Shown here: in pieces, positions 1-64,000 of the stretch
How the letters are laid out: every line of letters begins with the position of its first letter
Numbering within the stretch: position 1 is the stretch's first letter
Assembly (NCBI GenBank): GCA_964016885.1
Contig: OZ024746.1
Span: 10,416,001 to 10,480,000, forward strand
Direction: 5' to 3'
DNA from: Eledone cirrhosa
Taxonomy: Eukaryota
Length of the DNA stretch: 64,000 nt
Notes under the pieces: model-generated
The model's database searches: none
What the model saw: the letters and a program-made list of their open reading frames with translations, nothing else
What the model was told of the DNA's origin: nothing
Made by a program: the position numbers and the translations under genes

Positions 1-1265
1 ATTGCGTTAGCTAAAACTGTGTTAACAGTGATTTAGGAGAAAAATGTTGTTTTACCAATAATAATTAAAGCATATAATCATTATTGGCTCAACATGAGTG
101 TTTTTTCCTGTATTCTGTTATAGATTTTTGAGATAAGATAAGATTATAAAGAACAAACAACTTTTGAGATTTCAAGATCTAGTCTAATGAATGCGATACC
201 TACACTATTTCGACTGTAAACACTAACACATTAGTTTATTCTATAGATGTTATTTTGGAAGCACTATATATTGATTATTTGGTGAATTGACATATATTGA
301 CTAAGCAGAGAATTGGTTGGGTCGTTACAGAATAAGACAACATCTTTGACAGTATTTGTTCTGGCTCTCTGCTCTTTGAGTTCAAATCCCAGTGGAGTCA
401 ACTTTGTTTTTTTTTATCCTCTCTTGGTCGATAAAATAAAGTGGGGTGTATTGTTGGAATTGTTAGGTTGTTGGGCGAAGTTCCTCGTGGTATTTGTTCT
501 GGCTCATGATGTTCTGAGTTATTGGGTAACAGACTTAATCTGCTGCCTAGTCCTTGGGTTTCCCTTTTGTAGAGTTCATTCCTTTGCAAGTATTCATGCT
601 AGTTCTCCAGTTTGAAGACACTAAGTCCCTCCCCCAGAGACCCTGTGCTGCCGCGTAAATAAAAAAAGCATTCCTTAATTCTGTAGTAACTGCTTGAACA
701 AATTTCAAATTTGAAACAAAATGTTTTATTTGTTACTACAATTGTTTAAACCCGTTAATATATTTCTAATGAAAGAAAGACACTACCTATGAATTTTCAA
801 AATTATTTGAAAATAATCAAGAATTTGGATAAACTTACTAATATACATAAGTTTCTCGTTATTTATCTGGTATTTGGAACATAACTTAACAAAGGACCTT
901 TCATAGAATTATGATGGAAGGCTTTTAGATAAATATAAACACTTAAAAACAAACAAGTCCATATTGTAAAATCAGGTGCAGAATAGTATCAAAAGTAAGG
1001 TAATTTTTCTGCTATGTGGGGGCAGGCACCCCACGACAAGCTCTTCCATTTTATCCTATTGTCTGTATCTCCATCTTTTGTTGAGCTATCTCTTCATCTA
1101 CTTCTTCTTTTTAGATGAGTTACTGTTAAAATACTCTTAAAATGCTGGACCAATATCAAGGAAGTTACTTAACTCTTTTGACACCAACCTGCCTTAAACC
1201 ACGCCTGGTTCTGTGATACAAAACTGTATTTATCTAAAAACCTTTCAAATACCAGCTTCTTTGCC

Positions 1266-1560
1266 CACTTATTCCTGGGAGGGTCCTCAATCATGCCTTC
1301 CAGCTTGTCCTGTCAGAAGCAACTGTCTTTAACTGATCCAGCTGGATCCTCAAGTGAGATCAGCTGAGCTCATGGATATTATCTAACCCACTACACACTT
1401 ACATATACTATATATACTATATATATATATATATATATAGTATATGTATGTGTAGGCATGTAAGTATGTATACTTACTAGCTTGAGGTCTACCCCTGTGT
1501 CTCCTGCCGGTTGGTTTTTGCCTGTAAAATCTGTCCAGTGATTATTTTACTAAATCCTCC
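1266..1560 (-). mobile_element. 3' fragment of a second RTE family (RTE-2), split by a TA microsatellite
   Basis: Matches 45646-45960, 53840-54055, 61710-62010, 2510-2600 and 2718-2840 (CTTATTCCTGGGAGGGTC...). Confidence 0.7.
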
Positions 1561-1669
1561 TAAATTCCTGATTATATTCAAAAGGATTTGAAATTACACA
1601 ATAAATCAGCTACCCCAAAATAACATTTTCGAAAAATATTCACCACATTTGTTTCCAATAACAAGTATA

Positions 1670-1832
1670 ATTGTTTCTACTTTTGGCACAAGGTCAGCAA
1701 TTACCCAGTGCATTACTGGTACTTTATTTTATTGAGCCTGTAAGGATGAAAGGCAAAGTTAACCTTGGTGGGATTTGAACTCGGAATGGAAAGCAAGGCA
1801 CCCAATCCTCTACCGATACTGCCAATCCACTA
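1670..1832 (-). mobile_element. Same tRNA-derived SINE family, internally deleted copy
   Basis: Reverse complement of most of 5990-6176. Confidence 0.75.
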
Positions 1833-2884
1833 GTATAATGCAGAGATAAAGCCAAAATCTAGTTATATTTGTTTTTGAATTTTTGTTTATGGAGTTGGTC
1901 AGCCAGGAAGAAGGGTCTGTGTCCACAGCCATCACCAAAGCATCTAAACTCTAATGGTCAGATTTACTTTAATGCAAACTCTATGGTAATCTTTCATTTT
2001 AAGTATCATAGAAGTGAAATAACAAAATGGAATATATTGGCACTAGAATGAAACTAAGCAGTGTCTCATCTGTATATGTAAAGTCAAAGGCGAATGATTT
2101 ATTAGTAAAATATGAAAGAAAATGATTATAATTGATATTAATGAATGTACAATCAAATGTCTTGTTATCAGATAAATATCACACAAAAAAGTAAATTCTG
2201 TCTGTCATTTCATCACTGCTAATTATGTTCTATACAATTCTCACACCCAATTGTCATATAATATGCTTGGCTGTTTCTTCAATTTACAGATAAACTTAAC
2301 TGAGTTTCATTTCTGATTATATACAAAGATTGTAGACATTATAACATCAGATTTCTGGCGTAACACTTTAACTCCTGAGCTTCTTCACTAGAATAAAACC
2401 TAACCAAGAGTTTAATGAATGGGAGAATTACATTTATAATATCTCATGTATTTGCAAACATTATTATGGAAACAAAAAGAAAAAGAACTGAGTTCATCTC
2501 TTCTTTTCTCACTTATTCTTGAGAGGGCCTTAGGGGCAGAGTCCTCAAGTACGCCTTCTAGCGGGTCCAGTTAGAAACAACTATCTCCAATTGATTCAAC
2601 TGTAACCAATGACAAATGTTCACAAATGATATTGTATTACACAAAGAAAAAGAGAACTAAAGTGACCACTAAAGTTTAGGAGGAAACTGATTTGAGTTCT
2701 TCTCTTCTTCATCGCCCACTTATTCCTGGGAGAGTCGTGGGGGATAGAGTTCTCTAGCACACTTTCCAAGGGGTCCTGTCAGAAATAACTGTCTCCAATT
2801 AATCCAACTGGATTCTTAAGCGAGACTAACCAAGCTCTGTCATGAAGTAAACACTCCACCTCCTCAGCTGCTGATGGTACTAAT

Positions 2885-3005
2885 TCTTTTAGCTGAGTGA
2901 ACTGGAGCAATGTGAAATGAAGTTTCTTGCTCAAGAACACATGCTAGCCAGTGTAGCAATTGAGCCCACAACTGTATGATTGAGAGTCAAACACTAGGCC
3001 ACAAG
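2885..3005 (-). mobile_element. CORE-like tRNA SINE fragment
   Basis: GGAGCAATGTGAAATGAAGTTTCTTGCTCAAGAACAC is the reverse complement of the CTTGAGCAAGACACTT...CACATTGCTCC core. Confidence 0.65.
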
Positions 3006-4643
3006 TTTCCACATTATGCTGAGATACCCAATCAATAAACCCTGAATAGACTGGTTTTTACTGGATTGAATTTAATTATAGCAAAATTTAACTAAAAATT
3101 GTGTTACAGCTCTGTGGTTAAGTTTTTATTGTAATAAAACAAATAAAGGGTTTGTGTTGAAACACAATCTAGGGACATATTTATATAAGTGCTTAGGGTA
3201 GTGATGCATAACCTCTTTCAGGTGTCCACAAAATTCATAGAGAAGACTTGATGAATTTACTTTTAACTACATAATGTAACCCACTAAGATATAAAACTTT
3301 TAAATTGAGAAATTAATCATGCATTGTATCATGAGGCACGTAAATTTATTTTTGATTTAGGTTTTAGATTGTCTTATGTGCTGATGCCATGATAAAATGC
3401 ACCAAGTACACTCTTTAAAGTAATACTGCTGGCGTCACAATGTAATGCACCCAGTATGCTCTGCAAAGTGACAGTATTGTGCTGCAATTAAATGCACCCA
3501 GTGCACTCTGTAAATTTGTTGTGCTGATGAAAATAAAATGTAGTCATTATGACATCCAGCTGTATAAATCATGCCAAAAATATAATGTATGAGCAAGATG
3601 TTTCCTATAGCCTGTCTAGTCTTGGATTGTGACAACCCATCCATCCATGGGTTGCAGGCATAAAATAATGAAGATAATTATGTAAAAAATTTAGCAACTT
3701 CTTTGCTTTTTATGAAACCTGCTGTGGATCACCAACATTTTGTGTGGGCCATGTTGTATATCATTTAGAAAACATGGCAGTGATTAGAAGATGGGCAAAT
3801 CAAATAATAGAACAAACACTAAAGGTGATGATAATTTTAGATTTGAAATTATATTGGAGGAATATATTGATATAGAAGACTGTTGACTGTTGTATATAAT
3901 GCCTGAAATGTCTTTGGTGATAGCTTTGATCAGGGCTCATCTTGGGTAGAGTGACAACCACATTCTATATTGAAAGAATTCTTTTGTTTCAAATTTCTAA
4001 ATATTTTTCCTGGTTCTCAATTCTCCTGGAGTAATTTTCCTATGCATTGCATGATTCATTCAGTGAATTGGAGCAATGATAATTTATCATTTGATGTCCT
4101 TACTCATGCTAATCCTACATAAAAAACAATCTCTTAACTGTAAGAGTCATTTTTTTTCCTATCCATTTTGCATTCAATATGCTATTTTTAGTGTTCAAGT
4201 ATTAGAACTTTTAATCACCAATCAGATTAGACCATCAACATCTGCCCCTGACTGCACAATATCATTATTTTTCTATGACTTAAACAAGAGGAAATGCAGT
4301 GCATCATAACCTTTTTTAGAGTCTGCCATACATGTGAGAGGGAAGAAAATATCTCAAACTAGAAACCTATCCTGAATGCTTACAACAGAATGAACTCCAC
4401 TAAAGACACTCAATGTCTGGTGGTGGTGTTAAACCAGGCAACAGATTAACCCTTTTCTTAACCATATTTTCAGTGAAATACACTGCCTCTGATTTTAATT
4501 AATTTTGAAAACATACAAAAAAAAAAAAATAGAGGGATTTAGTAAAATAACCTTTTCATTACTAAATTTGTGTTTGGAGCATAACATAACAAATGACCTT
4601 ACATAAAATTATGATGGAAGGTTTTCAGATAGATGTGAATACT

Positions 4644-4855
4644 TTAACCCTTTAGCATTTAAACTGGCCGTATCCGACCGAATATCCTTCCACTTCTTTC
4701 TGTTCAAACCATCTATATAACTGGCCACTAATACTGATGTTGAGGTATTGTTCTCAAAATAGATAATATAAAAATCTCATAGATTCGATATAATGTGAAT
4801 TAAAGCCTTTACCTACAATAATAAATATAAAGTAATGTAAATGGTAAAGTGTTAA
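4644..4855. mobile_element. piggyBac-like MITE family A, nested in a family-B MITE (~4446-4910)
   Basis: TTAA|CCCTTTAGCATT ... AATGGTAAAGTG|TTAA; internal sequence shared with other copies. Confidence 0.8.
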
Positions 4856-5879
4856 AATAAAGAGTTTTGTATCGTAAAATCAGAAGCAGTTTCATGCAGG
4901 TTGTTATAAAAACAAAAATAAAACCACGGTGTGATTTGAACTAGGAACACAAGACCTGGAACAAATATTGCTAAACATCCCATTAGATGCTGTAATAATT
5001 CTGCCATTCCACCACCTTACCTTATTTATTGATTCTAGGAGAATCAAAGGAAAAGTTGACCTTGCTAATATTTCCACTCAGAAAGCAAGAAGCTTAATAA
5101 ATACATGCCTAACATGTCTGCCAAATTGCAATGGATGTGAAATGAGTAAAGTGTTGGCTCTCAGTGAGTTAAGATCCAGCCACTCACCTGATCGCAAAGC
5201 TTACATAATTTACAGCCTATCTTCCCACTTGTATACTGAATATAACCATTATTCTAATGGTAATACCTTTTTTTAACTCCTTTTTGGTTCAAAATTTTGT
5301 AGCAATTTTATTGATTTCTACCTGATAGCTTAATTATGCATAAAAATGAGCCAACAAAGGAACGTCTATGTGGTCACTTAGCCAGTTAAAAATAGCAACT
5401 GTTTCTCAAACCACACTCTGCCATCTTAAGAAGGAAGGGGCCATCCTCTAAAATGACAGAATCGTTACGGTTGAATGCCTTTGATCAGAAATCTGCTCAA
5501 TCAAGTATGACTTGAAGCTAAACATCAACAACTACATATAATAGTTGGTGTATTATTGTTATTATTAGAAGTATTACAGTCAATATAACTGACTTTTCCT
5601 TCTCAAATTGCTGGTCTTCTGCTGCCTCAATCATAAACCTTATTATTAGCAAATTCAAGATTGTAGAATTAGTAGAGAGCCTGATGGCTAGTGGATTTAG
5701 TCACAGCCATCTATGTTCTAAGTTCTAATTCTGTTCTAATTCTGCCAGGGTTGACTTTGCCTTTCTTCATCCAACTAACAATAGCTTTCTTTGAACACAT
5801 GTTAAGAAATTATTATTTTTAGTTTCACCACAGAGCAATAATACCTATTGTCTTTGTGTACTGCTAAAGTCAATATATT

Positions 5880-6296
5880 TTAGCCCTTTAGCATTTAAAT
5901 TACTCTCTATATACTATTGTATTTTTATGGTAAAGGCTTTATATTACATAACATCGACTCTATGAGATTTTGATATTATTTATTTTGAGGGCGGTGGATT
6001 GGCAGTATCGGTAGAGAGTCGGACGCCATGCTTTGCAGCATAGAGTTACGGCCCTTTATGATCTGAGTTCAAATCCCGCCGAGGTTAACTTTGCCTTTCA
6101 TCCTTACGGGGTTGATAAAATAAAGTACCAGTAATGCACTGAGTAATTGCTGGCCTTGTGCCAAAAGTAGAAACGGTTATTTATTTTGAGAACAATACCT
6201 TAACATTGGTATGAGGGGTCGGTTATGGCTGGTTTGAACAGAAAGGGGTGAGAGAATTTTGGCCAGATATGGCTGGTTTAAATGCTAAAGGGTTAA
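5880..6296. mobile_element. MITE family A interrupted by a SINE
   Basis: CCCTTTAGCATTTAAA ... TTTAAATGCTAAAGGG|TTAA; SINE at 5990-6176. Confidence 0.85.
5990..6176 (+). mobile_element. tRNA-derived SINE with MetaSINE-like core, young copy
   Basis: A-box-like TGGCAGTATCGG, B-box GAGTTCAAATCC, core GCCTTTCATCCTTACGGGGTTGATAAAATAAAGTACCAG. 14-bp TSD TTATTTATTTTGAG at 5976-5989 and 6177-6190. Confidence 0.88.
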
Positions 6297-6454
6297 AGTA
6301 AATAATTCCATGAAAAACCTTTTTTGGGATTAGTAATGTGTCTGGTTATTTCAAATAGAATGAAAATAAGATTTGAATATACAGATCACCAATAACTAAT
6401 ATAACTGTTTAGTAACACCAACACTTTGATAATGGATACTATTGTACCTTTCTG

Positions 6455-6765
6455 TGTGTATGTATACATGCACACATGCTTGTATATGTGTATATATACA
6501 TGTATACATACACACATGCATGTATACATACACACCTGCATGTATACATGCACACATGCATGTATACATACACACATGCATGTATACATACATGTGTATA
6601 TATATACACATGCATGTATACATACACGTGTGTATATACACATGCATGCATGCATGCATACATACACACATATGTATGTATACACACATACACACGTGCA
6701 TGTATACATACACATATATATGTATACATACACATATATATGTATACATACACATATATATGTAT
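6455..6765. repeat. Purine-pyrimidine minisatellite (TGTATACATACACACA-type), left flank of the RTE
   Basis: Direct reading; the same repeat resumes at 10344-10460. Confidence 0.9.
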
Positions 6766-9700
6766 CATCATCACCGTTTTACGTCCGTTCTTCCACGCTA
6801 GCATGGGTTAGACGGGTTGTCCTGTTGTGGGCAGTGTCTGGTCGGCTGACCATGCCTTGCTCATACAGGAACTGATCTGGCTTGATTTCTACAGCTGGAT
6901 GCCCTTCCTAACACCAACCTCATTTACAGTGAGTGCTGGGTGCTTTTTCGTGGCGCCTACACGTCCACTTTACAGTGTGGGCTGGGTGCTTTTTTGCCGT
7001 GGCACCTCCACGACCACCTTGCGGTGGGGGGGGGGGCATATTGTTTATATGCTTCAGCATGTACCCATGGGAGGTCGGGTACCCTGTATTACTGCGTGAC
7101 GCCAGAAGTCACGGTCGTGTGTCATTGACTTTGAGAGGTGTAGTTGGGTAAGGTCGGCTTTTATCACCTCATCCCAAGTCATCTTGGGTCTCCCCACTCC
7201 GCGGTTTCCATCAACTTCTAGTGCTCTGCACCTTTTTATGCAGCTGTCATCCTTCATACGCATCACATGTCCATACCAGCGTAACCGCCTCTCCTGCACG
7301 CAGCATTTGATTCCTCTTATGCTCAGTCTCTCTCTCAATTCATTTATGCTTTGTCGTTCACGTATATTACTGTTACACATCCATCGGAGCATGCAGGCTT
7401 CGTTTCTCTCTAATCTACGTAAGTCTTCCACCTTCAGCGCCCAGGTCTCACTACCATGCAACATCGCTGTTCGGATACACGCATCATACAGTCTGCCTTT
7501 CATTCTGAGGGAGAAGCCTTTTGCAGCTAGCAGTGGTAGTAGTTCCCTAAACTTCTTCCATCCCGTTCTTACCCTAGTTATTGTACTTTCTGAGCACCCA
7601 CCTCCGTTGCTAATTCGGTCACCTAGGTAGCAGAAGCTGTCTACTGTTTCTACAGGGCCCTCCCAGAGATTGGTGGTACTTGTTTCCTGTGGCTGTTTGC
7701 TTGCTGTTTCAGCACAGCTGCTGCATGTGAATCCTACATTCTTAATTAAGCTTCCTGAGATCCCGCTACATCTCTTGTGTACCCATTGTTTGCATTTGGG
7801 GCAAAGAATGGAGTTCCTACCTACACCTTTCCTACATACTGAGCAAGGCCATTTCCCTGAGGGGATCTGGGTTCTGTTTTCTCGTCTACTTATAAGGACC
7901 TTAGTCTTTGTCATGTTGACTTTGAGGCCCTTTCTCTCTAGTCCCTGCTTCCAGGTTTGGAATTTATTCTCTAGTTCTACCATAGATTCAGCTATGAGTG
8001 CGAGGTCATCAGCATACAGGAGTTCCCATGGGCATCCGGTCTTAAACTCCTCCGTTATTGCCTGCAGGACTATGATGAACAGGAGAGGGCTAAGAACAGA
8101 GCCCTGGTGGACCCCAACCTGTACGCTAAATTCCTCGCTATACTCATTGCCAATCCTAACTTTGCTGACTGCTCCCCTATACATGGCTTGTACCGCTTTC
8201 ACAAGCCATTCATCTACTCCTAGTTTTCTAAGAGCCCACCAGATTACTGCACGTGGAACTCTGTCAAAGGCTTTCTCAAGGTCGACAAATGCCAAGTAGA
8301 GTGGCTTACTTTTAGCTAGGTACTTTTCCTGTAATTGCCTCACAAGGAAGAGCGCATCAGTGGTGCCTTTCCCTGGAACAAACCCAAATTGCATCTCGTC
8401 TATATTCACCCGGTCCCTAATCAGCTGTGCTATAACTCTTTCTGTTACTTTCATGACCTGGTCCATCAACTTTATACCTCTATAGTTTCCTCTATCTAGT
8501 GCATCGCCTTTACCTTTGTAGCAGTTGACAATGATGCTACTGCACCAATCTTTTGGTATGGCCCCCTCTAGTATTACCTGGTTAACGATACGTGTGGTTA
8601 TAGTGTGACCTACAGACCCAGATGCCTTCAGCATCTCGGCAGCTATACCCGATGGACCGGTTGCCTTCCCTATCTTCATATCTCTGATTGCCTTACTTAC
8701 TACGCTGCCGCTGACTTGTACTCCTGGTCCCTCTATAGGGTCTACGTGGGGTAGGGTCTCTTCTTCCCATGCATTCTCCTCATTTAGTAATCTATCATAA
8801 TGACTCTTCCATGCATCTTTCTTCTCAGCACTTGTGAGGGCAAGCTCACCTTTATCATTCCGGATACACTTCTCTCCAATGACATCACAACTATCTCTGA
8901 CACACTGCCTCGCAATCTTGAATACCTCCTGTTTCTGGTCCTCACGTTGTAAAACATGCTTGAATTTTCTATCCTCTGCTTCCCTCCTAGCTAAGTATAC
9001 TTGTCGCCTAGCTTCCCTCTTGGTCTCTATGTAATGTACCCTGCTCCCCCCGTTCTTCCATTCTTTCCATGCCTGTCTCTTGGCCTTGACTGCTTCATCT
9101 ACCTTATTGTTCCACCACCAAGTCACTCTCCTCCTGCTTGAGGTCTTACTCCAGCCACAAACCTCATCCGTCGCCTCTAGTAAGTTATTTTTTAGGAACT
9201 CCCAGTTCTCTTCTACGTTAAATGTCTCTATCTGTTCTTCTTTACTGTCGTAGGCGTTGAGTAAAATATCTTTAAATCTGTTACTGGTTGAGGGGACTTT
9301 CAGCTTCCAGATCTTTCTTCTCCAGGTTGGCCTCTGTTTCAGGGCTCGTCTAGTTCTGACCGTGAGGTCGCTGACAACTAAGCTATGTTGGGATGTACAT
9401 TCCTCACTAGGGAAGGCTTTTGTGTTTACGACCGTCCATCTGTCACGTCCTCTGATGAGGATAAAATCTAACTGACTAGAGTGCTCCCCTGATCTATAGG
9501 TGATCAGGTGGTTGTCGGGTTTTTTAAAGTTTGTGTTACATATCGACATGTCATTGGCGTCGCAGAATTCTAGAAGTCTGAATCCTTCCTCATTCCTTGT
9601 GCCAACTCCATGGCCTCCATGTACTCTATTGAAGCCGTCGCAGTGTTTACCTACGTGTCCGTTAAAATCTCCTGCAATGATTAGGAAGTCCTTGTCGTCT

Positions 9701-10343
9701 GTTAGAGCAGTAGTGTGTATTAGGGACTCGTAAAACCTATCCTTAAGTTCGTCTGGCAGCCCCGATTGGGGTGCGTAAGCTGATATTATTGTGGTAATTG
9801 TCTTATTCAGGACTAGTCTGAGTTTAATGATTCTTGCATTTACCCTGTACACTGAGATTACTTTATCTACCCACTTGTCAGCTAATAGTATACCTACACC
9901 ACCCATCCCATCGTCATTTCCCACCCAGAAAAATTTGTAGCACTGGCTTTTTCCTACAAGGACTCTAGCAGACCCTCCTCTCCATCTAGTCTCTTGCACA
10001 CAGCATACATCAACTTCCTTTCGCTCTAGCATTTCTACGATTTCTCCTGCTCTTCCTTTCATTGAGCCTACATTGATGGTACCAACTCGGAGTTTTGGGC
10101 ATTTGTCGACACTCGTAGGGGAGGGTCTCTGGGTTGGCGCTTCACGTGGGTGCTTGGTAGCTCGCAGATTCATATTTCATCTATTGATTCAGAGTTGCTC
10201 GTGTATTCCCAGCTCATCCATCCCTAACGGTGGGAAAATTGAGGGCTAGAAGGACAGTGGTGGTGGGGTAATGGCAGGGTGTGTTGGGATGCGCCAGAGG
10301 AGGAGAGAGTTAGTTAGGCAGGTAGTAGCAGCAGCAGCAGTGG
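6766..10343 (-). mobile_element. Apparently full-length RTE-clade LINE with (GAT)n 3' tail and 18-bp TSD
   Basis: Single APE+RT ORF. 3' UTR with ~45-bp tandem units, ending in CATCATCACC on +. ATACACATATATATGTAT flanks both ends (6748-6765 and 10344-10361), although this lies within a minisatellite so the TSD length is ambiguous. Confidence 0.93.
7054..10173 (-). CDS. RTE LINE polyprotein: AP endonuclease, reverse transcriptase and embedded C4HC3 (PHD-like) finger
   Basis: 1039-aa intact ORF. APE motifs GTINVGSM, VQETRW, SAYAPQ, AGDFNGH, QLDFIL, SQHSLV. RT motifs KGKGD, QFGF, FVDLEKAFDRV, GVHQGSVLSP, YADD, FCYLG. RTE-type C-terminus RRLRWYGHV...GRPKMTW. Confidence 0.97.
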   Translation of the reverse strand: MNLRATKHPREAPTQRPSPTSVDKCPKLRVGTINVGSMKGRAGEIVEMLERKEVDVCCVQETRWRGGSARVLVGKSQCYKFFWVGNDDGMGGVGILLADKWVDKVISVYRVNARIIKLRLVLNKTITTIISAYAPQSGLPDELKDRFYESLIHTTALTDDKDFLIIAGDFNGHVGKHCDGFNRVHGGHGVGTRNEEGFRLLEFCDANDMSICNTNFKKPDNHLITYRSGEHSSQLDFILIRGRDRWTVVNTKAFPSEECTSQHSLVVSDLTVRTRRALKQRPTWRRKIWKLKVPSTSNRFKDILLNAYDSKEEQIETFNVEENWEFLKNNLLEATDEVCGWSKTSSRRRVTWWWNNKVDEAVKAKRQAWKEWKNGGSRVHYIETKREARRQVYLARREAEDRKFKHVLQREDQKQEVFKIARQCVRDSCDVIGEKCIRNDKGELALTSAEKKDAWKSHYDRLLNEENAWEEETLPHVDPIEGPGVQVSGSVVSKAIRDMKIGKATGPSGIAAEMLKASGSVGHTITTRIVNQVILEGAIPKDWCSSIIVNCYKGKGDALDRGNYRGIKLMDQVMKVTERVIAQLIRDRVNIDEMQFGFVPGKGTTDALFLVRQLQEKYLAKSKPLYLAFVDLEKAFDRVPRAVIWWALRKLGVDEWLVKAVQAMYRGAVSKVRIGNEYSEEFSVQVGVHQGSVLSPLLFIIVLQAITEEFKTGCPWELLYADDLALIAESMVELENKFQTWKQGLERKGLKVNMTKTKVLISRRENRTQIPSGKWPCSVCRKGVGRNSILCPKCKQWVHKRCSGISGSLIKNVGFTCSSCAETASKQPQETSTTNLWEGPVETVDSFCYLGDRISNGGGCSESTITRVRTGWKKFRELLPLLAAKGFSLRMKGRLYDACIRTAMLHGSETWALKVEDLRRLERNEACMLRWMCNSNIRERQSINELRERLSIRGIKCCVQERRLRWYGHVMRMKDDSCIKRCRALEVDGNRGVGRPKMTWDEVIKADLTQLHLSKSMTHDRDFWRHAVIQGTRPPMGTC

Positions 10344-10819
10344 ATACACATATATATGTATACATACACACATATATGTATACATACACACATATATGTA
10401 TACATACACACATGCATGTATACATACACACATGCATGTATACATACACACATGCACTCATGCATCTCTCCCCTTTGTATAATTCCTTTGTCATCTCCTT
10501 TGTAAAGTGTAGTTTCTTGAGATCAGCTTTTACTATCTCTCTTTTATTAAAGAAGATTTGGGCAGAAGTAATTGGGACACCATTGTGTCACACAGTGTTT
10601 CTTGGCCATTTAAAGCTGCCAGAGTTCATCCTGCTCTAGGTTTGACCACAGCCGATTTCTTCCAAGGAGAGAAAGAGAGATGGTAAAAAAGATAAAGAAA
10701 GCAAGATAGAAGATTCAAACTCAATAACGGATGCAAGCAAGACTGACCCTTCTTGGATTTGAGCTGGAATGTATACTGTAAAGTATTCTATTCAACGACT
10801 ATTCTACATTATTTCATAG

Positions 10820-11070
10820 AGGTTGCATAGACTAGTAGTAAGGGTGTGGGACTTATGATCATAATGTTGTGGGTTTGATTCCTGGGCTTGGTTGTGTGTT
10901 GTGTTCTTGATCAAAACACTTCATTTCACATTGCTCCAGAGTACTAGCAATAGTTGGGCATTTAACCCTGTGATGGACCGGTGTCCTGTCTTGTACTCTC
11001 AGTTGCTTCATGCCACAAACCTAGGATAAACACTGGCCTGAGGAGTCTCTTGGCTTGAGACAGACTTTAG
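10820..11070 (+). mobile_element. CORE-like tRNA SINE
   Basis: tRNA-like head (TAGTAGTAAGGG...GGTTTGATTCC), core TTCTTGATCAAAACACTTCATTTCACATTGCTCCAG. Relatives at ~47830, ~51100(-), ~57445, ~58320(-) and ~60695. Confidence 0.7.
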
Positions 11071-11247
11071 ACTAGACTTATATTATTGCTGCTTATTTGA
11101 TTATTTCTAGTATTGATAAAATATAAATAGAAGGTCATAACAACCTTATCTAGATTTCAGCTGAGAAACCTAAATACTATATAGCATCTAATTTAACTAT
11201 CATTTGTTCTATTTTCAATCCTTTTAATTGTGTAGAAATGGTTTTGG

Positions 11248-11487
11248 TTAACCCTTTAGTTTACCAATCTGGCCAAAACCAGCTCTGGTTCTAGGAAATA
11301 AAGTCACCCATTTTAAAGGCTTCCAATTTAAATTAAAATATTCCAACATAATTTTATATAAGACCCTTACATTAAGTTCACTGTCTTAGTAATGAAATAA
11401 TTAATAATTTTAGTAAATCCCTCAAAATTCTCTATTAATTGATTAGAATAGTGTATTTCACTAAAAATGTGGTCATGAAAGGGTTAA
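11248..11487. mobile_element. TTAA-flanked piggyBac-like MITE related to family B
   Basis: TTAA|CCCTTT ... AAAGGG|TTAA; reverse-oriented copy at ~55100-55323. Confidence 0.8.
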
Positions 11488-11676
11488 TCTATTGCAGAAG
11501 GAAAACATTTATATAATCTGTTATCTTAGATACTAAGATAGAAGAAATTGTAATTAAAAAGATAATCTTTTATATTAAATTTTGTTTACAATTTAAGTGG
11601 GATTTATAAATTCTTTCATATATTTGTTGTCATTGTATATTTTTAATCTATTCTCTCCCTAACAAATTGAACAAAG

Positions 11677-11860
11677 AGGGAATATGTGTGGCTGACCAAC
11701 CTGCTAGAAATAGCAGTCAAATTCCTTCAAGTCATACCTTACTTTCGTAAAAAGGAAGGACACATTGTTAAATGTAGTTCTAGATATATAAAATGTCTAA
11801 ATGGTTACAATTGGAATGCCTTTGGTCATAAGTCTGCTGATCTGGGGCTAGTCAACAACA
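11677..11860 (+). mobile_element. Dispersed (CAA)n-tailed retroposon fragment
   Basis: CCTGCTAGAAATAGCAG...GGAATGCCTTTG...CTGGGGCTA...CAACAAC. Relatives at ~5360-5533, ~30216-30430, ~49060-49255(-) and ~49678-49800(-). Confidence 0.6.
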
Positions 11861-12292
11861 CTTAGAAAAAGATTTTTTACGAATTTTATGATGTAAGTGA
11901 AATCTGTGTAATATTCACCCCCAAAGTGAAACTGGTGTAATATTTATCTCCAAAACAAAAATATTTTAGCACCTTATTTACATAGAATTTTGAAGTTGGT
12001 GAAAATCGGCAAAATATTGACTTCAAATATAAGCCGACCCCTTTTACCATCGATTTATTTTGTCACATATTTCTCGGCTTATATACAAGTATATACAGTA
12101 TTTATTTTGGCTTAGAGACCAAGCACTTAATTTATACACACAGTAAGATATTATTTTTTTAGCAGTTTAACAAACCTATAAAGTAAAAAAAATTGTAATT
12201 GTCAGATAAAAGTTGTTTCTCTACTTGGGCAACTTTTTTAAAATTGATTTTGTCTATGGAATTAGGAAGATATTGTTCTTCAATTGCATTTA

Positions 12293-12497
12293 TCAACTCT
12301 TAACATCCTGTTTCACATGAAACCACATTAGCAAGACATCCTTGAAGAATACAAAACATTTAAACATTCAAGTCTTTACTTGAATTTACTGCAAATTTTC
12401 ACAACAGTCTGTCCAGTAGGAATAACACTATTAAACATTTGAATCAATCAACCAGTTTTTAGATGTTTTCTGCTAAATCATTACAAGATGTTAAGCA
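12293..12497. mobile_element. TTAA-type MITE family C
   Basis: CTCTTAACATCCTG ... CAAGATGTTAAG; further copies at 48403-48615 and ~50076-50264. Confidence 0.65.
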
Positions 12498-12638
12498 TTA
12501 AATAAATATTACTAATGATATTTTCCAAGATAGACTTATATGATATGGAAACATATTCACTACTGCAAAGATCAGATAGAAGATTTCCTTCGAATAAAAC
12601 AGTTCTAGTCCTGTAGAAGCCATTTCTATATTAAAAAA

Positions 12639-12677
<39 letters not shown>

Positions 12678-12679
<2 letters not shown>

Positions 12680-13067
12680 GGGTGACCACTAAAACACTGA
12701 TCTTGATTATCGCATTGATGTTTGCTGAGCAACAAAGGGGTCATATATCGAGTGTCTATGATATCAAGCAATACCACATGAAATTTTGTTAGTTTATGCG
12801 ACTGTAGGCACCAATCATCATCATCATTTTACGTCCGCTTTTCCCAGGCACAAAACCAAACTGCATCTCATCTAGTTTGACCCTTTCTCTAATTAGTTGT
12901 GCTAATATCCTTTCTGCCACTTTCATAACCTGATCCATCAGTTTTATACCCCTATAATTGCCCCTCTCCAGAGCATCCCCTTTACCTTTGTAGCAACATT
13001 GTAAGAATATCCATTTAAGTTTTCATATAAGTATTTGAAATCAAGGAGTGTTTTTGTGGTAACTCTG
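12678..13067. mobile_element. Tc1/mariner-like MITE containing an internally deleted RTE fragment (12814-13000)
   Basis: Imperfect TIRs CAGGGTGACCACTAAAACAC / GTGTTTTTGTGGTAACTCTG followed by TA. Confidence 0.65.
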
Positions 13068-14093
<1,026 letters not shown>

Positions 14094-14155
14094 TAAAATA
14101 TTAAAAAAATAATGAATAAAACAATGAAACAGTTCCTTATATTAAACAAAAAAAG

Positions 14156-14310
14156 TTCATTATTTAACGATCGTTTCTAGGATATATATGTGTTAGAATT
14201 GGTATGCATATTCAACAGATCTATGTACAAAATTATACAAAATTATACAAACTATCAAAATTAAATATACATACCAAACACATATATATGCCGTCTTCAG
14301 AAATAATGAA
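14156..14310 (-). ncRNA. Type-I hammerhead ribozyme with ~115-nt stem II
   Basis: Minus strand reads TTCATTATTT-CTGAAGA-[long hairpin]-GAAAC-GATC-GTT|AAATAATGAA. Perfect 10-bp stem I, palindromic stem III AACGATCGTT, predicted GUU cleavage between 14166 and 14165. Confidence 0.8.
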
Positions 14311-14321
14311 ATAATTTATCT

Positions 14322-14526
14322 ACATATATATATATGTATATATATGTATGTATATATATGTATATATATGTATGTATATATATGTATATATATGTATATA
14401 TATATATGTATATATATGTATATATATATATATGTATATATATGTATATATATGTATATATATATATGTATATATATGTATATATATATATGTATATATA
14501 TGTATGTATATATATGTATATATATG

Positions 14527-14563
<37 letters not shown>

Positions 14564-14903
14564 GTATATATATGTATATATATGTATATATATATATATG
14601 TATATATATGTATATATATATGTATGTATATATATGTATATATATATGTATGTATATATATGTATATATATGTATATATATATATGTATATATATGTATG
14701 TATATATATGTATATATATGTATATATATATATGTATGTATATATATGTATATATATGTATATATATATATGTATGTATATATATGTATATATATGTATA
14801 TATATATATGTATGTATATATATGTATATATATATGTATATATATGTATATATATGTATATATATATATGTATATATATGTATATATATATATGTATGTA
14901 TAA

Positions 14904-14936
<33 letters not shown>

Positions 14937-14985
14937 TGTATATGTATGTATATATATATGTATATATATGTATGTATATATATGT

Positions 14986-15025
<40 letters not shown>

Positions 15026-15087
15026 GTATATATATGTATATATATGTATGTATATATATGTATATATATGTATGTATATATATGTAT

Positions 15088-15127
<40 letters not shown>

Positions 15128-15138
15128 GTATATATATG

Positions 15139-15171
<33 letters not shown>

Positions 15172-15493
15172 GTATGTATATATATGTATATATATATATG
15201 TATGTATATATATGTATATATATATGTATATATATGTATATATATATATGTATATATATATATGTATATATATGTATATATATATATGTATATATATGTA
15301 TGTATATATACATATGTATGTATATATATGTATATATACATATGTATGTATATATATGTATGTATATGTATGTATATATATGTATATATACATATGTATG
15401 TATATATATGTATGTATATGTATGTATATATATATATGTATATATATGTATATATGTATATGTATATATGTATATATATATATGTATATATGT

Positions 15494-15525
<32 letters not shown>

Positions 15526-15538
15526 GTATATATATATG

Positions 15539-15587
<49 letters not shown>

Positions 15588-15614
15588 GTATATATATATG
15601 TATGTATATATATG

Positions 15615-15647
<33 letters not shown>

Positions 15648-16044
15648 GTATATATATATGTATATATATATATATATGTATATGTATATATATGTATATA
15701 TATGTATATATATATGTGTATATATATATGTGTATATATATATGTGTATATATATATGTATATGTATATATATGTATATGTATATATATGTATATATATA
15801 TATATGTATATGTATATATATGTATATGTATATATATATATATGTATATGTATATATATGTATATGTATATATATATATGTATATGTATATATATATATG
15901 TATGTATATATATATGTATATGTATATATATATATGTATGTATATATATATGTATATGTATATATATGTATATGTATATATATGTATATGTATATATATG
16001 TATATGTATATATATGTATATGTATATATATGTATATGTATATG

Positions 16045-16103
<59 letters not shown>

Positions 16104-16140
16104 GTATATGTATATGTATATATATATGTATATATATATA

Positions 16141-16175
<35 letters not shown>

Positions 16176-16744
16176 ATATATGTATATATATATATGTATA
16201 TGTATATGTATATATATATGTATATATATATGTATATGTATATATATATGTATATATATATATATATGTATATATGTATATGTATATATATGTATATATG
16301 TATATGTATATATATGTATATATATATGTATATATATATATGTATATATGTATATGTATATATATGTATATATGTATATGTATATGTATATATATGTATA
16401 TGTATATGTATATATATGTATATATATATGTATATATATATATGTATATATATATATGTTTATATGTATATATATATATGTATATATATATATGTTTATA
16501 TGTATATATATATATGTATATATATATGTTTATATGTATATATATATATGTATATATATGTTTATATGTATATATATATATGTATATATATATATGTATA
16601 TATATATATGTATATATATATGTATATATATATATGTATATATATATATGTATATATATATATGTATATATATATATGTATATATATATGTATATATATA
16701 TATGGATATATATATATGTATATATATATATGGATATATATATG

Positions 16745-16809
<65 letters not shown>

Positions 16810-17240
16810 GTATATATATATATGTATATATATATATGTATATATATATATGTATATATATATATGTATATATATATATGTATATATATATATGTATATA
16901 TATATATGTATATATATATATGTATATATATATGTGTATATATATATGTATATATATATATATGTGTATATATATATGTATATATATATATATGTGTATA
17001 TATATATATGTGTATATATGTGTATATATATATATGTGTATATATATGTATATATATATATGTGTATATATATGTATATATATATATGTGTATATATATG
17101 TATATATATATATGTGTATATATATGTATATATATATATGTGTATATATATGTATATATATATATATGTGTATATATATGTATATATATATATATGTGTA
17201 TATATATGTATATATATATATATGTATATTTATATATATA

Positions 17241-17317
<77 letters not shown>

Positions 17318-17346
17318 ATGTATATTTATATATATATATATGTGTG

Positions 17347-17423
<77 letters not shown>

Positions 17424-17444
17424 GTGTATATATATGTGTATATG

Positions 17445-17535
<91 letters not shown>

Positions 17536-17966
17536 GTATATATATATATGTATATATATATATGTATATATATATATGTATATATATATATGTATATATA
17601 TATATGTATATATATATATGTATATATATATATGTATATATATATATGTATATATATATGTGTATATATATATGTATATATATATATATGTGTATATATA
17701 TATGTATATATATATATATGTGTATATATATATATGTGTATATATGTGTATATATATATATGTGTATATATATGTATATATATATATGTGTATATATATG
17801 TATATATATATATGTGTATATATATGTATATATATATATGTGTATATATATGTATATATATATATGTGTATATATATGTATATATATATATATGTGTATA
17901 TATATGTATATATATATATATGTGTATATATATGTATATATATATATATGTATATTTATATATATA

Positions 17967-18043
<77 letters not shown>

Positions 18044-18072
18044 ATGTATATTTATATATATATATATGTGTG

Positions 18073-18149
<77 letters not shown>

Positions 18150-18170
18150 GTGTATATATATGTGTATATG

Positions 18171-18241
<71 letters not shown>

Positions 18242-18242
18242 G

Positions 18243-18276
<34 letters not shown>

Positions 18277-18426
18277 TATGTGTATATATATGTATATATA
18301 TATATATATGTGTGTATATATATATATATATGTATATATATATGTGTATATATATATATGTATATATGTATATATGTATATGTATATATATATATATGTA
18401 TATATATATATGTATATATATATATG

Positions 18427-18457
<31 letters not shown>

Positions 18458-18517
18458 GTATATATCATCATCATCATCACCGTTTTACGTCCGTTCTTCC
18501 ACGCTAGCATGGGTTAG

Positions 18518-18549
<32 letters not shown>

Positions 18550-18568
18550 GTATATATATGTATATATG

Positions 18569-18615
<47 letters not shown>

Positions 18616-18658
18616 GTATATATATATATGTATATATATATGTATATATGTATATATG

Positions 18659-18711
<53 letters not shown>

Positions 18712-18852
18712 ATATATATATATATGTATATATGTATATATGTATATGTATATGTATATATGTATATGTATATATGTATATGTATATATATATGTATATA
18801 TGTATATATATATATATATGTATATATATATGTATATATATATGTATGTATA

Positions 18853-18889
<37 letters not shown>

Positions 18890-19247
18890 GTATATATATG
18901 TATATATATATATATATGTATATATACGTATATATATGTATATATATATATATATGTATATATATGTGTATATATATATGTATATATATGTGTATATATA
19001 TATATGTATATATATGTGTATATATATATATGTATATATATGTGTATATATATATATGTATATATATATGTGTATATATATATATGTATATATATGTATA
19101 TATATGTATATGTATATATATGTATATATATGTATATGTATATATATGTATATGTATATACATATATATACATATATATACATATACATATATATACATA
19201 TATATATGTATATGTATATGTATATATATGTATATACATATATATAT
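14322..19247. repeat. Giant (TA)n/(TATG)n microsatellite, ~4.9 kb, with a short RTE tail inserted
   Basis: Direct reading. Confidence 0.97.
18466..18518 (-). mobile_element. Extremely 5'-truncated (~53 bp) copy of the young RTE
   Basis: (CAT)n-CACCGTTTTACGTCCGTTCTTCCACGCTAGCATGGGTTAGA, identical to 6766-6812 apart from a longer (CAT)n tail. Confidence 0.9.
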
Positions 19248-19328
19248 GCTTCTCTGATGATCGTTGCTTTTCCATTAATATCCTCGTGATATTTAATGTT
19301 TTGCACCGTGAAACTGTACAGTTAGGGC
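19248..19328 (+). ncRNA. Type-I hammerhead ribozyme candidate with extended stem II
   Basis: GCTTCT-CTGATGA(19254-60)-TCGTTGC..CATTAATATC/GATATTTAATG..GCACCGT-GAAAC(19310-14)-TGTACA-GTT|AGGGC. Palindromic stem III AACTGTACAGTT; short, G:U-rich stem I. Confidence 0.62.
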
Positions 19329-19446
19329 CATTTGAATAGGTAAATATTTATATTATATTTTTTAATTTTGATTAATTTTAATTGTATATTAATTTTGATT
19401 TATTTTGAAAAATTGGTTGAATTTTACTTGTTCTGCTTATCTCGAT

Positions 19447-19482
19447 ATATGTATATATATGTATATATATATATATGTATAT

Positions 19483-19542
<60 letters not shown>

Positions 19543-19581
19543 GTATATATATGTATATATATATGTATATATATATATGTG

Positions 19582-19644
<63 letters not shown>
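19447..19644. repeat. (TA)n microsatellite
   Basis: Direct reading. Confidence 0.95.
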
Positions 19645-20240
19645 CATCATCACCGTTTTACGTCCGTTCTTCTACGCTAGCATGGGTTAGACGGGTTGTC
19701 CTGTTGTAGGCAGTATTTGGTCGGCTGACCATGCCTTGCTCATACAGGAACTGATTTGGCTTGATTTCTACAGCTAGATGCCCTTCCTAACACCAACCTC
19801 ATTTACTGCGTGACGCCAGAGGTCACGGTCGTGTGTCATCGCCTTTGAGAGGTGTAATTGGGTAAGGTCGGCTTTTATCACCTCATCCCAGGTCATCTTG
19901 GGTCTCCCCACTCCGCGGTTTCCATCGACTTCTAGTGCTCTGCACGTTTTTATGCAGCTGTCATCCTTCATACGCATCACATGTCCCTACCAACGCAACC
20001 GCCTCTTCTGCACACAGCATTTGATTCCTCTTATGCTCAGTCTCTCTCTCAATTCATTTATGCTTTGTCGTTCGCGTATATTACTATTACACATCCATCG
20101 GAGCATGCAGGCTTCGTTTCTCTTTAATCAATGTAAGTCTTCCACCTTCAGTGCCCAGGTCTCACTACCATGTAACATTGCTGTTTGGATACACGCATCA
20201 TACAGTCTGCCTTTCATTTTGAGGGAGAAGCCTTTTGCAG
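19645..20240 (-). mobile_element. 5'-truncated RTE copy with an internal ~165-bp deletion
   Basis: Closely matches 6766-6927 joined to 7093-7526. Confidence 0.92.
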
Positions 20241-20244
20241 TATA

Positions 20245-20282
<38 letters not shown>

Positions 20283-20297
20283 TATATATATATCATA

Positions 20298-20501
20298 TAA
20301 GGGTCGTCTGAAAAGTTCATAGGCTGACTAAGATACTTTCATGGAATTACCACATGAGGTTTATTTTTCAATATTTCCAGTTCCTGGAAAGAAACAATGC
20401 AGTTATTTATAAGAAGAGCTGAAATTTTAATGTATGCAAGATTTCATAGCTTTAGCATCAGTCCTTTATAGTCAGCCAATGAACTTTTCAACTGACCCTC
20501 G
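20298..20501. mobile_element. mariner-like MITE
   Basis: TA|TAAGGGTCGTCTGAAAAGTTCATAGGCTGACT ... AGTCAGCCAATGAACTTTTCAACTGACCCTCG|TA; ~30-bp TIRs and TA TSD. Confidence 0.8.
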
Positions 20502-20739
20502 TATTTGAAACTTAGCTTGCGATTGTGTTTAAATAATTCTAACATTTGACACTAGGCCAGCAATTTGGGGAAGGGGGAAAGTTGATTATATTGACACCAG
20601 AACTTAACTGGTACTTTATTTATTGACCTTGGAAGGATGAAAGGCAAAGTTTACTTCAACAGGATTTGAACAAATATCGCTAAGTATTTGTCTGATGCTT
20701 AACAACTAATAATAATAATGGTCATAATAATAATAGTGA

Positions 20740-21215
20740 TTTCTTTATTAACACCAAAAGGTTTACCAAAAAAGACATTAAGGTCAGTGCAGGACAGTAC
20801 TGTGTGTAAAGAAAAACAAGAAATGATAACAAAAAGAAACTCACAATTAAAACAAAAAAATTCCCCCCAATAGCAGGGAAACCATCAAGGGTTACTTGTG
20901 GAGAAAGCCCACAAAAAGCCATGGTCACTCTGAGCGTTACAGCAAGTGCCCTTTCCAATACTACAGACCATACGTTTAAGGCAAGCCCATTCACCTGGAT
21001 TATTCTTGTCTCTCTCACCCACCTTTCAACAAAGTGGCTGGAAGACAGCACTTCCCTCTCCACCCTCATTTTCCTTTTCAGGTGAAACCCGAAAAAGTCA
21101 ATGGGAGCATCCCTGAAGAGGGAAGTGCCCGTCTTCAACCCTTTCACACACGGCCACCATGGCCACCAGGCAGATAAAAACAACCTTTCCTTCCTGGTTA
21201 AAGGAGGGTGGCAGG
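20740..21215 (-). mobile_element. 3' end of a Tx1/L1-like LINE (ORF2 C-terminus and T-rich 3' UTR)
   Basis: Peptide FFGFHLKRKMRVEREVLSSSHFVERWVRETRIIQVNG resembles Tx1-type ORF2 tails (from memory); AATAAA and (TTA)n at the 3' end. Confidence 0.55.
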
Positions 21216-21231
21216 GTGATAATAATAACAA

Positions 21232-21436
21232 TGGTTTCTACTGTAGGCACAAAGCCAGCAATTTTTGAGGGGAGTGGAAAGTCGATTAAATCGGTCGCAG
21301 TGCATTACTGGTACTTTATTTTATCGACCCCGTAAGGATGAAAGGCAAAGTTAACCTCAGCGGGATTTAAACTGAGAATGTAAAAGGCTGTAAATCATGT
21401 TTTCCAACTCTCTACTGACACTGCCACTCCGCCACC
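21232..21436 (-). mobile_element. tRNA-derived MetaSINE-like SINE
   Basis: Core CTGGTACTTTATTTTATCGACCCCGTAAGGATGAAAGGC; flanked by (TAA)n. Confidence 0.8.
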
Positions 21437-21631
21437 CTAATAATAATAATAAGAAGAAGAAGGCCTATCCTAATAATAATAAAATTTAGTTGAAATAATC
21501 AGTTCAACTAGTGCTTTTAATTCACCACTCCTGTTTAGCTGACAATACTAATTATCTAATGGTCGTTAAGGTTACAGCCATCTGATATAGCATTGCATGT
21601 ATATATATATAGTTATATATGTATATATACA

Positions 21632-21681
<50 letters not shown>

Positions 21682-21857
21682 TTGCACTACACAGCATCAT
21701 AGGCACATTTGTTGCAAATTTCAAGCCCAGAACAAAGTATTGTAGAGAAGCTGCTGTAGTTTTTAGTGCTTTTATTTTGTTGTTTTGTAAAAAGTTGCAA
21801 CATATCTATGAGTATATATGGTAGTCCCTAAGTATGGTAAATGACATTTGTCTTTTG

Positions 21858-21905
<48 letters not shown>

Positions 21906-23075
21906 CCTTGTCGATGATTCTATTATATACTCTAATTGCTCAGTCAGTAAGGCAAATTATCTGTCAGTTGTCTCTCTATTTCCAATATAGCAGTGATATG
22001 ATTCATGACTTCTACATTTTTGAGATGTTGTCCTACTTCTAGTATATATTTTTTTAAATTAAGTTTTTTTTTACATCCATTTTTCCATGCTTGCTTGGGT
22101 GGGATGGGATGGGATGATTTTTGTAGCATTTTATTTTTATAGCTGGATGCCTTTCCTACAGCTATATGTTCAATCATAAAGTATGGGGTGAAATTTGTTT
22201 TGTGTCACTTCCATAAATAGAAACAAGCAGTTAAATAAACCTTCTCAGGAACAGAGCTCAGTGGCTGTAATCTTAAAGTCTGAACTAATGGCCATGTGGC
22301 CTAATGGTAAAGGTGTTGAACTCATGATCATAAGGTTGTGGGTTCAATTTCTGGACATTATTTCCATTGAAATATCTAAGAAACCTTGTATGAGAGGAAT
22401 CCGCATCAGATGTTAGCTAACCTTGTATATGTGTGAGCTGTAAATTTCTATTTTTATTTAAAACAAAAAGTTGTGATCTGTTTGGCTTTCTGAATGGCAC
22501 ACTTTATGAAAAAATTACTTTGAATATCTTTAGTAGCATGCACTGTCTTATGATAAATCATATCTTATACAACCCACTGTTTGAAAAAGGTTGCCCTTGC
22601 CTGTTATATAATCGGTACATTTAGTTTTAAAATTGGAATTTTAAAAAATTTCTGAACATATATTATACTGAAGTTCATATTCATGAACCAAAGGTATAAT
22701 TACATTGAGCTTATATCTTTGTAAAATCATATATACTGTTTTATTTTTGTACCTAGTATTTGGGGTCTATTACTATTCATATCCAGTGGCAACCCTAAGA
22801 TTTGTTGGTTAGTTAGTAATGAAAGGATTAAACACATGCCTTAATTTTCATCGGCTTGCCAATACACTCCACCATAATAAATATTTATATAAGAAACTGC
22901 TACATGCTTTCTTTGAAAATGTTCCCCAAGAAAAATTTCTTTGTTCCCCTATCATTAAAACACCCAAGAGACCTATGACTTACAACATCAAAGGAGGCCA
23001 ACTAAACCTATGCAGGTGTAAGCTATAACAACATATATGTATATGTGTGTGTGTGTGTATACACACATATATATA

Positions 23076-23115
<40 letters not shown>

Positions 23116-23611
23116 TATATATATATATATATATATCCAAAATTAAAATTCAGGGTTGTCATGTCTGAGAGACATGCACCATATCCACTGTAGATATATA
23201 TATAGAGCGGCAAGAGAAGTGCATTGATGACAAGGGACCTTCTACAGTAAAATCTTCTTAATTTATTACTGCTCCAGCAACACCACCTTACAAAGTGGAC
23301 AGGGTGTTTTTTGTGGCACCTACTCTACCACTTTACCATGTGGGTTAGATATATATGCTCACTCTGTATTTTACTGTGGCACCCTCTTCAGTTTTCAACA
23401 GTGGAGCTTCCATAGAGCCTGCTCTCCTAAGATACTCACCAATGTTTTTCCATCTTTTAGAAGTTTGACAAAAGCAATGTAATTGTAATTGACATGAGGG
23501 TACCCTGTCTATAGTCTTCACCTGTGTCTCACTATTGGGTTGACCTGAGGCTATGATAGCAGACACCTACCCAAGCTTCTATGTTGTGGGATTTTACTCA
23601 GAACCTCATGA

Positions 23612-23827
23612 TTAACCCTTTAGCATTCACATTACTCTATATATACTATTGTATTTTCACAGAAAAGGGTTTAGCCCACATAATATCGAATCTATGAGAT
23701 TTTGATGTTATTTATTTTGAGAACAATACCTTAACATTAGTATGAGTGGCAAGTTACAACTGGTTTGAACAGAAAAAGGTGATAGAATTCTGGCCGGATA
23801 TGGCTGGTTTAAATGCTAAAGGCTTAA
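23612..23827. mobile_element. MITE family A
   Basis: TTAA|CCCTTTAGCATT ... AATGCTAAAGGC|TTAA. Confidence 0.85.
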
Positions 23828-24145
23828 TAAAAGGACTTGTTAACTATTTTCCATATATTTTTACATCAACCAAGGACCCACATTTTCAATGATTCAGTGA
23901 GATTTTCCAATTTTATATTTACATGTCCATGTTTCATAACTATTGTACTAACTTGAACAAATCAGCAGTCCACAAGATGGTTTTTAAAAAAATATATAAT
24001 TTTAGTAAAAACTATTTTGATACTCAAGAATATTTTTACTTTTTAGATATTGATTTTACCGTTTCTATTTTTCAAAGTTATCGTTATATCATCAATAATT
24101 ACTGCAGCAATGTGTCATTAAAAATAAGCTAAAATATATCGCATT

Positions 24146-27100
24146 CACACATGAAGGTAATGTGGTGTTCCAACATGTTCCTGGCTGTGACACATGAAGG
24201 TAGGGTGGTGTTCCAACATGTTTCTGACTGTGACACATGAAGGTAATGTGGTGTTCCAACATGTTTCTGACTGACACATGAAGGTAATGTGGTGTTCCAA
24301 CATGTTCCTGGCTGTGACACATGAAGGTAGGGTGCTGTTCCTCCATGTTCCTGGCTGTGACACATAAAGCTAGGGTGCTGTTCCTCCATGTTCCTGGCTG
24401 TGACACAAAGGTAATGTGGTGTTCCAACATGTTCCTGGCTGTGACACATGAAGGTATGGTGCTATTCCACCATGTTCCTGGCTGTGACACATAAAGGTAA
24501 TATGGTGTTCCACCATGTTCCTCATTGTGCTACATGAAGGTAATGTGGTGTTCCACCATGTTCCTGGCTGTGACACATGAAGGTAATGTGGTGTTCCACC
24601 ATGTTCCTGGCTGTGCTACATGAAGGTAAGGTGGTGTTCCACCATGTTCCTGGCTGTGACACATGAAGGTATGGTGCTGTTCCATCATGTTCCTGGTTGT
24701 GCTACATGAAGGTATGGTGCTGTTCCATGTTCCTGGCTGTGCTACATGAAGGTAATGTGGTGTTCCACCATGTTCCTGGCTGTGCTACATGAAGGTATGG
24801 TGGTGTTCCAACATGTTCCTGGCTGTGCTACATGAAGGTAATGTGGTTTTCCACCATGTTCCTGGCTGACACATGAAGGTATGGTGCTGTTCCACGTTCC
24901 TGGCTGTGACACATGAAGGTAGGGTGGTGTTCCACCATGTTCCTGGCTGTGACACGAAGGTAGAGTGGTGTTCCACCATGTTCCTGGCTGTGCTACATGA
25001 AGGTAATGTGGTGTTCTACCATGTTCCTGGCTGTGACACATGAAGGTAATGTGGTGTTCCAACATGTTCCTGACTGTGCTACATGAAGGTAATGTGGTGT
25101 TCCACCATGTTCCTGGCTGTCACACATGAAGGTAATGTGGTGTTCCAACATGTTCCTGACTGTGCTACATGAAGGTAATGTGGTGTTCCACCATGTTCCT
25201 GGCTGTGACACATGAAGGTAATGTGGTGTTCCCCTATGTTCCTGGCTGTGCTACATGAAGGTAATGTGGTGTTCCACCATGTTCCTAGCTGTGATACATG
25301 AAGGTAGCGTGGTGTTCCACCATGTTCCTGGCTGTGACACATGAAGGTAATGTGGTGTTCCACCATGTTCCTGGCTGTGACACATGAAGGTAATGTGGTG
25401 TTCCACCATGTTCCTGGCTGTGACACATGAAGTAGGGTGGTGTTCTAACATGTTCCTGGCTGTGATACATGAAGGTAGGGTGGTGTTCCAACATGTTTCT
25501 GACTGTGACACATGAAGGTAATGTGGTGTTCCAACATGTTCCTGGCTGTGACACATAAAGGTAATGTGGTGTTCCATGTTCCTGGCTGTGACACATGAAG
25601 GTAGGGTGCTGTTCCTCCATGTTCCTGGCTGTGATACATAAAGCTAGGGTGCTGTTCCACCATGTTCCTCATTGTGCTACATGAAGGTAATGTGGTGTTC
25701 CACCATGTTCCTGGCTGTGACACATGAAGGTAATGTGGTGTTCCCCTATGTTCCTGGCTGTGCTACATGAAGGTAATGTGGTGTTCCACCATGTTCCTGG
25801 CTGTGACACATGAAGGTAATGTGGTGTTCCAACATGTTCCTGACTGCTACATGAAGGTAATGTGGTGTTCCACCATGTTCCTGGCTGTGACACATGAAGG
25901 TAATGTGGTGTTCCAACATGTTCCTGACTGTGCTACATGAAGGTAATGTGGTGTTCCACCATGTTCCTGGCTGTGACACATGAAGGTAGGGTGGTGTTCC
26001 ACCATGTTCCTGGCTGTGACACATGAAGGTATGGTGGTGTTCCACCATGTTGCTGGCTGTGACACATGAAGGTAATGTGGTGTTCCACCATGTTCCTGGC
26101 TGTGACACATGAAGGTAGGGTGGTGTTCCACCATGTTCCTGGCTGTGACACATGAAGGTAGGGTGGTGTTCCAACATGTTTCTGACTGTGACACATGAAG
26201 GTAATGTGGTGTTCCAACATGTTCCTGGCTGTGACACATAAAGGTAATGTGGTGTTCCATGTTCCTGGCTGTGACACATGAAGGTAGGGTGCTGTTCCTC
26301 CATGTTCCTGGCTGTGACACATAAAGCTAGGGTGCTGTTCCACCATGTTCCTCATTGTGCTACATGAAGGTAATGTGGTGTTCCACCATGTTCCTGGCTG
26401 TGACACATGAAGGTAATGTGGTGTTCCAACATGTTCCTGACTGCTACATGACGGTAATGTGGTGTTCCACCATGCTCCTGGCTGTGACACATGAAGGTAA
26501 TGTGGTGTTCCCCTATGTTCCTGGCTGTGCTACATGAAGGTAATGTGGTGTTCCACCATGTTCCTGGCTGTGACACATGAAGGTAATGTGGTGTTCCACC
26601 ATGTTCCTGGCTGTGACACATGAAGGTAGGGTGGTGTTCCACCATGTTCCTGGCTGTGACACATGAAGGTAATGTGGTGTTCCACCATGTTCCTGGCTGT
26701 GACACATGAAGGTAATGTGGTGTTCCACCACGTTCCTGGTTGTGACACATGAAGGTAGGGTGGTGTTCCACCATGTTCCTGGCTGTGACACATGAAGGTA
26801 GGGTGGTGTTCCAACATGTTTCTGACTGTGACACATGAAGGTAATGTGGTGTTCCAACATGTTCCTGGCTGTGACACATAAAGGTAATGTGGTGTTCCAT
26901 GTTCCTGGCTGTGACACATGAAGGTAGGGTGCTGTTCCTCCATGTTCCTGGCTGTGACACATAAAGCTAGGGTGCTGTTCCACCATGTTCCTCATTGTGC
27001 TACATGAAGGGAATGTGGTGTTCCACCATGTTCCTGGCTGTGACACATGAAGGTAATGTGGTGTTCCAACATGTTCCTGGCTGTGACACATGAAGGTAAT

Positions 27101-27889
27101 GTGGTGTTCCAACATGTTCCTGGCTGTGACACATGAAGGTAATGTGGTGTTCCACCATGTTCCTCATTGTGCTACATGAAGGTAATGTGGTGTTCCACCA
27201 TGTTCCTGGCTGTGACACATGAAGGTATGGTGCTGTTCCACCATGTTCCTGGTTGTGCTACATGAAGGTATGGTGCTGTTCCATGTTTCTGGCTGTGCTA
27301 CATGAAGGTAATGTGGTGTTCCACCATGTTCCTGGCTGTGCTACATGAAGGTATGGTGGTGTTCCAACATGTTCCTGGCTGTGCTACATGAAGGTAATGT
27401 GGTGTTCCACCATGTTCCTGGCTGACACATGAAGGTATGGTGCTGTTCCATGTTCCTGGCTGTGACACATGAAGGTAGCGTGGTGTTCCACCATGTTTCT
27501 GGCTGTGACACATAAAGGTAATGTGGTGTTCCACCATGTTCCTGGCTGTGACACATGAAGGTAGGGTGGTGTTCCACCATGTTCCTGGCTGTGCTACATG
27601 AAGGTAATCTGGTGTTCCACCATGTTCCTTGCTGTGACACATGAAGGTAATGTGGTGTTCCACCATGTTCCTGGCTGTGACACATGCAGGTAATGTGGTG
27701 TTCCAACATGTTCCTGACTACTACATGAAGGTAATGTGGTGTTCCACCATGTTCCTGGCTGTGACACATGAAGGTAGGGTGGTGTTCCACCATGTTCCTG
27801 GCTGTGACACATGAAGGTAATGTGGTGTTCCACCATGTTCCTGGTTGTGACACATGAAGGTAGGGTGGTGTTCCAACATGTTCCTGGCT
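24146..27889. repeat. 43-bp tandem satellite, ~87 units, with higher-order blocks
   Basis: Consensus CATGAAGGTAATGTGGTGTTCCACCATGTTCCTGGCTGTGACA; period checked at 25211 and 25254. Confidence 0.97.
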
Positions 27890-29124
27890 CTGATTCCTAA
27901 AACAAACTAAAGAATAGGATGTACTGAAGAAATATGATAATTTTAATTTAATTTTTTATTTTTCCTTTTGTAGCACTTGATATGTCTCTTCTCTATAGTA
28001 CACACATTTCCTTTCTAGGGTCAAGTGAACCCTTTTGTTTTGGCAAACACATAATAACCTCTCTAGTGCTGGTGGCTCAATAAAATGCATCTACTACATT
28101 CTGTAATGTGGTAGTGCTGGTTCCGCAATAAATTACACATAGTACACTTTATAAAGTGGTTGGCATTAGGTAGGGTATCCAACCATAGAAACCATGCCAA
28201 CATATGTAATGTCTTAAGGCCTAGTTATCTGATTCATCTTATCTCAGATCATGACAACCCATCCAACCTATGCCATCTTAGTGGACATAAAATGATGATA
28301 ATGCACCCCCCCCCCATATTTCTTTTAGTTACTCTCGAGTCTCAAATAATCCCCCCCCCCCCCTGCCATTGGAACCCAAGAATACTTTAAAGGAATATAT
28401 TGATGGATTATTTTCCTAATTCTTTAATTCTTCAGTTGGTTTTATTTGACTAGCTATGCTGGGGCACCACCTTATTGGGTATTTTAGTTGATTACATTGA
28501 TCTAAGTATTTATTTTTTTATTGATCTCAGTGTTTATTTTAGTGATCTTGAAATGAAGGCAGGAAAAGTAGACCTGGGCAAGATTTGAGCAGAATCTGAA
28601 GAACCATTTTAAAAAATAGTTATTCTGCAATCTAGGATAGAATTTATTTTGTTGGAAGCTACCCCCCTCCCTCTAGTCCACAATCATTAATTGAATTTTT
28701 GATATTTATTAATGTTTAAAAACTTCTTTTGACCTAAATTATGTACATAAAAACTGATTAAATCTGCAGCATTTGAAATAAAAATTATTTTAAAGAAAGG
28801 ATAAAGTTTGATTTTATTAAAATATATTCACAATTAATTGGCTGTTATTGAAGTACCATGTAAAAATTGGTTTGAAAATAAATCTCAAATTTTAAACCTG
28901 TAATAATTGTTGTAAACGTAACACCTCTAACTAGAAGTAATTTAGGAACATTTTAGAAAAATATTTTATTTAATTTATCATTTTTTTTCTTCTGTTTATT
29001 GATACAGGCTTCTAAAATCAATATAGCAACTTGCTATAATATTCTGTGAAATGATTACATAACTGAACTTGAATCTATCATTTAAGCAGTTTTATATTCA
29101 ATATTGCAACAGTCAGCAATTACA

Positions 29125-29334
29125 TTAACCCTTTAGCATTTACATTACTCTATATATGCTATTATATTTTCATGATAATTATCTCACATAATATTGAATC
29201 TATGAGATTTTGAAAGTATTTATTTTGAGAACAATACCTTAACATCAGTATGAGTGGCCAGTTACAGCCAGTTTCAACAGAAAGAGATATAGAATTCTGG
29301 CCCATTTTGGCCAGTTTGAACATTAAAGGGTTAA
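29125..29334. mobile_element. MITE family A
   Basis: TTAA|CCCTTTAGCATT ... CATTAAAGGG|TTAA. Confidence 0.85.
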
Positions 29335-31019
29335 AGTGTAAATACAGTATCTCTTCTGTTGTAGTTTAGCTGAAAGATTTGCTAGGAATTTCATTGTCTT
29401 AGAACAGGGTTTTCATACACATTTTTTAATCCCATTGACGCCTACTTCAAATTTTCATCCTAATTTCTGATTGTTTTTAATTACAAATGAAGAAAATATG
29501 TACTAATCCAGAACCAGCAAATCTCCTTCCTGTGGTTAAGTTTACCCCAGTTGAGGAAACCCTTAGGGGTACCTTTCGAAACTAGTCTCTATTTAGCCTT
29601 TAGTCCATAGTTCCTTTTTCAGTTTAACTCAGTTTATAAATGGTTCAAGATAGTGAATAACCAGAGTTGTTAGAACATAAGATAGATTGCTTTGCAGTAT
29701 TCTTTCTGGCTCTCTCTGCTCTGAGTTCAAATCCCACTGAAGCCAAGTTTGGCTTTCATCCTTTTGAGGTTGATATATATAGTATCAGTCTAGCACTGGG
29801 GAGAAAACTTTCTATATCTTTTTCTCTCTGGAAGAAATCAGCTGTATTCTGGGCTCAGCCAGGTTTAAATACAACACCCCTACAAATTAATTAGGAGTTA
29901 TGGACACATGGCATGGCATGTATAATCCTTTATTCCACACGGTTCTATCTTATTTAGTATTTGTTATTTTTATTTTTTGGAAATTTTGAGCAATTCTTGA
30001 TGCTTTAACCAATTATTTGTAATAGTTTTATTTTTTAATTAAAAGAAGGTATATTTTGGAAGGCTTTATGAAGAATGCTCAGAACAGTTGTAGGCAGTAA
30101 ATATTTACTCTACTCAGTCAGGGCTTTCTTAAGGAAGGTCCTATTCATCATTTGTTTAGTTAGCTCAAAGTATGTCAAATTTGATTTTTGATCATTTTCA
30201 ATTTTCAGCCAGTGAGGGAACTTCAATGTGATCATTTAACTTACTCGAAATAGGAGTTAAATCTCTTTCAAAATTTCAACTTACTGTCTTAAAAAGAGAC
30301 CTGGTGCATTGGATACATTGCCTGAAAAAAAGAAAACCAAAATCGGTTATGGCTAGAATATCTTTGATATTCTAGCCATTACCAATACTTGTCTACTTGA
30401 TCATGGTTGACCTGGGGTTAAACAGCAACTAAATCAGTTTTCATATCATTTTAACCCTGTTCTGGACTATGTTTAAAATGAAATATGCTGCCTGTTAATT
30501 TTGGTTAATTTTGAAAATAATCAAAAATTGTGAGGGATTTAGTCACATAATTAACTTTTACATTGATTTCTATATCAAGCTGGGGTTTAGAACATAACAC
30601 ATAAAAAGGTTTCCACATAAAATTATGATGGAAAGGGTTAAAGTTTTTAATCTAGATATGAACACTTTGAAATGAGAAATATAAAAAAAAAAAAAACGGG
30701 AAAAAAACCCATTTTCATGAAGATAAATACCAGAAGGATTAAACTTAAATAAAAATGTTTCTGTTCATCTTATGTGGAAATAATAAATTCTTATACAAAA
30801 ATAGATTTCCCTTTATGTTCTAAAAACCTGTTTTGTAAGTAATTTCATTGACTATAATTCTTTGACCTACATTGTGCCAAGAATGCAGTTAGAATGTAAC
30901 AAAGAAAGGAATATTAAAACAACAAACGAAGGCCTTTCTTCTTTAGTTTTCATAATTCATGGTTTTTAATATTGTAAATTTGTATTGTTTTGATGTTAGT
31001 TAAATCATATTTTTTTGCC

Positions 31020-31185
31020 CCCTTGGCCACCACCCTCCTCACTGCTATTGGAGTGGAGCTGGCTGGCTGCCTGCAAGTGTGAGTCACACGAGATGGAGTG
31101 GCTGTTCCAGTGCATCTTCCTCACCATCCTCTGGAAGTATAGTCTTTTCCATTCTGTTAGCTGGGACCACGAGATGGACGACATA
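31020..31185 (+). mobile_element. Degenerate C-terminal relic of an RLE-type (CRE-like) non-LTR retrotransposon
   Basis: Frameshifted peptide LLTAIG...CESHEMEWLFQCIFLTIL...FSILLAG resembles the 'WLFQRLSLAIxRGNAxSIL' tail. Confidence 0.4.
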
Positions 31186-31842
31186 TTAAGGTAGGAGTAG
31201 GGTGGCAATCTTCAGACAAAAGAGTTAATAATGCTGACATTCTCTCTCTCTCTCTATCACACACAATATTAATCTGCATTAAGTAAAATGAATATCTCTA
31301 TGGAATATATATGAAGAAATCCCCATAATAATTATCTGGAGATGAAGCACTGAGCAGAAGCAGACAGATTTTTAACCTGTTATTTTAGGTAGGATATAGT
31401 GACTCTCATAATATATTTGGTGGTAAGGATACCACTGAGGATTTTAGCTTTATATATATCTAGGGCAAGTTGACAGGGTCCCACCCTTCTCTAAACTATA
31501 CACTAAGCCAACTATGACCATTCCATCTTTTTCTTCTTGCTTCAGGCATGGTGTATTTAGGACTACATTATCTAATGTGTCTCATTTTTAAAGACAGTAA
31601 GTTGAGATTTGAAGGAGATTTTTAATGGGGTGAATGACCATCCAGAGTGTTTCTCAAGATCGAGTGGACATATTATGCTACATACAATCAGTAGGGCGTA
31701 AGTTTTTTTTAAAATAGAAAATTAAACTGGGCTGTGGGACAAAAACATCTAAAAGTTCCCAAATTGGCTAAAATCGAGATAATTATGTGAAATAAAGTGT
31801 TTACCATGGAAATACAATAATAAATGTAGAATAATGTAAATG

Positions 31843-32060
31843 CTAACCCTTTAGCATTTAAACCTGCTGTATCCAGCCAGAATTCTCTCACTTCTTTCTG
31901 TTCAAACCATCTGTAACCATGCTGATATTAAGGTATTGTAAAAATAAATACCATCAAAATCTCAGAGATTCAATATTATGTGAGATAATTATGTTAGGCA
32001 AAGACTTTACCATGAAAATATAATAGTATATCTTGAATAATGTAAATGCTAAAAGGTTAA
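31843..32060. mobile_element. MITE family A inserted at CTAA in the TIR of another copy
   Basis: ...GTAAATGCTAA|CCCTTTAGCATT ... AATGCTAAAAGG|TTAA. Confidence 0.75.
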
Positions 32061-32916
32061 ATCTCTTTCTTGACCATGATCAAAATATTGTGTTGGTTAC
32101 AGAATGACACCAGCAAACCTCATGATTGGTTGTCATCCAATAGCCATCAACTTGTTCATTTGTGCTCTGTGTATTGTATTTATCAGCAGATAAACCTGTT
32201 ATATTAGTAAATGTGGGGATTCACTGCTGACTTTCATATTGATCTAGGATAGAATCATTAAGAAACATTTATTTACAGTTTTTATTCAAAGGAACCTTAG
32301 TGTTGATATTTCCAGTGTTAAGCTATCCATGAAAAGATACATTTGTAATTTGTTTGTCATAATGAAATTAAAAAAAGGGTCCCATAACTCCTGAGGGAGT
32401 TGAAGGGACACTGTATTAAGATACAGCATTTCTAGGGCAATTTTAAACCTGGCAGAGCCCGTCACATCTCCAGCAGATTTCTTCCAGCAAAGGATAGTGA
32501 GTGACAGAAAGGAAGTGAGAAAGATATAGTGGAAAAATCAACCCAGTACGTGACTGGTACTTGTTTTATCGACCTCGAATGGATGAAAGGCAAAGTTGGC
32601 TTCAGTAGGATTTTATTTTATTGAGCAGAAAACTGAAACGAATACTGCAAAACATTCTATCTGACATTCTAATGACTCTATCAATTCGTCACCTACTCTA
32701 ATGAAAAACCAAGACAAAAAAATTGATACCATTTTTTGAGAATGTTTGTCTTTCTAATCCTGCCGGTGCCATATTCCTAATGAAATACTCTGATTTCCAA
32801 CATTTTGAAAATAATTAAGAATTTTTTTGGGGAATTTAGTAATATAGCTAACTTTTCAATTATTAAGCTGGTGTTTGGAATATAGCTTAACAACAGTTCT
32901 TACATAGAATTATAAT

Positions 32917-33100
32917 TGTTTCAACTTTTGGCACAAGGCCAGCAATTACCCAGTGTGTTACTGGTACTTGATTTTATCGACTCAGTAAGGATGAAAGGCA
33001 AAGTTAATCTCTACGGGATTTGAACTCAGACTGTAAGGGGACGTAACTATGCTGTAAAGCATGGCGTCCGACCCTCTACCGATACTGCCAATTCACCGCC
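32917..33100 (-). mobile_element. Young tRNA SINE inside a family-B MITE
   Basis: 18-bp TSD CTTACATAGAATTATAAT at 32899-32916 and 33101-33118. Confidence 0.9.
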
Positions 33101-33501
33101 CTTACATAGAATTATAATGGAAGGTTTTTAGATACTTTAGAATAAACAGCTTTGTGTCAGTGAATTATGGTTGATTTCAGGCAATTTAGTATCAAAAGTG
33201 TTAAACTTTTCCCCTTTTTATATTAAATTCAAACTTCTGAGTAATTTGAGAGATCTTAGATATAAAAAGTGTTCTCACCAAAATTCTGTCAATTCTAAAA
33301 ATACGAAACCGTCTATAGTTCCTCATTATAAAACTGCTTATTTTGGAGAAGTTATCATCATCATTCCTTAACATCTGATAACCCTGATAAAAACATTTCC
33401 TCATAATTTTATTTTTAAGAACCTTTAAGTTATGCTCCAAACACCAGCATAATAATAACTTTGATAACTTTTGGCCAGTATTGGCTCAGGCCATGTCTAA
33501 C

Positions 33502-34501
33502 TTAACCCTTTACCGTTTACATTACTTTCATCATCATCATCATCGTTTAACGTCCATCTTCCACGCTTGCATGGGTTTGGACGGGAGTTTTCCCACTTGA
33601 GGCAAAATTGGTTATCCTGCTCGTATAGGACTGTCTGGCGGGTTTTCTACGGCTGGAAGCCCTTCCCAACACCAACCACGTTTACAGTGTGGACTGGGAG
33701 GTTTTTACCGGGTTACCTACACGGCCATATTACAGCGTGGACTGTGTGTTTTTTGTCGTGACACCTACACAACCTCATTTGTTTCGGACTGGATGTTGTG
33801 GTACCAACATAACTTCACATTTAAGGGGGTGGTGTGGATGGGGTGGGGGTAGTGGGACGGGGGGTGTATTTTGTTAGAGGTGCCTACTGACTGTAGGTTT
33901 CGCTTTGTACTTAGGCAAGGCGGGTCTTCTGTATAACTGTGTAGCACCAAAGATCTCGGTACAGTGACATTGTCTTGGAGAGGTGTAAGTGTGTGAGGTC
34001 GGAATTTATCAAGTCGTCCCAGGTTTTTCTGGGTCTGCCTACTCCGTGGCTACCGTCTATTTTTATTGCCCTGCACTTTTTTATACAGCTGTCGTCTTTT
34101 ATGCGCATCACGTGACCGTACCAACGTAGTCTTCTCTCGAGTAAACAACATCTGATCCCTCTTATTCCTAATTTCTCCCTGAGTTCGTTTATGCTTTGCC
34201 GTTCACGTATATTACTATTACACATCCAGCGGAGCATGCAAGCTTCGTTTCTCTCCAGTCTGCGTATATCCTCTGCACACAATGCCCAGGTCTCACTGCC
34301 ATATATACTATTGTATTTTTGCGGTAAAGGCTTTACCTCACATAATATCTTGCATATTATCAATTCTATAAAATTTTGATATAACTTATTTTGAGAACAA
34401 TACCTTAACATCAGTATGAGTGGCCAGTTATGGCCGGTTTAAACAGAAAGAGGTGAGAGAATTCTGGCTGGATATGGCCGGTTTAAATGCTAAAGGGTTA
34501 A
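33502..34501. mobile_element. MITE family A interrupted by an RTE
   Basis: TTAA|CCCTTTACC ... [RTE] ... AATGCTAAAGGG|TTAA. Confidence 0.82.
33529..34302 (-). mobile_element. 5'-truncated RTE copy from a related subfamily
   Basis: (CAT)n tail; peptide GSETWAL...RRLERNEACMLRWMCNSNIRERQ...RRLRWYGHV. Confidence 0.92.
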
Positions 34502-34829
34502 TAGCACCACCTGGCTATATCACTAAATCCTTCCAGAGTCTTGATTATTTTCAAAATTATTTTAAAATCAGAGGCTGTGTCTTTCATTAGAAATATAGTA
34601 GCAAATTGGTTAATGATGCATACATGTTATTTAACTTCATACCCCCCCCCCCCCCCGATATAATGCAAACACTATTTTAAAGTGTTCATATTTAAATTAT
34701 AATTGTCCATCATAATTTTATTTAAGAATTTTTTGTTACGTTATGTTAACTTTACTTAAACCTGAGATGAATAATAAAAAAAGTAGTTTTTCTTTCAATT
34801 TCTGAGATGAGGGATTATCATGATTCACT

Positions 34830-35050
34830 GGGGCAAAGGGTTGGCAATATTAGCAGAGTGTTGGATAACATGCTTTCCAGTATATAGTTACGGCCTTTTA
34901 TCTTCTGAGTTCAAATTCTGCCGAAGGTTAGCTTTGCCTTTCATCCTTACGGGGTCTATAAAATATAGTACTAGTATTGCACTGGGTTGATTTAATCAAC
35001 TTTCCCCTCTCTCGGAATTGTTGGCCTTGTGCCTAAATCAGAAATTATTA
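34830..35050 (+). mobile_element. tRNA-derived MetaSINE-like SINE
   Basis: GAGTTCAAATTC B-box, GCCTTTCATCCTTACGGGG core, (ATT)n tail. Confidence 0.75.
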
Positions 35051-35075
35051 TTATTATTCATTGTTTTATTCAAAT

Positions 35076-38000
35076 TAGTTTCTTCATCTTGGTTGTTATA
35101 GTTTCTTCATCTCAGTTGTTATAGTTTCTTCATCTCAGTTGTTATAGTTTCTTCATCTCAGTTGTTATAGTTTCTTCATCTTGGTTGTTATAGTTTCTTC
35201 ATCTCAGTTGTTATAGTTTCTTCATCTTGGTGGTTATATTCTTCATCTCGGGTGTTATAGTTTCTTCATCTTGGTTGTTATAGTTTCTTCATCTTGGTGG
35301 TTATATTCTTCATCTTGGTTGTTATAGTTTCTTCATCTTGGTTGTTATAGTTTCTTCATCTCGGTTGTTATAGTTTCTTCATCTTAGTTGCTATAGTTTC
35401 TTCATCTCAGTTGTTATAGTTTCTTCATCTTGGTGGTTATATTCTTCATCTCGGGTGTTATAGTTTCTTCATCTTGGTTGTTATAGTTTCTTCATCTTGG
35501 TTGTTATAGTTTCTTCATCTCAGTTGTTATAGTTTCTTCATCTCAGTTGTTATAGTTTCTTCATCTTGGTTGTTATAGTTTCTTCATCTCGGTTGTTATA
35601 TTCTTCATCTCAGTTATTATAGTTTCTTCATCTCGGTTGTTATAGTTTCTTTATCTCAGTTGTTATATTCTTCATCTCAGTTGTTATAGTTTCTTCATCT
35701 TGGTTGTTATAGTTTCTTTATCTCGGTTGTTATAGTTTCTTCATCTCGGTTGTTATAGTTTCTTCATCTCGGTTGTTATAGTTTCTTCATCTTGGTTGTT
35801 ATAGTTTCTTCATCTCGGTTGTTATAGTTTCTTCATCTCGGTTGTTATAGTTTCTTCATCTCGGTTGTTATAGTTTCTTCATCTCGGTTGTTATAGTTTC
35901 TTCATCTCGGTTGTTATAGTTTCTTCATCTTGGTTGTTATAGTTTCTTCATCTCGGTTGTTATATTCTTCATCTCAGTTATTATAGTTTCTTCATCTCGG
36001 TTGTTATAGTTTCTTTATCTCAGTTGTTGTATTCTTCATCTCAGTTGTTATATTCTTCATCTCAGTTGTTATAGTTTCTTCATCTTGGTTGTTATAGTTT
36101 CTTTATCTCGGTTGTTATAGTTTCTTCATCTCGGTTGTTATAGTTTCTTCATCTCGGTTGTTATAGTTTCTTCATCTTGGTTGTTATAGTTTCTTCATCT
36201 CGGTTGTTATATTCTTCATCTCAGTTGTTATAGTTTCTTCATCTTGGTTGTTATAGTTTCTTCATCATGAAGAACATCTTGGTTGTTATAGTTTCTTCAT
36301 CTTGGTTGTTATAGTTTCTTCATCTCGGTTGTTATATTCTTCATCTCAGTTGTTATAGTTTCTTCATCTTGGTTGTTATAGTTTCTTCATCTCGGTTGTT
36401 ATAGTTTCTTCATCTTGGTTGTTATAGTTTCTTCATCTCGGTTGTTATAGTTTCTTCATCTCGGTTGTTATAGTTTCTTCATCTCGGTTGTTATAGTTTC
36501 TTCATCTCGGTAGTTATAGTTTCTTCATCTCCGTTATTATAGTTTCTTCATCTCGGTTATTATAGTTTCTTCATCTCGGTTGTTATAGTTTCTTTATCTC
36601 AGTTGTTGTATTCTTCATCTCAGTTGTTATATTCTTCATCTCAGTTGTTATAGTTTCTTCATCTTGGTTGTTATAGTTTCTTTATCTCCGTTATTATAGT
36701 TTCTTCATCTCAGTTATTATAGTTTCTTCATCTCGGTTGTTATAGTTTCTTTATCTCAGTTGTTGTATTCTTCATCTCAGTTGTTATATTCTTCATCTCA
36801 GTTGTTATAGTTTCTTCATCTTGGTTGTTATAGTTTCTTTATCTCGGTTGTTATAGTTTCTTCATCTCGGTTGTTATAGTTTCTTCATCTCGGTTGTTAT
36901 AGTTTCTTCATCTTGGTTGTTATAGTTTCTTCATCTCGGTTGTTATATTCTTCATCTCGGTTGTTATAGTTTCTTCATCTCGGTTGTTATAGTTTCTTTA
37001 TCTCGGTTGTTATAGTTTCTTCATCTCGGTTGTTATAGTTTCTTCATCTTGGTTGTTAGAGTTTCTTCATCTCGGTTGTTAGAGTTTCTTCATCTCGGTT
37101 GTTATAGTTTCTTCATCTCGGTTGTTATAGTTTCTTCATCTCGGTTGTTATAGTTTCTTCATCTCGGTTGTTATAGTTTCTTCATCTCGGTTGTTATATT
37201 CTTCATCTCAGTTGTTATAGTTTCTTCAGCTTGGTTGTTATAGTTTCTTCATCTCGGTTGTTATAGTTTCTTCATCTTGGTTGTTATAGTTTCTTCATCT
37301 CGGTTGTTATAGTTTCTTCATCTCGGTTGTTATAGTTTCTTCATCTCGGTTGTTATAGTTTCTTCATCTCGGTTGTTATAGTTTCTTCATCTCCGTTGTT
37401 ATAGTTTCTTCATCTCGGTTGTTATAGTTTCTTCATCTCAGTTGTTATAGTTTCTTCATCTTGGTTGTTATAGTTTCTTCATCTTAGTTGCTATAGTTTC
37501 TTCATCTTGGTTGTTATAGTTTCTTCATCTTGGTTGTTATATTCTTCATCTTGGTTGTTATATTCTTCATCTTGGTTGTTATAGTTTCTTCATCTTGGTT
37601 GTTATAGTTTCTTCATCTTGGTTGTTATAGTTTCTTCATCTTAGTTGTTATAGTTTCTTCATCTCAGTTGTTATAGTTTCTTCATCTTGGTTGTTATAGT
37701 TTCTTCATCTTGGTTGTTATAGTTTCTTCATCTTGGTTGTTATATTCTTCATCTTGGTTGTTATATTCTTCATCTTGGTTGTTATAGTTTCTTCATCTTG
37801 GTTGTTATAGTTTCTTCATCTCGGTTGTTATAGTTTCTTCATCTCGGTTGTTATAGTTTCTTCATCACGGTTGTTATAGTTTCTTCATCTCAGTTGTTAT
37901 AGTTTCTTCATCTCGGTTGTTAGAGTTTCTTCATCTCGGTTGTTATAGTTTCTTCATCTCGGTTGTTATAGTTTCTTCATCTCGGTTGTTATAGTTTCTT

Positions 38001-39244
38001 CATCTCGGTTGTTATAGTTTCTTCATCTCGGTTGTTATAGTTTCTTCATCTTGGTTGTTATAGTTTCTTCATCTCGGTTGTTATAGTTTCTTCATCTCGG
38101 TTGTTATATTCTTCATCTTGGTTGTTATAGTTTCTTTATCTTGGTTGTTATAGTTTCTTTATCTTGGTTGTTATAGTTTCTTCATCTTGGTTGTTATATT
38201 CTTCATCTTGGTTGTTATAGTTTCCTCATCTTGGTTGTTATAGTTTCTTCATCTTGGTTGTTATAGTTTCTTCATCTTGGTTGTTATAGTTTCTTCATCT
38301 TGGTTGTTATAGTTTCTTCATCTCGGTTGTTATAGTTTCTTCATCTCAGTTGTTATAGTTTCTTCATCTTGGTTGTTATAGTTTCTTTATCTTGGTTGTT
38401 ATAGTTTCTTCATCTTGGTTGTTATAGGTTCTTCATCTTGGTTGTTATAGTTTCTTCATCTTAGTTTCTATAGTTTCTTCATCTTGGTTGTCATAGTTTC
38501 TTCATCTTGGTTGTTATATTCTTCATCTTGGTTGTTATAGTTTCTTCATCTTGGTTGTTATAGTTTCTTCATCTTGGTTGTTATAGTTTCTTCATCTTGG
38601 TTGTTATAGTTTCTTCATCTTGGTTGTTATAGTTTCTTCATCTCAGTTGTTATAGTTTCTTCATCTCAGTTGTTATAGTTTCTTCATCTTGGTTGTTATA
38701 GTTTCTTCATCTTGGTTGTTATAGTTTCTTCATCTTGGTTGTTATAGTTTCTTCATCTTGGTTGTTATAGTTTCTTCATCTTGGTTCTTATATTCTTCAT
38801 CTTGGTTGTTATATTCTTCATCTCAGTTGTTATAGTTTCTTCATCTCAGTTGTTATAGTTTCTTCATCTCGGTTGTTATAGTTTCTTCATCTCAGTTGTT
38901 ATAGTTTCTTCATCTTGGTTGTTATAGTTTCTTCATCTTGGTTGTTATAGTTTCTTTATCTCAGTTGTTATAGTTTCTTCATCTTGGTTGTTATAGTTTC
39001 TTCATCTTGGTTGTTATAGTTTCTTCATCTCGGTTGTTATAGTTTCTTCATCTCAGTTGTTATAGTTTCTTCATCTTGGTTGTTATAGTTTCTTCATCTT
39101 GGTTGTTATATTCTTCATCTTGGTTGTTATAGTTTCTTCATCTTGGTTGTTATAGTTTCTTCATCTTGGTTGTTATAGTTTCTTCATCTTGGTTGTTATA
39201 TTCTTCATCTTGGTTGTTATATTCTTCATCTTGGTTGTTATAGT
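35076..39244. repeat. 23-bp tandem satellite, ~180 units, with 21-bp variants
   Basis: Consensus TAGTTTCTTCATCTYRGTTGTTA; period checked at 35821 and 35844. Confidence 0.97.
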
Positions 39245-39715
39245 CATGATATTTCATCTACTCTATCCTCTCGCCTCCATCATGTGTCTGTCATATTCAG
39301 TTAATGTTCTTTGAACTGAACAAGGATAGATTGTTCTCATTCTATTGTCAAGGCATAAGATATCCTTGTAATATTTATACTTACTTGTGATGTCTCTTGC
39401 TTATTCCACTGAAACTCAAGTATATTTCAATACACTGACCCAGTGTTTGAACCCATGCCCCCCAAGTAAACTACCAATGCTTATATTGACTCTACTATTG
39501 TCATCACAAGTAACTAATAACTAATACAAGTATATTCTGAGCATAGACAATAGAATGAGAACAATCTACTCCATGGTCTGAGTAAAAAGTTCAGTTCAAA
39601 ATCCAAAAAACATTACTGACTATGACATGTTTCTGAAGAAAGCCATAGGGTACAATAGCTGAGACATTGTGACTATGACAACCAAGGTGAGGTCATTGTT
39701 CTAAATAAACGAGGA
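39245..39715. mobile_element. Inverted pair of Penelope-like terminal repeats with degenerate hammerhead cores
   Basis: ATAGATTGTTCTCATTCTATTGTC (~39326) is inverted against GACAATAGAATGAGAACAATCTAC (~39546). The right arm continues CTGAAGAAAGCC...GCTGAGAC...GACTATGACAACCAAGGTGAG. Confidence 0.6.
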
Positions 39716-40069
39716 GTATAATTACAAAGTCAGTTGCTTTACTAAACCTTTCTAAATTCTTGATCATTTAAAAAGTTATTTGAAACATCTAGACAGGGTT
39801 TTTCATTAGAAATATGGCCATAAAAGGGTTAATCAGAATATACTTTTGCAATGGAGATTGTGTCATATCAAGGATCATTTCACATTGAGAATGGAGAGAG
39901 GAATACTGTCAATTTTAATTTCATTTTTCTTTTCATAAAAAAAAAAAATTGAAATTTATTTTATTTGGTTAAGCTTCCAAATAATATTAAAAAGTGACAA
40001 CTTATATTCAATAAAATCAAGACACTTCCGAAGGTGGATGTGGTAGTGTTATATTAAGTTTACATTGTA

Positions 40070-40840
40070 TAAAAAGGTGCGGGACAACCAAAGTTGATGG
40101 AAGCTATGGAGTAGGAAAACCTGGGATGAGGTGATAAAAGCTGACCTTGCACAATTGCACTTCTCAAAGGTGATGACACAGGACCGAGATCTTTGGCGTT
40201 GTGTAGTAATACAGAAGACCTGCTTTCCCATGTGCACGGGTTGAAGCATACATCTAATATGTACCTCTTAACCATTATCGTCCTTTTCCTTCCATACATC
40301 TCCCATGCCTTAACTCTTTAGCATTTACATTACTCTATATTTACTATTGTATTTTCACAGTAAAGGCTTTATCTCACATAATTATCCCACATAATATTGA
40401 ATCTATGAGATTTTGATATTATTTATTTTGAGATCAATGCTTTAACATCAGTATAAGCAGCTGGTTACAGCTGGTTTGAACAGAAAGAGGTGAAATAATT
40501 CTGGCCGGTTTAAATGCTAAAGGGTTAACACTCCACCCATATCCTAATCACCCCACCCTTCTCTCACATCTTTACTCCCAGTCTCCAGTCCGCAGTGTAA
40601 AGTGGTCATTTTGGTGCCACGACAAAAATGCCCAGTCCATTCTGTAAAATGGTCTTGTAGGTGTCATGACAAAAATCACCCATTCTACACTGTAAATGTG
40701 GTTGGCGTTAGGAAAGGCATCCAGCTGTAGAAACCATGCCAGTTCTGTATGAGCAAGACAGTCACCTAACCTAACTTGCCTCAAATGGTACAACCTGTCT
40801 AACCCATGCTAGCATGGAAGATAGATGTTAAACAATGATG
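40070..40840 (+). mobile_element. Older RTE 3' fragment interrupted by MITE A (40310-40528)
   Basis: Similar to the RTE C-terminus and 3' UTR, ending CCATGCTAGCATGGAAG...GATGATG. Confidence 0.75.
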
Positions 40841-41387
40841 GTTGTTAGTTTGTTTCAAGCCTTGCAGTCATTCTCTTAACATTTCACTGTCCCCATTAAT
40901 GATATAATATTTAACAGAAGAAGTAGGAGACCTCCCTCTGAAAGTTTAAAATAAAACAGAATCAACCAGCCAGTAAATGCCTCCAATGAACTTGTGGACT
41001 GGTTTCTGATCTTCACTCTTTTTTTACAATTCCCATTTCTTCTCAAATTCTTCAGTAATTTTTCTATTCTGGCTTTCTTTTTCACCTTGGGATTCTCCAG
41101 CATCACATTGATGTTTCATTTAATATATACTACAGAAAGGAAAGAAAAGGAGACAATCATTAAATCAGACCAAGGAAACAATGTTTCCATTGTCTTTTGA
41201 TTTTGAGTACAACATCCTACCGAGAGGGTCACATACTTTCATGAGAGGAAAATAACAAATATTCAATTTATTATTGAATTAAAAATCAATCTGTTATAAT
41301 TAAGTGAAAAATATAAATGATTTATTTCTTTATCTAGATTTTAATTGAAAACAAATGTGATTGGCCACGCATTTTATTACACACGCA

Positions 41388-41446
<59 letters not shown>

Positions 41447-41810
41447 CATCTTACGTCCACTTTTCCCTGCTTGCAAGGGTGGGACGGGAACTGATTCTGG
41501 CTATATATACACACACACACACACACACATATATAGATTGATGTTGACAGATGTTATTTGTTAGAAACAATTATTAAGGTTAGTAATAATTATGGTTTTA
41601 TTTATTTAAATATATCTGTTACTCAGATGTCAGATAAGTCAAAGAAGTGTATGTTATGAAGAATAGAGAAAATAGTTATTGTGTAAACACGCCCATCCAT
41701 GTGACCCAGCAGCAAGTGACTTTTCTCACCTTCTAATGTCATCATCCTCACCATCATCACCATTATTTTTCTATGCTTGCATGGTTTTCTGGTACAGCAT
41801 ATCATCATAA

Positions 41811-42687
41811 TCTATAAAGCTCAGTGTGTGGTCATGCTCCTTCGTTATAGAAATCTACGATATAGAATTTCTTCAATTGAAATTTACAATTCAGTATTCG
41901 AAATAGTTTCGCAGATCATTTTTTCAATTTCACCCACAATTACGCAAAAAATAGATAAAACTCAATATTTTACGATTTTTCTCTCTCATTTAAACTGCTG
42001 AACTCTTTCTACTACCATTCAAAATCTATACACCTTCATACTTTCTGCTACTTTCTCTTTCCAAGCTTTATGGTGATACTGTCCGTTCACACCACTCCCT
42101 ACTGCCTTAAATTTAGAAAACACATATCCTCTATGAGGTTACTAAACCTGCTAGAAACAGCAGCTAACTCTCCCCCATATCACACTCCTCCCTACTGTCT
42201 TAAATTTAGAAAACATATCTTCTATGAGGTCACTAAATCTGCTAGAAACAGCAGCTAACTCTCCCCCATATCACACCACTCCCTACTGTCTTAAATTTAG
42301 AAAACACATATCCTCTATGAGGTCACTAAACCTGCTAGAAACAACAGCTAACTCTCCCTCATATCACAACCCTCCCTACTGTCTTAAATTTAGAAAACAC
42401 ACAGACAACCATGCAGAACAACTCCATCGCCGCTCTGTTGTTCGGCTGGCATCGTCTACGCGCGTGTTGCGCAAGTACTGTGAAACAATAAATTTCAACA
42501 CTCTTTTGCACAGAGATAATATCCATAGGCGAAACTACAATTGTCACTGCTGGCGCAGCTCATGCTTCCAGGTCTGCAATTCATTCACCCAGTGCCTGGC
42601 AGACAAAAAAGTGCTGCCATAAAATGGGTGGTGCAAGCTAACTTTGGTAACTTAATGACCCCGAGCAACGCCGGGCTTTAATGCTAG
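41811..42687 (+). mobile_element. Non-autonomous Helitron with internal ~92-bp tandem repeats
   Basis: A|TCTATAAAG 5' end; GC hairpin CCCGAGCAACGCCGGG (42660-42675) a few nt upstream of CTAG|T; repeats start near 42088, 42181, 42272 and 42365. Confidence 0.8.
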
Positions 42688-43255
42688 TATATATATATAT
42701 ATATATATCAACTGTTATAAATGAGTATTTTCTTTTAATAAATGTATTAATGTAAACAGCATTAGATTTCTGCCTCCTTTCAATACACCTTAATTGCTTT
42801 AGATGTAAATACTAATTATTATAAATTATGATGGAAAGTTTTTAGATAAATATAAGCACTTTAAAATAAGCATCATTGTTTTATAAATCCAAAGGTAATT
42901 TCAGGTGCTTTTGTTTGAAAAGGATTAAAATACCGGTTGTGTGTGTGTGCATGTGTCTATAAGTTAACAACCCATTTATAGTTAACAACCCAACCCACGC
43001 TGGTGAAGATGAAAGCTGATTTTAAGTGTAAGTCAATCTGGTTATACTTCAATAATTCATGTTAGATATTGGGGCAGTTTCTGACATCTATGTTTGTTAT
43101 ATTTAGTTAATATTTTTCACTTTACTATTTTACATCCATTTTCCCATACTGGAACAATTGTTTCTATCACTGGAGGACTTGTGGTTAGATCATTGGACTC
43201 ACAATTATAAGATCATGAACTCATACTTATCATGATTGGACTGGAGCCCCTATTG

Positions 43256-43491
43256 TTAACCCTTTTGTTAACATTTCTAATGAAAAACACTGCTTATAAT
43301 TTAAAAAAATAAATCATCAATTTAGAGTGATTTAGTAATATTAAGCTGGAATTTGGAGCATAAGTTAAGAAAGGTGTCTTGCATAAAATTATGATGGAAG
43401 GTTTTTAAATAAATATAAACACATTAAAACAAACAGCTCTGTATCTTAGAACCAGGGGCAGTTTCAAGTGGTTTGGTATCAAAACAGTTAA
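43256..43491. mobile_element. piggyBac-like MITE family B inserted in a SINE
   Basis: TTAA|CCCTTTTGTTAAC ... GGTATCAAAACAG|TTAA. Relatives at ~745-1000, ~30450-30745, ~32760-33203 and ~60606-61166. Confidence 0.8.
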
Positions 43492-44609
43492 AACACCTGA
43501 GAAACATTTTATGAGATGTAACCTCGTTTGAGGCCAGCTAAACATGTGTAGGTGTGAGCTGTAAAATTTCATGTTGGAACAATTGTTTCTATAGCTGGAT
43601 GGTTTTCCTTCCGCCATTCAACTGTAAAGTAGGAGTGGATCCAGTACTGTTAGCTTAGTTGGTTCCTGAGTAAACTACAAAGACATTTGATCTTAGAAAC
43701 ACTTGTTAAATAGTTCAGTATTTTAACCTCATAACAATTGCACCTATAGTTAAGGCTTACAATATCTGTTCTTAAAGCTGGAAGGAAATGAAAAGTATTT
43801 AACAATGACTAGTATAAAATGTTTTGAATATTTATTCAGACAGGAAATACAGAGTACATGTGTATGATTACATGGGTTGGACACAGTTTTGGAGGTTTTT
43901 GTTTGTATGGCCAGATACTCCTATTGATACCAACCTGTGTATTTTATTATTTCAATCATGGTATATACCACTGACATTCATTGAACCCTACTACCAAAAA
44001 TTTGAATCCATACCAAAAAATAAACTTGCTTGGCTATGCCATTTCTTTTTAATCTCTTTACCAACTACCATCATATAGCTGTCTCAATTTTGTTTCTATG
44101 TAATTTTCTATCCATCACTCCTCATGTAGCTGTCTTCCATTACTCTCTCTTCTTTCACTCCCCTGATGCTGTCATCACTTTCTTTTTCTTCCACTCAGTT
44201 GTGTGGGAAAGAAAGGAATAAGCAAACAGAGAAACCACAAAGAAGGGAAGATTCTTCATCTTCAGCCTTGTCAGGGGCAAGACTGAAGTTTGTGAATGAA
44301 TGCAGTTAGCATAAGGTAGAGACTGGCCGTACCCAGCCAGAATTCTTTCACCTCTTTCTGTTCAAACTGGCTATAACTGGCCACTCATACTGATGTTAAG
44401 GTATTGTTCTCAAAATAAATAATATCAAAATCTCATAGATTCGATATTATGTGAGGTAAAGCCTTTACCATGAAAATATAATTGTATATATAGAGTAATG
44501 TAGATGCTAAAGTGTTAAGTCTTGCCAAAGACAAGATAACTTCTCTAATGCTGATGCCATAATAAAAGCAGATGCAAAATAATGGTTTCTTTATTGGCCA
44601 CAAAATAAT

Positions 44610-44795
44610 TGTTTCTACTTTAGGCACAAGGCCAGCAATTACCCAGTGCATTACTGGTACTTTATTTTATCGACCCCGTAAGGATGAAAGGCAAAGTTAA
44701 CCTCGGCGGGATTTGAACTCAGATCATAAAGGGAGGTAACTCTATGCTTCAAAGTATGGCGCCCGACCCTCTACCAATACTGCCAATCCACCGCC
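44610..44795 (-). mobile_element. Young tRNA SINE
   Basis: Nearly identical to the reverse complement of 5990-6176; TSD (GCC)ACAAAATAAT. Confidence 0.88.
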
Positions 44796-45373
44796 ACAAA
44801 ATAATGATATAGGTACATATTTGTGTATACAAACAAAACAATGAAAGTAGTCAATACAAAAGTAGAGTGGTATATTATTATTTATTACAGCTTCACAAGC
44901 TGCATTAAATATTTAAAATGTGACATTTTTCCAGCTACAAACAAATGCACTTATGAAATTTAATGATTAGCTTTCTTTTCAGAATATGAATTTTCCCAAA
45001 TTATAAATTTTAGATTACTAATTAAATTTTTCATGTTTTTTTTTTCTTTTATATTTGTATTTTTTAAAAATCTGCATACGTGGAGGTATGTAGTCTAGTG
45101 GTTAGGGTATTGAACTGAAGATCATGTGGTCATGGGTTCGATTCTTGGACCAGGCGGTGTGATATGTTGCTTTTCATGATAGGATTAGAGCCTTTATCAT
45201 TAAAACACTCAAGAAACCTCCTATGAAATACAGCCTCATATGAGGCCAACTAAGCATGTACAGTTATGAGCTGTAAATTTCATTTCATTCTTTTCATACT
45301 TGCATTGAAATGTTTTTATATATTTAAAGAATGTATTGAATGTAAATTAAACTCTACAATATTTTATCATTAG

Positions 45374-45523
45374 GTTAACAAAAGTTGATGGGAGTGACCT
45401 TGAGTCACAGAAAATTTGGAGGTTATTGAGATCTTTCCGATGGCTGGATCTGAGTCTATTTTTCCAACTGAAAATTTTGAAGCTTGCCAACAAAGCTGGA
45501 ACATTAATCAAACAGTTGATACT
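45374..45523 (+). CDS. Candidate exon of the host gene; possible first coding exon with ATG at 45440 (MAGSESIFPTENFEACQQSWNINQTVDT)
   Basis: ATTTTATCATTAG| acceptor and |GTAAGT donor; the phase-0 end joins the 48311 exon in frame. Confidence 0.55.
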
Positions 45524-45577
45524 GTAAGTTATTTGGATTATTTTGTACATGTATACAATTCATTTGACAATACTTTG

Positions 45578-46178
45578 TTAACCCTTTTGATACCAAATCA
45601 CCTGAAACCAACCATGGTTCTATGATACTAAGTTCTTCTTTGCATACTTATTCCTGAGAAGGTCGTGGAGGCAGAGTCCTCAAACACTCCTTCCAGCAGG
45701 TACTGTCAGAAGTAACCATCTCCAACTGATCTGGCTGGATCCCCAAGTGAGACCAGCCAAGCTCATGGATGTTATCCAACCACCTTCCTCGGTGTCTCCC
45801 CCTGGGTCTCCTGCCGGTTAGTTTTGCCCATAAAATCTGTTCAGTGATTCTTTCCTGAGACAATCTAATTCACATGTCCATATTATCGGAGCTGTGATCT
45901 CTCAATTAGTGGCTTTACCTGGAGTGACTATTTTGATCTCCGATCTACACACTCTATCGAGTAACATTACTAAGTTGTTTATTTTTAAATATTTATATTT
46001 ATTTAAAAAACCCTCCATCATAATTTTTTGCAAGAACCTTTTCATATACCAAACACCAGCTCAATAATAAGAAAGTTAATTACATTACTAAATCCTTTGA
46101 ATTTCTTGATTATTTTCAAAATGATTTAAAAATCATAAGCAGTGTATTTCATTAGATATATAGTAACAAAAGGGTTAA
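45578..46178. mobile_element. MITE family B carrying an RTE-2 3' fragment (45646-45960, minus strand)
   Basis: TTAA|CCCTTTTGATACC ... ACAAAAGGG|TTAA; peptide GRRPRGRHRGRWLDNIHELGW...RPSQE*. Confidence 0.8.
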
Positions 46179-46376
46179 TATATGTATCTGGTTTCAAGAT
46201 GAAGCAAATTCTCATTTTCTTACTCTACACTAATGTTCTTCATAGTCATAAACATAATTTCATTACCAATTTGTATAAATTTGTGTGACCTTGTGTTCAA
46301 GTAAGAAATTACCAATAATATAAAGAATTTATAGAAATTCTAATTATGCTATTCAGTGTAATTCAATAAAGATAAA

Positions 46377-46783
46377 TGAGACATAGGCAGCAACTGCAGA
46401 GGATATGTGATGGCTGGAGAGAAATGAAGCAAGTATGCTCCGTTGGATGTGCAATGTCAATGTGCGTGAACGACCAAGCATAGACGAGTTGAGAAAGAAA
46501 CTGGGTATAAGAGGGATAAGTTGTGGTGTGCAGGAGAGAAGGCTGAGATGGTATGGACATGTGATGCTAGATAAAGAAGTGCCAAGAAATCCCAGTAGAA
46601 GGAAGACGCAGTAGAAGTAGACCACGAAAAACATGGTGGGGAGATGGTGAGAGCAGACCTCAGATCTCTGAAACTCACAGAGGAGATGACGAAGGACTGT
46701 GACAAGTGGAGAGATGCTGTGCTGAATAGGACCCGTCCAACCCTTGCAAGCAGGGAAAAGCGGACGTAAAATGATGATGATGA
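46377..46783 (+). mobile_element. RTE 3' fragment of another subfamily with (GAT)n tail
   Basis: Degenerate LERNEASMLRWMCNV...RRLRWYGHV; ends GCGGACGTAAAATGATGATGATG. Confidence 0.85.
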
Positions 46784-48090
46784 AGTTAGAGCAGAGAGTT
46801 TATCTATTTCTACTTTAACCTCTTTGATACTAACTCTCCCAAAACCACTTCTGGTTCTATGAAACGAAGTCACCTATTTAAACCGGCCATATCCTCTTTC
46901 TGTTCAAACCAGCCATAACCAGCTGCTCATACTTAGGTTAAGGTATTGTTCTCAAAATAAATAACATCAAATCTCATAAATTTGATATTATGTGAAATAA
47001 AGTGTTTACCATGAAAATGCAATAGTAAATATAGAGTAATGTGAATGCTAAAGGGTTAAATTTATAATTGATAATTTATATAGACAAACAATAACATTTG
47101 TTATCTTAATGAAATAATTAATAATTTTAATAAACCCCTCCAAATTATTAATTAATTGAAATACCATGCCTTTCATTAGAAATCTAGTCACAGTTACAAA
47201 AGGGCTAAAATGTTCTAGATAAAATTATGACACATTAAGAGAATGTATTTCATATCATTGCTGTCAACAGATAAAAAAGTGTAGAAGCTTTCTATATCTA
47301 TATAGGCTTTCATTGAGGTTGTGGTGGTGGGGATTGTTCCAGGAGAACTTTCTGGGTGCTTGGTACAGGTACTGTGGGGTCTCAATATGTTGTGTGGTAA
47401 TGTTAAAGGCTTTTATTGATTGGGATTGTTCAGGCAATTAGTGGATAGAATCTCACTGGGTGCATTTTACTGTTAGACCAGCTAGAAGCTGTCTTGTCCT
47501 GACATGGCAAAATAAGCCTGTTCTTTCAAGGTAAAATGCTTAAGAGAGTAGTTTAAAGGAGTGTGGTGGCTAAGAAGCTGAATAAGGAGAGAATGTGAGG
47601 GGGAAAGGTATAGAATGGTAGGAGAGTGAGAGAGACAATGATAGATACATGTTTGTGGAAGGGATGTTGAGCTTTATTGTAAGAGAACTAATGGTAAATA
47701 ACAAATGAGAAATGTAATGGTGAGAGTTATGGGTGACAGCTAAGAGTCTCATGGAGGTGGGTTTATCAGTATATAAATCATTTTCTGCTTTAATCAGTTG
47801 TTTGTTTATTTATATTTTTTTTGGTTGGTGAAGTTGGCTTAGTGGTTAAGGTGCTGGGCTTGTGTTCCTGAAGTCGTGAGTTTGATTCCTGGACTGTGCA
47901 GCACATTGTGTCCTTGAGCAAAACACATAATTTTACATTGTTTCAATCCACATAGAAGGAAACAATTATGTTTGTGCCAAGATTTATCAGCCTTTGTCTT
48001 TCCATTGGATATCATCAGTGTCATGGAGAGAAGGGACTGGTATACATGGTCTTCTACAAAACATGCTGTCCTGACTTGTGCTTTACAGAG

Positions 48091-48190
48091 ACAAACTCAT
48101 GGTCAGTAAGTCATGTGTGAAAATCCCATGGCCAGTAGGTCGTGTGTGACAAACCCATGGTCAGTAGGTCATGTGTGACAAACCCATAGC
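48091..48190. repeat. 29-bp tandem repeat, ~3.4 copies, at a SINE 3' end
   Basis: ACAAACCCATGGTCAGTAGGTCATGTGTG units. Confidence 0.8.
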
Positions 48191-48310
48191 CAATCATGAC
48201 TGAAGCGGTGCCCTTCCTTTTTTGTTTTTTGCATAATAATGTATTTTTTTATTTTTCTGCAAGCAAAATATTTTATTTGATTTAGAATTTGTGTATTGTT
48301 TTCTTTTCAG

Positions 48311-48347
48311 GATCCTTTGTACTTACAACTAGAAAAGTTAAACAAAA
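48311..48347 (+). CDS. Candidate 37-nt exon (DPLYLQLEKLNK)
   Basis: TTCTTTTCAG| and |GTAAGT; phase 0 to 1. Confidence 0.65.
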
Positions 48348-49837
48348 GTAAGTAGTTTTTAAAACAAATATTCAAATGAAGTTCCTTATTTAATAACAAA
48401 ACTTAACTCTTAACATCCTGTAATGATTTAGCAGAAAATATCTAAAAAATAAATTTGTTAATTCTGTTTGTCATTTGTGGATAGATTGTTGTGAACATTT
48501 GCAATATTAGAGTAAACATTTAAATGTTTAATGTAATGCAGTTGTGGTGCTGCTTATACTTTTCAAAAATGTCTTGCTAATGCAGTTTCATGTGGTACAG
48601 GACATTGAGAGTTAATCTATCAGTTTTGATATTTCAAAAATTTGCAAAGATTTTCATACATATTTGTTATATATTAATGTGACCTCAGTGAAGGAATGAT
48701 ATAATGGTCGTTGTTAAGCAGCCATAACTCTACTTGGATAGATTTAGGGCATGGAGGTGAGTTGATTTAACATTTGGGATCAACCCTTGTCTTCAGTGCA
48801 GTGGATGTGTCACACTTTGGTCTAGTCTGGGTCTCTGTTGTACACTGTAGAGGACTGGCAGTTGTTAGAGCTTTGGATAAAATACCTTGTAGTCTTTGTA
48901 ATTTGAGCTCTGAGTTCAAATTCCTCCAAGGTCAACTTTGCCTTTCATCCTTTTGGAGTTTATAGTCAATGAATATGGTAACTTTTTTTTTATGCTCAAC
49001 AATTAGACAGAAAATAGAAGCATGTACAAATACATGTGGTGTTTCAGTGTATTGGATTACTATTGCTGTTCTTAAGTCTTGAGTATACCCTGATTGAACT
49101 GATCTTTGATCAAAGTCATTCCAGCTGTGAATGCCTATTCTTATTTTTAGACATTGGATATCTAATCTACAACCTCATAATCCAATCTGATGTAGATTGT
49201 GATTTGAGGGAAATTTGGCTGTTATTTTTAGTGGTTCAAACAATCACTCTAGGCCCCCCCCCCCTTCTTTCACATGTTCATGTGTTATATGCCTACGTGC
49301 TAGTGAGTTATTAAGCATAAAGTTGTTGGATAGGTTGAAGCAGACTATAGACCTAAAATTGCATTGGTCACATGCTCACATAGTTTTTAGACTTATATAT
49401 TTTGGTATCACTGTACTGTGTACGTGTGAATGTAACTTGATGTAATAGGAAAAGCATTGTTTTAAGCATTTAGTAAGTTTGTAACAGAAAGAATGAAGGA
49501 CATTCAGGATTAGCATAGTTCATTATAAATATGATGTAATACATCATTATCCTTGCTATGTGCCTCAAATGTTTGTCTTTTGTTTGTATGGGTTTGTAAT
49601 GTGTTTTTCTCTTGTTTGTATAGTAGGAAATTTGTTTATGTGACTTTTTATCTTTTTCTGTGGAACTAGAATATCAACTGTTGTTGAGCCCCAAGTCTGG
49701 CTTTATTGAGCAAACCTATGGTCAAAGGCATTCCAGATGTGACCATCCCATCTCTTTTTTATGCTTAGGGTATTTAGGACTACATTTAAATGCTTCTCTT
49801 AGCATCTTGAGTGACCATAGATATATATTGGCATACC

Positions 49838-49955
49838 AGCCACCCAACCATCCATCCAACAACCCGACCGTACATTCACCCGACCATCCATCCAACCAGC
49901 CAACTAACCAACCAACCAACCAACCATTCAGCCTGGCTGGCTGGATGGTTGGATT
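49838..49955. repeat. (AACC/ATCC)n tetranucleotide repeat followed by a short inverted copy
   Basis: CCAACCAACC... then GGCTGGCTGGATGGTTGG. Confidence 0.75.
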
Positions 49956-50464
49956 CTAGTTGATTTTGTTGTTTAGCACTAGGTCAACCTCAATTGACTT
50001 CTGATCAAAGACAGTCACCATCCTATCTTTGTAGTGGTTTGTTGCACTACATAACCTTGTGTATAATTTCCATATTTAACTTTTTATGTCCTCTATCATT
50101 AGCAAGACATACTTGAAAAGTTTAAAAAAACTGTATCACATGAAAAATTAAAGTAAAAATTTGTTTACAACGATTTGTCCACTAATAAATATACTATAAA
50201 CATTTGAATTTACAATCCCATTTTAAAATGTTCTGCTAAATCATTACCGTATGTTAAGAGTTAAGGAAGTAAGCAGCATGTAGCCTGATGCTTGCTATCT
50301 CATCTTAAAGGTAGAAGTGTAACAAAATAGGGGATAAAACATCTCTGTAGGACTATAGTTTGGAAACCATAAATGTTGAACATTCCTGGTTATGTAGGTC
50401 TGGAAATTTAGGAAGCAGTCGAATCAACATTTTTTTCTTTTATCCATCTGTCAATAATAATAAT

Positions 50465-50672
50465 GGTTTCTTATATAGGCACAAGGCCAACAATTTGAAA
50501 GGGAGGGGAAAGTCGGTTAAATTGACCCCAGTGCATTACTGGTGCTTTATTTTATCGTCCCTGTAAGGCAAAGTTAACCTTGGTGGCATTTGAACTCAGA
50601 ACGTAAAGGGCTGTAACTCTATGCTGCAAATCATGGTATCCAATGCTCTACCAATTCTACCAATCCACTGCC
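50465..50672 (-). mobile_element. tRNA-derived SINE
   Basis: Same family; flanked by CTGTCAATAATAATAAT direct repeats. Confidence 0.8.
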
Positions 50673-52739
50673 CTGTCAATAATAATAATAATAATGGTTT
50701 CTAAGCCAGCAATTTTGGGAAGGAGGGGAAAGTCAATTATATTGACCCCAGTGTGTGACTGGTACTTTATTTCATCGACACTGATGATGATGATGATATA
50801 TGTGTGTGTGTATATATATATATTATGAAGAGTCATGGCCTGACGGTTGAGCTCTTGCTGATTCAACAGCTTGGTCTAACTAGTTTTAAACTGGTTCCAC
50901 CCGTATCATCATTTTCCGTCCACTTTTCCCTGCTTGCAAGGGTAGGACAGGAACTGATTCTGGCTTGATTTCTACAGCTGGATGCCCTTTCTAACACCAA
51001 CCTCATTTACAGTGAGTGCTGGGTGCTTTTTTTCTGTGGCGCCTATATGACCACTTTGCAGTGGAATGATAGGGACCCCAGTCCCTATCATCTCATTTCT
51101 ACAGCTGAGTAAACTGGAGCAATGTGAAATAAAGTGTCTTGCTCAAGGAAACAACACATCACCCGGTCTGAGAATTGAACTCACAACCTTTCGATTGCAA
51201 GGCCAATGCTCTAACCACTAAGCCATGCGCCTCCATATATATATATATATATATATAAAAGCACAAGGAAGATGTGGAATAAGATAGGGTTGAAAGAAGA
51301 CAACAAAGATACTAAAGGAAACTAAGAATAAAGATATATTGATATAACGTGAGTTAACATTGAAATATATATAAATAATAGTGGTAGTGTCTTAATAAAA
51401 TTATTTGTATCTAATACCTTTTCTTAGTTTCCAAGATATCTCCACTTTGTTTTAAAGAAATATAATTATACTTGTTATTTATCCCATTTATCGCTTTATC
51501 ATCACTTTTTAAAAAAAGTTTTAAATAGGTCTGTTGAAAGATTTATTTATGTGTGTAGTAGGAAGCTTAAACTGTTTCTCTTTTTCTACATACCAATCTT
51601 AAGATAGAAGTTGAGTCATTAACAAAGTCTGACTAATGTCATCTTTTTATATGCTCTGTTTCAGCCTTTAACTCATTGGCATTAGACATGATATACTCAG
51701 ATAAACTTGAGGAATAGGTGTTTAACCTGCTTGTTTCTACTTTAATGTGAAACATCTTCCTAGTCTTTGTCTGTACCTGAGAATCAGAATATTTTTGTTG
51801 TATTTCAAGTTACAGAATGAAAACAAGTTTCAGCAGATTCAGTCGATGATTTGTACGATACCTAAGGTTCTTATTTAATTGATCTGGATTATAGATCTTA
51901 TAAAGGTGATCTTTAATCTTTGAAAAGTTTTTTGTATCAAAGTATTAACCTAAATCTTAGATGTTGTCAGTGAAGTGTATTTTTATTTATAAGAAAACTT
52001 AGTTGGAATTAGATTAGTTTTATATGTCTGATAAGATCAGAAGTTGTTAGTCTTGTTAGAAGTGATGGCGGACACATTATTTTTAAAATATATAAATAAA
52101 TCAGCTACTGAAAGATTTGTTTAAGGTAGTTTGATAACAAAAGAGTTAAACTTATTATAGAGGTGTATAGCATATACAGTATGTTTATGTTATGTATAAT
52201 AAACATATATGAGTCTTGCTATGGATGTTTTAAGCTGTGATCATGTCACAGCTACCTCTGTATCTGTATATAATTTATATAACTTGTTAGATTTCTAAGT
52301 TTAAAAGAGAGGAAAGTAAATTGAATAAAATGACATCTGCTTACAGTGGAGAAATAGTAAGATGTAATTATTGTTTCTTGCAAAATGTCTAAAGTTATTT
52401 GAATAGGTTTATTTCAGAACATGTTTCTGAAATAATGTGGTGCAGGCATAGCTGTGTAGTTAAAGGGTTTGTTTTGCAGCTGTGTGACCTTGAGTCTCAT
52501 TGCAAGGCATCTTGGGCAAGTGTTTTTTACTATAACTTCAGGTTGAGAGTGAAATTTGATAGATGGAAACTGCAGAAGTCCACTATACACACGTATGTGT
52601 ATACTGAAACATATATATATATATATATAGTAATAATAATAAAATTGAAGATTAAAATCCAAAGGCAGCTCGATAAGGATAAATATATATCAAATATATA
52701 AGAACCGTAGACTAAATGTGTGTATATATATATATATCT

Positions 52740-53142
52740 CATCATCATCATCATCGTTTAACGTCTATCTTCCATGCTAGCATGGGTTAGACGGGAGTTG
52801 TCCCAATTTGAGGCAAGGTTGGTCGGGTGACCGTGTCTCGCTCATCTGGCAGGTTTTCTATGGCTGGATGTCCTTCCTAACACCAACCACATTTACAGTG
52901 TGGACTGGGAACTTTTTACCGTGTTACCTACATGGCCACATTACAGTGTGGACTGTGTTTTTTGTCGTGACACCTAGACGATCTCGATCTCATTATCTCA
53001 TTAATTTGGACTGGATGTTGTGGTACCAACTTTACAGAGAAAGGGTGGTGTTGGTGGGAGTGGGAGGGTTGAGTAGGAGTAGTGGTGTGGGGGTGTATAT
53101 TTGGTTAAGAGGTGCCTATTGACTGTAGGTTTCGCTTTGTAC
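52740..53142 (-). mobile_element. RTE 3' UTR copy
   Basis: (CAT)n tail and colinear similarity to 33529-33910; sits next to a (TA)n run. Confidence 0.85.
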
Positions 53143-54490
53143 CAGGGTTTGACATAATCAACTAAAAGACTTTTAAGGCAGTGCCCCAGCATGGCTGCAG
53201 TCTAATGACTAAAAGCAATAAAACAATAAAAGAATTGTAAGCTTTTTTTAAAGCTGAAATATGAAAATAAAAGAAAAAAAGAGGCAAACATGTTTTTTTT
53301 TTTGGTTTTTAATATAAAATTTAAAATGTCATATTCAACTTGTTTGTTAAATATTTCTGATGCCAAAATATTTGATATATGTTGATGACCCTGTCAACAA
53401 CCTTAACAAATGGAAGAAATTGTTCCATTTATTCCACAGACAAGCTTTATGTCAATCAAACATATAACATACCAATTTCCTTTTCAATTAATTATATAGC
53501 AGCATGAAATATTTACTGTTCTCTACTTACTATCTAGAAACCTAGCCCAAAACAGTTCTAAATGAGCAAGACATGGTCACTTGACCCAACTTGCCTCTCA
53601 TGGGACAACCTGTCTAACCCATGCTAGTGTGGACAATGGATGTTAAACGATGATGTGTCCTCTTTATGTCTGTCCTAGTACTGCTACAATAGAACCAACT
53701 CTTGAATATACTATTCAGTCTATTCTAATCTCCCCTCAGCTCTCTCTTAAAATATATTCATTGCAATTAACTCGTTCCATCATCCTTGCCATGTTACACC
53801 AGCCAAACTGCACACTTCTTTTTCTCTTCTTCTTCGCCTACTTATTCCTGAGAGGGTCATGGCAGCAGAGTCGTCAAGTAGGTCCAGCAGGTCCTGTCAG
53901 AAGCAACCGTCTCCAATTGATCCGGTTGGATCCCTAAGCGAGACCAACCGACCTCATGGATGTTATCCAATCATCTTGCTCGGGGTCTACCCCTGAGTTT
54001 CCTGCCAGCTGGTTTTGCCCGTAAAATATGTTCAGCGATTCTTTCCTGAGATATTCTAACCACGTCAGAGCAGTTCTGCTAGAGAACAGGTCGCAGGTGT
54101 TGGATAGCAATATGGTCACCAGATACGATGGTTAGTTGTGATATAAGCTGGCAGCTGCCGGACTAATAAGCAACCTTGGACCAACAATTGTGTTATAGAC
54201 TGGCACAGTGTTTTAGCTAGGTTGGTGATTTGTTCTTTCTAGTTTTGCATTCTAAGAGAATCAGATCATAGACATTTCCCTTCTTCAGACATAGACAAAT
54301 AATGGAACCAAATAAAAAGAAGAAAAGTATATAAATAAATAACATTTTTTGTTGAATAGATTTTATATTTTGATCTTTAAACTATAGCAAATTAAATTAT
54401 ATTTAGTTACTTTTATTTAATCTGATTAATATTTATGTTTGTGTTTACACACATATGATGTGTGTGTAGAATATCATCATCATCATCATC

Positions 54491-54523
<33 letters not shown>

Positions 54524-56054
54524 GTATGTTAATATATAATATATACATATGTATGTGTATATATACACACACGTGTGTATGAAAGAATTAATATTGATTT
54601 CTGTCATTGGCACAAAGCAACAAATTTGGTGGGGTGGGGTATATTAGGAAGAAATTATTAAAAACATTCTTAATGTTTTTTTATTTAGTTTATGTTTTTA
54701 TTTGTCTCTATTTCATTTTCCATTCTAACATGATTGAGATGAGTTTTATTGGAGCAATTGTTTTCACAGCTACTGGTTGTCTTTGTTATTGCCAACCACT
54801 CAACCACGGAGTTGCTGGAACAAGGGTCTTTTTTGTTAGTCAGACAAAGTAAAATAAGCAGTAGTATCTGAGGAAACTAGTGGTTATCTATAGTTGTAAT
54901 TAGTAAGTATAAGAGTTGAAGGGTGGATTAATAAATTGATTTGCTTAACATTTCGGACAGTCTTACCCTTCTTCAGAATTAAAAAAAAACCCATCACTTT
55001 CTGATGAAGTTTATTGCCTAAAATGTTAACACTTTCCCTTCTTCCTTATAGCAGAGTTGTTAGATTGTTGTATCAATCGTTTCATGATTGCATTTCGTAT
55101 GAAATACACTCTATTTTAATTAATTAATGAAGAATTTTGAGGGGGTTTACTAAAATTATTAATTATTTCATTACTAAGATAGTAATTTAATATATGGTTC
55201 TCATATAAAATTATGTTGGAAGATTTTAATTTAAACTGGAAACCTTTAAAATGGGTGACTTTATTTCATAGAACCAGAGCTGGTTTGGGTGGGGTGGAGT
55301 GGTGGTGGTAACTAAAGGGTTAATTGCTTGGCAGTATTTCTTCTGGCTCTCTCTTCAAATCTTGCTGAGGTCAAGTTTACCTTTCATCCCTTTGATGTTG
55401 ATAAATAAAGTACCAGTCCAGGGTGATGGATGAGCAGAATTGTTAGAACATGCTGGATGCTTTGTGATATTTTTTCCAGCTCCATTTTATGTTCAAATCC
55501 TGTTTCATATTTCTGGAAAAATAGTGACAAGAAAAAATTGGGTGTCCTCTATTATTAAACCATTTAAAGAGAACTCCTATGAGATGCAGACTTGTAAGAG
55601 GTCTGCTAAACCTATGCAAGTGTGAGTTGTAACAACAACATAGTGAATTTCTTTCTTTCTGATTTTGAACTTTTTATAAAGCAAATAAAGTTATATACTT
55701 TGTTCAAGGACAACACAATGGTGGTTGCATGTTTTAAACTTAGGACCATGTGTACTGTTAAGTCCCGTTACATTGTTTCCAAATAGGAAAGATTAAAAAG
55801 ATGAAATGTATATTTATGTTTCACATATTTATTTCTAAACAAAACTGTAAAAACTGTTTAAATATTTATAAAGTAAAGTTTTTTTTAATTATAAATATAC
55901 TTTTTATATGGGAGGTTTCAAGAACAGTAAAATAAACATAAATAAAATATTTTAGTTTCATATTTTGATAATTTTTCAATTTAATGTTTATTCACCTTTA
56001 CACTTTTCTTCTGAATTTCTTAAGAAGAAATTGTATTATGATTATATATTCAGA

Positions 56055-56290
56055 AGTGACCCATGCAGTGACTCGTTCTCTGCGTCCCACCTTGTTGCTT
56101 TGGCTACAAACCCAGGGTACACTGCTCACAGAGTGGAGGAGAGGAAGACAGTCAAATACCATAGCCTGGCCGCATTGCTGATTTCTTCCATAAAGTTGGA
56201 AAGACAGTGGCCCACTTGAGGTGGGGGTGGTTGTTGCAGCAGGTATCTCTGGCTATTCTCTGCGGTAATGTTTTTGTCTCTTTGTCCACA
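56055..56290 (+). mobile_element. Relic of the restriction-like endonuclease domain of a CRE-like retrotransposon
   Basis: CSDSFSASHL...AHRVEERKTVKYHSLA, then after a frameshift WLLQQVSLAILCGNVF. Resembles the 'TCxDTxAxS...AExRKxxKY...LxQRLSxAIxRGN' signature (from memory). Confidence 0.55.
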
Positions 56291-58772
56291 AGATGCGGCT
56301 GAGGCACCACTCTGACTGGGGTGTAGTAACTGTTCCTCCCCTCTCCTTTTTTTTCCTTGTTTGATGCTTCTTTCTTTTTCTCCTTTTCATTTTCTTCTTC
56401 CTCTTCTTCTTCCTCTTCTGTTCACTTTAACAGTATGTTTTGTCTTTATTAGATACTGCTCAATTATTGAGATTTTATGTATTGAACAAATAAAGTCTTG
56501 TCTGTAAAAAAAATACCACTATCTCTTCTTTTGAAACATACAAGCTATAAGCTAGTCTGTTAAATATATCTATATATCTCTCTCTCTATATATATATCTC
56601 ATCATCATTGTTTAACGTGTGTGTGTGTCACCTAACTTCAATAGTTATATTCTTTAACTCTTTTATTGCCATTGGTGGGGTTGTAGGTTGGGTAACAAAA
56701 TCCTACCTCCCATCTCCAGGCCAGTTTTAAGACCCAATCTTTAGCTGCCTCCTGTTATTGAATATTATCTATCTATATCTTAATTTTAATTTCATTTAAT
56801 TTAAATAGAGAGACCACTTGCTTGTTTGTTTGGATTTTAGTTAGTTTTTCTGTCAGTTAAAATTTTCTTAAGTCTGCCATAGTTTCAGTTAAGTTTACAG
56901 CTTCTATTCATATTTATTCACTCTGTTTTCTACTTCTGGCTTCTCTCTAGTAATAAAACCCTTTATCTGATTATTTAATTATACCTTTTTAATATCGCTC
57001 CAAACCTAAAATTCAGTGAAGCTGTTTTCTATTTATTTTCATCTTAAAATTGTCTCTTGTCATATGAGTTATCTTTATATAGAATCTAATATTTTATTTT
57101 CATCTTTCATACCTTGTAATTAGCCAGTAATCCCAAACAGTATTGGCTCCCCAAGCCACTCTCGATTAAATAGTTTGAAGTATGAACACATGAGGGAGGG
57201 TGAGGAAGATTTAAAGTGCCAATTACACGGGATAAGGGATAAATTCATCAAAAGCTTCTTAGTGGTGAAAAATGTTTAAGATTTTGGGATGTTGACAGCA
57301 ATGTGGTTAATGTGAAATATGAATTTGTCAAAAGAAAAAAAAATGCCCTGAACAATGAATATTTTTGGATTAAATCTTGAATCTCATGAAACTGGGTAGA
57401 ATGATCTGTATCAATCAACTAGTAGTCCATTGTAGAATGTGTGAAGCCATGTAGCCAACTGGTTAGGGTGTTGGACTCACGCTCATATGATCATGGATTC
57501 AATTCCTAGACAAATGGTGTGTTATAGTCTTGAGAAAAGCACTTCATCTCATGTTGCTTTTCATAATAGGACTGGGGCCCTTATCAGAAAAACACCTCCA
57601 AAAACCTCATATGGGAGGCAACCTCATGTAAGGCCAGCTAAACCTACATAGGTGTGAACTATAAATTTGTCATTGCAGAATTCATAAAAACTTTTGATGA
57701 AATAAGTACACTGTAAGTGGTAGTGCTGGTGCCTCAATAAAATGCATTCAGTACACCCTGTAAAGGAGTTGTACCAGTGCCATGATGAAATGCGTTCAAT
57801 ACTGCATATAGTTATGCAGTAAAGATCATCATCATCACTGTTTAACATTCATTTTCCATGCTGGCATGGGTTAGTCAAATTGTCCCCTTGAAAATTCAAG
57901 TTAGATCAAGTGACTGTGTCTTGCTCATACAGAACTGTTTCTGGCTTGATGGCCTTCCACATTTGCAGTGTAGACTGGGTGTTCACCAAAACGACCTACT
58001 GACAGGTTGGACTGGGTACTTTTTCACTGTGTCACCAGCATGGTCACATTACAGGGTGGGCCAGGTGCTTTTTGTCATGTCACCAAAACAACCACTTTAC
58101 AGGACAGGCTGGATGCTTTTTGTTGTGTCAGTGAAGATAGACAACATTAATTACATACTAATCCTAAACGAAACAGAGTGGAGTCAATGATAAAAAACTA
58201 GGTTTCAGTGGATAAAATAAAAATAAAATGTACAACTCTCACCTATTGCAGTTTAGCTGACCTTCTACAAGGTTGTATCTCAGAAAAGGTTTTTTGGTGT
58301 TTTAATGATATGGGCTCCAGTTCTATCATGAATGCAGCATGAAATGAAGTGTCCTGCTTAAGAACACAATATGCCATCTGGTTCAGGAATTGAACATACA
58401 ACCTAATTATTGTAAATCAGACACCTTAACCATTAGGCTATGGGTTGCCACTCTAGACTATTGTAGACAACTATCATATCTTACTTGGCTATTTTTATCA
58501 CATAGTTTCGTTCGGCAGTTTTTAACTACACTTATTTATACATATATTGACAAATAATATTCACCCAACTGCTAAATATATCTAAATTGTTAACTATATC
58601 TAAATATACTTTAAACAGATAGAGTGGTGTTGTACTTTGTCTGAAGCTTTGTGGAAAGTATAGAAAACAGTATTTTAGAAGGCACTGCAAATAAAATATT
58701 TCTCTACTTTAAATAGAATTTATTTTAAAATTTATTTTAAAAAATAAAAGTTCATTTAATGTGATTTGTAAC

Positions 58773-58996
58773 TTAACCCTTTAGAATTTAAATCGGCAAT
58801 ACTTGGCCAGAACTCTCTCACCTCTTTCTGTTCAAACTGGCTGTAACCAGCTGCTCATACTGATGTTAAGGTATTGTTCTCAAAATAAATATCAAAATCT
58901 AAGATTCGATATTGTGTGAGATAATTATGTGAGGTAAAGCCTTTACCACAAAAATACAATAATAAATATAAATGAATGTAAATGCTAAAGGGTTAT
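58773..58996. mobile_element. MITE family A
   Basis: TTAA|CCCTTTAGAATT ... AATGCTAAAGGG|TTAT. Confidence 0.82.
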
Positions 58997-59062
58997 AAAA
59001 AAAAAATCTTGTTTAATTTGATGGTTGATACTGCCTTGTTGAAACTATGTTGTGAATTTCAG

Positions 59063-59155
59063 GATCAATGGCAGAGAAATGCAAGCATAGATCATGTTCT
59101 GAAAAGTGTCAAAAAATATTAGATTATTTCTGTAAATTTGGAAATAGTTTTCAAA
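59063..59155 (+). CDS. Candidate exon (xSMAEKCKHRSCSEKCQKILDYFCKFGNSFQ)
   Basis: AATTTCAG| and |GTATGT; only one open frame, phase 1 to 1, compatible with the neighbouring exons. Confidence 0.6.
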
Positions 59156-61248
59156 GTATGTTCTTATAAGCCGTATCAAAAGTGCTTATACATTTTCCAC
59201 TACAAACTATTGAAATTTTGAAATTGGCTCACAAATGCCCAGCACTATCTTTGTTTGCCGTGCAAGGTTTTGAAGAGTACAGGTTGGGAACTGCTGATTA
59301 GAACTGCTAGTTTTAACATTCTAGGTTCAAATCCTGTTGTCGACTTTGCTTTTTATACCGTTGAAATTGGTTGAATAAATACCAGTCATATATTGGAGGT
59401 TAAGTCAATGAACTATATCTAAAACTCTAACAAATTATAAGAAATTATGATTTGTAAGTTATGACTTGCTTGAGAAATAACTATTTCATTCATAACATTT
59501 TTAGAAATTTTATGGTGAGAAACTGTATTGTGATATTGTTAATTCAAGCATTTGTTCAAAAGATCTAAATTATCTTATTAGGTTTTTTTAAATTATCTTT
59601 ATGTCTCCAAGCTGAAACTATATGGCTACCATGAGATCATTAAGGCCAGATATTTATCCTATTTCATAGGTGGTATTTATTACAATAAATTGTAAGCAAT
59701 CATAAAAATGCTTTCTTAACATGGAAGAAAGAAAAATACATTCAAGCTAAAACACATTTGTTTTGTCTTGTATTCACCCATTATGTTTTTGTTTTATTAT
59801 TTATGAAATTGTCAGGGTGTTGGATTTGTAGAATCGGTAGAGCGACAGACAACATGCTTGATGGCATAGTTATGCCACTTTATGATCTGAGTTCAAATCC
59901 TGCTGAGGTTAACTTTGCCTTACATTCTTACGGGGTCGATAAAATACAGTATCAGTAACACACTGGGGTTGGTAACTAAATGGTTAATGGAATTGGTCTA
60001 TTTTGTCTGTATATCTATTGTACATCATCATCATCATTTAACATCTATCTTCCATGCTAGCATGGGTACAGTTAAGGTATATTACATTGTCCATATTGAA
60101 GTTTTAGAGAAGGAATTTAAAATGACAAATAGTGATATGTGTGTGTTGTGGGAAACTCCAGTTGAGTGATCTAACCAGTTAAATTACTAACTCAACGCAC
60201 ACTCTCTCTCAAACATTAACCTACTAAAGCCATTACAATATATACACCAGAAATAGAATTTCTAAAAATTATCTACCCCCACCTTCAAAAAAAAACCCAC
60301 TCAAAACAATGGGTTTATTAATTCAAATGTTTATAGTATCTTTACCATTGGACCAGGTTGTGAAATTTTCCAGTAAACTATAAAAGAAAGACTTTAATTT
60401 TTCAAGTGATGCAGTCTTAGTGCTGTTTTGTACTTTGAATATCTTGCTACTGTGGTTTCATGCAGTACAGGGTTTCATGCCCCTCATACTTAGAAGCTAT
60501 ATTTACACAAGCATTACCTTAATATCACTTTTTTAAAACTATTGTTGTGATCTCTTTCATAAATATGACTGTTTTTAATTATTATTTTCAGTTTTTAACT
60601 TTTCCTTAACTCTTTTGGTACCCACTTAAAACTACATCTGGTTCTACAATACAAAATGAACAGTTTTGTATTGTAGTGTTTATATTGTGAAAGCAAGTGG
60701 CCTTGTGTTTAAGGTATTCAGCTCACAATGGTAAGGTTTTGAGTTTGATTCTTGGCAGTGCGTTGTGTCCTTGAGCAAGACACTTTATTTCACATTGCTC
60801 CAGTCCACTTAGCTGGCAAAAATGAGTTGTACCCATAATTCGAAGGGCCAGTCTTGTCACATGCTGAATCTCCCTGAGAACTATGTTAAGAGTATGCATG
60901 TCTATAGAATGTTCAGCCACTTGCATGTGCAGGCTGTCCCGTTGATCGGATCAACTGGAACACTCGTCATAACCAACGGAGTGCCAGTATATTTATCTAA
61001 AAAAAACTTCCATCATTAATTTTATGTAAGAACTTCATTAAGTTCCAAACACCAGCTATATAATGGAAAAGTTAGTTATGTTACTAAATTCTTCTGAATT
61101 CTTGATTATTTTCCAAATTAACATAGGCAGTGTCTTTCATTAGAAATATGGTTATGAAAGGGTTTAAAAATACACTGTCTATGATTTTTAAGCACCAATT
61201 TTATGATTCCATGATTTCTAAACATTTTTATAATTTATTCTATTTCAG

Positions 61249-61370
61249 GTTTGGAAACTGATCCATATGATGAGAAAACGTTAGCACGTAAGGTTAAACT
61301 TCTATGTCGACTTGGAAAATTTGATGCTGCTTTATCATTTGCAATACAGTGGGCAGAAATTATCCCTAAT
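61249..61370 (+). CDS. Exon encoding a TPR-like helix pair (LETDPYDEKTLARKVKLLCRLGKFDAALSFAIQWAEIIPN)
   Basis: TCTATTTCAG| and |GTAAGT; DP..K.L.RK...L..LG.F..A...P pattern typical of TPR repeats; phase 1 to 0. Confidence 0.85.
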
Positions 61371-62125
61371 GTAAGTGTTGTTTGTTGTTTTATTAATGAG
61401 GACATATGCATAAAAATTCACCTTTCTGTATTTTCTCTAGTTTTTTTGGAAAATTGTTTTCTGCCTATATTTCTTTGGTTTTATTGAAATTTAAACGGGA
61501 TACATTTTCTTTGTATATGTAGTCTAATGATTGTACATACATGGAAGAATATACATATGCTTTGATCATCATCATTGCTATTTTACATCTGCTTTTCCAT
61601 GCTTGAATGCGTTGGACTGGTAAAGACACAATAGACATTTGAATTAACAGACACATTTTTTTAAAAGATATTTTCTGCAAATTTTTAGAATGATCTATCC
61701 TCCTCCCCCTCCTTGAGAGGGTCATGGAGGAAGAGTCCTCAAACACTCCTTCCAGCAGGTTCTGTCAGAAGCAAATAATCCCCAAGCAAGACCAGTCAAG
61801 CTCATGGATGTTATCCAACCATCTTGCTCGAGGTCTACCCCAAGATCTCTTGACAGTACTGCCTGTAAAATCTATCCAGCGATTCTTTCTTTCCTGAGAC
61901 ATTTTAACCACATACCCACCCCCACCCATAGTATCGGAGCTGTTAGCTCTCAATTCGGAGAAATAGCCTGGAGTAACTCTCTGATCTCCAAGTTACGCAC
62001 TTTATCGAGTATGTTTGAGTGTGTATATTAAAAAAAGTTACAGACAGATATATAAATAAATATACAAACGCACGTGGTGGGTTATAGTGGTTTCTTCTAT
62101 TTATTTTTAACCTTTTCTTTTATAG

Positions 62126-62188
62126 AGTACAAAAGCTTCAGTAGAACTTAACAGAATCAAGAATGTAATTGTAGCATTGCAGGAACAA
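62126..62188 (+). CDS. Exon (STKASVELNRIKNVIVALQEQ)
   Basis: CTTTTCTTTTATAG| and |GTAAGT; 63 nt, phase 0 to 0. Confidence 0.82.
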
Positions 62189-62477
62189 GTAAGTTGTTGA
62201 ATCTCATTATTTTAGAAATTACAATCATTTCAACCTTTATTTCTGCTATCTTTTATTATAAATCCATATCTGCGCATAAACTGCACAGGATGTAGCTGAA
62301 GCTGTAAGAAATATGTTTGTAAACATTCACATTTATATATGTAAACATTTACATATTTATCTGTAGATTGAAAATAGGTGGTCAAAACCTTCTATAAAAA
62401 AAAGAAAAGCATGTATTCCAACAATTGTTTTTATCAGTTTAAATATGTATATATATATATATTTTCTTTTCCACCAG

Positions 62478-62694
62478 GATATTGATGATGATTATGAAGT
62501 TTATGACAACACCATGAATGCCAACTTAGAATCTCATCTCAAAAGACTCTCCCCTGAGGGGGAAGAAAGAAAGGATTCCTTTCACAGTCCCCAATCTTCA
62601 ACATTATGTTTACCCACTGGAGATGGAAATAGATTATTGGATTCTACTAACAATGTTTCCACAAATTCCCATCTTTCCTATAACCATGCAGAAG
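62478..62694 (+). CDS. Exon encoding an acidic/Ser-rich linker (DIDDDYEVYDN...SYNHAE)
   Basis: TTTTCCACCAG| and |GTAAAA; open frame, phase 0 to 1. The gene likely continues downstream. Confidence 0.82.
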
Positions 62695-62894
62695 GTAAAA
62701 TGATAACTGATTAAATAATATTGTTTTATGTCCATGTTGTTAAGGAGTTTGTTTCACAGCCACATGGTTTCAGGTTCAGTTCCATTGTGTGCTACCTTGG
62801 GCAAGTGTCTTCTACTATAGCCTCAAGTTGAGCAATGTCTAATAAGAGAAATTTGGTAGATGGAAACTATGTAAAAGTCTGTCATCTTCTATTT

Positions 62895-63039
62895 CTTTGT
62901 CTCTCTCTCTCTCTCTCATTCTATCTTCTGATGAAGGATTAACATCTGAATTGTTAAGATACTTTTCCTACTATACAAGCATTAAACTAATATATATCAT
63001 CATTGTACTGTATTCTTCCATGCTGTTTTTCTTTGTTGA

Positions 63040-63095
<56 letters not shown>

Positions 63096-63265
63096 AAAAA
63101 CATTGTTTTAGTACCTTCCTCTTCTTACTCTATATCTTTCTATTTCATCTTTTTATTTCTCATTCTGTCTTCTGATGAAGGACTAGCATCCGAAATGTAA
63201 AAACTCTTTTTCTACTATATAAAGCATTAAACTAATATATTTCTTCATTGTACTGTGTTGTTTGT
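62895..63265 (+). mobile_element. Tandem Penelope-like repeats (244-bp period), each with a minimal hammerhead-like motif
   Basis: CTGATGAAGGA...TCTGAATTGTTA at 62928 and CTGATGAAGGACTAGCATCCGAAATGTA at 63172, each followed by CTACTATA..AAGCATTAAACTAATATAT. Confidence 0.65.
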
Positions 63266-63724
63266 TGTTTGCCAAATATCAAATACATTTTTTCCTGATC
63301 CTTCACTTGTACTGTATAAACAGTTGGTACTGTATAGCAATGGTCATCATCATCATCTCTGTTTAATGTCCATTTCCACGCTAGTATGTGAGATAAATCA
63401 GATCAAGTGACCGTGTCTTGGTCATACAGAATCGTTTCTGGCTAGGATTCTATAGTTGGATGCCCTTCCTAACATCAACCACATTTACAGTGTGGACTGG
63501 GTGCTTTTTATTGTGGCACCAAAATGACCAACTTTCAGGTTGAACTGGGTAGAATTCTGTCTCTCTCCACCTCATCTTATCTTTATATAGCTCCTTCAAA
63601 TCAAATACGTTTATTTATAACCCTTTAAATGTACTGTATAAACAGTTGGTACTAATACTGTAAAGAAATGGTCCTAGGTAGAATTCTTTGTGACCCCCCA
63701 AATCATCATCATCAGCACCACTGT

Positions 63725-63940
63725 TTAACCCTTTAGCATTCACATTACTCTATATATACTATTATAATTTCTCAGTAAACACTTTATCTCACATAATATC
63801 GAATCTATGAGATTTTGGTATTATTTATTTCGAGAACAATACCTTATCATCATTATGAGTGGCCAGTTACAGCCAGTTTGAAAAGAAAGAGGTGAGAGAA
63901 TTCTGGCTGGATATGGCTGGTATAAATGCTAAAGGGTTAA
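63725..63940. mobile_element. MITE family A inserted at the TTAA of an RTE tail
   Basis: CATCATC...CTGT|TTAA CCCTTTAGCATT ... AATGCTAAAGGG TTAA|TGTCC...GCTAGCATGGG. Confidence 0.88.
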
Positions 63941-64000
63941 TGTCCATTTTTCTATGCTAGCATGGGCAATTCCTTCAGCCCAAATGGATTTTTTCATGAC

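Follow-up and report, generated by a model that had tools for sequence, protein, structure and literature searches.

The 64,000-nucleotide stretch of DNA analysed as a whole (the window) is eukaryotic, AT-rich and repeat-rich. At positions 19246-19444 its plus strand carries an insert of about 200 bases in a TA repeat, which combines a type I hammerhead layout with a T-rich tail and has (TA)n on both sides. The core segments CUGANGA, GAAA and UH succeed each other in type I order and helices I to III are present (Table 1). All the pieces that an earlier note had named are found at their place, on the plus strand and between TA arrays, but their pairing is less regular than it had described. 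Stem I, TTCT/AGGG, is there, with a weak pairing of 4 bp made of two Watson-Crick and two G-U pairs. Both strands of stem II exist too: helix II spans 49 nt and consists of a basal helix of 6 bp, an internal loop and a distal helix of 10 bp, yet a T-C mismatch at 19264/19306 interrupts the basal helix (CGTTGC/GCACCG), and a one-base bulge the distal one. The palindromic nature of stem III holds, whereas the 12-mer proposed for it takes in A14 and the cleavage-site base, which leaves 10 usable nucleotides (19313-19322). The tail is 81% A+T and 52% T, and 121 nt lie between the predicted cut and the element end. The first bases of the insert (19246-19249) also fit the TA array, suggesting microhomology at this border.

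Table 1. Coordinates of the hammerhead-bearing insert, of the second insert and of the TA arrays around them.
Feature	Positions	Strand	Remarks
5' truncation point	19246..19249	+	other copies match from 19246, with common non-TA sequence ahead
Stem I, 5' strand TTCT	19250..19253	+	pairs with 19324-19327; no variants among copies
Core CUGAUGA (CTGATGA)	19254..19260	+	no variants among copies
Helix II, 49-nt spacer	19261..19309	+	U-U (or U-C) base; paired changes among copies
Core GAAA	19310..19313	+	no variants among copies
Palindromic stem III, 10 nt	19313..19322	+	palindrome kept in variants; self-duplex predicted at -13.4 kcal/mol
GUU triplet (GTT)	19321..19323	+	cut predicted behind 19323; many other copies have GUA
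Stem I, 3' strand AGGG	19324..19327	+	pairs with 19250-19253
T-rich tail to element 3' end	19328..19444	+	33 nt (19365-19397) missing in a subfamily
Second family, same layout	14095..14321	-	(TA) arrays on both sides
4.9-kb (TA)n/(TATG) array	14322..19247		insertion target, 5' side of the 19246-19444 element
(TA)n array	19445..19644		3' flank of the 19246-19444 element; other copies likewise end in (TA)n

The surroundings hold several other repeats. The 4.9-kb TA array has G confined to one strand throughout (GC skew near +1) and contains a duplicated stretch of 726 bp at about 16900-18400, with breaks at 17229/17955 and 17325/18051. An intact RTE-type LINE frame of 1040 aa (7054-10176, minus strand) encodes RVT_1 and Exo_endo_phos domains and a PHD finger behind the RT domain; it is flanked by TA/AC-rich repeats, and its 3' end presumably resembles an octopus repeat. 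Further 3' ends of this family sit in or against TA arrays at 18465-18518 (54 bp) and 19644-20240 (about 600 bp), so that the TA array has received retroelement ends of three kinds. Margins within 20 bp of (TA)n make up 1.1% of the non-array DNA of the window. Two minisatellites, of 88 units of 43 bp (24147-27893) and 183 units of 23 bp (35076-39244), lie further downstream, as does a segment around 45095-45160 that we take to resemble a tRNA-derived SINE head. Decayed minimal hammerheads occur at 62928, 63172 and 55001 on the plus strand and at 54976, 48796 and 54288 on the minus strand. They read CTGANGA, short helix II, a GAAA-like segment and GTTAA, which is the type described for metazoan Penelope-like elements (PLEs). 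Those at 62928 and 63172 form a near-tandem pair 244 bp apart and those at 54976 and 55001 stand back to back.

The second family of Table 1 has, on the minus strand, a stem I of 10 bp, CUGAAGA (14300-14294), a helix II of 116 nt, GAAA (14177-14174), an 8-nt palindrome, GUU (site base 14166) and a tail of 71 nt. That the two cassettes share their layout and differ in sequence, as had been claimed, is borne out: one structural descriptor finds both, and BLASTN (word 7, E<=1) gives no match between them. MAFFT aligned only AT-rich letters, out of register, and homology of the two cassettes was therefore rejected. The two long-stem units flank the 4.9-kb array in divergent orientation; as the G of this array lies on one strand throughout, they look like independent insertions.

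The bare sequence motif is not significant, being matched in 10 of 100 shuffles. The structural descriptor, which was written after both sites had been seen, identifies exactly two sites in the window, the 14.2-kb unit and the 19246-19444 unit; on local shuffles it gives any match in 1/200 and a match with palindromic stem III in 0/200. On its own, helix II has a more stable fold than 199 of 200 shuffles (z -3.25), while the whole 90-nt motif folds no better than shuffles (z +0.44). Rfam has no match at gathering score, nor any at E<=10 on 19244-19448; an E-value scan of 13900-19800 returned TA-repeat artefacts only among the 150 of 288 matches listed. The long helix II may explain this lack of an Rfam match. 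The frequency of the bare motif in shuffles and the ordinary folding of the whole motif would suit a chance motif, or a hairpin born from the instability of the TA array. This reading has practically no credit left in view of the second, independent case, of the many copies in three organisms and of their unvaried core and two-sided pair changes described below; the copies in public runs have already refuted it.

Parts of the element are present in 6 of 11 public runs, which come from three studies and three organisms (A, B and C). Copies were aligned from four of these runs, X1, X5, X6 and X9. The element is multi-copy, with 277 contigs in X1, 65 RAD reads in X9 and 11 records each in X5 and X6. 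The hammerhead is covered by 4/11 X5 contigs and by a single one of the 11 X6 records, which has 3 differences in 129 nt. The ten other X6 records are less than 90% alike and were not counted as copies; in those listed, the similarity is confined to the AT-rich tail and the flanks are unrelated. Matches of this kind may also inflate the high depth over the tail in X1, which was for this reason left out of account as a gradient of truncation. Searches of other collections by pattern yielded one match in metagenomes (L001), two in bacterial genomes of one genus (L002 and L003) and none in viral contigs. L001 and L002 are chance matches that both lack the helices, L002 lying at the end of a 334-aa ORF.

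The copies end alike on their 3' side and differently on their 5' side, the pattern of 5' truncation with a shared 3' end seen in PLEs. Among the loose ends listed, those behind 19450 are (TA)n (7 X1 contigs and 13 X9 reads), while those before 19246 are a common non-TA sequence (4 X1 contigs, 3 X5 contigs and 10 X9 reads), which reaches 160 nt upstream in one X5 contig, with 30 nt of sequence read. Since other copies continue upstream with this common sequence, the 19246-19444 copy is 5'-truncated. The upstream sequence of the longer copies contains, directly ahead of stem I, a hairpin of about 10 bp closed by a TTT loop. In the first bin (19240-47) the depth is 5.87 of 23.5 in X5, 8.05 of 32.2 in X6 and 2.5 of about 11 in X9; this corresponds to two covered bases of eight, so no aligned record shows the 5' TA junction of the window. 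One joint is found among those listed, the 33-nt skip in the tail, with neither a head-to-tail joint nor a partial tandem or pseudo-LTR (pLTR) joint. Insertion into (TA)n, a trait of the Hydra clade of PLEs, is seen not only in the 19246-19444 and 14.2-kb copies but also in 7 contigs and 13 reads. A contig of 60 nt identical to 19273-19332 has a word depth of 1013, against 9 for the shallowest contig listed. This is a hint at a recent spread of exactly this variant, depth being no copy number.

These results bear on the wider proposal of the earlier note, that the two cassettes represent a structural class with several families. A class with at least two unrelated families beside TA arrays, and no chance motif, is what the data show. 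The cassette is nevertheless not self-contained, its 5' edge being the truncation point beyond which other copies extend with common non-TA sequence. Nor is the class of a new kind: publications already describe type I hammerheads near the 3' end of (TA)n-targeting PLEs, with a palindromic stem III.

The copies also document how the hammerhead varies. There are 31 variant rows at 28 places, 20 of which fall within 19250-19327. None of the 20 variable places hits the 11 core positions (p 0.03), nor the 21 positions of core, stem I and the 15.2-16.2 pair taken together (p 0.0006); both p values are post hoc, come from related copies and follow an 80% filter. Conservation of the core among homologues had been named beforehand as one test of the proposal, and the core is indeed unvaried while the helices covary. 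At the cleavage site, the one change seen is U to A, in 3/4 X5 contigs and 27/33 X9 reads. GUC and GUA are given as the fastest triplets in PMC3138052, GUU being also active.

Two-sided changes affect six pairs of helices II and III, in few and related copies, stem I being unvaried. The haplotypes behind them were obtained by unique decoding of depth sums in X5, for four contigs of this one run, with 1/2, 17/19, 19/22 and 8/8 differences placed. G19263-C19307 becomes T-A, T19279-A19291 becomes A-T and T19276-A19295 becomes C-G, or T-G in another copy. Where an extra base follows 19277, it forms a T-A or G-C pair with 19293, and the bulge disappears. T19315-A19320 becomes C-G, and the palindrome centre (19317-18) changes from TA to AT. 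A C to A change at 19306 in another copy mends the mismatch of the 19246-19444 copy. Four cells break a pair, namely A19274-G19297 and G19263-A19307 in one contig each and C19267-A19303 in two. The change at the palindrome centre makes pairs in a two-strand stem III and never within one hairpin, which favours the double-hammerhead model.

In the monomer of the 19246-19444 copy, pairing between core and cleavage site is predicted (probability 0.74), and the active fold has -5.4 kcal/mol versus -12.7 for the misfold. Self-cleavage of this copy as a monomer is accordingly predicted to be doubtful. For two strands, the double hammerhead (-27.2) is better than two monomers (-25.4) and worse than the minimum (-35.2), in which the stem III duplex is kept and stem I is shifted. 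The 14.2-kb unit has a minimum fold close to the active one (-47.1 vs -45.9); its two-strand minimum of -109.0 includes the double-hammerhead helices, with A14-U17 also paired. In the long copies, stem I might be stabilised by the upstream sequence.

Comparison with known systems gives several leads to the origin of the element. The Hydra clade groups PLEs that are short and carry canonical hammerheads; 26 of its 27 families are inserted in (TA)n, and one comes from Octopus bimaculoides (Craig 2021, PMC8557442). As here, its members target (TA)n, place the hammerhead about 30-110 nt before the 3' end, and combine CUGANGA-U ... U-GAAAC with a stem I of 3-7 bp and a near-palindromic stem III (PMC8557442). 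In its 26 hammerhead rows the helix II base is U-U in 14 and U-C in one, both of which also occur in the 19246-19444 family, and the cut follows GUU in 10, GUA in 12 and GUC in 4, i.e. GUU or GUA in 22/26 (PMC8557442). Position, U-U base and triplet thus all fit a Hydra-clade hammerhead. The spacer is the exception: it never exceeds 26 nt in the Hydra rows (PMC8557442) but measures 49 and 116 nt here, helix II of the 19246-19444 unit being about twice the longest listed. The 19246-19444 sequence is also unlike Hydra-1_Obim (PMC8557442) by eye, and no ORF is linked to it here. The clade is marked in its proteins by RWK, DKT, a CxCX5C linker, no CCHH and a C-terminal EN (PMC8557442); 299 of the 323 stop-free frames of at least 45 aa in the window were compared with Pfam and gave no GIY-YIG or RT, the three weak matches being all below cut-off, so that no PLE ORF is linked to the insert.

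The minimal hammerheads of metazoan PLEs are likewise of type I, with a short helix I (4-5 bp), a palindromic stem III and a helix II longer than usual; they are thought to be dimeric and are mostly solo copies from truncated PLEs, of low activity (PMC4209133). They differ in having a helix II of 7-8 bp and almost no helix III, whereas here helix II has 16 bp divided between two helices and stem III is a palindrome of 10 nt; they also have, beside the core, a G10.1-C11.1 pair that is absent here (PMC4209133). Among PLEs, a long helix II has been recorded before, in two rows of spike-moss PLE-X, of about 50 nt and marked as deviating; that element is however from a plant, endonuclease-less, inserted in 28S rDNA and endowed with a non-canonical stem III (PMC8557442).

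On balance, we consider the 19246-19444 insert a 5'-shortened copy that is likely the 3' end (pseudo-LTR) of a (TA)n-targeting, Hydra-like PLE. In its build it follows the 3' hammerhead of a Hydra-type PLE, and its mode of insertion was most likely that of such an element as well. The assignment to the clade rests on non-coding traits, because the U-U helix II base is found in the axolotl retrozyme as well (PMC7229834) and the Neptune and Naiad clades also favour microsatellites. We regard it as unlikely that the insert is instead the 3' end of a PLE of one of these two clades. Neptune has hammerheads besides its microsatellite bias, and its linker has been proposed to target microsatellites, while five of five cephalopod Naiads prefer (TA)n and eight Naiads are marked 'HHR_half_core', with core halves 35-50 nt apart that would fit the 49 nt seen here (PMC8557442). 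The 3' ends of Naiad_Obim and Naiad_Ovul, though, have the core halves in opposite order and an unlike tail, by eye, and the stem III motifs of both units have no match in the supplement of PMC8557442, where line breaks or gaps could hide one. A telomere-attached PLE was also considered, on the signs of one reverse telomere-like hexamer upstream and of TTAGGG across the cleavage site. It was set aside because the telomere-like units are single, TTAGGG is absent in GUA copies and the insertions are in TA arrays.

A different relation to PLEs would hold if the insert were a short non-autonomous element, i.e. a dispersed monomeric retrozyme or pLTR derivative that borrows a TA-targeting PLE enzyme, its long helix II being part of a rod-like RNA or a recognition signal. 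Retrozymes are PLE-derived, from pLTRs, and exist as monomers (Li, Clavereau and Pollet 2026, bioRxiv 10.64898/2026.07.22.740005), and non-LTR retrozymes are, as here, non-coding, AT-rich, a few hundred bases long and provided with a type I hammerhead (PMC7229834; bioRxiv 10.64898/2026.07.22.740005). Two unrelated short units with the hammerhead on their 5' side within one array would suit such an element, as would the deep contig identical to the 19246-19444 copy, with its hint at recent spread (again, depth is no copy number), and no ORF was seen for it in the window or in the copy pieces. Non-LTR retrozymes are, however, tandem units with circular RNA (PMC7229834), whereas a single unit known from DNA lies here between TA arrays, and their hammerheads have a helix I of about 6 bp and a helix II of 4 bp (PMC4209133). 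Moreover, the joints listed include no head-to-tail one and the 3' loose ends listed are (TA)n, and the 5' ends vary among copies as in truncated PLEs. We hold such a non-autonomous element to be possible, albeit somewhat doubtful.

The RTE family offers another reading, given its intact frame and the RTE-like 3' ends that abut TA arrays at 18465-18518 and 19644. The cassette could be a SINE-like passenger of an RTE LINE that also inserts at TA arrays, but it has no sequence in common with the RTE ends and lacks their (GAT)n tail, and hammerheads are tied to PLEs (PMC4209133, PMC6765202), so that we find this highly improbable.

Under the preferred reading as a Hydra-like PLE 3' end, a GIY-YIG endonuclease would nick the TA array and prime reverse transcription on the target, the RNA being copied from a fixed 3' point and the copying stopping early. 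The common 3' end in (TA)n together with the copy-specific 5' end points to such target-primed insertion with early stop. The short cDNA would then be joined at 19246 through AT microhomology. For PLEs, it is reported that AT-rich DNA is nicked, that start sites are internal and fixed, and that insertion in vitro has no need of cleavage (Frangieh 2024, PMC11167929). The parent RNA would self-cleave after GUH, probably in the form of a double hammerhead, in which the palindromic stem III joins two copies. The 19246-19444 copy itself is probably a passive passenger, as its core is predicted to be buried when it folds alone. In O. vulgaris, 31 Penelope-like families were recently active (Bonar 2026, PMC13282606), and the repeat library of that study may contain the 19246-19444 family.

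The association of hammerhead, PLE and (TA)n is already known, and the one departure from the published Hydra-clade set is the long helix II. Overall the finding is therefore modest. In a search of open-access literature we found no description of a long helix II in hammerheads of animal repeats inserted at TA arrays. A bolder proposal is that several unrelated, short, ORF-less, TA-targeted families of this animal lineage form a dispersed, SINE-like class of hammerhead elements that Rfam and published descriptors have overlooked. Their long covarying helix II would then signal to a Penelope-type enzyme, and their palindromic stem III would make cleavage need two copies. We find this proposal rather unlikely as it stands. 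Whatever the class, PLE ribozyme counts, and claims that some clades lack ribozymes, may be too low, since a helix II of 50-120 nt escapes Rfam here and would escape short-spacer descriptors. The variants of the stem III centre that stay palindromic bring direct comparative support to the two-copy model; with its naturally occurring GUU and GUA versions, the family also provides material to test whether cleavage matters to spread in PLE biology.
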